Assembly (NCBI RefSeq): GCF_030684315.1
Contig: NC_081360.1
Coordinates: forward strand, 86,851,780 to 86,915,779
Direction: 5' to 3'
DNA from: Stegostoma tigrinum
Lineage: Eukaryota
Length of the DNA: 64,000 bases
Shown piece by piece: positions 1 through 64,000 of the stretch. The number at the start of each line of letters is the position of its first letter. Positions within the stretch are counted from its first letter, which is position 1. Both the position numbers and the translations under genes were made by a program. The notes beneath the pieces were generated by a model, which made no database searches, was not told the DNA's origin, and saw nothing but the letters and a program-made list of their open reading frames with translations.

Positions 1-882
1 CAGCAGATACCTGCATTGCCTGTCAATAGGTTCATAGTTGCTCTGATGTGGCCCAAACTCCTCTGTCCTGTCTGTTCTAGCCAATCTCCCTTTCCCTTTC
101 AAACCATTGTAAGTCTTCAAAGCCCACCTGGTTGGCTTTTGAGTGGGACAGAACAATGGGTCTTTGAAATCTTTGAAGTTCTGAAGAGTATAAGCCAGTT
201 AGTTGTTTTGGGGTTGCCACCATCTCTTGTTCCTCAACAACAATTCCGCTGGGGTCTGCAGGGTGAGCTGAACGTTACCTAAGTTGAAGGAGGAAGAAAA
301 ATGTGCTACTATGGCTGCTGCCCACCCAGTAATGTAAATTGCTGAGACCATTCCTCAGTCATGATGTCCTCTTCAATCCAATCCCCATCTCCTGCCCATG
401 CGAAATAGGGTCTGATGCCATTCAGGTACATTTTTAATTTTCTTGAAGCTGTGATACCCTAAAATCATGCAACATTTAAATTTCCTAATGGACACTGGGT
501 CCCGAACCAGCCATGTAATGGACAATGCTGGTGTGGAGAAGTTCTACTCCACATTCAGGATCGATGGATGAATGGACGATGGACGGACGGCTTGTACTAT
601 GCTGGAAATGTCAGAAACCTCCAGACACTGGGGTATTCACAAGTCAGCCAATCATTGCATTTTCAGACCATGTAATTTTTTTTAAATTAAATGTCAAAAT
701 ATATCTGGGTGAATATGCAATGGAAATAACGCCTTTTAAATTTCAGGAACTCCCTGATTGTTGATTATTACACAACTATTATCCAAATATACAGCATTTA
801 TTTTCTGCCCAGAAATACTGGCATCTTTAACCAACCTCGAAAACAATTTAATTATTGTAGTAGGAAGTGTCTTGATACTCAC

Positions 883-996
883 TTCACTAGCAAAAATGTT
901 TGCATCCTTCATCGACTTGTATCCTGAGCTTTCCTTCAAATCAAACTTCGGCCTCTGTCCCTTAAACTCTTTCTCGAACTTCTCTTTGTACTTAAT
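883..996 (-). CDS. NEB: NEB exon w44 (114 nt)
   Basis: IKYKEKFEKEFKGQRPKFDLKESSGYKSMKDANIFASE; cag/gtgagt. Confidence 0.93.
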
Positions 997-3900
997 CTGT
1001 GCATGAATTAAAATCAATGTTACTTAATTATCCCCAACATGGATATCATTGGGTCTGTTACACAACAGAATAAAGAAACAGTAATCAAATCAGTTGAACA
1101 GTCTGGACAAATCTCATTGATTAAGAGGATGGGAGGATGATGAATACTAGCTTAAAAATCAACAATGTCAAAGATATGGGAACGCAATTGCCTGGTAACA
1201 GAAAACAGACATATGCAGATGTAGGTTGGGGAGGTGGTATATAATAGGAATGACAATGAGTGAAGAGCCAAAAAAATAGTTGGTAATGTGTTACAAATGG
1301 GCAATCAAAAAGAAAAAAAAACTGATAATAGGGATGTTTCACTTAGCAGATCCTGGAAGCAGTTTGACACGTATAGAAATATCACAGCTTCCTGAATGCA
1401 ATGTTAGCATAACAGTTGTTCACAGACCTGAATTAATTTCACATTCATATCATGCCAGTTCATTTATATTTGACACTTTCTTTGAAATATTCATATGTAC
1501 GCAGATTAAATCTTAAAAAGTGAAACTGTTAGTCTGTCCACTTCCACATCCAGATATCAGGCCTGGAACACAGGTGGCAAGGCTCATCATTTCAAAATCC
1601 CGAATTCCTACAAAAATGTTTGCAAAATTTCAAGAGTAAAAGATAATCAAACAGAAGAAAAATACAGATGCACTTGGGTAGGAATTTTCTTCTCTCTTAT
1701 CAAAGAAAACGGACAAAGTCAAAAGTTCAAAAAGAAGAATTCCAGTGTCGTAGATGCATATGCACAACCATTCGAAGCACAGACTTTAAGGAAAAGCTTG
1801 TTATTCAAGTATCATCATGGGGTGATGCAAAATGAAACAACAAGAAGAAGAAGGCTGAAGAAATAATGAGAAATGGATTAGCTTTACCGACAGCTTCGGG
1901 GCTCAACGGGGCTCTGTGGTTTTGACTATTCTTGAAGAATCAAAAAATGCCCTTGGGTGACAGATAATTTGGAGGAGACAATACTGAGACACATTCGTAT
2001 AGCCCCAGCTCAATCATGGAAATTGCCGAATCTTAGGCTTCTGTTTTCACTTCGGTGGACACTGGAAAAAATGGAAGTCTGAATTGCAAGAATTGAATCC
2101 TATCGGGAGAAATGTGCCAAAAAACATTAATGCAAAACAACCCATGCATGATGGCTTGGTCTAGGACAGCTCCTATTTGTTCCCGTCTACCTCATCTTAC
2201 TATTTGATTGGATTGAATTCATTGTGTTAATATAACTGGTGTTAGAGTACCATTTACATTGGGAGGCACACTTGCTCCCCTGACAACAACAAGATAATTT
2301 GCACAAAGGCCAGGAGCAGAATATAAAATGCAGATAGATACACTATACAGGGATTTCTGATACTTATGTTTATCTTACGTTGCTTGAGAGGATGTTTGCT
2401 TTCTTTGCAACCCTCATCGTGGGAGTATCATATGAAGCAGCTCCATGACCTCTGAGTTTCTGTTTGGTATATTCCACCTATGAAGCGTAGCAAGATGGTA
2501 TGATCAGAGCAGCATTAATTAGTAATTAATGGGTAGCCTGGATGAAATTGCAAGCATGAGATAGATAGTTTGGAACAATAAATTAATACATGGACAGCAG
2601 CAGATTTGAATTACACACCAGTCAGTAAATAACTAGTTAGAAGCAGGATACGGCTCAGTTCTGCCATGTAATGATAGATGACATACATTTCTCAAATATA
2701 ATGGATTTTGGTTATTATCACATACTGGAGATTGCTACATATAAATCAACACTGAAGTTTCAAAAAGTCCTTCCATAAATAGGAGTCACTTATACACAGA
2801 AATATAAAATGTGAACTGTCCATGTTGGTGTGAAAGGGTAACTTCTGTTCATTGCTCATCATGCTGTCTGTTGATGTCTTAAACTCCTGTGTAACTTCTT
2901 GGCACCATACATCTATCACCTGCTTGGTCATTTGTACCAACTCATCAGGTAGAGATTACCTCTAAATATGCACTTCTGAGGTAAAATATTGAAGCCTCAT
3001 GCTAGTATTTCCTTAAATGTGCATTTATTAGCTGAAAAATGGTGATGTTGGATGATTGATACACTAACTGCTTAGCGTATAATAAGTGTTTAAGTGTGTG
3101 CTTATCTAAACTTGCATCTTGGTGCTGAAAGAATGGATCATCTCAAATACCAGGCTGAATTATGCAGTATAACATACTGTGCTATGAAATGAAATGTGTG
3201 TACTTTCTTGAAGCACTGTTGGAGCCCATTTTTAATGTACATTAACTCACTCTCGTACAGAGAAGTGACTGTGGTATTTTCCTCAAGAGGACTTGTACAG
3301 CAACATCCGGTGACTATGTCAGAGGTGATATGATGTCACAAAACTGAACCCAGGAAAATTAGATTGACTACATGGCCCATAGAAAGAAACAATATCTTGG
3401 GCCATGGCTACGTCATTTTAAGCAGTTCACACAGCTTCAAATAATAGAAGGAGTCATCCTGCTGTCCTTGTTCATTGTAAGAGCTTTCTAAATTAGTGCT
3501 ACACTCCCACCCTATCCCTGGAGCATGAGAGGTTTATTTCTTTACAGGTATCTAACTGATTCTCTTTTGGAAAGTTTGCACTATATGGTTATATTTCCCT
3601 CTAAAATGTTACTATAATATAAAACTAAAGCCGCAGGGAAAAGTTTATGCTGCTTCATGACTTTTAGTCATGGCTTTCACATTTGACCTTGAAGCCATGG
3701 GGTACATTATAAGTGATTTTTTTTGTGACAATGAATTTTTTGCCTAATCACCTGTGCTTCTAACCTATATTGGCTCCCTACTCAACCTCAGCTTGAATTT
3801 GAAGTTGTCATCCTTGTTTGCACATTCTTCCATGTCCTCATCCCCGCCCCTGTCTCAGAAACAAGCTCTGGCTCTCCAATCCTTGTAGAGGATTTCTGCA

Positions 3901-6900
3901 AAAGTTTTTCTAATTTTGGTCTTTTGCATGCGACCATCACTTCTCTATTGCTGGCTGTATTTTTAGCTGCCTAAAACTCAAAGTTCTGGAATTCCGTCCC
4001 CAAGCCTTGTTGCCTCTCTAGATCTCCTGTTTTCCCCCTTTAAATTGCTACTAAAACTCCTTTCTTTGACCAAATTTTGCTCACCCAAAGTATATACATT
4101 TATGTGCCTCAGAAGAACAAGTGTCCAAAAACACTCTCAACAAATTTTCTAATACAGCATACATGCTTTTAAAATATATAGCTTTATAATGAAAAAATTA
4201 CTCTGAAAACTATGTGAATAGGTTTTTCATGTTTGATCAGCTTACAGATTACTCACCACATCACAAAGAAAAGGGAGCAATCTGAAACTCACTGTTAGGA
4301 TCAAATGAAGATCAGATAACGGCACTATGCAGGGTACAGAACTCAATGTGATTTTCCCTGGAACATCCATGGCAAGGTCAAATCACAGTTCACCTTCATT
4401 TTTAACCCTCAACAGGCTTTTAATTAGCTTACGCAGCCCTCAAACAATCTCCCCTCTTGTAAATGGTCTGGGGTTCAAGGTAAAGCAAAGGAACTGGCAA
4501 AAGGCCTGGGGTTGTCCCTGCTCAGGCTCAGTGGGGCCCAGAACAATGTGTTGGAACATAAAAAGGGACGGTCCCTTACTGGATAACACTTAACTCCCAA
4601 TCATACTACGTATAGAATTTTTAAAAAGCTGTCTTTAAAATAGAAGACACAAAGTTGTTTTGAACCCTTGCTGAGTCAAAGAAAAGAATCCATAAATTCG
4701 ACCTAAGATAACAAAGTGTGAAGCTGGATGAACACAGCAGGCCAAGCAGCATCTCAGCAGCACAAAAGCTGACGTTTCGGGCCTAGACCCTTCATCAGTC
4801 AGCTTTTGTGCTCCCGAGATGCTGCTTGGCCTGTTGTGTTCATTCAGCTTCACATTTTGTTATCTTGGATTCTCCAGCATCTGCAGTCCCCATTATCTCT
4901 CAAATTCTACCTTTTTTAAAGCAGATTTGTATGTTAAAGGAATACCAAATGATAAGAATGTTCATACTATTGTAAATGCTCATGCAGTGTAAATGCTATT
5001 TTAGGGTATTTCAGGAATAAATTTGTGGGGGCCATGCTGCAGGAACAATTTGAGTGCATTAGAGACTGCAGCAGAGTTTTACAAAATTTGTTCCAAGGAT
5101 GAAAACCCTATCAACCTGGTTGGGAACTTTCAGGGATCTATGCACATGGACACCGATCTCTCTGCTTGTCCACACTACCAAGAATCTTACCATTAGCCCA
5201 GTACTCTCTATTCCTGTTACTCCTTCCAAAGTGAATCACCTCACACTTTTCTGCATTAAACTCCATTTGCCACTTCTCAGCCCAGCTCTGCAGCTTATCA
5301 ATGTCCCTCTGTATGCTGCAACATCCTTCCACACTTATCTACAGCTCCACCGACTTTAGTGTCATCCCTCAAATTTACTAACACATCCTTCTACGCCCTC
5401 ATCTAGGTCATTTATAAAAATGACAAACAGCAGTGGCCCCAAAATGGATCCGAACTCCAGGATGAACATTTCCCATCAATCACTACCCTCTGTCTTCTTA
5501 CAGCTAGCCAATTTCTGATCCAAACCGCTAAATCACCCTCAATCTCATGCCTCTGTATTTTCTGCACTAGCCTACCGTGGGGAACCTTATCAAATGCTTT
5601 ACTGAAATCCATATACACCACATCAACCGCTTTACCCTCATCCACCTGTTTGGTCACCTTCTCAAAGAACTCAGTAAGGTTTCTGAGGCATGACCTACCC
5701 TTCACAAAACCATGTTGACTATCCCTAATCAAATTATTCTTTTTTAGATGATTATAAATCCTATCTCTTATAATCCTTTCCAACACTTTACCCACAACTG
5801 AAGTAAGGCTCACTGGTCTATAATTACCAGGGTTATCTCTACTCCCCATCTTGAACAGGGGGACAACATTTGCTATCCTCCAGTCTTCTGGCATTATTCC
5901 TGTAGACAATGACGACATGAAGATCAAAGTCAAAGGCTCTGCAATCTCCTCCCAAGCTTCCCAGAGAATCCTAGGATAAATCCCATCCGGCCTGGGGGGC
6001 TGATCTATTTTCACACTTTCCAAAATTGCTAACACCGCCACCTTATGAACCTCAATCCCATCCAGTCTAATAGCCTGTATCACAGTATTCTCCTCAACAA
6101 CATTGTCTTTTTCCAGTGTGAATACTGATGAAAAATATTCATTTAGTGACTCTCCTATCTCTTCGGACTCCACACACAACTTCCCACTACTATCCTTGGC
6201 TGGGCCTAATCTTACTCTAGTCATTCTTTTATTCCTGACATAACTATTGAAAGCTTTAGGGTTTTCCTAGATCCTACCTGCCAAAGACTTTGCATGTCTC
6301 CTCCTGGTTCTTCTTAGCTCTCTCTTTAGATCCTTCCTAACTAACTTGTAACTCTCAAGCGGCCCAACTGAGCCTTCACGCTTCATCTTTACATAAGCCT
6401 CCTTTTTCCTCTTGACAAGAAATTCAACTTATTTAGTAAACCATGATTCCCTCGCTCAACCACTTCATCCCTGCCTGACAGGTCCATACTTATCAAGGAC
6501 ACGCAGTAGCTGTTTCTTGATCACACTCCATATTTCAATTGTGCCCAGCCACTGCAGTTTCCTTCCCCATCCTATGCATCCTAAATCTTGCCTAATCGCC
6601 TCATAATTGCCTTTAACCCAGCTATAACTCTTGAACAAAGAACAAAGAAAATTACAGCACAGGAACAGGCCCCTCGGCCCTCCAAGCCTGCGCCAATCAA
6701 GATCCTCTGTCTAACCTGTCATCTATTTTCTAGGGGTCTGTGTCCATTTGCTCTCTGCCCATCCATGTACCTGTCCAAATATATCTTAAAAGACGCTAAT
6801 GTGCCTGCGTCTACCACCTCCGCTAGCAACGTGTTCCAGGCACCCACCACGCTCTATGTAAAGAACTTTCCATGTATATCTCCCTTAAACTTTCCTCCTC

Positions 6901-9900
6901 TCACTTTGAACTCATGACCCCTAGTAATTGAGTCCTCCACTCTGGGAAAAAGCTTTTTGCTATCCACCCTGTCTATACCCCTCATGATTTTGTAGACCTC
7001 AATTAGGTGCCCCCTCAATCTCCATCTTTCTAATGAAAATAATCCTAATCTACTCAACTGCTCATCATAGCTAGCACCCTCCATACCAGGCAACGTCCTG
7101 GTGAACCTCCTCTGCACCCTCTCCAAAGCATCCACATCCTTTTGGCAATGTGGCGACTAGAACTGTACACAGTACTCCAAATGTGGACCAACCAAAGTCC
7201 TATACAACTGCAACATGACCTGCCAACTCTTGTACTCAATACCCCATCCAATGAAGGAAAGCATGCCATATGCCTTCTTGACCACCTTATTGACGTGCGT
7301 TGTCACCTTCAGGAAACAATGGACCTGAACACCCAGATCTCTCTGTTCATGAATTTTCCCTAGGACTTTTCCATTTACTGTATAGTTCACCCTTGAATTT
7401 GATCGTCCAAAATGCATCACCTCGCATTTGCCCGGATTGAATTCCATCTGCCAATTATCTGCCTAAATCTCCAATCTATCTATATTCTGCTGTAATCTCT
7501 GACAGTCCCCTTCACTATCTGCAACTCCACCAATCTTAGTGTCATCTACAAACGTGCTGATCAGACCACCTACACCTTCCTCCAAATCATTTACATATAC
7601 CACAAACAACAGTGGTCCCAGCACAGATCCCTGTGGAACACCACTGGTCACAGGTCTCCAATTTGAGAAACTCCCTTCTACTAGTACTCTCTGTCTCCTG
7701 TTGCCTAGTCAGTTTTTTATCCATCTAGCTAGCATACCCTGGACCCCATGTGACTTCACATTCTCCATCAGCCTGCCATGGGGAACCTTATCAAACGCCT
7801 TACTGAAGTCCATGACCTGCAGTATCACCCTATCCCTTTCCATCGCTAAAGTAAATGTAACCAAAATGTTGTCACTATCACCAAAGTGCTCACCTACCTC
7901 CACATCTAACACCTGGCCTGGTTCATTACCCATTACTAAATCCAATGTGGCCTCGACTCTTGTTGGCCTATCTACATACTGTGTCAGGAAACCCTCCTGT
8001 GCACATTGGACAAAAATTGACCCATCTAAAATACTCAAACTATAGCGTTATAACTATATTTTCAATCGAAAAGATTAAAATGTTTTCTGGGCAAGTATGT
8101 CTGAAACTTAACTAGAATGTAACATCATTGTTACATGCAGTAGAAGGAAGGAGTAATCATATCTGGAAACACAATTCTATAACTACAGTCTTTAAAGCTG
8201 ATTGCAATGACTTCATGTTCAAAGAAACAAATCAAATTCCTTCTTTACTATTAAGATAGTCTTTAAAGAAAACAAATTAATTATTTTCTCTCCCATTTAA
8301 ATTATTTACCTCTATGGGAGAAAGACATTTTAAATCATGAACATCCTGCAATGTGGAGGGCTACGGAGACAGAAATGGAGAATGGGAGTAGCTGGGTAGC
8401 TCTTTTGGGAGCTAGTACAGACATGAAGAGCCAAAGTTGCTATCAGGCTACAAAACATTACACAAAATACACAGCACAAATACAGACCACTGGCTCAACT
8501 TGCCTATGCCAGTGTTTCATGTTCACTTGATCTTCTATGATGCTTCAGTTCTGGTTGCCTCATTGCAGGAAAGACGTGGTAGTTTTAGAGAGGCTACAGA
8601 AGAAATTTACCAGGATGCTGCCTGGACTAGAGGGTAGGTCTTATGAGGAAAGGTTGAGGAAGCAAGGGCTCTTTTCATTGGAATGAAGAAGGATGAAAGT
8701 TGACACAATAGAGGCTTACAAGATGATGAGAGGCATAGATAGTGTGGATAATCAGAGACATTTTCCCCAGAGCAGAAATGACTATTACGAGGGGGCATAA
8801 TTTTAATGTGTTTGAAGGAAGGTATGGGGAGATGTCAGAGATAGGCTCTTCACACAGAAAGTGATGGGCATGTGGAATGCGCTGCTGGAAGTGGTAGTAG
8901 AATCAAATACTTTGGAGGCTTTTAGATAAGCACAAGGAGGATAGTAAAATGTAGGGTATGCAGGGTAGATTGACCTTAGTAGGATAATAGGTCAGCACAA
9001 CATCATGGACTGAAGGGCCTGTACTGTGCTGTAATGTTCCATGTTCTATGTCCTGTGTCCTTCCCATTAATTTCCACAAGCTGAACCTCTCTCAGAGAAT
9101 TGTTAACTTCACTTAATTACATCATTACTATTTGCCTCAACTAAACTCTTTGGTAGTGAATTACATACTCTCATCATACTCTGGGTAATAAGTTACTTTT
9201 TAATCCTGTGTGTGATTTCTTACGAACTATCTTACATTGAGAGGCTCTGCTTTTGCCTTCCTGCTTCAGTGCGCATTCTCTATCGAAAAAATGTCATAAT
9301 GTTAAACACCCCCATTTGGACACTCATCAGCCTTCCCCTTTTTGGAAAAAGAAAGAGACTCATGCATTTACAGAGTTGATTGTGCTACCACTAAGAAACA
9401 TGACAAGTTGAGAGTAACAGTGCTCTCGACACAGCTTCAAAATTAACTTTAAAATAAATGTACAAAATCTCAACAAACACTCTGTAAAGTCAACAGTTAC
9501 ACAAAAGCAGGAAGAGGTAGAAATCAACATGTAAGAATTGTCACAAGAAAGAAGTCATTGATTTAAAACCACAATTGAAAATTTTGAGAATAAACATTGA
9601 AACTTCTAGAATAGTCGCATCTTGCATGATTCATAAGATTCTCTCCAGTCATTCAGCCTAACCATTTTCTCACAATTTTTTGGGGTTGATTTTAGCCTTT
9701 CTTGTAGTTTGTGACACGATGATAATGTAATGTTGGATACAGTCTGACACAACATAATAGAGTTTGACATATTTGCTACAATCTTATATGACTCAGTGTG
9801 GACCAATACAGTTTGATACAGTCTGGAGCCTCAAACAATCTCACAATCTTGTTGTCTTTTTAAGGTTATTACTTCAGATTCTGACATGCAATCCCTTATC

Positions 9901-12900
9901 TGTTTTACCTGGCTGGTAAGTTTGGAAACCTCTTTGGCAAGTTCAATGTCTGGGCGTCCAAGGCTGATTATACCGCGACTAGCCTCCTCACGTGCTTTCG
10001 TCCTGTATCCAATCTGGAAAAGAAAAATAGACAAAACTCATGTGACGGGCTGTACTTGAGCCAAGATAATAGTTTGTAGGGTAATGCTTAAAAGAATGAA
10101 ACATACTCACATCACTTATTAACTTGGCAGCTTCAGTGGCTTTTAGAATATCTGGACGATCTGCTACAGATGTGTAAGCAAGTTTGGATTTAGCATCTTT
10201 CTTATAATCGATCTGCAGGACAGAGGATATTTTATTGTCACTGACATATGGCTTCACTAAAGATTGATACGAGAAATAAGTTCTAAATAAATCATTCATT
10301 CCTTAAAGCTTCTATTCCCACTTAGGTATGGCGAGCTTGGGATGACACAGTTTCTTCAATGTAGACAATGCATCATGGCCGTTTGCAGTAGGGAGGTTGT
10401 GGTGATGTGGAGAGAGAGTAAAGATATGTTGAGATCGATAAGAGAACAGATGCTGAGTGGTCAAGGGTGACACAAGAGATTCTGATCAAAATCATGGTGG
10501 AAAAGATTAGTTTCAGAATTAGGGAAGGATCACAAGGCCTGAGCAGAATCAACTGGAAGAGGATGGGATGACCAGTCTCAAATCATTACCTAATTCTGAA
10601 GATTGCAAGCAGCTTGAATTTCCTCCTGGCAAATTGACTTCCCACCTCCTACCTCAGCTATGACATTCACCTAAGATTAGACAGTGGAGTTACTTTCATT
10701 TCAAGCTGGCCTAGTCCTCCCCAAACACATGGCAAGTGGCTCTAAAGTATTGACCTAAAAAGAACCTGCAGCTGATTATTAACTGGTTCTACGCGTCACA
10801 TAGGTTCACGTAGCCTAATAGAAATATCTAAGAGATCCGCTCCTGTAATGAAGGTTGAATTTGTAAGCCCAAATAGAATGCAGACCACAAAAGATCACAG
10901 GAGGTTGTGCTACTGACTGGCATGCTGGCTCCATTCTGTTCCTGGGATATCTTCCTGGACGTTGGATGGGGATGCAACTACCCTTACATGGCAGAAAGAC
11001 AGCTGAGTGTGTTAAAGGCCTAAAGGATGATTTTCTATTATCATTACCTGACCAAAATTGTCTAGTTGGTCCCTAGGACCCTGGAGGTGAGTGGGAATGG
11101 TCAAGCTACCTGAGCGTAGGCCCCAAGCAGCAGAATGGGAGTTAGCTCTCCCGCCAAGCTTTGAGGAGCTCCCCCTCTGTCTAGCTACAACTGCTTTCAC
11201 AAGATACTCTACAAAGGGTCTCATGACACCTCTAACCAGCGACAAAGCTCAGCTGCTGAGGAGGATATTTATTTTAAATAAAAAGAGTTGAAGAGATTGT
11301 GGGCTAATTTTTGCCTCTGAGACAAGAAATTTCCCAACTTGGAAGATCCAGTTTCTTTAAAAATGTTCGCATCACCCAAATTTCTCTTCCAGCCAAGTTG
11401 GGGGCCGGGTGAAGATGGGAGTGAGGAATAAAGGCAGTTAATGGTAGCCATGGAGAGGGGCAAGTGCTAAAGTGACGTTATTAGAAAGCCTGTTTGGTTC
11501 TTTGAGACTTCAACCAGTTGTTTAAAAGGCCGTTTGGACCTATAGTCCTGATCTGTCACTTTCATTCCAACCCATGTGTCCCTTACACATGTGCCATGTT
11601 TCATGCTCCCTCATATCTGCCATAACCACTCTTCCAGTTTACCCAAACTAAGACAGCTCCCCTAAAATACACCCGATTTTGAAAAAAAATCTATTTCGTG
11701 AAAATAATTAAATCTCAAGTGATTAATCTGCTTAAAATCAAATAAATTTTATTCATTATAAACTATAAGTCAAAGTATGCACTCAGGAGGCTATTACAGG
11801 ATTAGCTGTCTTTATGGTTAATGAGACAAATGAGTTTTGAGCTTTTGAAACTCAGTAAAGCATTCATAAAGGCACAGCTGTAATCACACCCTTGAGAAAA
11901 GTTAATAATGACAGCTATTGAAACTATAAGAGCACATAGCTAATGATTTTATGTCTAAGCTGTCCCAGTTGACCATTAGTTGGTCAAATTTGGAAAAATC
12001 AGAGCTGGATTGTTTTCTGCTTATTGTAGCAGTTCTAACTTTTAGAATGGAGTAAAAATGGAGTCTGGTGCTTATGGGAAAAAAAAATGACCAGCCTTGA
12101 ATTCCATAGGAAGATTAGGAACATGTACAACCAAGAAAAGAATGCAAAATGATTAGCATGCTTACATTACTCTGACATTTGGCCACATTCATTGCGTGTT
12201 TCACATCTGGGGGTTCCATCATAATGGAATATGAGGACTTGCCTTTGTCTTTCTCAAACTGCTCCTTGTACAGTTTCTGTGGTAAAAGAAATTCATATTA
12301 ATAATCAGATAATGCTCCATGAATCTTCATTACAATTTTTTAAAAACTCCATAATATATCCAGGAGTAAAACTGAAGTTTAGGAATATAAATTAAGTGTA
12401 GCATACAGCTGGGAAAGCCCTTTCAAATTACAATATAACTGAAGTGGTCTAGCATACCGTATACAAGTCTGCTGTACCTCCTACTTCAATACATGATCCA
12501 CATTTTCTGACTCTAAAGCCCTCAATTTTACTTGAGACATAATAATTGCAAATGGGGTGCAGAAACGTATATGTCCTTCAAAGAGGTTTGAGTCAGTGAG
12601 CCTACCAATATTATTAAAATGTTTCTTCTATGTTAGAGAGGAATGACTGGCACAAGTACAGGATGGGATTAGGACTTTTGACATTTATCACAGTCAGTGA
12701 TTGTTTCATATGTGGTATAAAAGAAACAAGTACAATTTCAAATGAAAAGAAATGCTCTTCACCATCTCATGCACCTTTTCATGAGTTAATGATTAACTGA
12801 AAATCCTATACTTAGTGCCAAATGTGGAAACTTCAAAGCTTGGAAAGCACAGCAGCATTGTAGAATCCAGTGAGGGATACTGAAGGCTTCTTAATGACTG

Positions 12901-15900
12901 AGAACCAAAACCCATTGAACACATTGGCAGCTATGGGGTTTTTCAATGGGGACAGAATGGAGAGTGAGGCACTTGTCTGCTATACAGGTACATCCAGCAC
13001 TAACTTCCATTTCCAGAGGACTCGCACTACACTAACCCGCTTGTGTGAACATTGAGAAGTGGAAGTGGAACTGACAAGGAGAGAACGTGAATAAATCCAC
13101 AACTTGTACGTAATGAGTAAGTAATGCCTTGTCACTGATGATCACGGCAAAAGAACAAAATTCTGATTAGGATGTCATCTGGGTAATTAGGTCTAAACCT
13201 ATCTCTCTGCCTAATTTTAACTGGGTCACATACTTCCCACAAAGATCCTAAGGCAATTTTGTGAAGCCGCATATTAGAACGACAATTGACGGTCCAAGCT
13301 TCACACATAAAACATGATAATGCTTGGATACTCACCCCACTCAGTAACTTTGACACCTCTCTAACGTGTGAAGTCCCACGGGTCTCAGGCAACTTCATGT
13401 AAGCAGCATGGGGAAGCTCCTTCTTAACAGCTTCTTTGTACTTTTTCTGCAAAGCCGAATGAGGAAGGAATGAATGAGTAATTTAGGAATAGTTGAAACA
13501 TAATCTGTTAAAGAACTTCTTGTAGTACATGAAAATGAGGGTAATCATTCCAAAGCCGCAAATAGATAATAAACAGTGCCTCCATTTTTTGATCACATTG
13601 CAATACAAGAATTTACTAAATTTATTTTTTATTAATTCATTCACAAGATGTGACTTTGCTGGCTAGGCCTGAATTTATTGCTCATGTCTGATTGCCCAGA
13701 CAGCTGTTCAGAGTCAACTGCATTGCTGTGGATCTGGAGAAATGTGTCGGCCAGACCTGGTAAGAATTGTAGATTTCCTTCCCTCAAGGACATGAATGAA
13801 CTAAATGGATTTTTGCAGTAATTGACAGTGGTTATTTCGTTTACACTGTGTTTTTCTATTGAGCAGGAAATTGTACACTCATAGCCTTTTTCCCTCAAGC
13901 TGAACTATTCTATTTCATTACACCAAAGGAATTATCAGTACAGAGCATGTCCTCATCAAAAACGAAGGATGTGACACGCGTACATGTTACCAATGAGTTA
14001 AACTTAAGACTTTAAGCTAGCACAGAATTAGAAAACGTAGCTTATCACCTTAAGCATGTACACTGTGTTGTAATTAGTTGACTCAGAGAGGCACAGACAT
14101 TGCAACTCAAGGCCTAAAATAGGATGTTAATTCACAAGTGATAGTGTTTTAACTTCCCAGTCATACATTGTGCATGAAATTGCAACTCTTAATTAAATCA
14201 TGGGAATGAGATGTTGGCAAAATCACCATTGCTGCCCATCACATGAACTGAGCAGCTTGCTAGGCCATTAATCATAGACTAGGTAAGGACAGCTGATTTC
14301 TTGCCCTCATGGGCATCAGTGAATCAAATGGGTTTTCAATAATCGACTATGGGTTCATGGTCACTATTACTGAAATTAGCTTTTAGTTTCAGCTTTCATT
14401 AATTCAATTTAAATTCTACTAGGGTAGGATTTGAACCCATATTCCCAAAACATTAGCCTCGTACTCTGAATTATTGCCCTAGAGCCCTGACTTCCAAACC
14501 ACCATGAGCAGTAGCATAGTCCATGCATCAGTAGATAATAAGGAGCTTTATAGAGCTACATTTCTGCAATACTGGTTAATTCAACAGCTACAAACACTTA
14601 ACGGAAAATGACAGCAGTACCTCAGACATTAGGTTAATGACAGATTTGGCATGGAGCATCTGTGGTGTGTCTGGAACTGCTTGGTAAATGCCTCTTTCTT
14701 TCTCATGCTTCAGCTTGTATTTTATCTGTAAATGGTACAAAATGATTAGCATCTTGCAATAAATAGGCCTCTGTTATGTCTGTAAGAACTATCTGATAAG
14801 TGATACTCTCCTGCTTTTCCTGCCACAACCCTGAAAATGTCTTCTTTCTTCTGTTAAATTCAGGTAAAGATAAAGTCTTCATGGCTTTACTGGATCATAG
14901 GTCTCTGTCTTATTCAAAAATAAACATTGGTAGTGGTTTGATCTGAGCACACACCTCAGGCAAGCGGAAAAGTATGTTCCTTCGTGACGATCTAAGCCAG
15001 TGTGGGAATTGAACCCAAGCTGTTGGCACTGCCTTTGTACTTCAAGAAAGAACGTAAGAACTAGGAGCAGGAGCAGGCCATTCGGCCCTTCGAGCCTGCC
15101 CCACCATTCAATAAGATCATGGCTGATTTTTTCATGGATTCTGATCCACTTAACCGCGCTCTCACTGTATCCCTTAATTCCTTTACTGTTCAAAAAAAAT
15201 CTACCTTAGCTTTAAAAACATTTACTGAAGTAGCATCAACTACTTCACTGAGCAAGGAATTCCACAGATTAACAACCTTCTGGGTGAAGAGGTTCCTTCC
15301 CAATTCAGCCCTAAATCTGCTCCCTCTAATCTGGAGGCTATGCCTTCTTGTCCTAGCTTCACTTGCTAGTGGAAACATCCTCTCTACTTCTATCTTATCT
15401 ATTTCCTTCATAATTTTTTATGTTTCTATATGATCCTCCCTCAATCTTCTGAATTCCAATGAATATAATCCCAAACTACTCAGTCTCTCAAGCCAGTCAT
15501 CCAGCCAACTGAGCTAACTGTTCCTCTAAACTTCAGTATGAATTCCCCAAATGTAATTCTACAAATGAATTTTTGAAGATTTTCTTAATCATACTTTATA
15601 TTCTGTTGCACTTAAAAATGTAATTCTTCCACTTCACCACAAACATAATCACCCCAACATACATCTTGCCTGACAATGAAAAAAAATTGTTTTTTCTGAA
15701 AATTTTTGCAGAAAGATCTTTATTCTAAATTTGTCTGTGTAACATATTAGAGTTGGGGAGAGTAATACACGGTCACTATCTAACACAGAAGATAAAAAAA
15801 CTTTGCTGCTTTGAATTCATGACTCGTAATTGGAAATCAAATGGGCAAATTTTGGAAACAAGACAAGAGCAATGAGTTAAATTGTGTTAAGCAGAGTACA

Positions 15901-18900
15901 TTGCACTGATGCCAATTGTGATCTTGCTTTTCCTGATCTTTATGTATCAGGAATGAAAGACAGTGAAAATGCCAAAATTTTCTATCGGTTTGTAAAATGA
16001 GAGAGACAGAATGGTAAGCGATCACAAATTTGGCAATTTTATTATCGCCATAAAGCATTACTTTGTCAGGAATGGATGAGTTGCACACAGAGTCAAGCTC
16101 TCATTGCTTCCTTCCACTAACATGCTTTATTGATAATCTCAGTTGATCATCTTTGATGCGTAAGTGTGTTTTTAACCCCAATCTTTACATTTATCTGTGA
16201 GCGATATGTTAATTTGTGTTAAATCACAGCAATGTTGTGTTTTAGACTCCTATCTATTAGATCTTGCTTTGAGATAGCCACAGGCTCAGACTTATTCATG
16301 AGAAATGCCCAGCTGAGACTTACAACAATGCATATTATTGGAAGAGAACAGGAGTGTTTGACTTTGCCTATAACGCATATTTTCCTGACAAAGAAATGCC
16401 TAATAGTGATAGTCAGCAGAACAGAGATTTTAATCCTATCAGTAAAGGCTGAAGTGCACGCAGGTTCCAATAATTACAGGGCCAATTGCCAAATTTACAA
16501 ACCTTAGTACTTACCCCACTGGCCAAGTCTGTATTTTCTACAGCTAGTATCATGTTCTTATCTCCATAGACAGGCACTGAGATCTTGCAACCTTTCAAAT
16601 ATTCTCTGTCCAATTTGTAATCCACCTATTACACCCCAGAAAGAGATTGAATTAGTAACAGTAAGTAAACATCAGCATCATGCAGTATTACAGTAACTCA
16701 AAACAGGGTACTTGAATTTAACAATCAGATGTTCTTCTCCTATAGCTTTCAATTCAAACTTTTTGAACGTTTCTTTTACCTTTATTTCATTGATCCCATC
16801 TAACAATTTGGTACTTATTGTATAATTATTGATAGCAATTAATTTTCAATGACAAGTCACCACTCTAGTGTCATTGATCAATGGAATAACAAAGGTAAAT
16901 AAAGTGGCCTTTGATCTTTTATTACCCAGTGACCCTGATGTGCAAATAAACTGTTTGCCTTTCATCAAACCAATTCTTTGAGATTAGTATTATATTTGTT
17001 GGTTCTCTTTCTGTTTTAGGCCATTTTTTTCAGTTTTGGGCTTTAGTTATCAGTTCAGTCGTCTTGTTTTACAGATTCTATCAGCAATTAGGTCAGCAAA
17101 ATATTGGCCAGGCTTAGTCTGAAGGATTGTGTGACTTGCTCTATTTTAGGGGATCATGTGTACAGTTACTGAACTATTTTACGCATCATTGAACAAAGTG
17201 AATATTCAGTAATAGAAATGTTTAGAAATACAAGTACCATACCTCAGATAGCAAGAAATTAATTACCTGTTGGTGTTGCATTACTAGCTACTTTTGTGAT
17301 GTAGAGTGACGCCAAAAGTGCAGGTTCAATTCCTGCATCAGCTGTGGTCAGCATGAAGGTCCTAACTGCTCAACCTTACACCTCACCTCAGGTATTGTGA
17401 CCCTCAGGTTAAGCCCACAACCAGCTGTCTCTGTTCAATGAGAAATTGGCCCTATGGTCCTCTGGAACTATATTAATATTACTAACTAAAGAGGAGAGGA
17501 TGGTGTTTTGAAAATATCATTACTAATTCAGTAGGCCTAAGCTAAAATTCTGTGGACATGGGTTCAAATCTCCCACAGCAGCTGGTTAAACTAAATGTCA
17601 ATTAATAAAATTGGGATACAAAGCTGATTGCAGTCATTGTGGCCATGACAATTACCATCCATTTTCATAAAGACCCATATGATTCACTAACCTTACACAA
17701 TCTGATTTACATGTGACTCCAGGCCCACAGGAATATGGTCAACACTTAATCTCCCTCTGAAATGGCCTTGCATGTCACTCAGTTCAAGTGCCATTAAGAA
17801 TGTTTAACAAATGGTGATCTTTGCAGTGACACCCATATCCCATGACAGAATAAGGGGGAAAAAAATCTGCTTTGCTGAGTTTAAGCAGGTGTAACATAAA
17901 GAGTGTAAAATGAGATCCCAGTATTGCATATTACCATGATTTAATATGATGTATCTATCTACCTACAGGTACAGCTTGTTGTCTCAATTTGAAATTCAAA
18001 CTCTGCTATTGACTAGTCATAGTTTTCACCTGGGTCCAACTCAACTTTATAGTAGCCTGTGAATTTGAGGTTGGTTTGACAAAGATTGATTGTATATTAT
18101 AGAAATACACTATAACAATGTGCACAGAAAATTGTGATATCTGCATACCACACAGCAATTTAGTGATTCTCTTACCTCACTCTGCTGCTGTGAGGCCTTG
18201 TAAGCCTGTACAAAGTCAGGTCTGTCTGCAGTCCACATCCATTTGGCTTTGGTGGCCTCATACTTCTTCTTGTAATCAAGCTACAGATCAAGTGATGGAA
18301 ATATCATTAAAACCAGAGATGCAAGTCACAATATGATAATTTTGATGAAAAGTTTCAATGAGCTATCTGGGTCAACTTAATTCCCAAATTTTGAAAATTT
18401 GTCCAGCATTATTACTATTTTTCTTTCATAAAGCTGACTTAATATTAACTTCCTTTTTCTCATTGCTTGTCAAGACAGCAATTTGCAATGGGGTACAGCT
18501 TCATGGGCACTGGCAGGTGTGTCATAATATGTACCAGTGACTGCTCCTTCCTGCTTCTACACAGTGGGTATTGGTTTGATGCTGGGTGATAGTTGAAAAC
18601 AACAATGAGGAGGCATGTTTATAGGGTTACTGAAACAGTGGGATGTATTCATTCAAACATCCAATCGTCAGCCAGCATATTTATTAACAGGGAGCATCCT
18701 GATCTAATCAGATAGTCTTACTACACCTCTCATTCAGACAGTTTTACACAAGGGTCAATGGATGATGATTAGCAGGGAAACCCCAGTTCTATGCTACTTT
18801 GAAAATGAAGCAAGCATGTTTTTCTGTGAAACTATATCAGAAAATCTTAAAAGAAAGTACTGTAGAAACTGTGAGACACAATAGGATAAGATATATTTAC

Positions 18901-21900
18901 CACAGAGAGTATGTCCTCTGATAAGTCAATATCTTCCAAAACACTTCTCCAAGCAGCAGTATGTCTTTACTGCAAGTGACTGGTATAATTATCAAGTTTA
19001 ATATCAGTTTTAACAGCTGGTCCAGCATCAAAGCCACATTCTTAATCTTTCTGATATGTGAAGCATTGTGATCATGATATAACTACATCTGTGCAGTTTG
19101 TAGATTATTTAGACCTGCACAAAAATACTTTTTCACTTCAAGATGCAGCAATAACACTGGAGCAGCTTCTACCTAACCCACCAATTTCACACTGTAGAAA
19201 AAGGCGGGGGATGGAATGAGCAACAATTTGAACAGAAGGGACATGGCTAGAGGGCAAGGGAATAAAAGACACGGGTAGGGGTAGGGGAGACAAAATGGAG
19301 GACAAAATTCTTGGCCTGAAGTAGCCGACTTCAGCATTGAATCCAAAAGGCTGCAAAGTGCCTAAAGACGAAATGGGGTGCTACTCCCTCAGTTTATAGC
19401 ATGCTTAGGATCAGGTATGATGCTTGTTTTATGTTAGGTCAATTTTTTGCTTCAGTGAAGTCAGAGAACAGCAGTACTGGTGGGGTGGGGTGATGGAAGG
19501 GAGGGTTCAAATGTGAATCTAGCATTCCACTTTAGTTGATGTCAAGTGAGTTACGCTAAAAATTGCTCTTGATACTTCAATTTCCCTCAACTTATGTATC
19601 AAGGCAATAATGCTTGCGCATATGTATATTGCCCCAGCACTTAAACAACACAAGTATTCATAAGGTGTAACGACATCACAGTCACAGTGGCTGTGAATTG
19701 TCAGCTGATGGGGGTCTCGCCTGCTGGTAAGTGAACAGAGTGGCTCATCGTGAGGTATACATTCCAGGGCTTAGGTTTATCTGGGCAGCTGTCCACTGCT
19801 GAAAACAGCCTTGCAGCGCAATTTAACCCCTGAGCCACCATTAATTCTTGTCTTGCAAGAGCAGCCATGAATCCCTCCTCAGCCCCTTCCACCTCAAAGC
19901 CTATTGGTTGGGGTGGTGGTTGGGGTGACGGAGGTGTTCCTGCTTTCAGGAGATTGGTGCGAGGCCTTTCCTTCAATCAAACTAGCACAGCCACCACATT
20001 TCCCCACATGACAAGCTCCATTAAATCCAACGCACATTGTTTGAAAATGGAGAAGTCTTTGCAAAGTTTACATACCTTCGTGGGACATGCTTTCATATGA
20101 AACAGTGAAAGATATGTTAGGGGGAACTTACTTATTCCCAACCATGATGCATACTCAGTGACTGCAACTTCAAAATTAATTAGATTGATAATAAAGCACT
20201 TTGGAGCATCCTGAGATTGTAATAGATGTTGTGTAAATATTAGTCTTTTCTCTAATTATTTCAAGTCAAAACATACTGAAAAAAACTTACATTAGTTGTG
20301 TTCTTGTATGCACTCTTGGCAGCCCTAATCGAAAATGCATCACCGTGAATGTTGCAATTAGCTTTGTTGCGTTCATAATTCTCTTTGTATTTCAACTGTC
20401 AACAAAAGAGCAATGATTGAAATCCTGCCAATCATGTAAGAGTCCTTCCATCAGCTAAAGTTTCTCTTTTAGTGCATTTTGTGAGTTACTTAACTAAATG
20501 TCCTTAGCGTATAACTGTACAATGCAAGTTTTACTACGGTATAATTAACTGGCAACTGAATGCTGAAGTTTATTGTCTTGACATTCCTAGGGAGGCAAAA
20601 TACAAAGCAGAATTTCCCCTTCCCTGGAGGTGGCAAGACGGGGAAGTATTTGAACAAATTGGCCCTAGCAAGTTATTCACCTCCTTCACACCACCTTCTG
20701 CAATTTAGCTGTGAGTTAGTAAGAAGATCCATTGGGGACTGTCGCGATCCATCATCAAGTAAGGCCCTTAAGTGGTCAATGAATGACCAATTAATTCATT
20801 GCCTCCGCAACATGCAAGATAAATGGCTTGTTTCCCAACTGGGAACTAAGGAGTCCTGCCTGTCTAGTCCAAACAACCTCCAATTCTTCCAATCTGGGGA
20901 CAATTGGAGCTGCAGATGATGAATAAGGGACTGCTTTCCGAAGGCTACCCACCTGTTCATGCCCTTCACAACTCTGACCTATTTCTCCCCACAATCCTCC
21001 TCCACCCTTCCAGTATTGGCAGTAGATTGCAACGTTGAAATTGCTTCAAAGCAAAAAGCAAAGTTATTTCTATGACTGAGTGTGGTGAATACTTACATCA
21101 CTAATTTTGTCCTTCACACTTCGCATGTGTAACAGCATCGGTGTGTCATGGATAGAAGTATAGCCCTTAGCTCTGTCCCGGTTATGCTCCAGTTTATATT
21201 TAATCTGCAAACACACAAAAAAGGTTTTCTCATAAAATGCAATTATTGTGCAAGTTGTTTTCTCTGAATTACATGAAATTCATCTTTACCTGGTTCCTTT
21301 CTATAGATGTGCAATTAAATATCAAAGATTTTCCTGTTGCCAAAACTAATGTAGGTAATTGTCATGACGAATATCTAAAGATTATTTTGCACTGTAATTA
21401 ATTGAATTCAAAAATTTGAAGTTAGAAATCATGCAACAGATCAAGAACTGAAAATGTGGAACCATTTGTAATTTTGGCAAAATGTGGATTCAGTCAATAG
21501 TACTAAAAGAACTTGGTCTATCATGCTTGCTGTTGTTTTAAAGGCAAATATGACAAAGATACCTAGGAGTGCAGGCCCTTGAAGGTGGAGTCGCTGGAAG
21601 ACAGAGTGGTGAAGAAGGCATTTGGCACACTTGCCTTCATTAGTCAGTGCATTGTGTTTAGGAGTTGGGATGTCATGTTACAGCTGTACAGGACACTGGT
21701 TAGACCACTTTTGGAACACTGTATTCAGTTCTGGTCTCCCTGCTATAGGAAAGATGTTAAACCTGAAAAGGTTCAGAAAAGATTTGTCAGGATGTTGCCA
21801 GGGTTGGAGGGTTTGATCTAGGGAGAGGCTGAATAGTCTGAGGCTGTTTTGGGTAGAGCATCAGAAGCTGAGGGGTGACCTTATAGAGATTTATAAGATC

Positions 21901-24900
21901 ATGAGGGTCATGGATCAGGTGAATACACAAGGTCTTTTTCCTAGGGTCAAAGAGTCCAAAATTAGAGGACATAGTTTAAGGTGAAAGGGGAAAGATTTAA
22001 AAGATTTTCATGGAGACGATGGTGTATGTGTGAATCAAACTGCCAGAGGAGATTGTGGTGGAAGAGGGTAACATTACAACATTTAAAAGGACACTGGATG
22101 GGTACATGAATAGGAAGGGTTTAGAAAGATATGGGCCAAATGCTGGAAATGGGACTGGACCAGGTTAGGACATCTGGTTGGTGCAGATGAGTTGGATCCA
22201 AGGGTCTGTTACCATGCTGCACAATTCTATGACTGTTTCCATGGCCATTATCGTAAACTCAGATTAGCTGTGGACACTTTGGACTTTTAATTGTAAACAT
22301 GATTTTGAAAGAGAAGATACAGCCACAAGATGGTTGATGATATAAACTTAGTCACTCTTTAACAGAAACCCTGGAATATCTGCACCTGAAGGTGTCACAC
22401 ATGCTTCAAATGAATAAATACAGTACAAATAGAACTGTAATCTCCTACAAGTATCTCGGAGTGTGAACTTGATGGGAGAAAAGCCTAGGGGAGAGGCATA
22501 TTTGCATCTTCGCCTTTTAAGAGCACACAGAGACAAAGGTTAAAAGTAGGTTTCAATCCTGGTCTGTGTGTATTAGTGGAATGAGATGCTTATGTGTGGT
22601 AGTGGGCTGAGTTGCTCAGCGTAATATTAGACTGTGGGTTCTAGTGGAATGAGGTACTAAGGTGTAACATCTTGGGTTCAAGTGCTAACATACTGTGAAT
22701 GTCACTGTCAAACAACAATCTACTGGTCGCCTCTGCATACAAAGTAAAGGAACACTCAGTGATGGATGCCAACCAGCAATCCAGTTCTAAAGGGAACAGG
22801 ACAAAGGAATTTCAGCTAACCTGCAAAGCCAAGAAACTTGAAATTGACTACTCAACGATCATCATTACACTATTTACTCTTCACGCATCAACTAGAAACT
22901 GATTCATGTATTGTTTAAATTTTCTCTTTTCTTGGACTCACTTCTCATTTCTAATCTGTATATGCATGAGTTATAATTTCATCTCATTATTAATAAGTTC
23001 ATTCATTTGTTAACTCAAGGAAGCCAGGTTAATTAGCTCTGTTTAAATCATAAATTTGTTTTATCTGGAAGAAAAGCATCAACAAGGAAAGGATCCTTTT
23101 TAATTAATCTTGTTGTGGCCAACTAAAGGGCAGGTGAATAAAGAAGTGGAACTAATTCATCCCTCCCCATCAGGAAACTTGACAACTTGGAGTATCCTAT
23201 CTGGATCTGTAATAAATTGAGGAACTTTACCTGGGGGCTAGTTGTAAATCTGCTGTTTTTGTCCAGGCAGTGGCAAAGAAACACAAAGTTCTGGATATAT
23301 CCACATGAGGCTGACTATAATAGCTGCATTCATCCCTCTCTGCCTAAAGGTCAGCAATCTGAACAAATCCATATGTGTATAATGGGTATAACTTCTTCTG
23401 CACTCAATCAAGGTAACTACTATTTAAACAGACTTAACTGTATGTTTAAATATAGATTCATTGCATTAAAAACTTAACTTACATCACTGATGAGCTTCGT
23501 CACGTTCTTAGTTCGGATATTGTCAGGAGTCTCAAAAATGGACGTGTATTTGTCTTTTGCCTTTTCGTAGTCCTTTTTATAAATCCACTGTATACAGCGA
23601 GCATAAAATTAATGTAGAGCAATCAATGCAAACCCAGTGGGCCAGATCTTGCTGAAAGAGTATCTCACATCAACTTGCTTGGATGTGCCATGGAAGAATT
23701 CCAGGACTGGTAGAACTTGCAGCTGGTACCTCTGGCCCAGAGATTCTCATTAAAGCTCCCTTTAAAGATAAGCAATTGCCCAGAAAGACTCAGGCTGGAT
23801 ACTAGGGCACTATTAGCACCATGTTCTAACCATCTGAGCTAACCAACCACCACTAGACCTTGCTGAACACTTACTATCAGCAAATCAGCAACAATATGTG
23901 ATGAGGAAGAAATATCCTGAAAAATGTGAACCACCAACTGTTTGCTGGCAATTTACATCTTTCTGTCATTAGCTTTTGTGAAAATTGCATCTTGTCCTTA
24001 ACCTGCCCTTGACATTTATGAAGTTGCTCTAGTTGCACATTAATTGCCCATTAAACTTGTCACAGAAAGATTAGGTTTGCAACTAGCAGTGGAGTACTCT
24101 CTCATTTCACAATTGTTGATGATTGACATCAACTTTTCTTTCCCTGTAAGAGAATAAAAGTGAGTCTCAATTCTTTAGGTTGTGAATTGCTTCAAAATGT
24201 ATTTTTTAATCTATTTTCTCCCTTCTGCTTCTTTTCTCCCTGTCTTGCTCCCTCTTGCTCACACAGTGCAATTTGACTTTTATTTCTGATCCAGAAAATA
24301 AGTGAACATTGAAATGATTCACTCTAGTTCACTCTCCTGTGGCATTTTTCTGTTCCTTCCACAATGCTCAAATCCCATTGGTTGAACAGATAAACTTGTT
24401 AACAGGGGTTGAGATGCCCCATTGCCCTTGCAGTACCAATTGGTATTTCCAACTGTTTTGCAAGTAAAGTATTTTAAAACCCAAAGCTAAAATTGTGCTA
24501 AGAAGGTCAAGCAAGATGCCACATTTCATCAAAATCTGGCCCAGCATTAAAAAGAGGTGAATGAAATCAACAGAATATCAACCAAAAAACATGCAGAAAA
24601 TGTTTGAAGAAATTGACAGCACGGTGTCACAAATACACACAGCAAGATTGAGTTAGTGCTTGAGTTAGTATAGAACATTTTAGAAATTAATCCCAATTTG
24701 ATTCTCCAAAATACTGATTAATCTATTTCCAAAAGAACATTTTAAATGATTACTGTTGAGTGTTCAATGCATTACTTTAAAACAACCCAAAAAATCTAAA
24801 GGAGGTAAGACAGTGCACAACATCGAGCAGTTTTACCTGGCTCCCTAAAATTGAGTTGTATATGGCAGTCAGCATATCAGGCCGTAGAAGTTCATTGCAT

Positions 24901-27900
24901 CCTCGCCTTAATTTGAATTTGGCTTCAGACTTATATGATTGCTGTCGATAAAAAATGCACATGCATGCAAAGGATGATGGAACATAAGCCAAGCCAGAAA
25001 AAGACACCAGTGTTCATCATCCTCGAACTCAAGTCACTGTATCAGTGAAAAGGTTCTCACCGGCTTCAATAGCCCTACCCAGTAAAGCATTTATTTGGGT
25101 AGATGACATCCACATAAAGCATACCAGCAGATGACTGCTGGTTATCTTGTAGATGGCCAGCATTCTAGTGCAAGCTCCACAGAATTACCTGGCTACTTAG
25201 TCGCCCCGACCTTTTGGCTAGAAGGTTTCTAGGATCATCCAAAACCAAGGTATACTTGCTCTTCTGCTTCTCATAGAAAGCTTTGTATGACTTCTGCTCA
25301 GAATATGGAGATTTAGTTAAAACAATGCATTCTTTTCAATATTTTGGTAAGGGGAGTGTGAGGTGAGGGGAATTAACTGATTTAACTGGTGCATGGGGAT
25401 AAAATATTTCAATATCTGGCTCTAGGACAAGTCATTGCAGTCAGATTTTCTCATAGGATTCAATCTTCTAAGCCTTATCTGAAAATCTGACGCTGGCTAC
25501 CTGAAGTCAGAATCAAAATGTTGATCCCATTTCCGATTACCAGTCACTTGTATCTAAAGAAAGAGAATGACACTTGTGCAGTTTTAAAAGGGCTATATCC
25601 ATGTTTTAAAATTCTTGGCAACAGCTCCTGCAAAAGTGAGCATATATTAGTATTTTTCTTGTAGTCATAGGAGTTGCTGTAAAGACATACCTCAAAATGG
25701 AATAGAAGTAAATATTACTTTAACTGATTAATTGTAATGGTAGAACTCTTAATCATAAAAATAATCAACATGTTTTTTCTCTGGCTGAGACTTGAGTGTT
25801 TTTGAATTTTAATTGTGTCGTTTTTAGCCTCTAGCAGGTTGGAAGTGAGGATCATAACGATTAATGAACTGCCTGGGATGCCAGATAAAGCAAATGATGA
25901 ATATTAACATTCTTTTTGCTTCTGTCAAAAAAACATTTAGGTAGTGTTTGGTTAGATAACTTGGAACATGTGTATTTTAATTACTTACATGGAGATCTAC
26001 AGCCTAATGATACAGTTTATCTTTGCTCTTAATTATTTTCTCAAGCACAGTATAGATTAAAGACGTTACAATTTCATCCTTCATTTCAGTTTTTTGAACA
26101 GAACTGTTTCAACATTCGGGAAGAAGAGATTTAATTAAAAGTGAAACAACGGTGCTAAGGAAGTAGTTTTATTTATACTTGCGGTAAATGGAAAGTCGTA
26201 TATATTTTTACCTCCATTTTTACCTTATAACAATTTCTTGTGTCCTCTATGTAGCAGTTAAGAAAATTGCAAAGAGAAAAGGTGTGGTAAGGAAATAAAT
26301 ATCATTAATGACTATAAAAGCTAAAAGCTATTTCCTACCGTTTGGATTTTGATTCATTTTATCAATGAAGGCTTAAAAAAAAACCTTTTATTAACACAAC
26401 ACACTTCTGTGAAGAGTTCAAGCTCTATACAATTGAGAAAGTCTCAAGCTGCCACAAAGCACCAGACCCATTAAGAAATATTATTGGTACATTAAATAAT
26501 GTTGGTATTCATTAACAAAATCTACTCAGCCTAATATTGACATTTTCTATTCTGTTTATCCTTGAAAGCAAATTCAAAAAAGATAATGCTGTTAACAGAT
26601 TTAGTGTCTATATTTTGGGACAAAAATATAGATCAAGAATGTCCAAGTTTTATGTTGGAAGATGTGTACCAGAGAGCCTTGAGAGTGGTGTGAGGTTGAA
26701 ACCCATGTTCCCATAACCAGTTACCGATACAAACACATCTTGGCACTATGACAAAGGATTCATCCACCGTACGGGTGACAGTGCTAAAACCCTTCAGAGT
26801 CACTGAATACAAAATAGGAGCCATTAACAAGTAAGGGATGCAATGTGTATAGGAGTGAATTGTTTGGGCTTTCGAAAAGGCTTGAAGGCTCCAACTGGCC
26901 CAAGGGTCACATGTTGGATATTTGTAACAGAGACAAATATGGCCTTATTAATTCTGTCCGATTTGCACAAACCTCATCTAAAATTGCTGTTGCCGCCTGA
27001 GCATGCCGGATGTGCGGTGTATCTGCAGTGTACTTGAAGTTGTTTCTTAGTTTTGCAACTGATTCTCGGTACTTGTACTGTAAAAGAAAATATTACAGAT
27101 AAGTAAATTAGACAGCAAAACCTCTCTAAGAGCAGAAAACAGAACAAAATATCTACTTTTTTAGCATATGTTTCATAAATCAGTAAGTAGTTGATTGTTC
27201 GGAATTGTAGAACAGTGAATTCCTTCTAATGGTTTGTTAAATTTATGGTGTCACTGCCTGCTGCTTAGACCACTATTGACCATATTTAATCATATCACAT
27301 TGCAAACGAAACAGATCTTAGGACCTCAGAGTTAGTACGAACTGCAGATGCTGGAGTCAGAGATAACACAGTGTGAAGCTAAAGGAACACAGCAGGCCAA
27401 GCAGCATCAGAGGAGCAGGAAAGTCAATATTTCAGATCGAGGCCCTTCTTCAGAAATGGGGGGAGGGGGAAGGGAGCTGAGAAATACATACAGAGAGGAG
27501 AGATGGGGCTGGGGAAGGTAGATGTGATGGTGATAGGTGACTGCAGAACGGGAGTGGTGGGGATTGGTCAGTGAGGTGGGAGGGGCGGATAGGTGGGAGA
27601 GAAGATGGACAAGTTGTGTCAGGTCAAGGAGGCAGAAATGAGAGGGAGGGTTGAACATGGGTGAGGCCGGGGTTGGGGGGTGTCGAGATTTTGAAACTGG
27701 TAAAATGCAAGTTCAGGTCATCGGGCTGCAGACTCCCGAGGCAGAATACGAGGTGCTGCTCCTTCAGTTTGCGTGTGGTGTCATTGTGACACTGGAGGAG
27801 GCCGAGGGAGTGGGAGGGGGAGTTAAACTGGTTCATAATTGGAAGGTGTTGTCACTTGTCTCATCCGACTTCATCCCATGACTAACCCTCCCTCTTATCC

Positions 27901-30900
27901 CTGTCTCCTTGACCGGACGCAACTTGTCCATCTTTTATCCCACCTATCTGCTCCTCCCACCTCACTGACCAATCCCCACCACTGCCTACCTGCACTCACC
28001 TACCAACATTCCATCTACTTTCCCCAGCCTAACGCCTCCTCTTTCTACTTATTTCTGAGCTCCCTTCCCCATCCTCAGTTCTGAAGAACAGTCCCAATCC
28101 AAAACGTCAATTTTTCTGCTCCTTTGATGTTGCCTGGCCTGCTGTGTTCCTTCAGAACATAGGACCTGACTTGTGAAATGGTGATTATAATTTAACACGT
28201 GTGCATGTTCAGAGTGTTACTCCACATTTTCCTGATCCCTCAGTTGTCAATTTCTGCAATGTTTGAAATAAGACAACCCTGTAGAATGGAGAAGAGATCG
28301 AGAAATAATTGGGGCTTGTAACAAAAGTACTGCAATAACTATTGGAGATTTAGCCTTCATATCGATTAGATGAATCAAAAATGTAAGCAGAAGCAGCCTG
28401 GTTGATGAGTTCATAGAGAGTATTTATGACAGCATCATAGAATGTTACATTCTGAAACCAAATAAAGAATAGACAATTTTAAAACTGGTAATGTACAATG
28501 AACTGTTGATCCCATGGCAAAGGTGCCCTTTAGTTAACAGAATAGAATGTCATGTTCAGGTTGAGGGTTAGAAATGTGAGTCTTAACCTAGTGCTTTTAA
28601 CATAATTAAAGGTAATTACAGGGGTATGAAGACTAAGGTGGCTAGCATGAATCAGGTTAATGGATTAAATGGTAGAGAAGCAGTGGCAGATACTTATGGA
28701 GTGATCTGATAACTCTCAAAAAGGATACATTCCATTGAAAAATAAAGATTTTTGAGAATAATGCACCATCTGTGGCATGATAAACTTTTCTTTACGTAAG
28801 TAATCCGTGATCCCAGAAAACAGCAACCAGAAAATGTGACATTTCCAGCCAGAAATGGGAGTGGGGCTTCTTGCAAGGTTTTCAACTGATCACTCAAATC
28901 GTTTTGGTCATTGAAGAAAAGTTCTGTGTCACAGTTAGTTGAGGAAGGATATAGCATTCAGGGAAGTGAGTATGTGACAGGAGACAGTGCTACAGTTAGT
29001 ACTGCTGGAAAGGCAGCTGAACTATACAGATTCTGTGTAGGAAACTCAGTGAGGAGTTGAAAGCAGTTGGATGTTGCCATGCTATTAGAAATTTGGGAAG
29101 ATATTCTGAAAACTGGTGGGCAGATAAATGTTATAGTTAGGATTCAGAAGAAGAACAACAGAGCTGAGAAGGTAGGAAGCTCACTGGCTGTGAGGTGGGG
29201 AAGCTGTGAGGTAATCAGAAAAGGCTTGCCAGTATTAAGACCTCAGTGCACTGGGATTGTAGTGTCTGCAGAGCTCACAAGCAGTATTTGTTTAGACCAT
29301 AAGGCTTATAAGCTGCAGGAACAGAAGTTGGCATTCAGATCTGCTCTGCCATTCAACAAGATCATGGTTGATCTGATAATCCTCAACTCCACTTTACTGA
29401 CGTTTCCCCATAGCCCTTGATTCCTTTAATGATTAGATATATGTCTATTTCGGGCTTGAATCTACTTAAATCCCAACTTGACACCCCCCTGAGATAAAGG
29501 AATTCTTCAGATTCATCACCTTCAGAGAAAAAAAACTTCCTTATCTCCGACTTAAAAGGGTGACTCCTTGCTTTGAGGTTCTGCCTTCAAGCCTTAATCC
29601 TTTGATCCTAGCTAGAAAATCATAATGAAATTAAATAGCAAATAGTGTACAGAAATAGGCCATTACCCAAGTCACCGAAGTTCCACAGGACCTTCCTTGC
29701 ACCACACCCCATCTAATCTTTTCAGCCTTCTATTCATATCTACATCTTATGTTTAAATTGTATTTCCTTAAACTAGCTATGTGTGTGTGTGATGAGAAAA
29801 TATGTGGTAAAGACAGAATCAGACTCAACTGTCATAATCCCACAGTGGAATAGGTTACTTTCTACACAAGAACGTATGACATTGGAATTGGAGTGAGACA
29901 GCTATCTGTGGAATTAGATAAATTAACATGAATTGGCACCTTCAGTAGAGAAGAGAAAATGAAAGTGAAGTTGAAATTAAATATTCTTACCAAAAATAAA
30001 GGAGCCCTAATGGTCAATAGTGTGTGGAGGCATAAGACTGAAGACTGACAAATATATTTCAAGTTTGTCGACAGCAGGAAATGCTGAAATGTGTGGCCCT
30101 AAACAAAGGCGAAGAGATGTTTCTGAAGAAGAGTCTAGGCCCGAAACATCAGCTATTCTGCTCCTAAGATGCTGCTTGGCCTGCTGTGTTCATCCAGCTT
30201 TACACTTTGTTATCTCAGATTCTCCAGCATCTGCAGTTTCTACTATCTCTGAAGAGATGGCTGGTTCTGCGAAGTGACTAACTCACTCACATGAGCATGC
30301 CAGGTTATACAGCAAAGGTGCACATTCTTACCTGGCTGTAGAGCTCTTTGTTCTTTTCTGCCAACATCAAATCAGGAGTGTCCCATGCATAGCAACCAAT
30401 TCCTCTCAGCCATCCCAAGTCTTCTTTGTATTTAACCTAGTTGGAAAATAATCATTTTTATTTGAGGTGTCTGATTTTGGGCATGTATTTACACTTTGAT
30501 GAAACATTCACATTTTCTGAAAATGAAAATAAGAACTTTTAAATAGTTAATTTCAGTACTTTAAACACTGAACACAGAGAATGGTGGATTGGAAAGGACC
30601 AGAGAGAAAAAAAATTAAGGTCATCCGACCGCTCCCTTCTTGAGAGGCTGTGGAATTTGATGGAATAACGGTCATTTCCTGGTCATGGGTGGGTATATGC
30701 AAGCGTGAGACCCAAGCAGACAAAAAGCAAGTCCATGCCCACACATGGCTATGTGCCTTTTTTAAAAATCATTCAGAGGATGTAGGCATCACCAACTAGG
30801 CCAGCAATTATCACCCAGCCTTATTGCTGAGAGGGCAGTTAAAAGTCAACCACTTTACTGTGGGTCTGGATTTACATGTAGGCCAGGCCTGGTCAGTATT

Positions 30901-33900
30901 GCAGATTTCCTTCCCAAAGGATATTAGTGAATTAGATGAGTTTTTCCTGATAATTTTCAATGGTTTCATGGTCATCATTAGATTCTGATTTCCTAGATTT
31001 ATTCATTGAATTCAAATTCCACTGTTTGCTTGGCAGAATTTGAACCAATGGCAGCAGAACATTACCTGGGTTTTTGGATTAATAGTCTAGCAGTAATACC
31101 ACCAGGCTATCGCCAATCCCATTGTCTTTTGGATGCAGTGCGAAAAAGAGATGAGGTACCTATGCATCTAACAGACCAGCAAGATATCAGCAGGAAAGGA
31201 GGACAGAAGAGATATGGCATGGATTATACAGTAAAAATTCAAAAATAGCGCGTCTAATTATGACAACCTATAGGACAAATTCATCTTCTTCCAGCATTAA
31301 GAATCTGTAAATTGTCGCTTACAGTCCCTGGGTCTATTAGACAGAAAGTCAAAAATAGTATCTAATTAAATGAGACATCCTCTGTACAGGCATATCTAAA
31401 AGTTGGATACACTTTTTTCCTCAGTTTTAAATTTAGATTATCATTTAAATCATTACATGTTTATATATTTAACAGTAGGCAACAGCAACAGATTTAAGAT
31501 TTTAATGGAACTGTATTTTTCTGAATTTCTGTACAAAAGTACAAACTAAAAGAGAACTAAGTTAAAGACTCACAGTGCTGATGGCGTCAGTCACCATACG
31601 GTGGTGCATGTTCTCAGGTGGGTCGGGGATTGATCTCCACAGTCCCAACTGTTGGATGTATTTCTCCTTGTATTTGACCTTGGGCCAGAATGTAAAGAAA
31701 AGGTCACTAACCAGAAATGTGGAAACTGATAAGAAGGTTGCCCTGGGATGTGGAAGGTTTATAAATGTTCCTAACTGGACCTGGTTTACCTTACCCATGA
31801 ATGCTTAGTTGTTCCTGAAGCTGTGTCATTTGAGAATGTTGTGCAATATTTTGACAATTTTCACCCCATCAGTGTATGCCAATCTAAAATGAAGGAACGG
31901 GGTATGGATGCAATAATTTGATCCTTCACTCTAATAGACACTGTTTACAATGATAACCCTGTTTTAGTGATTTCTCCTCAGAAAGATCTGGGATTTGGTT
32001 TTCTGGCCATCTGTTTGGTGCATTTTTGGCACAAGTTCATGTAAAATATATCAGTTGGCTATCCAACTTCCTTTACGTCCAACCCCTACCAGCCCCATAA
32101 CAGAGGAGGCAGGCCAGGTGCCCACTAACTTGCCCATACTAAGGTCTATACACCTTCAGTTATATTCTGGACAGTAGACAATGAGCATGATGGAAAAGGC
32201 TGTTCTGTTACCTATGTTTGATTGAAGGTGGGAAGAAAAGAGGGTAAATCTTTTTTGGAAACATTTTTATGTAGGTCACTGGCTACACCAGTATTCCTTG
32301 CCCATCATTAATTTTCCAGATGACAGTCGAAAGTTAACCACTTTGTTGCGGGTCCAGTATCACATGTAGGCCAGACCAGGTGAGGATGGCAGATTTCCTT
32401 CCCTAAAAGGACATTTGTGAACCAGATGGGCTTTTCTGACAATCATCAATGGACTCATGGTCAACATTAGACGTTTAAGTCCAGATTTTTATTTTTATTT
32501 ATTGAAATCAAGTTCTAACATGTGTGGTGGCAGGATTCAAACTCAGGTCCAGGACACTACCTGGTTGTAAAAGGGGGCAAACCTGCTAGGATGATGGCCC
32601 CCTGTTGTGCTGAGATTGCAACAGGTCCTGGGGATGGTGAAAAAGTAGACTTTGGGTAAAGATGAATGGTCTTGATTAATTAGCAGTTTAAAAGGCCTTC
32701 ACTAGCCTTGGGGCCAGAGAGTTACCCAATATCTCCCTCACTGATGGTAACATCCCAGCAGAAGTGGGAAGGCAATGGGCAAAACAACCCCATCATCCCC
32801 CACAGAATGCTCTCAGGAGATGGAGGGGGGAGGTTCTGGGCTACAGCTAAAAACTTGGCCCTGGTCTTTGTCTTATTGTCAGACAGTGATGACAAGCTGA
32901 AGATATCCATATCTACAGAGAAGAGGCAAAACCAGAAAGGTCACCATCCACTTCAATGTCAGTGTCATTATTCTCTGTAACATGCTCATACAATATGAAT
33001 GGTTTTTAAATACTTCAAAGATTTCAGCTTCCTAAAAATAAACACAGTGTACCTCACTGATATCATCTGTGACTTTGCGATGGTAGACAATGTTCAGAGC
33101 ATCTTTCACTGTACGGTAATGACCTTTAGCATGTTCAAAGGCTTCCTTATAGCGTAACTATTAAAAACAAAAAGAATGTGTTCAATATGTTAAACAACAC
33201 AGGTGGATATGAAATCTCTTTATATATATAAGGGAAAAAGGGATTATTCAATACATACATCACTGGCGATTATGTATGCTTTCTTAGAAATCAACAACGT
33301 TGGAGTGTCTGGAATTGTAGTGTATTTACTCTTGAATTTCTCATATTGTTCCTTGTACTTTTTCTAACATTGGAAAGAAAAAAGACACATTAGAAGCATG
33401 AAATCAACTGAATAATCACAGGCCTTTCTATCTTAACCTTTCACACATTTAGTACATTGCATTCTAGAACCCATTGCATATTGAGAAGAGATATGCATTG
33501 CTAAATATATTTTTTTCAATTTGTTAATTGCCCAGTTTAAATGACAGCAAAATAATTTCATACCCATCGTGTTTTTTTAATCAATTCTGCACATTTTCTT
33601 GACTTGCAATCTAAGCAGCTTATTTTCTTAAAGTGGAATACATTTAAAAATAAATTGAAACAACATATTTATATATATATAATGAGTTCTTACCTCACTG
33701 GCAAAATCTTTGACATGCTTAGCGTGATCCAGGGATGTAGTATGTTCATGAGGAATGTAATGTGGTCTATCTTTTGTAGCTAATTCAACATACAGGTACT
33801 GCAGAAGAAAAGAAAACTTTAATAAGATTGTGGGAATAGGCAGTACTTGGTAGGTCTCACAATACCTTCAAACTAGCAGAGCAATTTTGTCCAGGTATTT

Positions 33901-36900
33901 CTACCATTAACGTGTTTCATTAACACAAATTGGCTGTAACATGATTGATGAATAGCACATGCTGTTTGGATAACACAAACTTTCTGCTTTACAGATATTG
34001 CAATTTTCTATAGCTATTTTCCAAAATACAATTTTCTACAGCGCAATTTTCCATAGCACGAGGTCACGCAAGAATGCAACTATTGTGTTATAGGAGAACT
34101 ACCTGTAATATATCTTTCCACACTGAAGAACACAACAGTTTTTGAATATTCTATCATCTTACACATTGATACATCAGCTATTTTGAATTGATAACTTTTT
34201 TTTTAATCTTTCTGACCGTAGTCAGAAATTATATTCAATACATATATTGCTTTGGCATCACATAAAACCTTCTTTCAGTTTTTGCTTAGAAGCTTTGAGA
34301 TATCAACGAGTGTTAAGACTTTTAAATATAAGAATTATAATTTTCATTTAACACCTTGTCCAACCTCACCTGACTCTGTATTTTCTGGCCATGTTTGGCT
34401 CGGTTTAGATCCACAGTATCAAGCCTTGTTGTGTATTTTGTCTTTGCTTCATTTCCTTGAGCACGGTATACCAACTAAAATTGACAAGAAGCAAATGAAA
34501 GCATCAATTATCTTGTTAAAATGTGGCACACGTTATGTTTTGTCCTTGTTCAGATATATAATAAGTTTGGGTGTAGCACATGTACCAAATTTGTCATCCT
34601 GTTTCAAGAGTGTCCAGGGGGAGCTTAATCCTGTCAGGGTCTACATTTTGCTCGGTTAGGAATGTACACCCATGTCATTGCCATGACAAATGAACCTTTC
34701 AAAACTGATACTTATAGATTTTTTGCTGGAAGACAGTAGGTAGAGAAATGGAGTTAAGGTATTATTAAGACTGGCCCTCAGCACTGTCGACTTCCTTGGC
34801 TCATATTGGATTGTCAGTTGTGTCATAGAAATTTGATTGAGTTCCAATCTTGTATCGGCAAGCAAATCACATTAGAGTGTAATGAACCCACTGATAAGTG
34901 CTCTAATCTTCCTCCTTCACAAAGAATGAGCTGATCAATGTAAAGTTCACAATTAAGGACTGAAACTCATGCTCAGGGCACATAAGATAACAAAAGGTCC
35001 CTCAAAGCAACATGACTGGCCAAAAAGGTGATATATATTTTGGCATGGAGAATATTGGTGCCTTAGATTGGAAGTGTAGAGATTCAAAAACAAATTTAAG
35101 CTCTGAGAAATCTTACAGTGTGTGATCACAAGGTTTCATACATAATGTCAAACAAATCACAAAATCTTCAGCAAGGTTATGACTTGTGATGTACTAGCTG
35201 GCATCTTGATGGTCCCTGTATTAAGTTCAATGCCGAGCGCAATGATTAAACATTAACCAGTGAATAATTCAGATCCTTTTATTGTGTTCTTGCCAGAAAG
35301 AGGATGAGCCCATTATAAGGTAGATCACCTTTCTTGAATTCTGAGATGTAATAAGATACATTCTCAAGCTCTCTCCCCCTGAAGATTGAACTTGAGGTTA
35401 TGATTCCATTCTTATTTGCATACCATGAAGTGGTGTATTTAAAGTTATACACTTACATTGCTCAAGTGAGTTTTCAGTTCCGTCACACGTCTATATTCAG
35501 GAGTATCAAGAACTGAAGTATGCTTGTCACGTATTTTTTTGGCAGCTTTGTCATAGCCAGTCTGAAAGATACACACAAAAATGAAGTTTAAAATTTTTTC
35601 TTTAAAACTGGACTGGGAGGATAAATATTTTCAGAATTACCTCTTACTATCTCAGGAGTTACATGTTTACCCTCTGTAAAATAAGCTGTCAAAATGAAGG
35701 ATTAACTCCACTTTTGTCACTCTACAGATGATGCGAGATCAACTGAGCATTTCCAGAATCTATGGTTTTATTCCAGAATTTCACTGTTCACGGTGTTTTC
35801 CTGTCATTTACTTAGAGGTAAGGCAGAGGAAACCATAGGGCAGCTCTCTCATTTCTCTCTGGTGCTTGTTTAACCTGAGGTCCACTATGGCTCAGACAAG
35901 GAGTGAGGTTGTGAAGGTGGGACCTTCATGGTGATCTCACCTGGTGCAGGAACTGCACCCATGTTGTTGGCATCACTCTGCATCAGAAGCAGCCATTTTG
36001 TGACTGAATGGAATTTATCTCTGGAATTCCCTGTTCCTGGTCATCATCCATGATCTTAGACTGATAATTTTTTTGCTAAGTTAGAATTCGCTTTTACGGC
36101 ATAATTTTAAGATCACAATAACTGCATGGTTCAAATCTTGGGTCTCTCTTTATTCCACTATTCTATATGTTGCTATTGAATCAAATAGCAATGGCTCGTC
36201 TTTGCGAGTACATTATTATTTCCACACAAAAGTCTTTGAATTACAAGTACTTTCTAACACCACAAGACAATTTACTTGAAGAAGAACAATAGTATATCTA
36301 TATTACGAGATAAAGAAAACATACCCAGAATTTGTGGAAGTCACGCACTCGTATCATTTCAGGCGTTCCATACAAGAAGCATCCAATGCCCCTCAGCCAC
36401 TGGAGATCTTCCTTGTATTTATTCTATATAAGAAATAGTCACAAACTTAGCACCATTCAGAAAACATTAAGGGGCAATTTAAACAAAATGTATGAATAAG
36501 CAAGGACAGATTTAATAATTACATTGCTAGTGATGATGCCAACATATCGGTGATGGAGTAGCTCAGGAGTGATGGGAAGGGAAATCTTCTGACCCTTGAA
36601 CCGGAAGTAGTCCGACTTATATGCCAGCTAAAAGAAGACAACAAATCAAATCATTTAATGCTGTTCAGCCAATAAAGTATGCTTGGTTAAATTATTGAGA
36701 CAAGTTCATTCAATTCCTAAGCTTACATCACTGATTGCCTCCTGTGTAGCTTTGACTTGGCGAAGTTCTGGAGTGTCATGCGTTGGGTGAATCTTGTCTT
36801 TGTGAGTGTCATAATGCAATCGATACAGTCGCTGCAATAGGAAAAGTATGAAATGCATCAAATATTCACCTCTTGCACAGTGATCTTTGCTGATCAATGT

Positions 36901-39900
36901 GTTCATACTAACAGTATGCCTACGCTACCTGGTTTAAAATAAGATCTGCTTTCTTGGCTGCAGTGATGCTGATGGTTTCTGGGATCAGCTTGTAACCTCT
37001 TGCTTTCATATGTTCATAAGCTTCTTTATACTTCAGCTAGAAAAGAACATGAGAAATGTTTTTGACAATCATGCCCATCAGAAGAACAAAATCTTATAGT
37101 TGAACAGAAGAAACAAACAGGCAGAAATATTTGTGCCATGTAAATCCTATGATTCCGAGTGTGTGTATTTAGTGCTGTGCTCTTTGAGTTACTGTGAACA
37201 TTGTTCTGACACCACTATCTGCATTCACCACATGGATTTGTGTGACTATCATCCTTAGAAATAGTGGGTGATTAGCATAAACCCTAGAGGAACAGTACAA
37301 ACAATACTTCTCTACATTACAACAGTGACAACATTTCAAAGTATTAGCTGTGAAGTAATTAAGGGCAGGAATGATGCCATACCAGATTATATATTTCAAT
37401 TATATTGTTGAGGGATATACATTAGCCATGACACCAGAGGTAACTTTTTCTATCCTTCCCTGAAATTATACCATGCGACTTTTATGTCCATCCAATAGTG
37501 CAGGTGAGGCCTTGGTATAACGTTTCATCCAACAGGTGGTGCTTCTATCACACCTCTATCACATACTGACATGGTACAGCAATGGATTTCCACCTACACT
37601 TTGAACTAATGTCCCCACAATGAGACTTGAATCCACAACATTCTGATATAAGTGCTTCTACAGAACTGATAGCAAAAAGCAGGGAAGAAAATTAGCTATA
37701 ATAAAAGAAGCCTAAAAAATTGAAAGCTGATCTTTAATGATTGCTGATAAAATATTGTCAGAAAGGGAGCAGCATGTTTTGGGAAAAAATTATACAGCTA
37801 AACTCATGGGGATGTTGACAACTAGGCATAAGTGACACAGCAGTTGGAAAACTGCACTTACAAACTTTGAGGAAGTTAATACAGTCCGGTGTATAATCTG
37901 CCTCAAGTTCCACTCACTAAGTTTTGCTGTCAATAATCCATTCAAACAAAACAGCCTTAATTAAGTGTTTCGGCTAAAAATGGTTAAAATAATTTAAAAG
38001 GGTTTCACGGAGACATTGTCTTTTATAGATTTCTTGGTAAGAAATCTGCACCCGAAAGCTGCACACTTACATGTGTTTTGCACATGAAAAAGCACAACGT
38101 AGGTAAATTTGATGAAATAAGTTAATGCCAGTGGTCCTAAACCACACTCAATTGGAATTTATATGACTGAGAAACACATTATAATCTTAAAACTAATGGA
38201 AGTTAATCACCACTGTTCCTGGCAAGCTTAGTTTTTCTGAAATCAATAACAGTCCTAGCTATTGCAAAATTTTACAGTTATACAAATTTTCATAGAACCA
38301 GAAAATGCTGTTCTTAAGTAGGAAATAACAGTGATTAAAACCAAATTAAAGTGTCTCATCTTAAATAAACATTTGACTGCTAAGACTAAGCAAAAGACAA
38401 TTTTCTCCCAAACTGGGACAGATAGATCTCATTTCACTTGGGCAATTAAAGTAAATGTTACTTTATGAACTGATGGACACTCTAGTTGATATATTTTACT
38501 GTAACATTTTCCAAAATCTGAAACTGGATCCTGCCCACAGGATAAAATTTTATTTTCTCTTTTTTTTGAAGCAATTTAACTTCAGTTCTTTAATACATTT
38601 CTACCTGTGTATATAACTTATATAGTTTCACACAATCTTCTGTTTGGCCATCTCAGAAGCTTGACTTTGTATCTCTGGTGGGGTGCTACATCACTGAGGA
38701 ACAGTTCTCGAACCGTAATGCTATCTGGCTTATTATAAACAATTCATGGTACAGGTGCCATTAAAATATTAGGTTAAATATCCAAAAGCTTAATTAAACA
38801 AATAGTTAAAGAGTATTGTTAAGAGACAGAGCACTGTAGGGTGAGTTGTGTCCCAGAGAATAAAAAGCATGACCAGTAACAGAGGTGCAATTGAAATTGG
38901 AGATGCACAAGAGGTCGGTATTAGAGAAGCATAGATATCCTGGGAGAGATCACAGAAACAGAGAGGGGCAAAGCCATGGAACTGAAAACAAGAATCAGGA
39001 TTTTTAAAGCCTTATGGAGCCAATGTATGTTACAAGCACAGAGATAAAGGAGCAGCATTTGCTCCTTAAGTCACAGGCAGCAGAGTTTTGAAACTTTATG
39101 GAGGATAGAATGTAGGAGACCAACAAAGAGTGCTTTTAAATAGTCAAATCCAGAGGTAGCCAAGGCATGAATGAGTAGCTAATGAGTTAGGTGCTGATAT
39201 TCTGAAATGGAAATAACTGATCTTAACAATAGTGAAAACCGTCTTAAAATTACCACAAAGAAAGCAGACTAACTTAATCTCAGACCATTGCTAGAGAGCA
39301 GGATGGTGATGGCGAGACAGTAAGAACTGCCAAAGCTGGAGTTAGAGATAACACAGTGTGGAGCTGGAGGAACACAGCAGGCCAGGCAGCATTAGAGGAG
39401 CAAGAAAGCTGATGTTTCAGGTTGGGACCCTTCTTCAGAAGAAGAGTCCTGACCCGAAATGTCAACTTCCCTGCTCCACTGGTGCTGCCTGGCCTGCTGT
39501 GTTCCTCCAGCTCCACACTGGGTTATTTAGGATGGTGATGATAACCGGGGAATGAAATACTGGAGCAATGACCAAAAATATTGGCTTCAGTCTTTTCATG
39601 ATTTAATCGGAGAAAATTTCTGCTCATCTCGTACCGAATGTGAGGTAAACAGCGGTGGAAAAGCTGAGAGAGGTGATGGTGAGGGAGAGCAGAGTGCGTG
39701 TGTGGAAAAATTAATGCTGTGTCTTTGAATGATGTAGCTGGAGGGCAACACACAGATGAGAAATAGGAGGGTGGCCAAGGGTAGGTCTTGCAGATCAAGT
39801 GATTGACTGAGGTTTGATAAATAAGAATGGAATTATGTGACTTCAGTCCTGCCATCTTGATGGCAGCGGAGGATAATTGGATGAAGCGTGCTGAGAACCA

Positions 39901-42900
39901 TGTCAAAGGCTAAAGACCAGAAGGACTGAGACAGAAACCTATCTTTGCCTTTGTCAGACAGACTTGTAACATTGTGAACAGTTCATCTAGTGCAGCAACA
40001 GGTGTGGAAACCTGATTCGAGAGATTCAAAAATGGGGTTCAGCGTAATACTTACATCACTGCGGTTATGGTCAACATTTTTGGCATGCTTTAAGAATGGG
40101 ATATCTGCTGGAATGGTATATCCGGTGGGGAGAAGGCTTCGGCCTGTATCACGATAAAGATTCTACAAAACGAATGTCACAAAGTCCAATTAGTAGGAGA
40201 GGCTTCCCACGATTTATTTTAAAAATTTAACAGAGACGCATACTTACCTCACTCTGTAACTTATAGGCATGTCTAGCTCGATCCAGATCCACAGTCTTTG
40301 TGGTTGGAGCAACCGTACCTTTGATATTTGTCATATAGGAATTGTGATACACAAACTGAAAAACAAGAGAATTAATAAAATATTTCATTTTCATATATAA
40401 TATATTTTCTAAATATTAAAAGCAAAATAGTTGAATTGCACATCAATACACATATATGTCTGTCTTGAAATGCTTTTATGTCAGCACAATGTGTATTTGT
40501 ACAAGTATATATATTCTAATGTAAATATACATTGTAACTAGGCATTTAGTAAATATTCAGGTCAGAAAATGTATTGCAGACTAAGTTGAAAGTGTAATAA
40601 AGCAATACCGGTTATATATGGAAGAGACACTATCATTCCGTTTTAACCCACAAGTGATAGTAGATTACTAAGTTTGTTACTGATGTCTCTTTTTATAAAC
40701 TGATTCAAAACAATACTTACATCGCTCAACTGTTGAGTGTTGGTGACATTCTGCCGATAAACGGGAGTATCCATGACTGGGGTGAACTGGTCCCTTGATG
40801 CCTCAGCCTTGGCCTTGTATTGAATCTGCAGGGATAAATAAAAGTAGAAAAGAAATTAAATGACCAGTGGCTGTTAAAAGACAGTAACAAGAAGGAAGCA
40901 GAGAATCAATGGCAGTATCATATTGAAGTGACAAATCCTCCCAACATACATCACTTTGTAGATCATAGGATTTCTTAGCGTGAAGTATCTGAGGAGTGTC
41001 CCAGACGTTGCAACCAATTCCTTTAAGCCAGTTGAGATCATCTTTGTACAGAACCTGAAATCATAGAAAGAAAAATGTAATCAGCACTATGGTGCTGTTA
41101 TCTGCAGCAGTAGTAAAACAAGAGAAGGGAACTTCAATAGTAATTTCTAGCCTTCAAGCTTTCCTATAAGCAGGAAGCAGTCAAGTCATCACATTGATAG
41201 TGCTTGCTCAAGGCCACTAAAGAGCATGAAATTTATTAGACCTTGTTCTTAACACCTCCAAAGATGCTATAATCTGAGATGCTGATGTAATCATTTGCTG
41301 CCAACATAAGACCATAACATCATAAGATGCAGTAGCAGAATTAGTCCAGTCAGCCCATCGAGTCTACTCCACCATTTGATCATGATTGACATGTTTTGCA
41401 ACACCACTCTCCTGCCTTTTCCGCTTAACCCTCGATCCGCTTTCTAGTCAAGAGCCTATCCACCTCCATCTTAAATACAGTCAACAACTTGGTCTCCACA
41501 GCTTTCTGCAGCAATGAATTCCACAGACTATCTACCCTGTGGGCTGAAGAAGTTCCTTGTCATCTCAGTTCTAAAGGGTCATCCCCTCACTCTGAGACTC
41601 TGCTCTCGGGTCCTAGTCTCTTATTAGTGGAAAGATCTTCTCTGCATCCACTCTATCCAGGCCTCTCAGTACTTTAAAAATTTCAACAAGATGTGGTCTT
41701 CTCTGTCCATGTAATAAACACTACAAAGAGTTGGGTCATATTGATTCAGATATCTGGAAATTTGTTAACAACTAAACATGACACAGAATTACATGTGCAG
41801 TCTGTGTTAGGGCTTACATAGATTAATATCACACAATGTATACAGTTGACTGACTGTCTAACTGACAATCTAACTAGTTTCTTGTTAACAGACCAAATGC
41901 CAAAAAATGGAATGTATAGAGCCAGATGGAGACCTCCTATAGTAAACCATTACATATTGCAATAGCATCTAACTGTCTTCCAGGTGTAGGCCTTTCTGAG
42001 ATCTGTGAAATAATAGAACACCTCCCTTTTCCCTTTGCAGAGTAGAAAACCTGTTCTTTTGAATACATAAAAGGATGCACAATGAAACATCATCTTTCTA
42101 CATTAGGATATTACTTCAGAGGGCACATAACATGACCAGATCCAGTCCTTACACAATTATCATGATTTAGCTATGTACTTCAATATGTGATGTACTGATT
42201 GTCATTGTGAATCAATTTGTATCATGCACCATTGGTGTTTGATTATTTTCGGATGTGATACGTTTAGTATCAGAGTCACTGCTTTGAGTGATGGCTGGTT
42301 GATTATATACGTCTCAGTTGTGTCATCTGTTTCATTCTGTTAGATCAATGAACAATGATCCTGCCCTATCAACAATATAAAAGGTTTCAGGTGTCTGTCC
42401 TAAGGAGCCACTTTGACATTTAAGATGAATAATGCCAATGTAATTTCCTGCTGAAATGTCAGCCTTCCTGCTCCTCTGATGCTGCTTGGCCTGCTGTGTT
42501 CATCCAGCACAGCACCTTGTTATCTCAGATTCTCCAGCATCTGCAGTTCCTACTATCTCTGAGACCGTTGAAAGCACTTTGTCAATTGCACCACCAATTG
42601 TGCCAGTTTTCTAGGTTTATCTCATATATGATGCTTATAAAAAATGATATTTGCACTTGCATCAGTGTCAGCTTTGGCAAAGCGTGAATGTTGATCATGC
42701 CTTTTGTCAGTGCGTGAGCACATCATTCGGATAGAGGTAAACGCTTTAGATTTTCTGATGGCACCCATGTGGTGTGACAGAGTGAGTACATCTACCTTCT
42801 GACAGGAGTCTGTGAGCTGTAATATTGCATTCACCTCTTAGAGTTTGTTGCCATGTATGGAAATCCAGAAATACCTTTGACATTAATCCTTTGTTGGGTC

Positions 42901-45900
42901 TTCTTCACATGTTTGTGCAGAGAATTGGATTATGCTTCAGGTTTCTCCGAACATGTAGACTTCTTGAACATTTTAGCCCAATATTCTCTTGTAGAACCTA
43001 GCTTGAACATGTTGAAAGGTGCTGGAAATGATCATGTCGACTAAAACAGTTTATATCTCATACTCGACCTATGTATTTTAGCACTCTTGTTGACAATTGC
43101 AATTGTTGTAGCAGAGTCAAGGACCTGCAGGTGCTAATGTCCTGCTTCAAGTTCTTTGAAATTTTGTTCTTCTTCTAACAGGGTATCAATGGTGTAATAT
43201 TTAGTTTTGTCCAGAAATGTATTTGAGAAAGATTTAAATGAGTCTAGAGAAAATTAACTAAGTTTCAGCTAAGTTAGCTTCAGTAAATTCACTTTCTATA
43301 CATTAGTGCCAGCAAATTGGGCAATATTTTCACCTAGCTGGAGGCAGCATGACAGGAATTCAAGTCTATGAGCCCTGAAATTGTTTCTGATGTTGAGTTG
43401 GTCTCTTAGATTTAGAAGGTCTTGTCTGGACCACTATAATCATCACTCAAATTACCAGAGGATTTAAGTCTTTATTCCCCAAAGTGAAAAGAAGCTTCTC
43501 AGCCTGTCTCTCCTTGTTGCAATTAGTTGGTCTATAAAGTGAAGATCCATTCTCACTTTACAAAACTAGAGTTCAGATTAGTGCTTCTTTTGCTTTTTAA
43601 ATCACAAATAAGAACCTGAGTTGCGACATAAATCTTCTGTTATCTCATTGCCTTATTGCTTTAGAAGTTGCTTTAGACATTTCTTCCTTAATAGTTGCTG
43701 GCTTGGATTTGGAGGCAGCACTTATAGCACAAGAGTAGCCGACTTTGAGAAAAAAAAATGGTGGGGTCAACGAACCTCGGGACACAGGGAAGGCCTTTAT
43801 AATATTGAAAATGGTGTTTAACGGTGTATTGTTTGGGTATCTTTGCACTTTGTTCCAGGAGCACAGCAGTGGGCTGAAGCTTTTCTTTCAGCATCTTTTA
43901 AAAGACCTATTTTGAATTCATTTCTTAAATTTGAATCAACTGTGATCTGTTTTATTTTATGAAGCAGGACAGTATATACAGAGTGTTTGTTTCACAATAG
44001 CTGTTGCCCTCAGTCTTTGTTGTTAAAATGTAACTCAGGTATGAGGCGAAGAATGGCTGTTAGGCAATAAGTTTTGCAATTGTCATTTCAGTACTGACTT
44101 GCTGTCAGTTTCCTCAACAACCCATTTGCTATTGCTGCTGCTACCATGTTGTGATCCCTTACTGCCAGAGTGAAAGCCAAACCAGGGAAGGACGTATACT
44201 TTTAATGGTAGGGTCCTGGAGAGTGTTGCTGAACAAAAAGACCTTGGAGTGCAGGTTCATAGTTGCTTGAAAGTGAAGTCGCAGGCAGACAGGATAGTGA
44301 AGGTGGCGTTTGGTATACTTGCCTTTATTGGTCAGTGCATGGAGTATAGGAGTTAGGACATCGTGTTGCGCCTGTACAGGACATAGGTTAGGCCACTACT
44401 GGAACTTTGCATGCAATTTCAGTCCCTCTGCTATAGGAAGAATGATGTGAAGCTTGAAAGGGTTCACAAAAGATTTGCAAGGATGTTGCCACAGCTGGAA
44501 AGTTTGAGCTATTGGAAGAGGCTATAGACAGGGGTTATTCTCGCCACAGTGTGGGAGGCTGAGGGGTGACCTTATAGAGGTTTATAAAATCATGACAGAT
44601 ATGGATTGGGTAAATAGACAAGGTCTTTGCCCTGGGTTGGGGGAGTCCAAAACTAGAGGCCACAGGTTTAAGGTGAGACAGGAAAGATTGAAAAGGGAAG
44701 CTTTTCATGCAGAGAATAGTGTGTGTATGGAATGAGTTGCCAGAAGAAGTGGTAGAGGCTGGTACTATTGCAACATTTAAAAGGCATCTGGATGGGTATA
44801 TGAATAGAAAGGGTTGGGAGGGATATGGGCCAAATGCTGGCAAATGGGATTAGATTTATTCAGAATATCTGTTCGGCATAAATGAGATGGGCCAAAAGGT
44901 TTATTTCTATGCTGTATATCTCTATGAACTATGGCTTTATGTTCTTCATGATTTTCTATAGGTTAACTGATATGAATTACATCAGAAAGAGTTGGGTTCA
45001 TATTGAAACAGATATCCAGAGGCTAATGGACAACTAACTATGTAACTATGTAAACTAATATAATACCTGTTACATATATATTCTGGTTCTCAGACTTATT
45101 TAGATTACTACCGCGTTACATGTATAATTGCTTGGTTGATGAATTGCCTGGCTAGATGGTGCTTGCTACCAGACAAATAGCCTGGGCAATGTGCACAATG
45201 TGCACAACTATATTCTTTGTAGCCCTAAGATAATGAAGTGAGCTTTGGAAGGCTGGTTGAAGTCAACTCTACTCAGCACAGATCAGAAATCAAGATTGGT
45301 ATCTTTGTCAATCAATTGCCTTTAAGCATTGAACCAGGAAACTGTATAGAAGAGAGATAACAAAGTGTGGAGCTGGATGAACATAGCAGGCCAAGCAGCA
45401 TCTTAGGAGCACAAAAGCTGACATTTCAGGTCTAGACCCTTCATCATTATCTCTGATCACAATTGTATGGAAGATCGACTTTTGGCTCCTGTGATAGCAA
45501 TTTGGAAGAGCTAGTCAATTAATTATCCATTCCCCTCCTCTCTCTGCATTTCCCTACAATTTTCTACAATTATCTATCTGTTAGTGCATATCCAATTTCC
45601 ATTTTGCTTTCAAATGTTGCTATTGAATCTGCTTCCCTATATGTTTCGCCAGGATTCCAGCGAGGTGTTTTTCATTCCCTACTTTCACTGAATTTTGGTA
45701 TTTCACAACTGGAAAGCTACTACAGCTGCTTATTTGGTCTAAATTAATACAAACCAAAAACTATCACTTACATCACTCAGTTGCTCGCAGACCTTCTTGG
45801 CATGTATGTTAATCTGTAGATCTGGCAGGCACGTCCATTCATGGAGATACTTGCGATAGTCAATGTAGCTGACTTTGGCTTGGGAGTCTTTGGCAGCAAC

Positions 45901-48900
45901 CACTTCCAGCATGTCTGGCATGATGTGCACCTTCATTTTGTTATTTTCATAATTTTGCCTGTATAGTCGCTGCACAAAGCACAGGCCAAGCGGATTAACA
46001 CCAGTGAATTTTCACCCCAATAATCAACTCTCATTAAAAGAAGTCGTGACAAATAGAATTCAACAAAAAAATAAGGCTCAACAATAATTCTCTCATTATC
46101 ATGGCCTGATACAAAGTAGCTAACCGTCTTTTGTTAAACTTACAGATGTATGACCAATATTATACCAATAAAATAATTGACACAAGTTTAAACTTAACAT
46201 CCATGCAAAATAATAGATTGAAATCTAAAATGAGGCAGTTCATTATGACTTGTTACAGGACTTAGCATGAATAATGAGAATAATGCATTCTGGGTGATAC
46301 TGGATCTGTCTGTAATTATCAAATGATTCTGGTTTAATAGCATAAAGCATTGCTGATTCCCAGGTCAAAATTGTTTTCCTCATTGTTTCTTAGAAGTATG
46401 CTCCAACCACCTCAGTTCCTGAAACAGCTGAGGATACCCTGGCCATAAAAGAGTTGGACACAGAAGGAATTACAATGCTACTTGGAGAAGTTTGTAAATT
46501 ATTCAGGCCTACTCATTCTGGATTCATGGTGCAATGTGAACGCTACTTACATCAAGGCTCAACTTGCCAGCTTTCAGACATTGCACGGTATGTGGATCAT
46601 CCTCCACAGAGCGTGGCAGTGTGTAGAGAGCCTTGAACTTTTCATACTCTTCCCGATACTTTATCTGAAAGATTGAGTGCACACAGTTTGACAATCTTGC
46701 ATTAGAAAAGAAAACAAATTGTGAAAAATCTTTCTTCCTGCCAGCACCAGGGATGTAAGAATGTATCCTCAGCTACTTGGCCTGAGCTACATTTCACGGC
46801 AATTTTCTACTTACTGGGCTAAGAATGTCTTTCTGATTCTTGGCCAGAGCTATCGAAAATGAATCTCCTGGCATTGTATAACTTGTTGCTTTCACCTTAT
46901 CCCAGGCCAGTTTGTAGGCATTCTGGAGAAACAAAACACGGCTGATTTTGTGGAAGTGGAAGAAGCGTTGTTTTCACATTGAACAACATTATCAAAAACA
47001 GCAAGTACACCAAGTTAATGTATGTATTAATAAATAAGTAGACAATTCAATAAGTAGCAAGAATGAGTGATATTAGGACAAACATTGCATAATTCTCCAG
47101 AATGTTGATGCATTTCGTATCACAAAGATGCGAATATAAACAGTAAAATATTGACAAGAGATTGACAGCATGTTACTTGATGTCAACAAGACACAATCAT
47201 GCAAAGTCTTGGATGATGCCTTGAAATACATCAGCATAACAGCATTATTTTATTAACCTCAATGAAACTTGATCATTTTTACACACTTCTAATCCACCCT
47301 ACTCCCTTGTTGCATTGAAACCGGTCCCTTCTAATTCTTCTCCAGGAATTTCAGCTTGTGGAATTTTTCACCTACCTTCGATTTCCTTTTCTCCTTTAAT
47401 CTACAAATTTGCAAATCTCAAGTTTGGAGCAATCTGATTGCTGCTTCTGAATATATTTTGTTTCTCCTTTGTCATATGCCACTTTGGAGGTGTCCAGTTC
47501 TGAGTGTTCTGGCCCTTGAATCAAGTTGCTCAAAATACATGAAATAGTTCATACTATTTTTCCAAAAAAACAATGTTTTTTTTTCAAGCTCCACCTGCCT
47601 TATCCCACTCCTGCAGCTTAGCTTTTGACTATCAGAGAAACTATCCCAACTACATCCTGCGAAAGGAAGAGTTGACGAGCTGGAAAGAGAGCACGGAAAA
47701 TGGATGTCTAGTGGCTACAGGGGAAGTGATGGGATAACTAACACCTTATATTTATGATAATTAAGTCGGTTTAAAATATCATCAATACTAATATGTATGA
47801 GTGGACAAGGGTATTGGACAATCATAGATAGGACTATGTCTTCATATCCATCTCATATAGTTAACAGAGACTTCTGCAATTATGCCATTGCAATAACATT
47901 ATTCTAATCATCTTACATATTAAAAATGCGGTAAAATGACTTTCTTGTTTCTTTTCCTTTCTTCCTCAACTCGCCTGCAGATGATAATTCATTTTGGATT
48001 GAAGTTTCAGGGGCGCTGGTCTTCCTCTGGTAACAGGTTATCATTCACTCGTGTTCATCTGACCAAAGAATGTTTTGTTAAATGCATCATTATGCAGTGC
48101 ACTTATTGAACCTCCACAAGTGTTGATGAAATATATCTGTTTCTCCCCTTGTAAGAACATTGTCCATTTAATACTTCCTCAAAATATCCATGCAAAAAAA
48201 ACTTACACTGCTAAACATAGCTTTGAGGCCTTTGGTCCTGTTGTAATCCACAGTGTCTAAAACAGTTGTGTATTTGTCCTTGTTTTTCTCATAGTCCTCT
48301 TTGTACCTAACCTGCAAGAACAAAACAAAAAAGCAACCTGTTAGTTCAAGGTTACATAACTTAACATATTGTGAGCTAAGATATGAAAATCTTTCCAAAA
48401 AAATTAAGTATAGAAGAAAGGACAATAAATGCTACCAAACAGATGAAACAGAGGATGCTAGACTGTGTAGACAGAGACTTTGCTCCTCTTGGCTTCAGAG
48501 TGCATCAACATAAAAAAAATGTTCACACCCTCTGTTTGTGAGTAGACTCCAATAGTTCCTTCAAGATCTGCTGATTAGGTCATGATAGGTCTGGACTAAC
48601 TGATACACAGGGAAAGCTCCGTCTGGTGGATGTAAAATTGAGAGTTGGTTCTAAGACAGCTGCTAGTTTACTTATGTAAGGCATCTGGCTGAATGGGTGG
48701 TAGAGTCAAAAATCCTCATCACATTTAAAAAGAAACTTGGATACACATTTAAATTACGTCACTGAAAGGACTGCAGCCCAGAGATGAAAAGTGGGATAAG
48801 GCTTCATAACTTTCTTTGGTTGGCACAGAAATGGTAGACTGAATGGCCACCTTCACTAGCATAAATGTTCTGTGCTTCTAACAATTCCATCAGTGAAGCC

Positions 48901-51900
48901 CCTACATGTGGGAAAATCACCCTCTTCTAATTTTGCAGCCAAAGTCTTGAGGCTGATTTGACACGAAAAGATCATGCAGCAGTATTGGTCACCAATTCTA
49001 CTTTTTCACCCAAGAAACAAGCATGATGATTAAGAGTTTCTACCCCAATAAGGTTGGGGTGCAACAACTGGAGGACTTGGTCAATAAAGACTTAAACTAA
49101 ACAATTTTATTTTAGCCTTAGCTAAAATATCAGGGAGGGGATTCCTAATGAAATGCATTAATCCACCAGTCAGACCGACAGTAACCTCCAGGCCCCGATA
49201 AATAGAGGAGCTCAAAGGACAGAAGAACTCACACAGGAGTATACATGGAAAGCGTTCTCAGATAATTATGAACTTGCAGAGTAAGATCAAACTATTTAGG
49301 ATCATTGGAATGAAAGCGGACAAATACTTACATCACTTAATTGAAGGCCACTCTGGACGGCTGTCACATAGACTGGTGTATCTGTGATCACAGAGTAGTT
49401 CTCAAAATTTTTCTTTCCATCAGTTCTGTATTTGATCTGTAATAAATTAAGTGTCCAAATTTTTTAAATGCTGGTTTCCTGCCAACAAAATATTTCATCC
49501 CTAACAGTCGTTTGGTGACTCAGAACTTGAGAACTGCTGAACAAAGATATTTGTCAAACGTTTCATGTTGCATTCATCGGAACAATTTGCTAGAATGCCA
49601 ATCCCAAGGCAAAGACCAATGGTCAGACTGTAGTGTGTACTATCTACAGGATGCTGTGCAGAAATTCACCAATGATCACTATGTAGCACCTTATAAACCA
49701 ACAATGAGATCGATCTAGAAGGATAATGCCAGCAGATACATGGAAACACCATCACTGGCAAGTGCCTCGCCAAGTGCATGTCCCACAAGTGCATTAAAAA
49801 AAAAAGAGAGTACGGCGCTGATTAATTGGTAAGTAGGCTGGTAGGTGGAGTTGTTGCTGTGGTGAATTATGATGATTAACAGTTAACTGCCATTTATTCT
49901 CCATGGCAACACCTCTACCAATCTGTACTCTGCACTCATGACATACTAATGTTAGTTTTCTCATTGGATTGGTCTTCTTGCAATTGTCCTGATTAATGCA
50001 ACAAAGATTACATCAAGAAAAGTATGTCCTTTTGCAGCAATACTTCATTTCAGTCATCAGGCAGAATTTTGCTGAGGAGCATTGGTCTGGCCAAACAGCT
50101 ATAAAGGTGGTGATATTTCCCACTGACTCCTTAAGGCATGCACCAAATCTAATGCCAATCAAGCAGTGGTGAGGCAACAGACAGTACATTGCCTAGTTAC
50201 TGTGCAGAAAGAGACCATTCAGTCCTCATACCAGCACCAGCTCTCCAAACAAGCATCTTTCCTTTGCACCAATCTTTTTTTTCCCCATACCCTTGAACAC
50301 CTTTTCTATCCAAACAAGAATCAATATTCGTCTTGGATGTCTCAATTAAACCCGCTTCCAAAACACCTGCAGTGCGTTCCATACCCTAACCATTCACTGA
50401 GTGAAAAATGTTTCTTTTTCTCATGTCACCTTTGCTTCCTTTATAGATCACTTTAAACTCTCAGGATCAAGTTGCAAAATAAGGAATTTATTCATTGTGC
50501 GTGTGTGTGTGCATGTGCATGTGCGTGTGTGTGGTTTAGGTGATTTCTAATGTAGGGGGCCATTTCTGGAGAGGTGAATGCCAGGGGAATGGGTGATCAG
50601 AAGCTAGAAGCAACGAGTAGCTCTCAGCAAATTCCCTGCTGCTCTGGGAGCAAGGGATTCCTGCCTGCTCCTTCACCCAAAGCTGACAGGTTTACTTAGC
50701 CATGTTGAACTGTTGTATATGCTTACATCTCAGTTATTTAAAGCATGCAGTGGGATGGTGACCTTTCCTGGTAACTAACTGGCCTTTGAAGGGCCTCCAG
50801 ATCAACCAATGATCTGGATAGCTCCAAATTAAATTACAATGTGTGGTAGAAGGCAGTGGGATTCAGGGATGCCACAAGAGCACCTAGTTATGTGGCTATC
50901 CTGCCTACAAGCTGTGCACCCGATTCCACTCAGCTACTTGGAACCTTTTTTTTGTTAAACTGAGGATTACAGGTCTGACCATGCGCTGCAAAATATCACT
51001 AATTGGAAGCATTGCAACATATTTAATTTTATAATGTCTTTTAGTCACTTTTTTGTGATAAAGTTGTGTTGTGCTTTACTAATGCTCTTTTCTCACCACA
51101 TTAATCTACAAATCACATATGACAACTTATTGGAAAGAACTGTGACTGCTCCTAGTCTTCCACCTGAACTATCCCGAAACCAGGTAGTATAAAGTTTTGA
51201 AGACTTGCTGCTTTATTTCCCTGACACTTCTCTTGCTTCTGCCTAGCACTTTCTCATTATAGCTTAGGTTGAGATTAGAAACTCAGCATTTGAAAAATCA
51301 TTGAGTTCAGTTTATATTTAGTGGCACTGTACTTTTGTAATCTTCTACTCTCCTCACTCTTCACCAAAGTATGGACTCAGCCAACTGTTTTATAACATGA
51401 AGCAATGTAATCTTTTACAAATAATTGCTCAGAATTTAAACATTGATTTTGTATCTCTTTTTAGCAAAGATTTAACTCTTGCATCCGTTGACACAAGGGT
51501 GCAAAAAAACCAAGCTTTGAAAGGAGACACTAATTTTTCTCGCATGGGAATAGGGCACTCATTGGTTTGGTCACCCTTTTTTCAGTGAGAAAGCATTGTC
51601 AGTCTGTGCTGCATTTCTCATGGCAATGCCCTGACCAATGAGAGTTGACATGCCTGATCTAAGGTTTATCAGTTAGCTCAGTTTGACAGTCAACAGATTC
51701 AATTGCATCACCATGAGAGTTACAATCTAATGTCAAGCTTGATGAATGTAAAACAAAAAGAAATTCAATTCCTGCCCCTTTTTATCAATGTTTAACATAT
51801 TTTACAAGTTGATATGTAAGTACATTCTAGTGTACAGCCTAATGGAGTCTTTCAAGTTCCAAAACCCAATGCAAAAAGCTAACAGCAATAGGATGTTGCA

Positions 51901-54900
51901 ATATTTTATCTGAAGTGCTTTAATAATATGCAAACCAGTAGCACAGATTAACTTGCCATTCATCATTTTTTGATATAATCTTGCTGAAATGAATTTGATT
52001 TAATCTTCCACAAGTTTGCCTGTATTTTGGCACTCACTTAATTAAACTTAAAAATATTGCTTCACAGCTAGGAATGTCTTACTTCACTCTGTAAGTCATA
52101 GGAGTGTTTGGCTCGTAGAATTTCTGGAGTGTCCCAGGCAAAGCAGCCCATGCCCTTCAGCCAGTTCAGGTCATCCTTATACACAAACTGTAACATTGAA
52201 AAATAGAGTTAGTAAAAGTTGACATCTCCCTCTATCAGCTATTTTGTTGTACTGATGCCAATCATTAAAACAACCACAGAACAGCAAAGAGAGCTTCCAA
52301 GGATGTTAAATTCCTCTGAAAACTTCTGTTCCAGAAACACCAAGATGAAGTTGTAGCTAGTATTCTATATTATGTGGAGATAAAGATGAATGGTTGAAAC
52401 ATAGCAACATCAGGAGCATCTTCATTTTGTGTTTGAAATATATTAGCAATACTACTTTTAAACTGCTTCATTATTTTAATTGGAAGGCTCAACTATAAAC
52501 AGTATAGTTGAGGAAAACCACAAAGGCAAGACTCCCAAGCTGGCAAAACCAGCTTCCTCTCACCTATACCTTTCTCCCACCTCAGGCTGCACCTCCATTT
52601 CCTACCTACGAAACTCATCCCGCCCCCTTGACCTGTCTGCCCTCCCCGGACTGATCTATCTCCTCCCTATCTCCCCACCCATACTCTCCCCTGCACCCAT
52701 CTTCTCCTCTATCTATTTTCAATCTGCATCCCCCTATCTCCCTATTTATTTCGGAATCCTCTCACCATTCCCCATTTCTGATTAAGCGTCCAGGCCCGAA
52801 ACGTCAGCTTTCATGCTCCTAAGATGCTGCTTGGCCTGCTGTGTTTATCCAGCTCCACACTTTGTTATCTTGTTTACAATTTCATTTGTTGCTCCATCGA
52901 CTGCACCACCATGGCAAGTTGTGATTACATTCTACCATGATTGAGACACTGTAGAACTGTTCTTTGCAGCTCTATTATCCACTTTGGTAAAGGCCAAATA
53001 TAAAATTGCTGTGATTAGTCTGCTTTCCCTATAGGATGTAATTTGTAGTTAGAGGATATACTTATGAACTGTGCTTCTCCCGTGGACTAAACCATACACG
53101 GTTGTCCCTCCACGGGTTTTATTTAAATGGCCTCTGTTGGTTGTTAGATGTCTGTACTGGACCAGCCAGATTGCTACAGTTCTGAGCTGGCTACATTTCT
53201 ATCTTAACTATGACTACCTCTCCCTTCTTGTCAGTAAATCCTGTAAACTCTTTGCACTATAATATACACCGAATGAAGCTTTCTCATACACAGTGTTTCT
53301 CTCTTGGTCCTTTTGGAATCTCAATCACATGTAACATATTAATTCCCATTATACTACAGGCTCCAGACCCTCCATGTATATAATAAATCATGTCTCTCCT
53401 TAATGCTGCACCATTCACCGTTAAGACCCATGAATATATTAAGTTGTCACTTACATCACTTAGGATCTCTTGTGCTTTCTTTGCGTGGATTACATCATGC
53501 TCATCAGGCAGGCAGGTCCAATGATGAAGGTAGGTGCGGTATTCAAGGTCGCTGAGAATATGTTGGCATCTCTTTGCCACAACATTGCTAATCATGTCAT
53601 TGGGGAGGTGAACTGCAGCCTTAGTATCTTCGTAATTCTTCTTATATTCCAGCTAAGAAAGGAAACAATAATTATATAAAATACAGGAAATGGAATGTGA
53701 GGTTAAATACCAAAAATATTCACTGGCACCTCTCCTGGAATAGAATTTGAAGTGACAATTCACAGAATGTTGAGTGAACTACTGGTCCACAGAGTGTGTT
53801 GAAATGAAATTCTATTGTCATCCAAGGTTTGCTTATGCAAACTTCAAGACAAGTCAATTGGATAACAATTGACAACAAGAATCTTGGCTGCATTTCCCTA
53901 TCCTAAACAGAATGACTGATATTTACTGTATTAACTCTACTTTAACCTGAAGTTGCTGATTTGAGCTTTATTGTTTCAACACTACCCAGAGGTATTGAGA
54001 TGACCTGCATGTTTCCAACTGTAAACTGTGGGGTGTGTTCTTCATCTATGCAGATCAATAAATCATTGATTAAACCCATAAATAATAACAGTTATTGGCT
54101 GGGATTTATATCATTCCAAATATTATTCTTCTAAGTTATTAACATTCCCTTGTTCAAAAAAAATTCCAGGCCATTTAATCTTACTTCAGTGGTGGGAAAA
54201 TCATTGGAAAGGACTCTGAGAGGTTGGATTTATGATCACTTGGAAGGGCACAGTTTGATTCATGATAGTCAGCATGGATTTGTGAGGGGTAGATCATGTC
54301 TCACAAACCTTACTGAATTCTTTGAAGAGGTGACTAAACACGTGGATGAAGTTGGAGCAGTAGACGTGGTGCACATGGATTTAAGTAAGGCACTTGATAA
54401 GGTTCCCTATGGTAGGCTCATGCAGAAGGTAAGGAGGCATGGGATGGGGGAAATGTAGCAGATTGGCTGATCCATAGAAGGCAAAGGGTGGTAGTGGACG
54501 GAAAATATTCAGCATGGTGCTCAGTTATGAGTGGAGTCCCATAAGGATGTGTTCTGGGCCCTCTTCTATTTGTGATTTTTGTCAATGATTTGGTTGAAGG
54601 AGTGAAAGAGTAGATTAGTAAGTTCACAGATGATACAAAGGGTCACATTGTGGACAGCGCGGAGGGCTGTTCTAAGTTACAAAGGGACATTGATAGAATG
54701 CAGAGCTGGGCTGAGAAGTGGCAGATGGAGTTTAATCCTGAAAAGTGTGAGGTGATTCATTTTCGATGGACAAACTTGAAACGAGAATACAGGATTAATG
54801 GAAAGATTCTTGGCAGTGTGGAGGTGCAGAGGATCTTGGGGTTAATGTGCACAGTTCCCTGCAAGCTGCCATACAGGTGGATAGAGTTGTTAAGAAGATG

Positions 54901-57900
54901 TATGGTGTGTTAGCTTTCATTAATAGTGGGATTGAGTTCAAGTGCCGTGAAATTATGTTCCAGCTATACACAAGCCTGGTTCAGCCACATCTGGAGTGTT
55001 GTGTCCAGTTCTGGTCACCTGATTACAGAAAAGATGTGGAAGTGTTGGAAAAGGTGCAGGGAAGTTTTACCAGGATGTTGCCTGGAATGGAGGGAAGGTC
55101 TTACAAGGACAGGTTGAGAGAGCTAGGGCTTTTCTCTTTAGAACGACAAAGGATGAGAGGTGACTTGACAGAGGTGTACAAAATGATCAGAGATACAGAT
55201 AGAGTAGACAGCCAGAGACTAGACAGCCAAAGACTTTTCCTAGGGTGGAGGTAGCTATTACGAGGGGGCATAGTTTTAAAGCGAGTGGAGATAGACATAG
55301 GGGAGACATTAGAGGTACGTTCTTTACTCAGAGAATGGTAGGTGTGTGGAATGCATTGCAGGAGAAGGTAGTAGAGTCGGCCTCATTAGGGCTATTTAAG
55401 CAGCTATTAGATAGGCATATGGATGATAGTATAAGTTAGGGGTGGAGGTTAGATAGACCTTAGGATTAGGGTAAAAGTTCGGAACAGCATCAAAAGGGCC
55501 TGCACTGTGCTGAACTGGTCTATGTTCTATTGCAAGAATAACTCTTCTCAGTTGATAGTCTTAACCTAGAGAGAAATATCAAGCAAAGTACAATGAAATA
55601 ACAATGCAGCCTACAAATCGCTGTGCAATCTGCTACTCAGAACTTGATCTCATTGTGCCTGTGCTTTATAAAGTGGAACTACATCTAGCCTATTCCAGTC
55701 ACCTTGTGATTTAAAAAAAATGTAATTGGCAGGTCATAGAATCCCTATCGTGCAGAAGAAGGCCTTTTGAGTCTACGTGGACCCTTCCACCCAGACCCAC
55801 ACCCTTTCCCTGTAACCCCACATTTATTATTGCTAACCCAACTAGCCTGTATATTCCTGGATACTACAGGGCAATTTTAGACAGGCTAATCCATCGGACC
55901 TCCATCTGTGGACTGTGGGAGGAAACCGGAGCACCCAACGGAAACCTACGCAGACACGGGGAGAATGTGCAAAATCCACACAGTCACCCCAAGGCTGATA
56001 TCAAGCCTCAGCAGCTGCCACTATGAGGTAGCCACTGTGCCACCCTAAATGAAAAGACAAGTTCTAAAACACATCACATATTACTTGGATATGCGTTTGT
56101 TGCACCTGTTATACAATCTACTCATTTAGTTTGATATTATGTGAGGATCTCAACTCAATTCAATTCAATTCTGCAGATGTTATGAAATCATTATGGAGGA
56201 TACTGACAGTGTGATAATATATAGGCCTAGTTACTATTCAATCCAGACTATATGCAACACATGCCAAGAAGGAGGGATCACAAGCTTACAAGCAGACCAC
56301 TTCCCAAGTCTGCAGTTGATACAACGTATGGAAAAGTGGAGGAAAACCTTAATGAAGATTTCCCATTTGAATTTGCTTGTGCTTCCCAAAGATCCTTCCA
56401 CACAACCATTGTCTGCCCAATGGCTCTCTTCTGCACTGTGACTGAAATTCGAAACACAGAACAATGTGGTTCAGGAAAACTACTTACAGGTCTAATGAGA
56501 ACAGATCTTGTTATCAATAAGGTGTACTATATTGCATGTCCGTAATGATGCATAAGTTATATATTGTTCCAGAAACTATGAGGACAACTATGATGTTTTA
56601 CTCCTTTAAGATCCAAACCTGTTCTTCCACCATGCCCATATGATACCATCATAGTTGGTGATATTTAAAGCACATCTCAGTATTTACCCTTTCAGACACT
56701 TTTACTGTTATACAACATCTTATGCCATTGCACCCATCTGTGATCATATTCATCTGCCACTTTTACCCATTTGCCAGCTTGAATACTTCATGGACTGCCT
56801 CACTACCACCTCATTTATATACGTCCTACTGACACACCACTTCATCCCATGTGCCACCCTATTCCTTGCCACCTCAAAGACCATTTTTTAAAATCATTCA
56901 TAGGTTGTGAGCATCACTGGCTTAGCCAGTAGTCTCACTCACCCTATCCCATTACCCAGGTACCTCAAAACCTATTCTCACCCATTCATATACTCACTAA
57001 TATTGAAACTAAACTCTTAACTTACCATACAGCAGTCAGTGTCAAAAAGAAAAGAGCATCTGCCTCTCCCAAACCCTGCTCTGCTGCACTTTCAGAGGAA
57101 TGCTATGCTCTACACTTCTGTTAAAGCCAGACTCAAAGGTTCCAGAAGAAATGCAGAGAAACTCCGAAGTTGAGGAAAAGTTTGAGTGGAACGGCCATCT
57201 GATAATGATTGCTAATCTCCAGAAAAACCATTGTCTCTCATCTTAACTACCTATCCTAACTCCATTCACCAGGCTTGGGATCACGTCCCTTTTTATGTTC
57301 TCTGGACAAGCATCAGAAGCATTGCAGTAGTTAAGCTTGCAAAGAAGGTGTGCACTTGTGTTCTATAATAATGGCGCACTGGATGACAGAATATTACCAA
57401 ATGATAATATAATGTTTTTGATTATCTAACAGGTTAACAATTTTCAAATGATACATACCATGTTCCTCATTTTATCCATAGCCATTGCATGGATTACAGC
57501 AGGGAAGTCCTTGATATCTCCTCCAGCCAAGTAATGCCCTTTGAGTTTTTCATACAGCTCCTTGTACTTCAACTGGGAAATCAAATTCATGTTTGTTAGC
57601 AAACACATGTAATAAATGAATGCCATGAGAAAAAAAGACCAACGAATTGAGAATTAGATTCTACTTACTTCACTGCTTACGTTATCAGCATGTTTAGCAA
57701 CAACCAGTGGCAGATAGTCTGGAGGCAAGGTGTATCCTAAAGCTTTGTGGCTATCCCAGTCATCCTTATAAACTTTCTGTGTGATATAAACATGTTTTAA
57801 TATAAAGAGATGAAGCCAAAAACAATACTGTCAGACAACAACTGAGTCAATCTGCTTCTCCTAATGAATGAGATTTATTACTTAATAGTACTAATTATAT

Positions 57901-60900
57901 GACATAAAAAAATTAAAAAGCAGCAACTTTGTAAGATTGAGTTATTTTCAATCATTATTAATTTGACTTGATTAAGCAAATGATTTGTTTAATTGTTGTT
58001 GGTTGTTAAGTAGTTTCTGTCGGGAAAAAGTTATAGGGCTCAAGTCAAAAGAAAGAGTTTATGGTTTTGTGGTCACTGTTCTATGACTCAAGCCTATATA
58101 ACACGCTAACACATGTGGCAACATGTCAAAATAAAAAGAGTCTTATGCAAGCATACAACTATATGTTAAAGAGTTTGAGCCTATTGATATGTTATGCATA
58201 TGAAAACATCTACATATATGTTTGTACATATAATTTCAAAAATATATAAAGCAATTTGTTCCAGTGTGAGTCTTGTCACCATTTTAATCTTTTAAGATGT
58301 CTTCTTTGGGATGATAGTTAATCACTAAGACGTAACGCTAATACTCTAAGCAGATGCATAAACTGTTCAATATTACAATCGAATCTTGGTAAAGATCAAT
58401 GGAGCTGATAAAATAGGAGGGCCAACCTGTCACAAAATAGATGTTGTTAAAGAAGAGACTGACCTATGAAAGAATGAATCAGGTGACAATAGGATGAGAT
58501 ATCAATAAAATGACCGTGAGTTAATTTAAAAAGATCAATCAGGAATTGGGCATGTATTGTTTAATGAATTCAAGAGTAACCATGAACTAAGTTCCATTTT
58601 CATTTATTCATGGGGCATGCAACGCTGGGACAGTATTTATTGCCTATCCCTAATTTCCCTTAGTTTAGTTAGTCCCCCAATGATGTTAGGGAAGGAGTTC
58701 TAAGATCTTGAACCAGCAACAGTGAAAGAATATCGATATATTTCCAAGTTATGGTGGTGAGTGACTTGGACGGGAACTTGAAGGTGACATTGTTCCCATG
58801 TGTCTGCTTTGCTTGTCCTTCTAGATGATAATATCATTTTTTTTCTTAAAATTAACTAATAGAATGTGGCCAGCACTTTTTCCCACTCCTTGCTGCCCTT
58901 GAAAACATGGTTGTGAGCTTTCTTTTTGAACCATTTGAACTACTTGGTATAGGTAGACTCAAAATGCAACTGGGGGTGGGTTCCAGAATTTTGACACAGT
59001 GATACTGAATGAACACTGATATATTTCCAAGTCAGGAAGCCCAGTTGCCCAGAGGGAACTAGCAGCCAAGGTGTTCCTATGTATCTGCTGCCCTTGATAA
59101 TGATTGTGAGCTTAGAACATCTATCTAACGAGCCTTGGCAAATGTCTGCAGTGCACCTTGTAGATGGTACACATTACTGCTACAGTTTGACAATGGTAAT
59201 GGAATGAATATTCGGATATGGTCCCAATCAAGTGGGCTGCTTTACCCAGGATGGTGTCAAGCTTCTGCAGCATTGTTGGAGCTACACTCTTCCAGGCAAA
59301 TAAATTCTACATTCCTGAGTGGTGCTTTGGTAGTTGGTAGGCAGGCTTTGAAGAGTAAGGATTTGACTTATTTGCTGCAGGATTCCTAACCTTTGGCCAT
59401 AATATTTATATGGCTAGTCCAGAATAGTTCATGGTCAATAACAACACCCAAGATGTTGATAGTGAGGGATTGTGTATTGGGATTGCCATTTATTGTCAAG
59501 AAGCAATGGCTATGGAAAACTTAATAACTTCTGTAAAACTTGTAAAAACATATTTGTACCTGGAATGAGTTTTGTAGTGAATGGATTCTCATAAACCTTC
59601 TATTGTTCTTTCAAACTTGGTCTACAATTGTAACTGATGTAGGTCTTACAAATAAAGTGTAAAATCATACAACATGATTATCAACAATTAAGTCACATTT
59701 TCAACACAAAACATATCAAAACTCACCTGACTAATATGCTTTGCCATTTTCCTTGAATGAGCCAAATGGGGATAGTCAGCAGCACCAATATACTTGCCCT
59801 TGTCAAGGTTAAATGTCTCTTTGTACTTCAGCTGATAAAAATAACATTAGTAACCTTATTAAAAACAAAACATTGTAGCAATGGCTTCAACATCCAATGA
59901 ACATTGAAACAAATGTGAGGAAGATTGGTACAACAGGTCGACACAACATTGAGGGCCAAAGGACCTGTACTGTGCTGTAATGTTCTGTGTTCTATGTTCT
60001 TAAGTGTGGTAAAATTGTTATAGTAAAAAACTTAAACTGGAGCTTAGTATGTGAGATTAGCCATATCAGTCATTTATTCACTACCATATTTCGAGTTAAT
60101 AAATATCAACAATAGCCTGCAGACAATTCTCAAAACACTCAACACTTCCATTCAGCTTGAGAGAGTGTCAAAAATTTCACAAGCCAAAATTGACTAATTA
60201 AGATTAATGGAGTTTGAGGCCTCACTCAAAATGTTAATTCCATTTCTGTCACTACCACTGATGCTACCAGACTTGCTGAGCAGCTCCAGACCTTTATTTT
60301 TGTTTTAGATTTCCAGAGCCACAGTAGTTTGTTATTATATTAATGAAATAAGATTTAATAGAATCCCGTGAATATAAATAAGCTATTCAGCCAATGGAAT
60401 TTGTTTCACCATTCACACCATGGCTGATTGTTACTTCAAACTCAACTTTCTCACCTTTTTACCCTATCTCCTGCTAATGTTACAAAATTAAACACTATAT
60501 CTTTATCTTAACATAGCCAGTCATTGCCACAACCAGAAGCATTTGTGGAGGAAATCATATAGTCCCACAATCACAGATTCATTAAGTATTACAGCACAGC
60601 AAGGACCTCATGGCCCACCGAATCTGTTCCAGGCATCAAGCACCGATCTAGTCTAATCTCATTTCCCAGCACTTGGCTCAGAGCCTTGTATTCTATGGCA
60701 TTTCAAGTATTCAAATTACTTCTTAAATATTGTGAGGGTTCCCACCTCTACCATCCTTTCATGCAATGAGTTCCAGATACCCACCACCTTCTGATCTTAA
60801 GTCACCTCCAAAGCACCTATCCCTTACCTTAAATTTATGCCAAACGTAATTTTGTAGACCACAGGTCACCCATCAATCTTCTCTTCTCCAAGGAAAACAA

Positions 60901-63883
60901 ACCCAGACTATCTAGTCTCTCTTCACAGCAATCTGAAATGCTGCAGCCAGGAAACATATTGGCAAATCTCCTATGCACCCTCTCCTATGCAATCACATTG
61001 TTCCAATAGTGTGGTGACTAGAATCGCATACAGTATTCTGGCTGTGGCCTAACTAACATCTTCATATAATAACTTATATCTTCATCATAACCTCATTGCT
61101 CCTGTATTCATTGCCTCAACTAATAAGTGCCTTAACTAATACAGGTTAGATTCACATATCCCTTCTTCAACCACCCTATCCAATTGCCATGTTACCTCCA
61201 AGGATCTACATACATGAATACCAAGGTCTCCTTGATCCTCTGTACTTCCTAGGGTCCTATTATTCATTGCGTGCTTCTTTGCATTGTCAGTCCTCCCAAA
61301 TTGCATCACCTCACACTTCAGAACGTACAATTGTAGAAATAAGACAGCATAGAAGGGGGCCATTTAGCCCATCTTGTGCTTGATGACCCAAAGACACAAA
61401 GGGTACCCTTTCTTGTCCCATCTTCCTGTGCATGGCCCTTTGCCCTGCAGCTCACACCTTTCAGGAATAAATTTCATCAGCCAATCCTCTGTCCATCTGA
61501 CCAACCATCTAATTTATCTTACTGTTTAAGGCTTTCCTCCTTCTGTTTTACTACACTGGCAAAATTTGTATCCTGTGCAAATTTGATTACCAAATCTCCT
61601 ACATTTATGTCTAGATCATTAATGTTTACTACAAATAGGAAGGGATCCTGCACCAAACTCTGTGATATGCCTCAAAACACAGGCTTCCAAACATACCTTT
61701 GACCAGCAGCAGCCTGTGCCTCCTGCTGCTAAACCAATTTTGGATCCAATTTGCCAAATTGCCCTGAATTCCATGGGCTTTTACTTTCTTGATCAGCCTC
61801 CCATGAAACACCATGTTAAAAGCCTTACAGACTATATAAATGGCATTACCCTCATGTACACAAACTGTAATCAAATTGTAAGACATGATCTCCTGACAAA
61901 GCAATTCTGACTACCCTTGCTAAATCCTTGTTTCTCCAAGTGAAGAGTTTCCCTGTCACTGATGTTAGACTCACTGGCTTATTGTCCCGATCACCATTCT
62001 TGAACAATGGTCTTCATTAGTTGTCTTACATTCCTCTGGGACCTCTCCTTTGGCCAGAGAGAATTTGACAATAAGTTTGCTTCCTGAGTGAAAAAGTATA
62101 TCCTGATTTCCTCCTAAAGAACTGGCCACCTTGTTTGAATCAGATCAGCTTAAACTATTCATTTTAATAAAATCAGTGAATAAAGGACTGTTTAAGAATT
62201 TTTAAAATGTTCGTCATGAAGTTATGGCATTGTATTTAGTTGTGAAGTTGACTTTCAGTACAACTTAATGAAAATATAAAGCTGACAGTCATCCAATGAC
62301 AAAATGGTATCTAAGCCTGCTTCAAAAGGTGATGCATACTGATGTTACTGCTACTGCCACTTCAGACTGCTCTTCCAAACACTATTATCAAAGTGTTTTA
62401 AGTATTCATTGTAAAACACAGAGGGACACTTACATCACTCAAGTTGTTTGTATTTATCTTGGCCTGTACAACCTCTGGCATGTCTGTAATTGGTGTAAAC
62501 TTGGCAAAATTAGCAACAGCCTTTTCTTTATAAGCTTTCTGAAAATGAACAAAGAGACAGAAAATGAACAACACGTTTTACGTTAATGTAGAATGAAAAT
62601 CCCTAAAAGACCCGTGGGCAACCAAACACATAGGGAAAGCTGTACTCACTTCATCTAATATCGCCTGTGCATTTTTCACCTTTTTATGCTCAACTGAATC
62701 CAAGGGAATCCAACCACAACCACGTACCCATTCAAGGTCTGACTTGTACAGGTACTAAATGGGAAAGAATGACATAGGAGAATGTCAGCAAACTTCAAAA
62801 TGGCAAAAATGAAGGACATACATCCTGGTTTTGAATCCTTCTCAACTCTATTCAGCACGTTCTCTGTCTGGCCCTTTAGCTGAATCACACAATAACTGAT
62901 GATGACAGGATGATGCAAAAGTATCATATTGGGTCAACTTTTGCTAAAAGGGCAGGGTTAACAGAGGCTACCTGTGTCCAGAGCACATGAGCAAGGTACC
63001 AGAGGGATGCTAGTGTCCAGGATGAATCATTAAAATGGGTAGGGTAAAACACTAAATGGAAGTATGCTAATACTCACATCACTCTGCAAATCATAAGCCT
63101 TCTTTGCCTGGATCACATCATTCTGGTCTGGCAGACAGGTCCATTCATGTAAGTAATGTCTGTAGTCAATCTCACTGACCCGTCCCTGGCATATCTTAGA
63201 CATCACGATGTCCAACATGTCAAGTGGCACATTTACATTAGCCTTAGTTTTCTCAAATTCCTTCCTGTACTCCTTGCTGCTCTGCATCTTGCCAACATGC
63301 ATACACCAAACCATTTTGGGGTCATCGTGAAGATCGTGACATCCAATATGATGGCCACGTTGCTTGACATAGTCAGCCTTATATTTAAGCTGGCACACAA
63401 AAGAAAAAAGGTACAACCAGTCAGTTAGAAAACAAATAGCAGAGAAAAAGAGAAACTGAAATAGTGGAAGTCAGTCCAATGAAAAATGTATTAATTTATC
63501 AACGTGGTTTTACCAATTTTCAATTAACATTCCCTTACCAATGCATAGAATCACAGCCTGGGAATTCCACTCATTCAGAAATCCAATTTCATCGAAAATG
63601 TCTCTCAATGATCTGAACGATATGATAACCTTGTTCAGAAATGATCACTCCATGGTGGAATATGTTGACTGTCTCAGCATTACATCTTTTTAACAGCTAC
63701 TATACAACTTGTCACTGAAGTACCTCTGGTGTCAGGCAATTTACAGTAAGTGGCACTGATCTGAGCAAGACTCACCTCACTCTGTTTGTCTTGTGATGCT
63801 CTGGCATGGCAGATTGACACGGCATCAACTGGCATTTTGTAACCAGTTGCCTTCAGCTTCTCCCAACCATCTTTGTACAATTT
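883..63883 (-). CDS. NEB: Nebulin gene, internal portion (44 exons; last super-repeats and first C-terminal simple repeats); both gene ends lie outside the window
   Basis: 44 AG...GT-bounded exons, each a multiple of 3 nt, translating to SDxxYK modules. A WLKGIGC-type motif recurs every 7 modules, and module order matches recalled human nebulin. Confidence 0.97.
2379..2477 (-). CDS. NEB: NEB exon w43 (99 nt), extra simple-repeat module, possibly a cassette exon
   Basis: VEYTKQKLRGHGAASYDTPTMRVAKKANILSSN has nebulin Y...DTP...AKK...S spacing; tag/gtaaga; phase 0. Confidence 0.85.
3780..4090 (+). mobile_element. Old L2-type LINE 3' remnant
   Basis: Degenerate resemblance to recalled L2 3' end (...ctaaaactcctttctttgaccaaattttgctcacc). 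Confidence 0.45.
4705..4901. mobile_element. Penelope-derived fold-back mini-element
   Basis: ~69-bp inverted arms 4705-4773 / 4798-4866; flanking direct repeat aaattc(g/t)acct at 4694-4704 and 4902-4912. Confidence 0.8.
4771..4798 (-). ncRNA. Minimal hammerhead-ribozyme core motif (Penelope type); activity unknown
   Basis: Minus strand reads CUGAUGA-A-GGG-ucuagg-CCC-GAAA-C-GUC. Confidence 0.6.
5098..8050 (-). mobile_element. CR1 LINE ORF2 fragment (5098-6632 plus 7813-8050), interrupted by a nested CR1
   Basis: ORF 5412-6224 contains PGNYRPVSLTSVVGK, SQHGFVKGRSC and YMDFSKAFDKVPH; the endonuclease-end segment TLDLVMGNEPG lies at 7813-8050. Confidence 0.92.
6633..7812 (-). mobile_element. 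5'-truncated CR1 LINE with intact 3' end, nested in the above
   Basis: SGVPQGSVLGPLLF, FVDDTK and MEFNPGKCEVMHFG motifs; short tandem-repeat tail gaacaaagaacaaagaa at 6633. Confidence 0.92.
8540..9055 (+). mobile_element. CR1 LINE 3' fragment
   Basis: tttaccaggatgctgcctgga...gggcctgtactgtgctgtaatgttccatgttctatg; similar to 54148-55530. Confidence 0.85.
9909..10013 (-). CDS. NEB: NEB exon w42 (105 nt)
   Basis: IGYRTKAREEASRGIISLGRPDIELAKEVSKLTSQ; cag/gtaaaa. Confidence 0.93.
10111..10212 (-). CDS. NEB: NEB exon w41 (102 nt)
   Basis: IDYKKDAKSKLAYTSVADRPDILKATEAAKLISD; cag/gtgagt. Confidence 0.93.
12166..12276 (-). CDS. NEB: NEB exon w40 (111 nt)
   Basis: KLYKEQFEKDKGKSSYSIMMEPPDVKHAMNVAKCQSN; cag/gtaagc. 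Confidence 0.93.
13336..13446 (-). CDS. NEB: NEB exon w39 (111 nt)
   Basis: KKYKEAVKKELPHAAYMKLPETRGTSHVREVSKLLSG; cag/gtgagt. Confidence 0.93.
13630..14505 (-). mobile_element. Two degraded Deu-domain (SacSINE-like) SINE copies (~13630-13840, ~14190-14505)
   Basis: agagtcaac...gctgtggatctggag...ggccagacc..gtaag...agatttccttccct, shared with the copies at 30765 and 32265. Confidence 0.6.
14621..14725 (-). CDS. NEB: NEB exon w38 (105 nt)
   Basis: IKYKLKHEKERGIYQAVPDTPQMLHAKSVINLMSE; cag/gtactg. Confidence 0.91.
14925..15520 (-). mobile_element. tRNA-derived SINE split by a CR1 3' fragment (CR1 at 15047-15487)
   Basis: A-box gttagctcagttgg (~15504-15518) and B-box gggttcaattcc (~15005-15016) are separated by CR1 sequence (RNLFTQKVVNLWNSL). 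Confidence 0.75.
16515..16625 (-). CDS. NEB: NEB exon w37 (111 nt, degenerate super-repeat motif YLKGC)
   Basis: VDYKLDREYLKGCKISVPVYGDKNMILAVENTDLASG; tag/gtaagt. Confidence 0.92.
17265..17850 (+). mobile_element. tRNA-derived SINE (~17265-17470) followed by a Deu-domain SINE (~17500-17850)
   Basis: B-boxes ggttcaattcc and gggttcaaatctc; Deu-like tacatgtgactccaggcccacag...ccctctgaaatggcc. Confidence 0.6.
18176..18280 (-). CDS. NEB: NEB exon w36 (105 nt)
   Basis: LDYKKKYEATKAKWMWTADRPDFVQAYKASQQQSE; tag/gtaaga. Confidence 0.93.
19130..19400 (-). mobile_element. Old Penelope-like element 3' fragment
   Basis: Translates LGTLQPFGFNAEVGYF, similar to the ORF end at 27624-27836. Confidence 0.5.
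20291..20395 (-). CDS. NEB: NEB exon w35 (105 nt)
   Basis: LKYKENYERNKANCNIHGDAFSIRAAKSAYKNTTN; cag/gtaagt. Confidence 0.93.
21097..21204 (-). CDS. NEB: NEB exon w34 (108 nt)
   Basis: IKYKLEHNRDRAKGYTSIHDTPMLLHMRSVKDKISD; cag/gtaagt. Confidence 0.93.
21560..22235 (+). mobile_element. CR1 LINE 3' fragment
   Basis: LQLYRTLVRPLLEHCIQFWSP motif; tail ending ttctatgact. Confidence 0.88.
22240..23250 (+). mobile_element. Possible degraded LTR-like repeat
   Basis: Ends ...ggatctgtaata followed by a weak PBS-like ttgaggaactttacctggg; resemblance only. Confidence 0.25.
23483..23587 (-). CDS. NEB: NEB exon w33 (105 nt)
   Basis: WIYKKDYEKAKDKYTSIFETPDNIRTKNVTKLISD; cag/gtaagt. Confidence 0.93.
24590..24969 (-). 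promoter_or_regulatory. Candidate splicing-regulatory motifs around exon w32 (RBFOX UGCAUG x3, QKI ACUAAC x2)
   Basis: Sense-strand UGCAUG at 24960-24965, 24964-24969 and 24590-24595; ACUAAC at 24652-24657 and 24664-24669. Confidence 0.55.
24837..24941 (-). CDS. NEB: NEB exon w32 (105 nt), probable mutually exclusive exon B (human exon 144-like)
   Basis: QSYKSEAKFKLRRGCNELLRPDMLTAIYNSILGSQ; cag/gtaaaa. Confidence 0.9.
25189..25293 (-). CDS. NEB: NEB exon w31 (105 nt), probable mutually exclusive exon A (human exon 143-like)
   Basis: KSYKAFYEKQKSKYTLVLDDPRNLLAKRSGRLSSQ; cag/gtaatt. Confidence 0.9.
26973..27077 (-). CDS. NEB: NEB exon w30 (105 nt)
   Basis: YKYRESVAKLRNNFKYTADTPHIRHAQAATAILDE; cag/gtttgt. 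Confidence 0.9.
27327..28159 (-). mobile_element. Penelope-like element 3' fragment with inverted terminal duplication
   Basis: GIY-YIG C-terminal-like peptide LGLLQCHNDTTRKLKEQHLVFCLGSLQPDDLNLHF; inverted arms ~27379-27668 / ~27858-28155; direct repeat taggacct at 27319-27326 and 28160-28167. Confidence 0.8.
28330..28780 (+). mobile_element. Old CR1 endonuclease-region remnant
   Basis: Degenerate ggagatttagccttcatatcgat...aaaggtaattacaggggtatgaag, resembling CR1 ORF2. Confidence 0.5.
29295..29600 (-). mobile_element. CR1 3' end remnant
   Basis: ctgctctgccattcaacaagatcatggttgatctg, shared with the copies at 15047 and 41303. Confidence 0.7.
30120..30250 (+). mobile_element. Solo Penelope terminus with degenerate hammerhead core
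   Basis: ctgaagaagagtctaggcccgaaacatc at 30123-30150; direct repeat gaagagatg at 30111-30119 and 30251-30259. Confidence 0.8.
30332..30436 (-). CDS. NEB: NEB exon w29 (105 nt, super-repeat motif)
   Basis: VKYKEDLGWLRGIGCYAWDTPDLMLAEKNKELYSQ; tag/gtaaga. Confidence 0.94.
30765..31115 (-). mobile_element. Deu-domain (SacSINE-like) SINE, near full length
   Basis: tRNA-like head at ~31040-31115; Deu-like core gagggcagttaaaagtcaaccac...catgtaggccag. Confidence 0.7.
31574..31678 (-). CDS. NEB: NEB exon w28 (105 nt)
   Basis: VKYKEKYIQQLGLWRSIPDPPENMHHRMVTDAIST; aag/gtgagt. Confidence 0.92.
32265..32565 (-). mobile_element. Deu-domain (SacSINE-like) SINE
   Basis: Colinear with 30765-31115. Confidence 0.7.
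33053..33157 (-). CDS. NEB: NEB exon w27 (105 nt)
   Basis: LRYKEAFEHAKGHYRTVKDALNIVYHRKVTDDISE; tag/gtacac. Confidence 0.93.
33259..33363 (-). CDS. NEB: NEB exon w26 (105 nt)
   Basis: KKYKEQYEKFKSKYTTIPDTPTLLISKKAYIIASD; tag/gtatgt. Confidence 0.93.
33694..33798 (-). CDS. NEB: NEB exon w25 (105 nt)
   Basis: YLYVELATKDRPHYIPHEHTTSLDHAKHVKDFASE; cag/gtaaga. Confidence 0.93.
33892..34105. mobile_element. Tigger/Tc1-mariner-like MITE
   Basis: Imperfect TIRs caggtatttctaccattaac ... gttataggagaactacctg followed by TA; internal gcaattttctatagc subrepeats. Confidence 0.6.
34370..34474 (-). CDS. NEB: NEB exon w24 (105 nt)
   Basis: LVYRAQGNEAKTKYTTRLDTVDLNRAKHGQKIQSQ; tag/gtgagg. Confidence 0.92.
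35457..35561 (-). CDS. NEB: NEB exon w23 (105 nt)
   Basis: TGYDKAAKKIRDKHTSVLDTPEYRRVTELKTHLSN; cag/gtaagt. Confidence 0.9.
35820..36010 (-). mobile_element. tRNA-derived SINE (same family as 17265 and 14925)
   Basis: Reverse-complement similarity to 17265-17470. Confidence 0.6.
36325..36423 (-). CDS. NEB: NEB exon w22 (99 nt, super-repeat motif)
   Basis: NKYKEDLQWLRGIGCFLYGTPEMIRVRDFHKFW; tag/gtatgt. Confidence 0.9.
36523..36627 (-). CDS. NEB: NEB exon w21 (105 nt)
   Basis: LAYKSDYFRFKGQKISLPITPELLHHRYVGIITSN; tag/gtaatt. Confidence 0.92.
36727..36831 (-). CDS. NEB: NEB exon w20 (105 nt)
   Basis: RLYRLHYDTHKDKIHPTHDTPELRQVKATQEAISD; cag/gtaagc. Confidence 0.93.
36929..37036 (-). CDS. NEB: NEB exon w19 (108 nt)
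   Basis: LKYKEAYEHMKARGYKLIPETISITAAKKADLILNQ; tag/gtagcg (weak donor). Confidence 0.85.
38815..40040 (-). mobile_element. Old L2 LINE remnant, interrupted at 39312-39528
   Basis: CLPHIRYEMSRNFLRLNHEKTEANIFG resembles the L2 RT motif WMxxNFLQLNxxKTE. Confidence 0.7.
39312..39528. mobile_element. Penelope-derived palindromic mini-element (two termini back to back)
   Basis: ~90-bp inverted arms centred on cttcttc-a-gaagaag; perfect 12-bp TSD aggatggtgatg at 39300-39311 and 39529-39540. Confidence 0.85.
40055..40162 (-). CDS. NEB: NEB exon w18 (108 nt)
   Basis: NLYRDTGRSLLPTGYTIPADIPFLKHAKNVDHNRSD; tag/gtaagt. Confidence 0.93.
40248..40355 (-). CDS. NEB: NEB exon w17 (108 nt)
   Basis: FVYHNSYMTNIKGTVAPTTKTVDLDRARHAYKLQSE; cag/gtaagt. 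Confidence 0.93.
40721..40825 (-). CDS. NEB: NEB exon w16 (105 nt)
   Basis: IQYKAKAEASRDQFTPVMDTPVYRQNVTNTQQLSD; cag/gtaagt. Confidence 0.93.
40950..41054 (-). CDS. NEB: NEB exon w15 (105 nt, super-repeat motif)
   Basis: VLYKDDLNWLKGIGCNVWDTPQILHAKKSYDLQSD; cag/gtatgt. Confidence 0.94.
41303..41675 (-). mobile_element. CR1 3' fragment
   Basis: cataagaccataac tail; gcaatgaattccacagact motif. Confidence 0.75.
42451..42562 (+). mobile_element. Solo Penelope terminus, truncated before the CUGAUGA box
   Basis: gaaatgtcagcc...gatgctgcttggcctgctgtgttcatccagc...ttctccagcatctgcagttcctactatctc. Confidence 0.8.
44190..44935 (+). mobile_element. CR1 3' fragment
   Basis: Colinear with 21560-22235. Confidence 0.87.
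45354..45460 (-). mobile_element. Solo Penelope terminus with degenerate hammerhead core
   Basis: Minus strand reads atgatgaagggtctagacctgaaatgtc; candidate TSD aactgtatagaaga / aattgtatggaaga (12 of 14 match). Confidence 0.8.
45772..45969 (-). CDS. NEB: NEB exon w14 (198 nt, 2 modules)
   Basis: RLYRQNYENNKMKVHIMPDM...IDYRKYLHEWTCLPDLQINIHAKKVCEQLSD; cag/gtaagt. Confidence 0.94.
46551..46664 (-). CDS. NEB: NEB exon w13 (114 nt)
   Basis: IKYREEYEKFKALYTLPRSVEDDPHTVQCLKAGKLSLD; cag/gtaagt. Confidence 0.94.
46815..46922 (-). CDS. NEB: NEB exon w12 (108 nt)
   Basis: NAYKLAWDKVKATSYTMPGDSFSIALAKNQKDILSP; cag/gtaagt. Confidence 0.93.
48207..48311 (-). CDS. NEB: NEB exon w11 (105 nt)
   Basis: VRYKEDYEKNKDKYTTVLDTVDYNRTKGLKAMFSS; cag/gtaagt. 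Confidence 0.94.
49332..49436 (-). CDS. NEB: NEB exon w10 (105 nt)
   Basis: IKYRTDGKKNFENYSVITDTPVYVTAVQSGLQLSD; cag/gtaagt. Confidence 0.93.
50496..50533. repeat. Imperfect (TG)n microsatellite
   Basis: tgtgcgtgtgtgtgtgcatgtgcatgtgcgtgtgtgtg. Confidence 0.85.
52083..52187 (-). CDS. NEB: NEB exon w9 (105 nt, super-repeat motif)
   Basis: FVYKDDLNWLKGMGCFAWDTPEILRAKHSYDLQSE; cag/gtaaga. Confidence 0.94.
52535..52870 (+). mobile_element. Penelope 3' region: pyrimidine-rich tract plus terminus
   Basis: ctgattaagcgtccaggcccgaaacgtc at 52778-52805, followed by the family terminus. Confidence 0.8.
53455..53652 (-). CDS. NEB: NEB exon w8 (198 nt, 2 modules)
   Basis: LEYKKNYEDTKAAVHLPNDM...[31 protein letters not shown]; tag/gtaagt. 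Confidence 0.94.
54148..55530 (+). mobile_element. CR1 LINE RT plus 3' end, frameshifted
   Basis: SQHGFVRGRSCLTNL, MEFNPEKCEVIHF and QFWSP motifs; internal 15-bp tandem duplication at 55205-55234. Confidence 0.92.
55735..56045 (-). mobile_element. HE1-type V-SINE (elasmobranch SINE)
   Basis: V-domain-like tttgcacattctccccgtgtctgcgtaggtttccgttgggtgctccggtttcctcccacagtcc on the minus strand; head ggtggcacagtgg. Confidence 0.85.
57459..57572 (-). CDS. NEB: NEB exon w7 (114 nt)
   Basis: LKYKELYEKLKGHYLAGGDIKDFPAVIHAMAMDKMRNM; cag/gtatgt. Confidence 0.92.
57669..57776 (-). CDS. NEB: NEB exon w6 (108 nt)
   Basis: KVYKDDWDSHKALGYTLPPDYLPLVVAKHADNVSSE; cag/gtaagt. Confidence 0.93.
58595..59510 (-). 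mobile_element. Two adjacent old LINE 3' remnants of one family (also ~49560-49790 on +)
   Basis: The repeated unit gatatatttccaagt...gggaact...tgttcc(c/t)atgt(g/a)tctgct occurs twice. Confidence 0.6.
59727..59831 (-). CDS. NEB: NEB exon w5 (105 nt)
   Basis: LKYKETFNLDKGKYIGAADYPHLAHSRKMAKHISQ; cag/gtgagt. Confidence 0.93.
60570..62070 (-). mobile_element. Old CR1 LINE fragment, with a short second 3'-end insertion at ~61325-61470
   Basis: KAFNMVFHGRLIKKVKAHGIQGNLANWIQNW and KCEVMQFGR motifs. Confidence 0.85.
62434..62538 (-). CDS. NEB: NEB exon w4 (105 nt)
   Basis: KAYKEKAVANFAKFTPITDMPEVVQAKINTNNLSD; cag/gtaagt. Confidence 0.93.
62650..62754 (-). CDS. NEB: NEB exon w3 (105 nt, super-repeat motif)
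   Basis: YLYKSDLEWVRGCGWIPLDSVEHKKVKNAQAILDE; tag/gtgagt. Confidence 0.93.
63078..63389 (-). CDS. NEB: NEB exon w2 (312 nt, 3 modules)
   Basis: LKYKADYVKQRGHH...HEWTCLPDQNDVIQAKKAYDLQSD; cag/gtgagt. Confidence 0.95.
63776..63883 (-). CDS. NEB: NEB exon w1 (108 nt)
   Basis: KLYKDGWEKLKATGYKMPVDAVSICHARASQDKQSE; tag/gtgagt. Confidence 0.93.
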
Positions 63884-64000
63884 CTAAAAGGAAGGAACAC
63901 AATGCAAGTATTAGACTAAAAATGATACAAATCAGCCCTGATAAGTGTGTAATTAACATTTCAAGATATTCTGTCTTCTGGAGAAGGGGAATGAATCAGA

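What the first reader, a model, noticed from the sequence alone, without database searches (positions are those of the whole stretch)
4705..4901. Intact hammerhead-ribozyme core in the NEB sense strand, held in the loop of a ~69-bp hairpin
Seen: the minus strand at 4771-4798, which is the nebulin pre-mRNA strand, reads CUGAUGA A GGG ucuagg CCC GAAA C GUC. That gives both catalytic boxes, a 3-bp stem II, a loopless palindromic ACGU stem III and a GUC cleavage triplet. It is the only copy in the window with all core nucleotides intact. Known: Penelope-like retroelements carry such minimal hammerheads, which can act as dimers through the palindromic stem III. Inference: the element's inverted duplication puts cacaaaagcu(ga) just 5' of the core and agcuuuugug just 3' of the cleavage site. 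This could supply a long stem I offset by 2 nt, or lock the ribozyme off by pairing GAC with GUC. A conditional self-cleaving site in an intron of a giant muscle transcript could affect splicing near extra exon w43.
Basis: partly seen in the sequence, partly recalled or inferred. Interest (0 to 1): 0.72.

Follow-up and report, generated by a model that had tools for sequence, protein, structure and literature searches.

The report
Penelope stub hammerhead in nebulin intron
A 197-base leftover of a Penelope-type jumping gene carries a tiny hammerhead-ribozyme motif, one of about 92,000 identical copies in this genome, into a nebulin intron, where it is predicted to stay zipped inside a long hairpin and likely does not cut the muscle RNA, so the site itself looks ordinary.

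Summary
The motif and the 69-bp hairpin are real, on the nebulin sense strand. They are not special to nebulin. The identical 28-nt core occurs 92,176 times in the genome, at the 3' end of a Penelope-like retroelement (reverse transcriptase plus GIY-YIG, Neptune-type linker). Bases 4705-4901 are one insertion with the published layout: truncated end, head-to-head inverted copy, one-sided tail and 11-bp target duplication. A related species has the empty site. An abundant RNA-like contig splices the 7,431-nt intron exactly. GUC is predicted >99% paired; opening the core costs 8.4 kcal/mol. The scan has noted such insertions in at least 10 other genomes. One family-level lead remains. Most short copies begin at the core's 5' edge, but a second junction peak starts exactly at the predicted cut site: 3,158 copies against 407-492 at neighbouring bases, and 727 AGCT palindromes against 53 at ACGT five bases upstream. 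Microhomology explains most of it, leaving about a two-fold excess. It may record in-vivo cleavage of the element's RNA; reverse-transcriptase pausing is the rival.

The parts
4705..4901 (.). Whole insertion, 197 bp: head-to-head pair of Penelope-like pLTR ends
   Evidence: Bounded by the target duplication. Removing 4694-4901 gives the join seen in organism B contig 25, 4693|4902.
4694..4704 (+). Target-site duplication, left copy (11 bp, 1 mismatch to the right copy)
   Evidence: empty site
4902..4912 (+). Target-site duplication, right copy
   Evidence: empty site
4705..4798 (-). Core-bearing copy: element positions 0 to +93, 5'-truncated exactly at the hammerhead's first base, no tail; 90 of 94 nt identical to a young family copy (L012)
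4771..4798 (-). Minimal type-I hammerhead core: CUGAUGA 4798-4792, bulged A 4791, stem II 4790-4787/4782-4779, GAAA 4778-4775, palindromic ACGU 4775-4772, GUC 4773-4771; predicted cut between 4771 and 4770
   Evidence: 92,176 exact genome copies
4798..4901 (+). Inverted copy: element positions +25 to about +129; lacks the catalytic boxes and carries the tail; replaces the native 5' strand of stem I
4867..4901 (+). About 35-nt 'tail', present on this arm only
   Evidence: tail on exactly one arm in 21 of 22 short inverted copies; feature described in PMC8557442 and PMC11167929
2478..9908 (-). Host nebulin intron, 7,431 nt, GT-AG
   Evidence: joint 2475-9907, cut +2, depth 1572 in run X18
2379..2477 (-). 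Downstream nebulin exon (33 codons), 2.2 kb from the insertion; included in the spliced contig
9909..10013 (-). Upstream nebulin exon (35 codons), 5.0 kb from the insertion

Best explanation
Bases 4705-4901 are a single insertion of two head-to-head ends of a very abundant Penelope-like retroelement in a nebulin intron, and its intact hammerhead core is predicted to be locked in the resulting hairpin, so it likely does not cleave the pre-mRNA. How it likely arose (inferred): the element's protein nicked both strands 11 bp apart and copied its RNA from the two internal start sites (+93 and about +129). One copy ran to the hammerhead's first base and the other to +25. The two were joined head to head over one shared base. 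That join removed the native 5' strand of stem I and put GAC opposite GUC. In the transcript the inverted arm is made first, so the hairpin is predicted to close as the cut site emerges, and the intron is then spliced out. Shown: sequence anatomy, copy number, link to an RT/GIY-YIG frame, target duplication, empty site, exact splice joint. Predicted: the fold. Untested: cleavage.
For:: 92,176 exact cores, reversed-pattern control 0; longer copies run upstream into a frame with a YIDD reverse-transcriptase motif, a C-x4-C-x2-C linker and GIY-YIG (Pfam E 1.9e-4; RVT_1 E 3.8e-3); 43 of 100 copies picked by a 3' anchor have an adjacent inverted copy; tail on one arm only in 21 of 22 short inverted copies; 11-bp duplication here; 931 copies of the same junction class; organism B contig joins 4693 to 4902; run X18 joins the exons across the intron at depth 1572. 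G, U, C and the next base are paired at 0.996-1.000; C17 is paired at 0.996 once 2 nt beyond the site are made; open-core fraction about 1e-6; a trans ACGU stem gives only -3.1 kcal/mol. Papers: single minimal hammerheads showed no detectable cleavage and dimers low cleavage (PMC4209133); the anole element's ribozyme needed the element's protein (PMC11167929).
Against: No raw RNA reads were available, so RNA ends at 4770/4771 are untested. A spliced contig does not exclude cleavage of a minority of transcripts. Run X18's library type and tissue are not on record. The empty site rests on one contig of one run; a second organism-B run did not bridge the site. Both Pfam hits lie below the curated cut-offs, no solved structure matched, and no RT tree was built. 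Folding models ignore tertiary contacts, proteins, helicases and A-to-I editing. At the instant GUC emerges it is only 51% paired.
Confidence: 0.88

Rival explanations
1. Conditional regulatory ribozyme: the inverted arm slips by 2 nt to form a long stem I, a second family RNA completes stem III in trans, and cleavage modulates splicing or level of nebulin mRNA.
For: All core bases are intact and on the sense strand. The offset form keeps most of the hairpin (-120.5 against -128.8 kcal/mol). Family sequence is abundant in the RNA-like runs X17 and X18, so trans partners may exist. Conserved intronic hammerheads exist in amniotes (PMC6155905, passages).
Against: 8.4 kcal/mol penalty against -3.1 from the trans stem. 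The offset leaves a 2-nt bulge at the base of stem I. The insertion is absent in a relative about 6% diverged (241 differences over about 3.9 kb). An intact core is the family default for young copies. The intron is spliced exactly.
Confidence: 0.04
2. The insertion has a small effect on nebulin RNA through the hairpin itself (a double-stranded substrate for editing or small-RNA processing), not through catalysis.
For: Very stable 69-bp hairpin in a highly expressed transcript.
Against: It lies 2.2 kb and 5.0 kb from the splice sites. Tens of thousands of similar hairpins are implied genome-wide (43 of 100 sampled copies; 117,812 anchor matches), including a second one in this gene at 39346-39526. 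No exonisation joint was among the 15 joints shown of 1,176.
Confidence: 0.06
3. The hairpin arose after insertion, by a DNA fold-back or repair event on a single copy, rather than during retrotransposition.
For: The arms differ from each other at 7% of positions. Junction palindromes have been read as self-priming, possibly on an antisense template (PMC3846280, passages).
Against: One target duplication encloses both arms. The tail is on one arm only, as in 21 of 22 sampled short inverted copies. The relative's empty site lacks both arms.
Confidence: 0.02

Closest known systems
Minimal type-I hammerheads (min-HHR) of metazoan Penelope-like elements (Cervera and de la Pena 2014, PMC4209133)
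   Same: Both boxes, an extra base between positions 9 and 10.1, the G10.1-C11.1 pair, palindromic 15.2-16.2 with no loop 3, and location in the pLTR; mostly single copies scattered genome-wide.
   Different: Stem I is only 2 bp in the native family (80 of 93 copies), as in D. virilis Penelope rather than the usual 4-5 bp, and is replaced at this locus. There are 92,176 identical cores, against about 4,000 (coelacanth) and 9,000 (Xenopus) variable motifs in that paper; the search methods differ.
Endonuclease-bearing Penelope-like insertions with inverted 5'-truncated copy, one-sided tail and target duplication (PMC8557442; Pen2a_Av in PMC3846280); Neptune/Nematis type by linker motif
   Same: Head-to-head inverted copy, 30-40 bp tail on one end, 9-15 bp duplication, RT followed by GIY-YIG, CX2-5CxxC linker.
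   Different: This copy is only 197 bp with no coding sequence. The clade was assigned by motif only.
Poseidon element of Anolis carolinensis (PAc; PMC11167929)
   Same: Two 3' ends about 35 nt apart defining the tail; ribozyme near the copied end; an AUG inside the core.
   Different: Different clade by linker. Here the AUG opens only 13 codons, whereas in PAc it starts the ORF. That paper found no RNA reads ending at the cut site; this family shows a junction peak there.
Domesticated intronic hammerheads of amniotes (RECK and others; PMC6155905)
   Same: Type-I hammerhead core in an intron, on the sense strand.
   Different: Those are conserved across birds and mammals, with full helices and tertiary contacts. 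This one is lineage-specific, minimal and locked.

Membership tests
Minimal hammerhead of Penelope-like elements | CUGANGA and GAAA boxes, NUH triplet | tested here: met
Minimal hammerhead of Penelope-like elements | Extra base between 9 and 10.1; G10.1-C11.1 pair; palindromic 15.2-16.2 | tested here: met
   A at 4791, GGG/CCC, ACGU; features from PMC4209133
Minimal hammerhead of Penelope-like elements | Helix I closing directly on the core | tested here: not met
   At this locus the first pair would be A-A and GUC is paired instead. The native family has 2 bp in 80 of 93 copies. So this is a truncated relic of a member, not a complete ribozyme.
Minimal hammerhead of Penelope-like elements | Self-cleavage as dimer or with protein | not testable with these tools
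   Needs in vitro assay; no raw RNA reads listed
Rfam hammerhead families | Covariance-model match | tested here: not met
   no hammerhead among 3 hits at E<=1 in the window
Endonuclease-bearing Penelope-like element | RT followed by C-terminal GIY-YIG in longer copies | tested here: met
   (motifs clear; Pfam scores 22.1 and 17.4 bits, under cut-offs 22.6 and 29.6)
Endonuclease-bearing Penelope-like element | Inverted 5'-truncated copy adjacent to the 5' end | tested here: met
Endonuclease-bearing Penelope-like element | 30-40 bp tail on one end | tested here: met
Endonuclease-bearing Penelope-like element | Short target-site duplication and empty site | tested here: met
Endonuclease-bearing Penelope-like element | Partial tandem with a full-length downstream copy in the family | not tested
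   The two long copies extended (L039, L040) were 5'-truncated; no full-length copy was sought
Neptune clade | CX2-5CxxC linker between RT and endonuclease | tested here: met
   C-x4-C-x2-C in L039 and L040; shared with Nematis per PMC8557442
Neptune clade | Placement in an RT phylogeny | not tested
   No reference set of Penelope-like RTs was fetched
Domesticated intronic hammerhead (RECK type) | Conserved at the orthologous site across species | tested here: not met
   Empty site in organism B
Non-LTR retrozyme | At least two tandem units, each with a complete hammerhead | tested here: not met
   One core, head-to-head layout; definition from bioRxiv 10.64898/2026.07.22.740005

The most novel reading that the evidence does not exclude
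The nebulin copy is inert, but the family records hammerhead cleavage in vivo: a minority of the element's RNA templates are cut after GUC, reverse transcriptase runs off the cut end, and the resulting AGCT ends anneal into perfect head-to-head palindromes. With about 10^5 young copies, junction maps would give genomic evidence that a Penelope-type ribozyme acts during retrotransposition, while most templates stay uncut and begin at the core's 5' edge.
Probability: 0.3. Interest if true: 0.6.

Novelty: new member of a known kind. Interest (0 to 1): 0.22.

Why it matters
The site itself matters little: it is one relic among tens of thousands. The family matters more. What hammerheads do in Penelope-like elements is stated as unclear (PMC8557442), and the one reconstituted element did not need cleavage in vitro and showed no RNA ends at the site (PMC11167929). 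A genome with 92,176 identical cores and a junction peak on the scissile bond makes the question testable by counting junctions in the assembly and mapping RNA ends. It also implies very many sense-strand cores in introns, a large pool from which conserved intronic hammerheads like those of amniotes could arise (inference).

Tried and rejected
Rfam scan: no hammerhead match. Loose box pattern: chance level. Sequencing runs: no RNA holder listed; contigs cannot show RNA ends. Second read laying: three bisulfite runs read at about 1 in 100 and one organism-B run were swamped by other family copies and did not bridge the site. PDB sequence search with the element's frame: nothing at E<0.3. Fetched nebulin homologues did not cover the region near the insertion, so 'extra exon' could not be judged. 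An extra G at simple 5' junctions, as a sign of a capped start: only 3 of 9 simple short copies had a findable duplication, so inconclusive. Cut-site peak among simple insertions alone: about 221 (90-439) at +28 against 78, 136 and 115 at neighbours; intervals overlap, not significant. The first tally of core-selected copies (n=90) dropped 3 distinct copies by my de-duplication and was redone by coordinate (n=93). The apparent 5'-edge hotspot in that sample could have been a selection effect, so it was re-tested with a 3' anchor. Lunse et al. 2017 could not be read.

Full report
OBSERVATION. Two arms, 4705-4773 and 4798-4866, are 93% complementary over 69 nt with a 24-nt loop. The RNA folds at -127.3 kcal/mol, z -16.6. 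Open, phase-0, AG/GT-bounded nebulin-repeat exons run along the minus strand. Pfam Nebulin passes its cut-off on 1 of 5 exons tested and scores weakly on 2 more. A 104-aa exon finds 19 proteins, mostly named nebulin at 53-70% identity, against 40% for nebulin-related anchoring protein. The motif lies in intron 2478-9908. Rfam does not recognise it, and the bare box pattern is at chance level, 10 hits against 7.4. Copies at 30123 and 39438 also keep both boxes and an NUH triplet but have broken stems. That the host is a shark is my inference from recalled repeat types and from earlier scan notes on other genomes; no call names the organism.

WHAT IT IS. The exact 28-nt core occurs 92,176 times in G000 (3.2 Gb; reversed control 0), and a 3' anchor 117,812 times. 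The window holds 10 alignable pieces. Longer copies continue upstream through a pyrimidine-rich stretch into a frame with YIDD, a C-x4-C-x2-C linker and a GIY-YIG domain. Pfam gives GIY-YIG at E 1.9e-4 and RVT_1 at E 3.8e-3, both under their curated cut-offs. PMC8557442 (passages) assigns such a linker to Neptune and Nematis elements. It also describes an inverted 5'-truncated copy next to the 5' end and a 30-40 bp tail on one end. The window copy has all of this. With 0 = first C of CUGAUGA, the core-bearing copy runs 0 to +93, the inverted copy +25 to +129 with the tail, and an 11-bp duplication with one mismatch flanks them. In organism B, one 4,386-nt contig joins 4693 directly to 4902, i.e. 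the empty site; it differs at 241 places over about 3.9 kb. The layout is common: 43 of 100 copies chosen by the 3' anchor (first 50 per strand on contig C1; arms of one insertion count separately) and 29 of 93 chosen by the core have an adjacent inverted copy. The junction class of this locus has 931 copies. The exact 26-nt junction occurs 8 times including this one; 7 of the 8 have the same hairpin layout, in different flanks.

HOW IT LIKELY WORKS. In the native family, stem I is only 2 bp (80 of 93 copies; 3 have more), and the core is itself predicted to mispair CUGAUG with CGUCAG, about 8 kcal/mol from an open form. At this locus the native 5' strand is gone and GAC faces GUC. Pairing probabilities are 0.996-1.000. 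The offset stem I costs 8.4 kcal/mol (fraction about 1e-6), and a trans ACGU stem returns -3.1. In prefix folds, C17 is 51% paired at emergence and 99.6% two bases later. Published minimal hammerheads gave no detectable monomer cleavage and low dimer cleavage (PMC4209133, parts 1-2 of 4). The anole element's ribozyme cut only with protein, was dispensable for insertion in vitro, and left no RNA reads ending at the site (PMC11167929, parts 1-2 of 4). Run X18 (same species label, type not on record, covering exons and repeats only) has contigs at depth about 1,550 that join 996-2379, 2477-9909 and 10013-10111 at GT-AG ends. So the intron is removed exactly and exon 2379-2477 is included. This does not exclude minor cleavage. 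The formation model, two cDNAs from two nicks and two start sites joined head to head, is inferred from the one-sided tail (21 of 22) and from the two-strand nicking and two start sites in PMC11167929. PMC3846280 (passages) instead reads junction palindromes as self-priming, possibly on an antisense template.

FAMILY-LEVEL LEAD. Among the 100 anchor-chosen copies, 5' ends fall as follows: 38 at or beyond about -300 (mostly the limit of the DNA examined), 13 from -236 to -51, 0 from -50 to -15, 29 from -11 to +6, 0 from +7 to +20, 1 at +21, and 18 from +27 to +57, with 4 at +28. One end in +7..+26 against 18 in +27..+57 gives p 0.001, treating arms as independent, which they are not. The main cluster at the core's 5' edge likely marks where the template RNA starts; D. 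virilis Penelope has an internal promoter (PMC2377424, passages), and an earlier scan note saw the same cluster in another genome. Genome-wide, copies starting at +27, +28, +29 and +30 with three non-matching bases before them number 469, 3,158, 407 and 492; +28 is the first base after the predicted cut. Perfect head-to-head palindromes number 727 at AGCT (+28), 53 at ACGT (+23), 24 at GGCC (+55) and 281 at GGCC (+15; a looser pattern, inside a 12-nt near-palindrome). Against reading this as cleavage: 65 of the 100 listed +28 copies are preceded by AAA, most of them AGCT fold-backs, and that product arises equally from two ends at +30, where reverse transcriptase would meet the CUGAUG/CGUCAG helix. 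I classified 58 of those 100 from fetched DNA, two of them reassigned by eye from 'simple' to 'inverted'; the other 42 were taken as palindromes from paired positions or the list. Leaving out junctions with 2 or more bases of microhomology and copies that simply continue, 25 of 100 remain at +28, against 14, 28 and 20 of 30 at +27, +29 and +30. That scales to 790 (533-1,094) against 219, 380 and 328 (upper bounds 308-407), where a flat rate predicts values within 20% of each other. For simple insertions alone the intervals overlap. So a modest excess at the cut site is shown; its cause is not.

COMPARISON AND NOVELTY. It works like, and by the tested features is, a truncated endonuclease-bearing Penelope-like insertion with a minimal hammerhead. 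It fails the tests for a complete ribozyme (no stem I on the core), for a domesticated intronic hammerhead (not conserved) and for a retrozyme (no tandem). Six paper searches found no report of this family's copy number or of a junction peak at the cut site. I did not read the supplements of PMC4209133 or PMC8557442, the supplements of the bioRxiv retrozyme preprint are closed (I read part 1 of 5 and passages; it includes one chondrichthyan), and Lunse et al. 2017 was not held (seen only as cited in PMC6765202, passages); any of these may list such motifs. PMC6155905 was seen as passages. The scan itself holds 58 notes matching all words of my query, in at least 10 genomes.

VERDICT. Real motif, ordinary locus: confidence 0.88 that it is an inert, locked relic; 0.04 for a regulatory ribozyme in nebulin. 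Interest 0.22, carried mainly by the family-level junction peak (probability 0.3 that it records cleavage, interest 0.6 if so).

Noticed in passing
window 39346-39526: A second, older head-to-head insertion of the same superfamily in another nebulin intron (arms 89 nt, 85% complementary, 1 nt apart); its sense-strand core keeps both boxes and an AUC triplet, but stem III is broken.
   Followed up: partly
window 27329-28155: Longer diverged head-to-head pair (arms 27462-27661 and 27875-28074, 83%) with both pLTR ends facing outward.
   Followed up: no
window 5104-8046 and 8546-9054: Clustered fragments of other high-copy repeats in the same intron, with relatives elsewhere in the window; they look like CR1-type LINEs (label recalled, not tested).
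   Followed up: no
G000 C1, 100 anchor-chosen copies: [quoted passage not shown]
   Followed up: partly
G000, genome-wide: Junction peak at the first base after the predicted cut: 3,158 against 407-492 at neighbours; 727 AGCT palindromes against 53 at ACGT.
   Followed up: yes
L012:1487-1530 (native context): The native core has only a 2-bp stem I and is predicted to self-lock by pairing CUGAUG with CGUCAG; fold-back junctions just upstream of the core can create a 6-7 bp stem I (L027, L030).
   Followed up: partly
L030 and L225: The same unidentified upstream stretch is fused to the element at -2 in one copy and at +28 in another; it may be another repeat or the element's own 5' region.
   Followed up: no
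L039:6319-7686; L040:4734-7784: A 456-codon open RT-to-endonuclease fragment, and a copy with 863-nt inverted arms at 95% identity; the family looks recently active.
   Followed up: partly
L323: A copy in which the first box is joined directly to +28, i.e. the middle of the core is deleted up to the cut site.
   Followed up: no
G000 C4, 12.9-13.6 Mb: The same rare junction recurs six times at roughly 90-160 kb spacing, suggesting a large tandem segmental duplication.
   Followed up: no

What the first reader, a model, noticed from the sequence alone, without database searches (positions are those of the whole stretch)
24837..25293. Probable mutually exclusive exon pair equivalent to human NEB exons 143/144, present in a cartilaginous fish
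Seen: two 105-nt phase-0 exons lie 247 nt apart. The WLKGIG-type motif recurs every 7 modules from w3 to w9, w15, w22 and w29. From w29 to w37 there are 8 modules unless only one of w31/w32 is used, so the window's own register implies mutual exclusion. Known: human NEB exons 143 and 144 are mutually exclusive and developmentally regulated. From memory, their peptides (KKYRADYEQRKDKYHLVVDEPRHLLAK... and RKYKSSAKMFLQHGCNEILRPDMLTALYNS...) match these two exons. Inference: the switch predates the split between cartilaginous and bony fishes. The 247-nt intron is too long for simple steric exclusion, so regulation is likely active.
Basis: partly seen in the sequence, partly recalled or inferred. 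Interest (0 to 1): 0.7.

Follow-up and report, generated by a model that had tools for sequence, protein, structure and literature searches.

The report
Shark nebulin's ancient either-or exon pair
A shark's nebulin muscle gene carries counterparts of the two interchangeable human exons 143 and 144, and spliced transcripts from related species use one or the other; the pair's great age is already published, and the only fresh hint is a conserved motif that likely lets RBFOX splicing proteins steer the choice.

Summary
Observation confirmed. On the minus strand, two 105-nt phase-0 nebulin exons (w31 25293-25189, w32 24941-24837) lie 247 nt apart, and the 7-module register runs 7,7,7,7,8 unless one is dropped. 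They match human exons 143 and 144 one to one (20/35 and 23/35; crosswise 6-7/35; by eye). Assembled contigs of five public runs from related organisms splice w30 to w31 or w32 and either to w33; in the four runs there is no w31-w32 join and no double skip. The window is a shark. The age claim is right but known: a 2021 table dates this event to Vertebrata, and a 53-species study including three cartilaginous fishes reports both versions in most species. Frame and splice-site type cannot enforce exclusion, and steric hindrance is unlikely. My lead, untested (about 0.4): RBFOX-type TGCATG sites in the w32 polypyrimidine tract, also present in a bird locus, repress w32 and favour w31, whose purine-rich acceptor is identical over 10 nt in shark and bird. 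This scan's index held no earlier nebulin finding.

The parts
25189..25293 (-). w31: 105-nt nebulin exon, orthologue of human NEB exon 143 (S21a; mouse 127)
   Evidence: 20/35 to human exon 143 (by eye); 22/35 to the bird L001 exon; spliced w30-w31 and w31-w33 joints
24837..24941 (-). w32: 105-nt nebulin exon, orthologue of human NEB exon 144 (S21b; mouse 128)
   Evidence: 23/35 to human exon 144 (by eye); 23/35 to the bird L001 exon; spliced w30-w32 and w32-w33 joints
24942..25188 (-). 247-nt GT-AG intron between the two exons; never seen spliced on its own; 78-nt AG-free zone; branch-point-like motifs at -44, -101, -105, -142 and -174
24960..24969 (-). overlapping pair of RBFOX-type motifs (TGCATGCATG) at -28/-24 of the w32 acceptor; candidate switch element, function inferred
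   Evidence: TGCATG in the last 60 intron nt at 2 of 44 window acceptors; bird L001 has TGCATG at -11 and two more mid-intron
25294..25303 (-). purine-rich tandem (NAGNAG) acceptor of w31, TTCTGAGCAG, identical in shark and bird
   Evidence: 10 identical 3' intron bases versus 3-4 at the 4 other orthologous acceptors; strength rank 10 of 44 from the weak end on a window-trained matrix
26973..27077 (-). w30: upstream shared exon (human 142 position); weak donor GTTTGT
23483..23587 (-). w33: downstream shared exon (human 145 position)
30332..30436 (-). w29: WLRGIG module, upstream register marker
   Evidence: Pfam Nebulin 23.2 bits
16515..16625 (-). w37: YLKGC module, downstream register marker; 8 modules after w29 with both exons, 7 with one

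Best explanation
These are the shark orthologues of the mutually exclusive NEB exons 143 and 144: spliced transcripts of related organisms carry w31 or w32 between w30 and w33, which keeps the seven-module super-repeat in register, and the choice is likely steered by splicing proteins, most likely RBFOX binding in the intron between the two exons. Shown: exon anatomy, register, one-to-one orthology and the either-or joints. Inferred mechanism: w32 is the default exon and w31 is held back by a weak, conserved, purine-rich acceptor. RBFOX bound at TGCATG just upstream of w32 would block the w32 acceptor. Because the same site lies downstream of w31, it would also promote w31, so one factor would flip the pair. 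The stated confidence is for identity and mutual exclusion; I put the RBFOX step at about 0.4.
For: Register 7,7,7,7,8. Orthology: w31/ex143 20/35, w32/ex144 23/35, crosswise 7/35 and 6/35 (by eye, human peptides). Computed against bird L001: 22/35 and 23/35, crosswise 10 and 9, same order w30-w34. Transcripts: X2 has two parallel 159-nt contigs, w32 at depth 125.7 and w31 at 97.8, each joined to w30 and with the same w33-like loose end. X9 has two parallel 162-nt contigs (301.7 and 226.8) with the same flanks. X1 has w30-w32-w33 and X7 has w31-w33. X4 has w30-w32 and a contig joining w31 to w33. No w31-w32 or w30-w33 joint appears in the uncut joint table for 4 of 4 runs. A published shark super-repeat has the w31 peptide (35/35 by eye) followed directly by w33. 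RBFOX lead: TGCATG pair at -28/-24, found at 2 of 44 window acceptors. Bird TGCATG at -11. 15 of 22 exon-144-bearing ORFs can encode GCATG in the 15 codons upstream, versus 0 of 20 downstream and a 15.8% background. The position rule and the rise of RBFOX1 in myogenesis come from passages of PMC5840707. Exon 144 is the early default in human myotubes (PMC6200726).
Against: The runs are Logan contigs: rare joints are dropped, RNA status is the tool's guess, tissue is unknown, and organisms A-D are not the organism (E) whose runs hold the whole stretch. I laid 5 of 19 listed runs. X4's joint table was cut (224 rows hidden), and X9's joints are read from loose ends. In X1, w31 appears only in an unspliced contig at depth 5.8. 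For RBFOX: no binding or knock-down data. The motif sits at different offsets in shark and bird, and the intron flanks do not align better than shuffles (p 0.15-0.39). The ORF test is 'can encode', on related and mostly teleost-like sequences with TG repeats. Much of the mouse and human literature has 143/127 fetal and 144/128 adult or fast (passages of PMC11525221 and PMC9153194), the opposite direction to a simple RBFOX-up model. One factor does not by itself explain why double inclusion is absent.
Confidence: 0.9

Rival explanations
1. The pair is mutually exclusive, but other proteins (MBNL, CELF, QKI, PTB, hnRNP A1/H, or exonic enhancers) make the choice and the TGCATG sites are secondary. 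Confidence is for the mechanism step only.
For: Two ACTAAY motifs 168-180 nt downstream of w32 and many YGCY motifs. TG-repeat-like translations upstream of teleost-like exons. A CTGT(A)GGAGC element follows the w31 donor in shark and bird. Few base changes inside w31/w32 in run X2 (1/210 versus 31/429 in four flanking exons, p 6e-5). The published direction of the switch is inconsistent with a single rising factor.
Against: ACTAAY is absent from bird L001. The donor-side element is not significant against shuffles (p 0.24). The exon-conservation signal is weak in X9 (17/206 versus 30/220, p 0.09), absent between shark and bird (71 and 69 versus 70 of 105 for w33), and biased because the runs were found with these very exons.
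Confidence: 0.4
2. Long-range RNA pairings loop out one exon: the w30 donor region pairs with the w31 donor region (skipping w31), or the w32 acceptor region pairs with the w33 acceptor region (skipping w32). Confidence is for the mechanism step only.
For: In the window the first duplex is -19.0 kcal/mol (rank 7 of 946 donor pairs) and the second is -24.7 (rank 1 of 946 acceptor pairs).
Against: Found after the fact, with window sizes chosen. Neither pairing is kept in bird L001 (-14.2 and -9.6). The two duplexes share no arm, so they do not compete. No docker common to both exons or both species was found.
Confidence: 0.12
3. Steric exclusion: the w32 branch point lies too close to the w31 donor for the intervening intron to be spliced. 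Confidence is for the mechanism step only.
For: The intron is short (247 nt), and distant branch points do this in other genes (recalled; PMC5740500 gives under 50 nt for 9% of human clusters).
Against: The nearest branch-point-like motif is 74 nt from the donor, and 11 AGs lie between -235 and -82. The intron is 654 nt in bird and 668 nt in human (from coordinates), with AGs at -37 and beyond in bird.
Confidence: 0.04
4. The exons are not mutually exclusive in this animal: both are included (an 8-module repeat), or one is a dead or independently skipped cassette.
For: Double inclusion would be in frame, so nonsense-mediated decay would not remove it. Run X1 shows no spliced w31. No run of organism E itself was laid as RNA.
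Against: Clean either-or bubbles in X2 and X9, both exons spliced in organism B in two studies, and no w31-w32 or w30-w33 joint. Both exons have intact frames and splice sites.
Confidence: 0.03

Closest known systems
Human NEB exons 143/144 (S21a/S21b); mouse Neb exons 127/128
   Same: Same position in the penultimate super-repeat, same order, same 105-nt size and phase, one-to-one peptide match (20/35 and 23/35 by eye), either-or splicing (PMC6200726, PMC7370890).
   Different: Intron of 247 nt versus 668 nt. The only S-x-K serine inside human exon 144 (residue 6, my assignment of the reported kinase C site) is Glu in w32 and Phe in the bird locus, so that site is not a universal difference between the isoforms. 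Tissue and stage pattern in sharks is unknown.
Tandem exon duplication-derived substitutions (Martinez Gomez et al. 2021, PMC8373072), event 142 = NEB
   Same: The same event is catalogued there with last common ancestor 'Vertebrata'; 84.3% of the 236 events are shared with sharks.
   Different: That work dates events from annotation and TBLASTN. The rows I saw give no shark transcript joints and no intronic elements.
RBFOX-controlled mutually exclusive exons such as MEF2D alpha1/alpha2
   Same: A UGCAUG in an intron beside a muscle mutually exclusive pair; upstream binding represses and downstream binding promotes (passages of PMC5840707).
   Different: For MEF2D, RBFOX control was shown by experiment. 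For NEB 143/144 it is only inferred here, and the sites lie between the exons, next to the second acceptor.

Membership tests
Nebulin (NEB) super-repeat region | about 35-residue repeats with S(D)xxY motif, Pfam PF00880 | tested here: met
   44 exons, 48 modules; PF00880 above cut-off on 3 of 7 exons tested; named nebulin hits for w2
Nebulin (NEB) super-repeat region | WLKGIG-type motif every 7 modules | tested here: met
   modules 5, 12, 19, 26, 33, 41; the last gap is 7 with one exon of the pair
NEB exon 143/144 orthologues | each exon closer to its own human or bird counterpart than to the other, same order and flanks | tested here: met
   human by eye 20 and 23 versus 7 and 6 of 35; bird computed 22 and 23 versus 10 and 9; w31 versus w32 10/35
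Mutually exclusive exons | each exon spliced to both shared neighbours | tested here: met
   joints w30-w31, w30-w32, w31-w33, w32-w33 across runs X1, X2, X4, X7; parallel contigs in X2 and X9; related organisms, assembled contigs
Mutually exclusive exons | no double inclusion and no double skipping | tested here: met
   no such joint in 4 of 4 runs; contigs drop rare forms, so this is met only at the level of common isoforms
Mutually exclusive exons | tissue- or stage-regulated ratio | not testable with these tools
   tissue labels are not on record; the runs differ (X1 w32 only; X2 and X9 both) but contig depth is not a measure of expression
Cartilaginous fish origin | near identity to named shark, ray and chimaera nebulin, far from bony vertebrates | tested here: met
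   60-residue stretch over w41-w43: whale shark 60/60, thorny skate 57/60, elephant shark 56/60 (by eye); bird exons 13-23 of 35 and 26 of 36
RBFOX-regulated exon | conserved (U)GCAUG near the exon | tested here: inconclusive
   present in shark (-28/-24) and bird (-11), compatible in 15 of 22 ORFs, but the offsets differ and only one other full intron was seen
RBFOX-regulated exon | RBFOX binding and a splicing change on RBFOX loss | not testable with these tools
   the two Rbfox muscle knockout papers tried were not held
Steric (branch-point proximity) exclusion | branch point under 50 nt from the upstream donor, with an AG-free stretch to the acceptor | tested here: not met
   nearest motif 74 nt from the donor; 11 internal AGs; motif scan only, no lariat data
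Exclusion by frame shift and decay, or by U2/U12 incompatibility | exon length not divisible by 3, or mixed U2/U12 sites | tested here: not met
   both exons 105 nt; donors GTAATT and GTAAAA with AG acceptors, no U12 donor consensus (consensus recalled)

The most novel reading that the evidence does not exclude
A single RBFOX element in the exon-144 polypyrimidine tract, paired with a weak exon-143 acceptor kept letter for letter from sharks to birds, is the 450-million-year-old control of the NEB 143/144 switch, whose regulator the papers I read leave unnamed. It would mark where intronic variants in nemaline myopathy act and where an antisense oligonucleotide could flip the isoform.
Probability: 0.35. 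Interest if true: 0.45.

Novelty: already known. Interest (0 to 1): 0.17.

Why it matters
The headline, an ancient NEB 143/144 switch present in cartilaginous fish, is true but in print, so it would not surprise a specialist. Exon-144 splice variants cause NEB myopathy (PMC11525221, PMC8239344). PMC6200726 leaves the trans-acting factor open. The short 247-nt shark intron makes a compact minigene for testing RBFOX control.

Tried and rejected
Word-index protein search with w31 plus short flanks gave 7 candidates and no hit; this is weak evidence, since only proteins up to 2000 residues were searched. The w2 search returned 19 proteins, none a named cartilaginous fish, so the taxon was settled from a paper's supplement instead. 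The PDB sequence search with w2 gave only two phage coat proteins, taken as chance. No listed run is on record as RNA; I relied on GT-AG joints in the contigs, not on labels. The first read-laying was swamped by repeats and hid 224 joints; it was repeated on a repeat-poor stretch. Long-range pairings looked strong in the window but failed in the bird locus. The CTGTAGGAG repeat after both bird exons (p 0.002) is not repeated in the shark (p 0.74). Excess base conservation of the two exons is biased by how the runs were found and is absent at shark-bird distance. Steric, frame-shift and U12 mechanisms were rejected. Literature searches for a regulator of this pair and for shark data found none naming RBFOX for NEB 143/144. 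Two Rbfox knockout papers were not held, and their splicing tables may already list Neb. Donner 2004 and 2006 were not read. The lamprey claim behind 'Vertebrata' was not checked. The scan's own index gave 8 unrelated notes. No structure or complex prediction was run, because the claim does not rest on binding.
Full report
Observation. The gene is nebulin, on the minus strand. The two exons are at 25293-25189 (w31) and 24941-24837 (w32). Each is 105 nt, phase 0 and bounded by AG and GT, with a 247-nt intron between them. The WLKGIG-type motif falls at modules 5, 12, 19, 26, 33 and 41, spacing 7,7,7,7,8; dropping either w31 or w32 restores 7. Each exon has one exact copy in the genome.

Organism. 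A 60-residue stretch over w41-w43 matches the whale shark row of PMC7754682's alignment 60/60, thorny skate 57/60 and elephant shark 56/60 (by eye). The window is a shark.

Orthology. The supplement of PMC8373072 lists the human exon peptides and coordinates. By eye, w31 matches exon 143 at 20/35 and exon 144 at 7/35; w32 matches exon 144 at 23/35 and exon 143 at 6/35. The order is the same, and the human intron works out at 668 nt. A pattern scan of metagenome contigs gave one locus, L001. It holds orthologues of w30-w34 with their introns and is bird-like: its exon-143 peptide equals the golden eagle row. Computed identities are w31 22/35 and w32 23/35, crosswise 10 and 9. w31 and w32 share 10/35. 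A named teleost protein carries a w31-like module directly before w33 (P0026), and an unnamed one carries a w32-like module directly before w33 (P0020).

Splicing. Of 19 runs listed, I laid 5: X1, X2, X4, X7 and X9, from organisms A-D. All are Logan contigs, RNA status is guessed, tissue is not on record, and none is organism E, whose runs hold the whole stretch. In one search the joint table is uncut. X2 shows two parallel 159-nt contigs, w32 (depth 125.7) and w31 (97.8), both joined to w30 and ending in the same w33-like letters. X9 shows two parallel 162-nt contigs (301.7 and 226.8) with identical flanks, read from loose ends. X1 shows w30-w32-w33, with w31 only in an unspliced contig of depth 5.8. 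X7 shows w31-w33. X4 (joint table cut) shows w30-w32 and a contig bridging w31 to w33. No w31-w32 joint and no w30-w33 joint appear in the 4 runs. Contigs drop rare forms, so this shows the common isoforms only. The 'Shark' sheet of PMC7754682 Table S2 has the w31 peptide followed directly by w33.

Mechanism: what is excluded. Both exons are multiples of three, so decay cannot enforce the choice, and the splice sites are ordinary GT-AG. Steric hindrance needs a branch point under about 50 nt from the upstream donor (PMC5740500). Here the nearest motif is 74 nt away, 11 AGs lie between -235 and -82, and the AG-free zone is 78 nt. Two long-range duplexes rank high in the window (7 of 946 and 1 of 946). 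They were found after the fact, share no arm and are not kept in the bird locus.

Mechanism: what I favour (inferred, about 0.4). The w32 polypyrimidine tract holds TGCATGCATG at -28/-24; only 2 of 44 window acceptors have TGCATG in their last 60 nt. The bird locus has TGCATG at -11 and twice more in the same intron. Among ORFs that run through exon 144 and its flanks, 15 of 22 can encode GCATG in the 15 codons upstream, against 0 of 20 downstream and a 15.8% background. Three of the 25 hits were left out (one unrelated, two with no upstream flank). These ORFs are related to each other and the test is only 'can encode'. The w31 acceptor is purine-rich and identical to the bird's over 10 bases, against 3-4 at the other four exons. 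RBFOX represses from upstream and promotes from downstream, and rises in myogenesis (PMC5840707); human myotubes start with exon 144 and add 143 later (PMC6200726). One site between the exons could therefore close w32 and open w31. Against this: other reports have 143/127 fetal and 144/128 adult or fast, the offsets differ, the flanks do not align above shuffles, and there is no binding or knock-down evidence.

What is known. The pair and its exclusion are established in human and mouse. PMC8373072 dates the NEB event to 'Vertebrata', which I read as shared with lamprey from its text; I did not check lamprey. PMC7754682 studied 53 species, including whale shark, elephant shark and thorny skate, and states that both versions are present in most species, without naming which in the passage I saw. 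Searches found no paper naming a regulator for this pair. Two Rbfox knockout papers were not held, and their supplements may bear on this.

What I saw of each paper. PMC6200726: parts 1-2 of 4 of the text. PMC8373072: passages, sections 7 and 17, and supplement rows. PMC7754682 and PMC5740500: passages and supplement rows (one scanned file of PMC7754682 could not be read). PMC11525221, PMC7109182, PMC11153343, PMC7561204, PMC9013439, PMC4465641, PMC7370890, PMC9153194, PMC8239344, PMC5840707 and PMC8327911: passages only. Donner 2004 and 2006: nothing, only as cited by others. Alpha-tropomyosin steric exclusion, the U12 consensus and the kinase C pattern are recalled.

Verdict. Real, orthologous and mutually exclusive; already known, including its age. 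Interest 0.17. The one testable addition is the RBFOX-type element and the conserved weak acceptor (probability 0.35, interest 0.45 if true).

Noticed in passing
window 25291-25299 (-): The w31 acceptor is a run of tandem AGs (GAG, CAG, AAG). The contig joints use the middle one; the neighbours would add or drop one residue.
   Followed up: partly
window 24924-24926 (-), w32 residue 6: The serine of the only S-x-K motif inside human exon 144 is Glu in the shark exon and Phe in the bird locus, so the reported kinase C site is not conserved (assignment of the site is mine).
   Followed up: partly
window 24652-24669 and 24590-24595 (-): Two ACTAAC (QKI-like) motifs and a third TGCATG lie 168-247 nt downstream of w32; ACTAAY is absent from bird L001.
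   Followed up: partly
window 25174-25182 (-); L001 just after both exons: CTGT(A)GGAGC follows the w31 donor in shark and bird. The bird repeats CTGTAGGAG after its exon 144 as well; the shark does not.
   Followed up: yes
window 25158-25191 with 26943-26975, 24936-24981 with 23582-23627, and 25154-25188 with about 23708-23737: Predicted RNA duplexes that would mask the w31 donor or the w32 acceptor; strong in the shark, not kept in the bird.
   Followed up: yes
window 16626-16685 (-): The w37 acceptor is the only other one of 44 with TGCATG in its last 60 intron bases.
   Followed up: no
window 36325-36423 (-), w22: This W-motif exon is only 99 nt and lacks the usual S(D) end, and the next exon begins TGY; a short, atypical module inside an otherwise regular super-repeat.
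   Followed up: no
window about 21550-22200, 27300-28350, 29300-30300: High-copy repeats in the introns draw thousands of contigs from all four runs; not classified.
   Followed up: no
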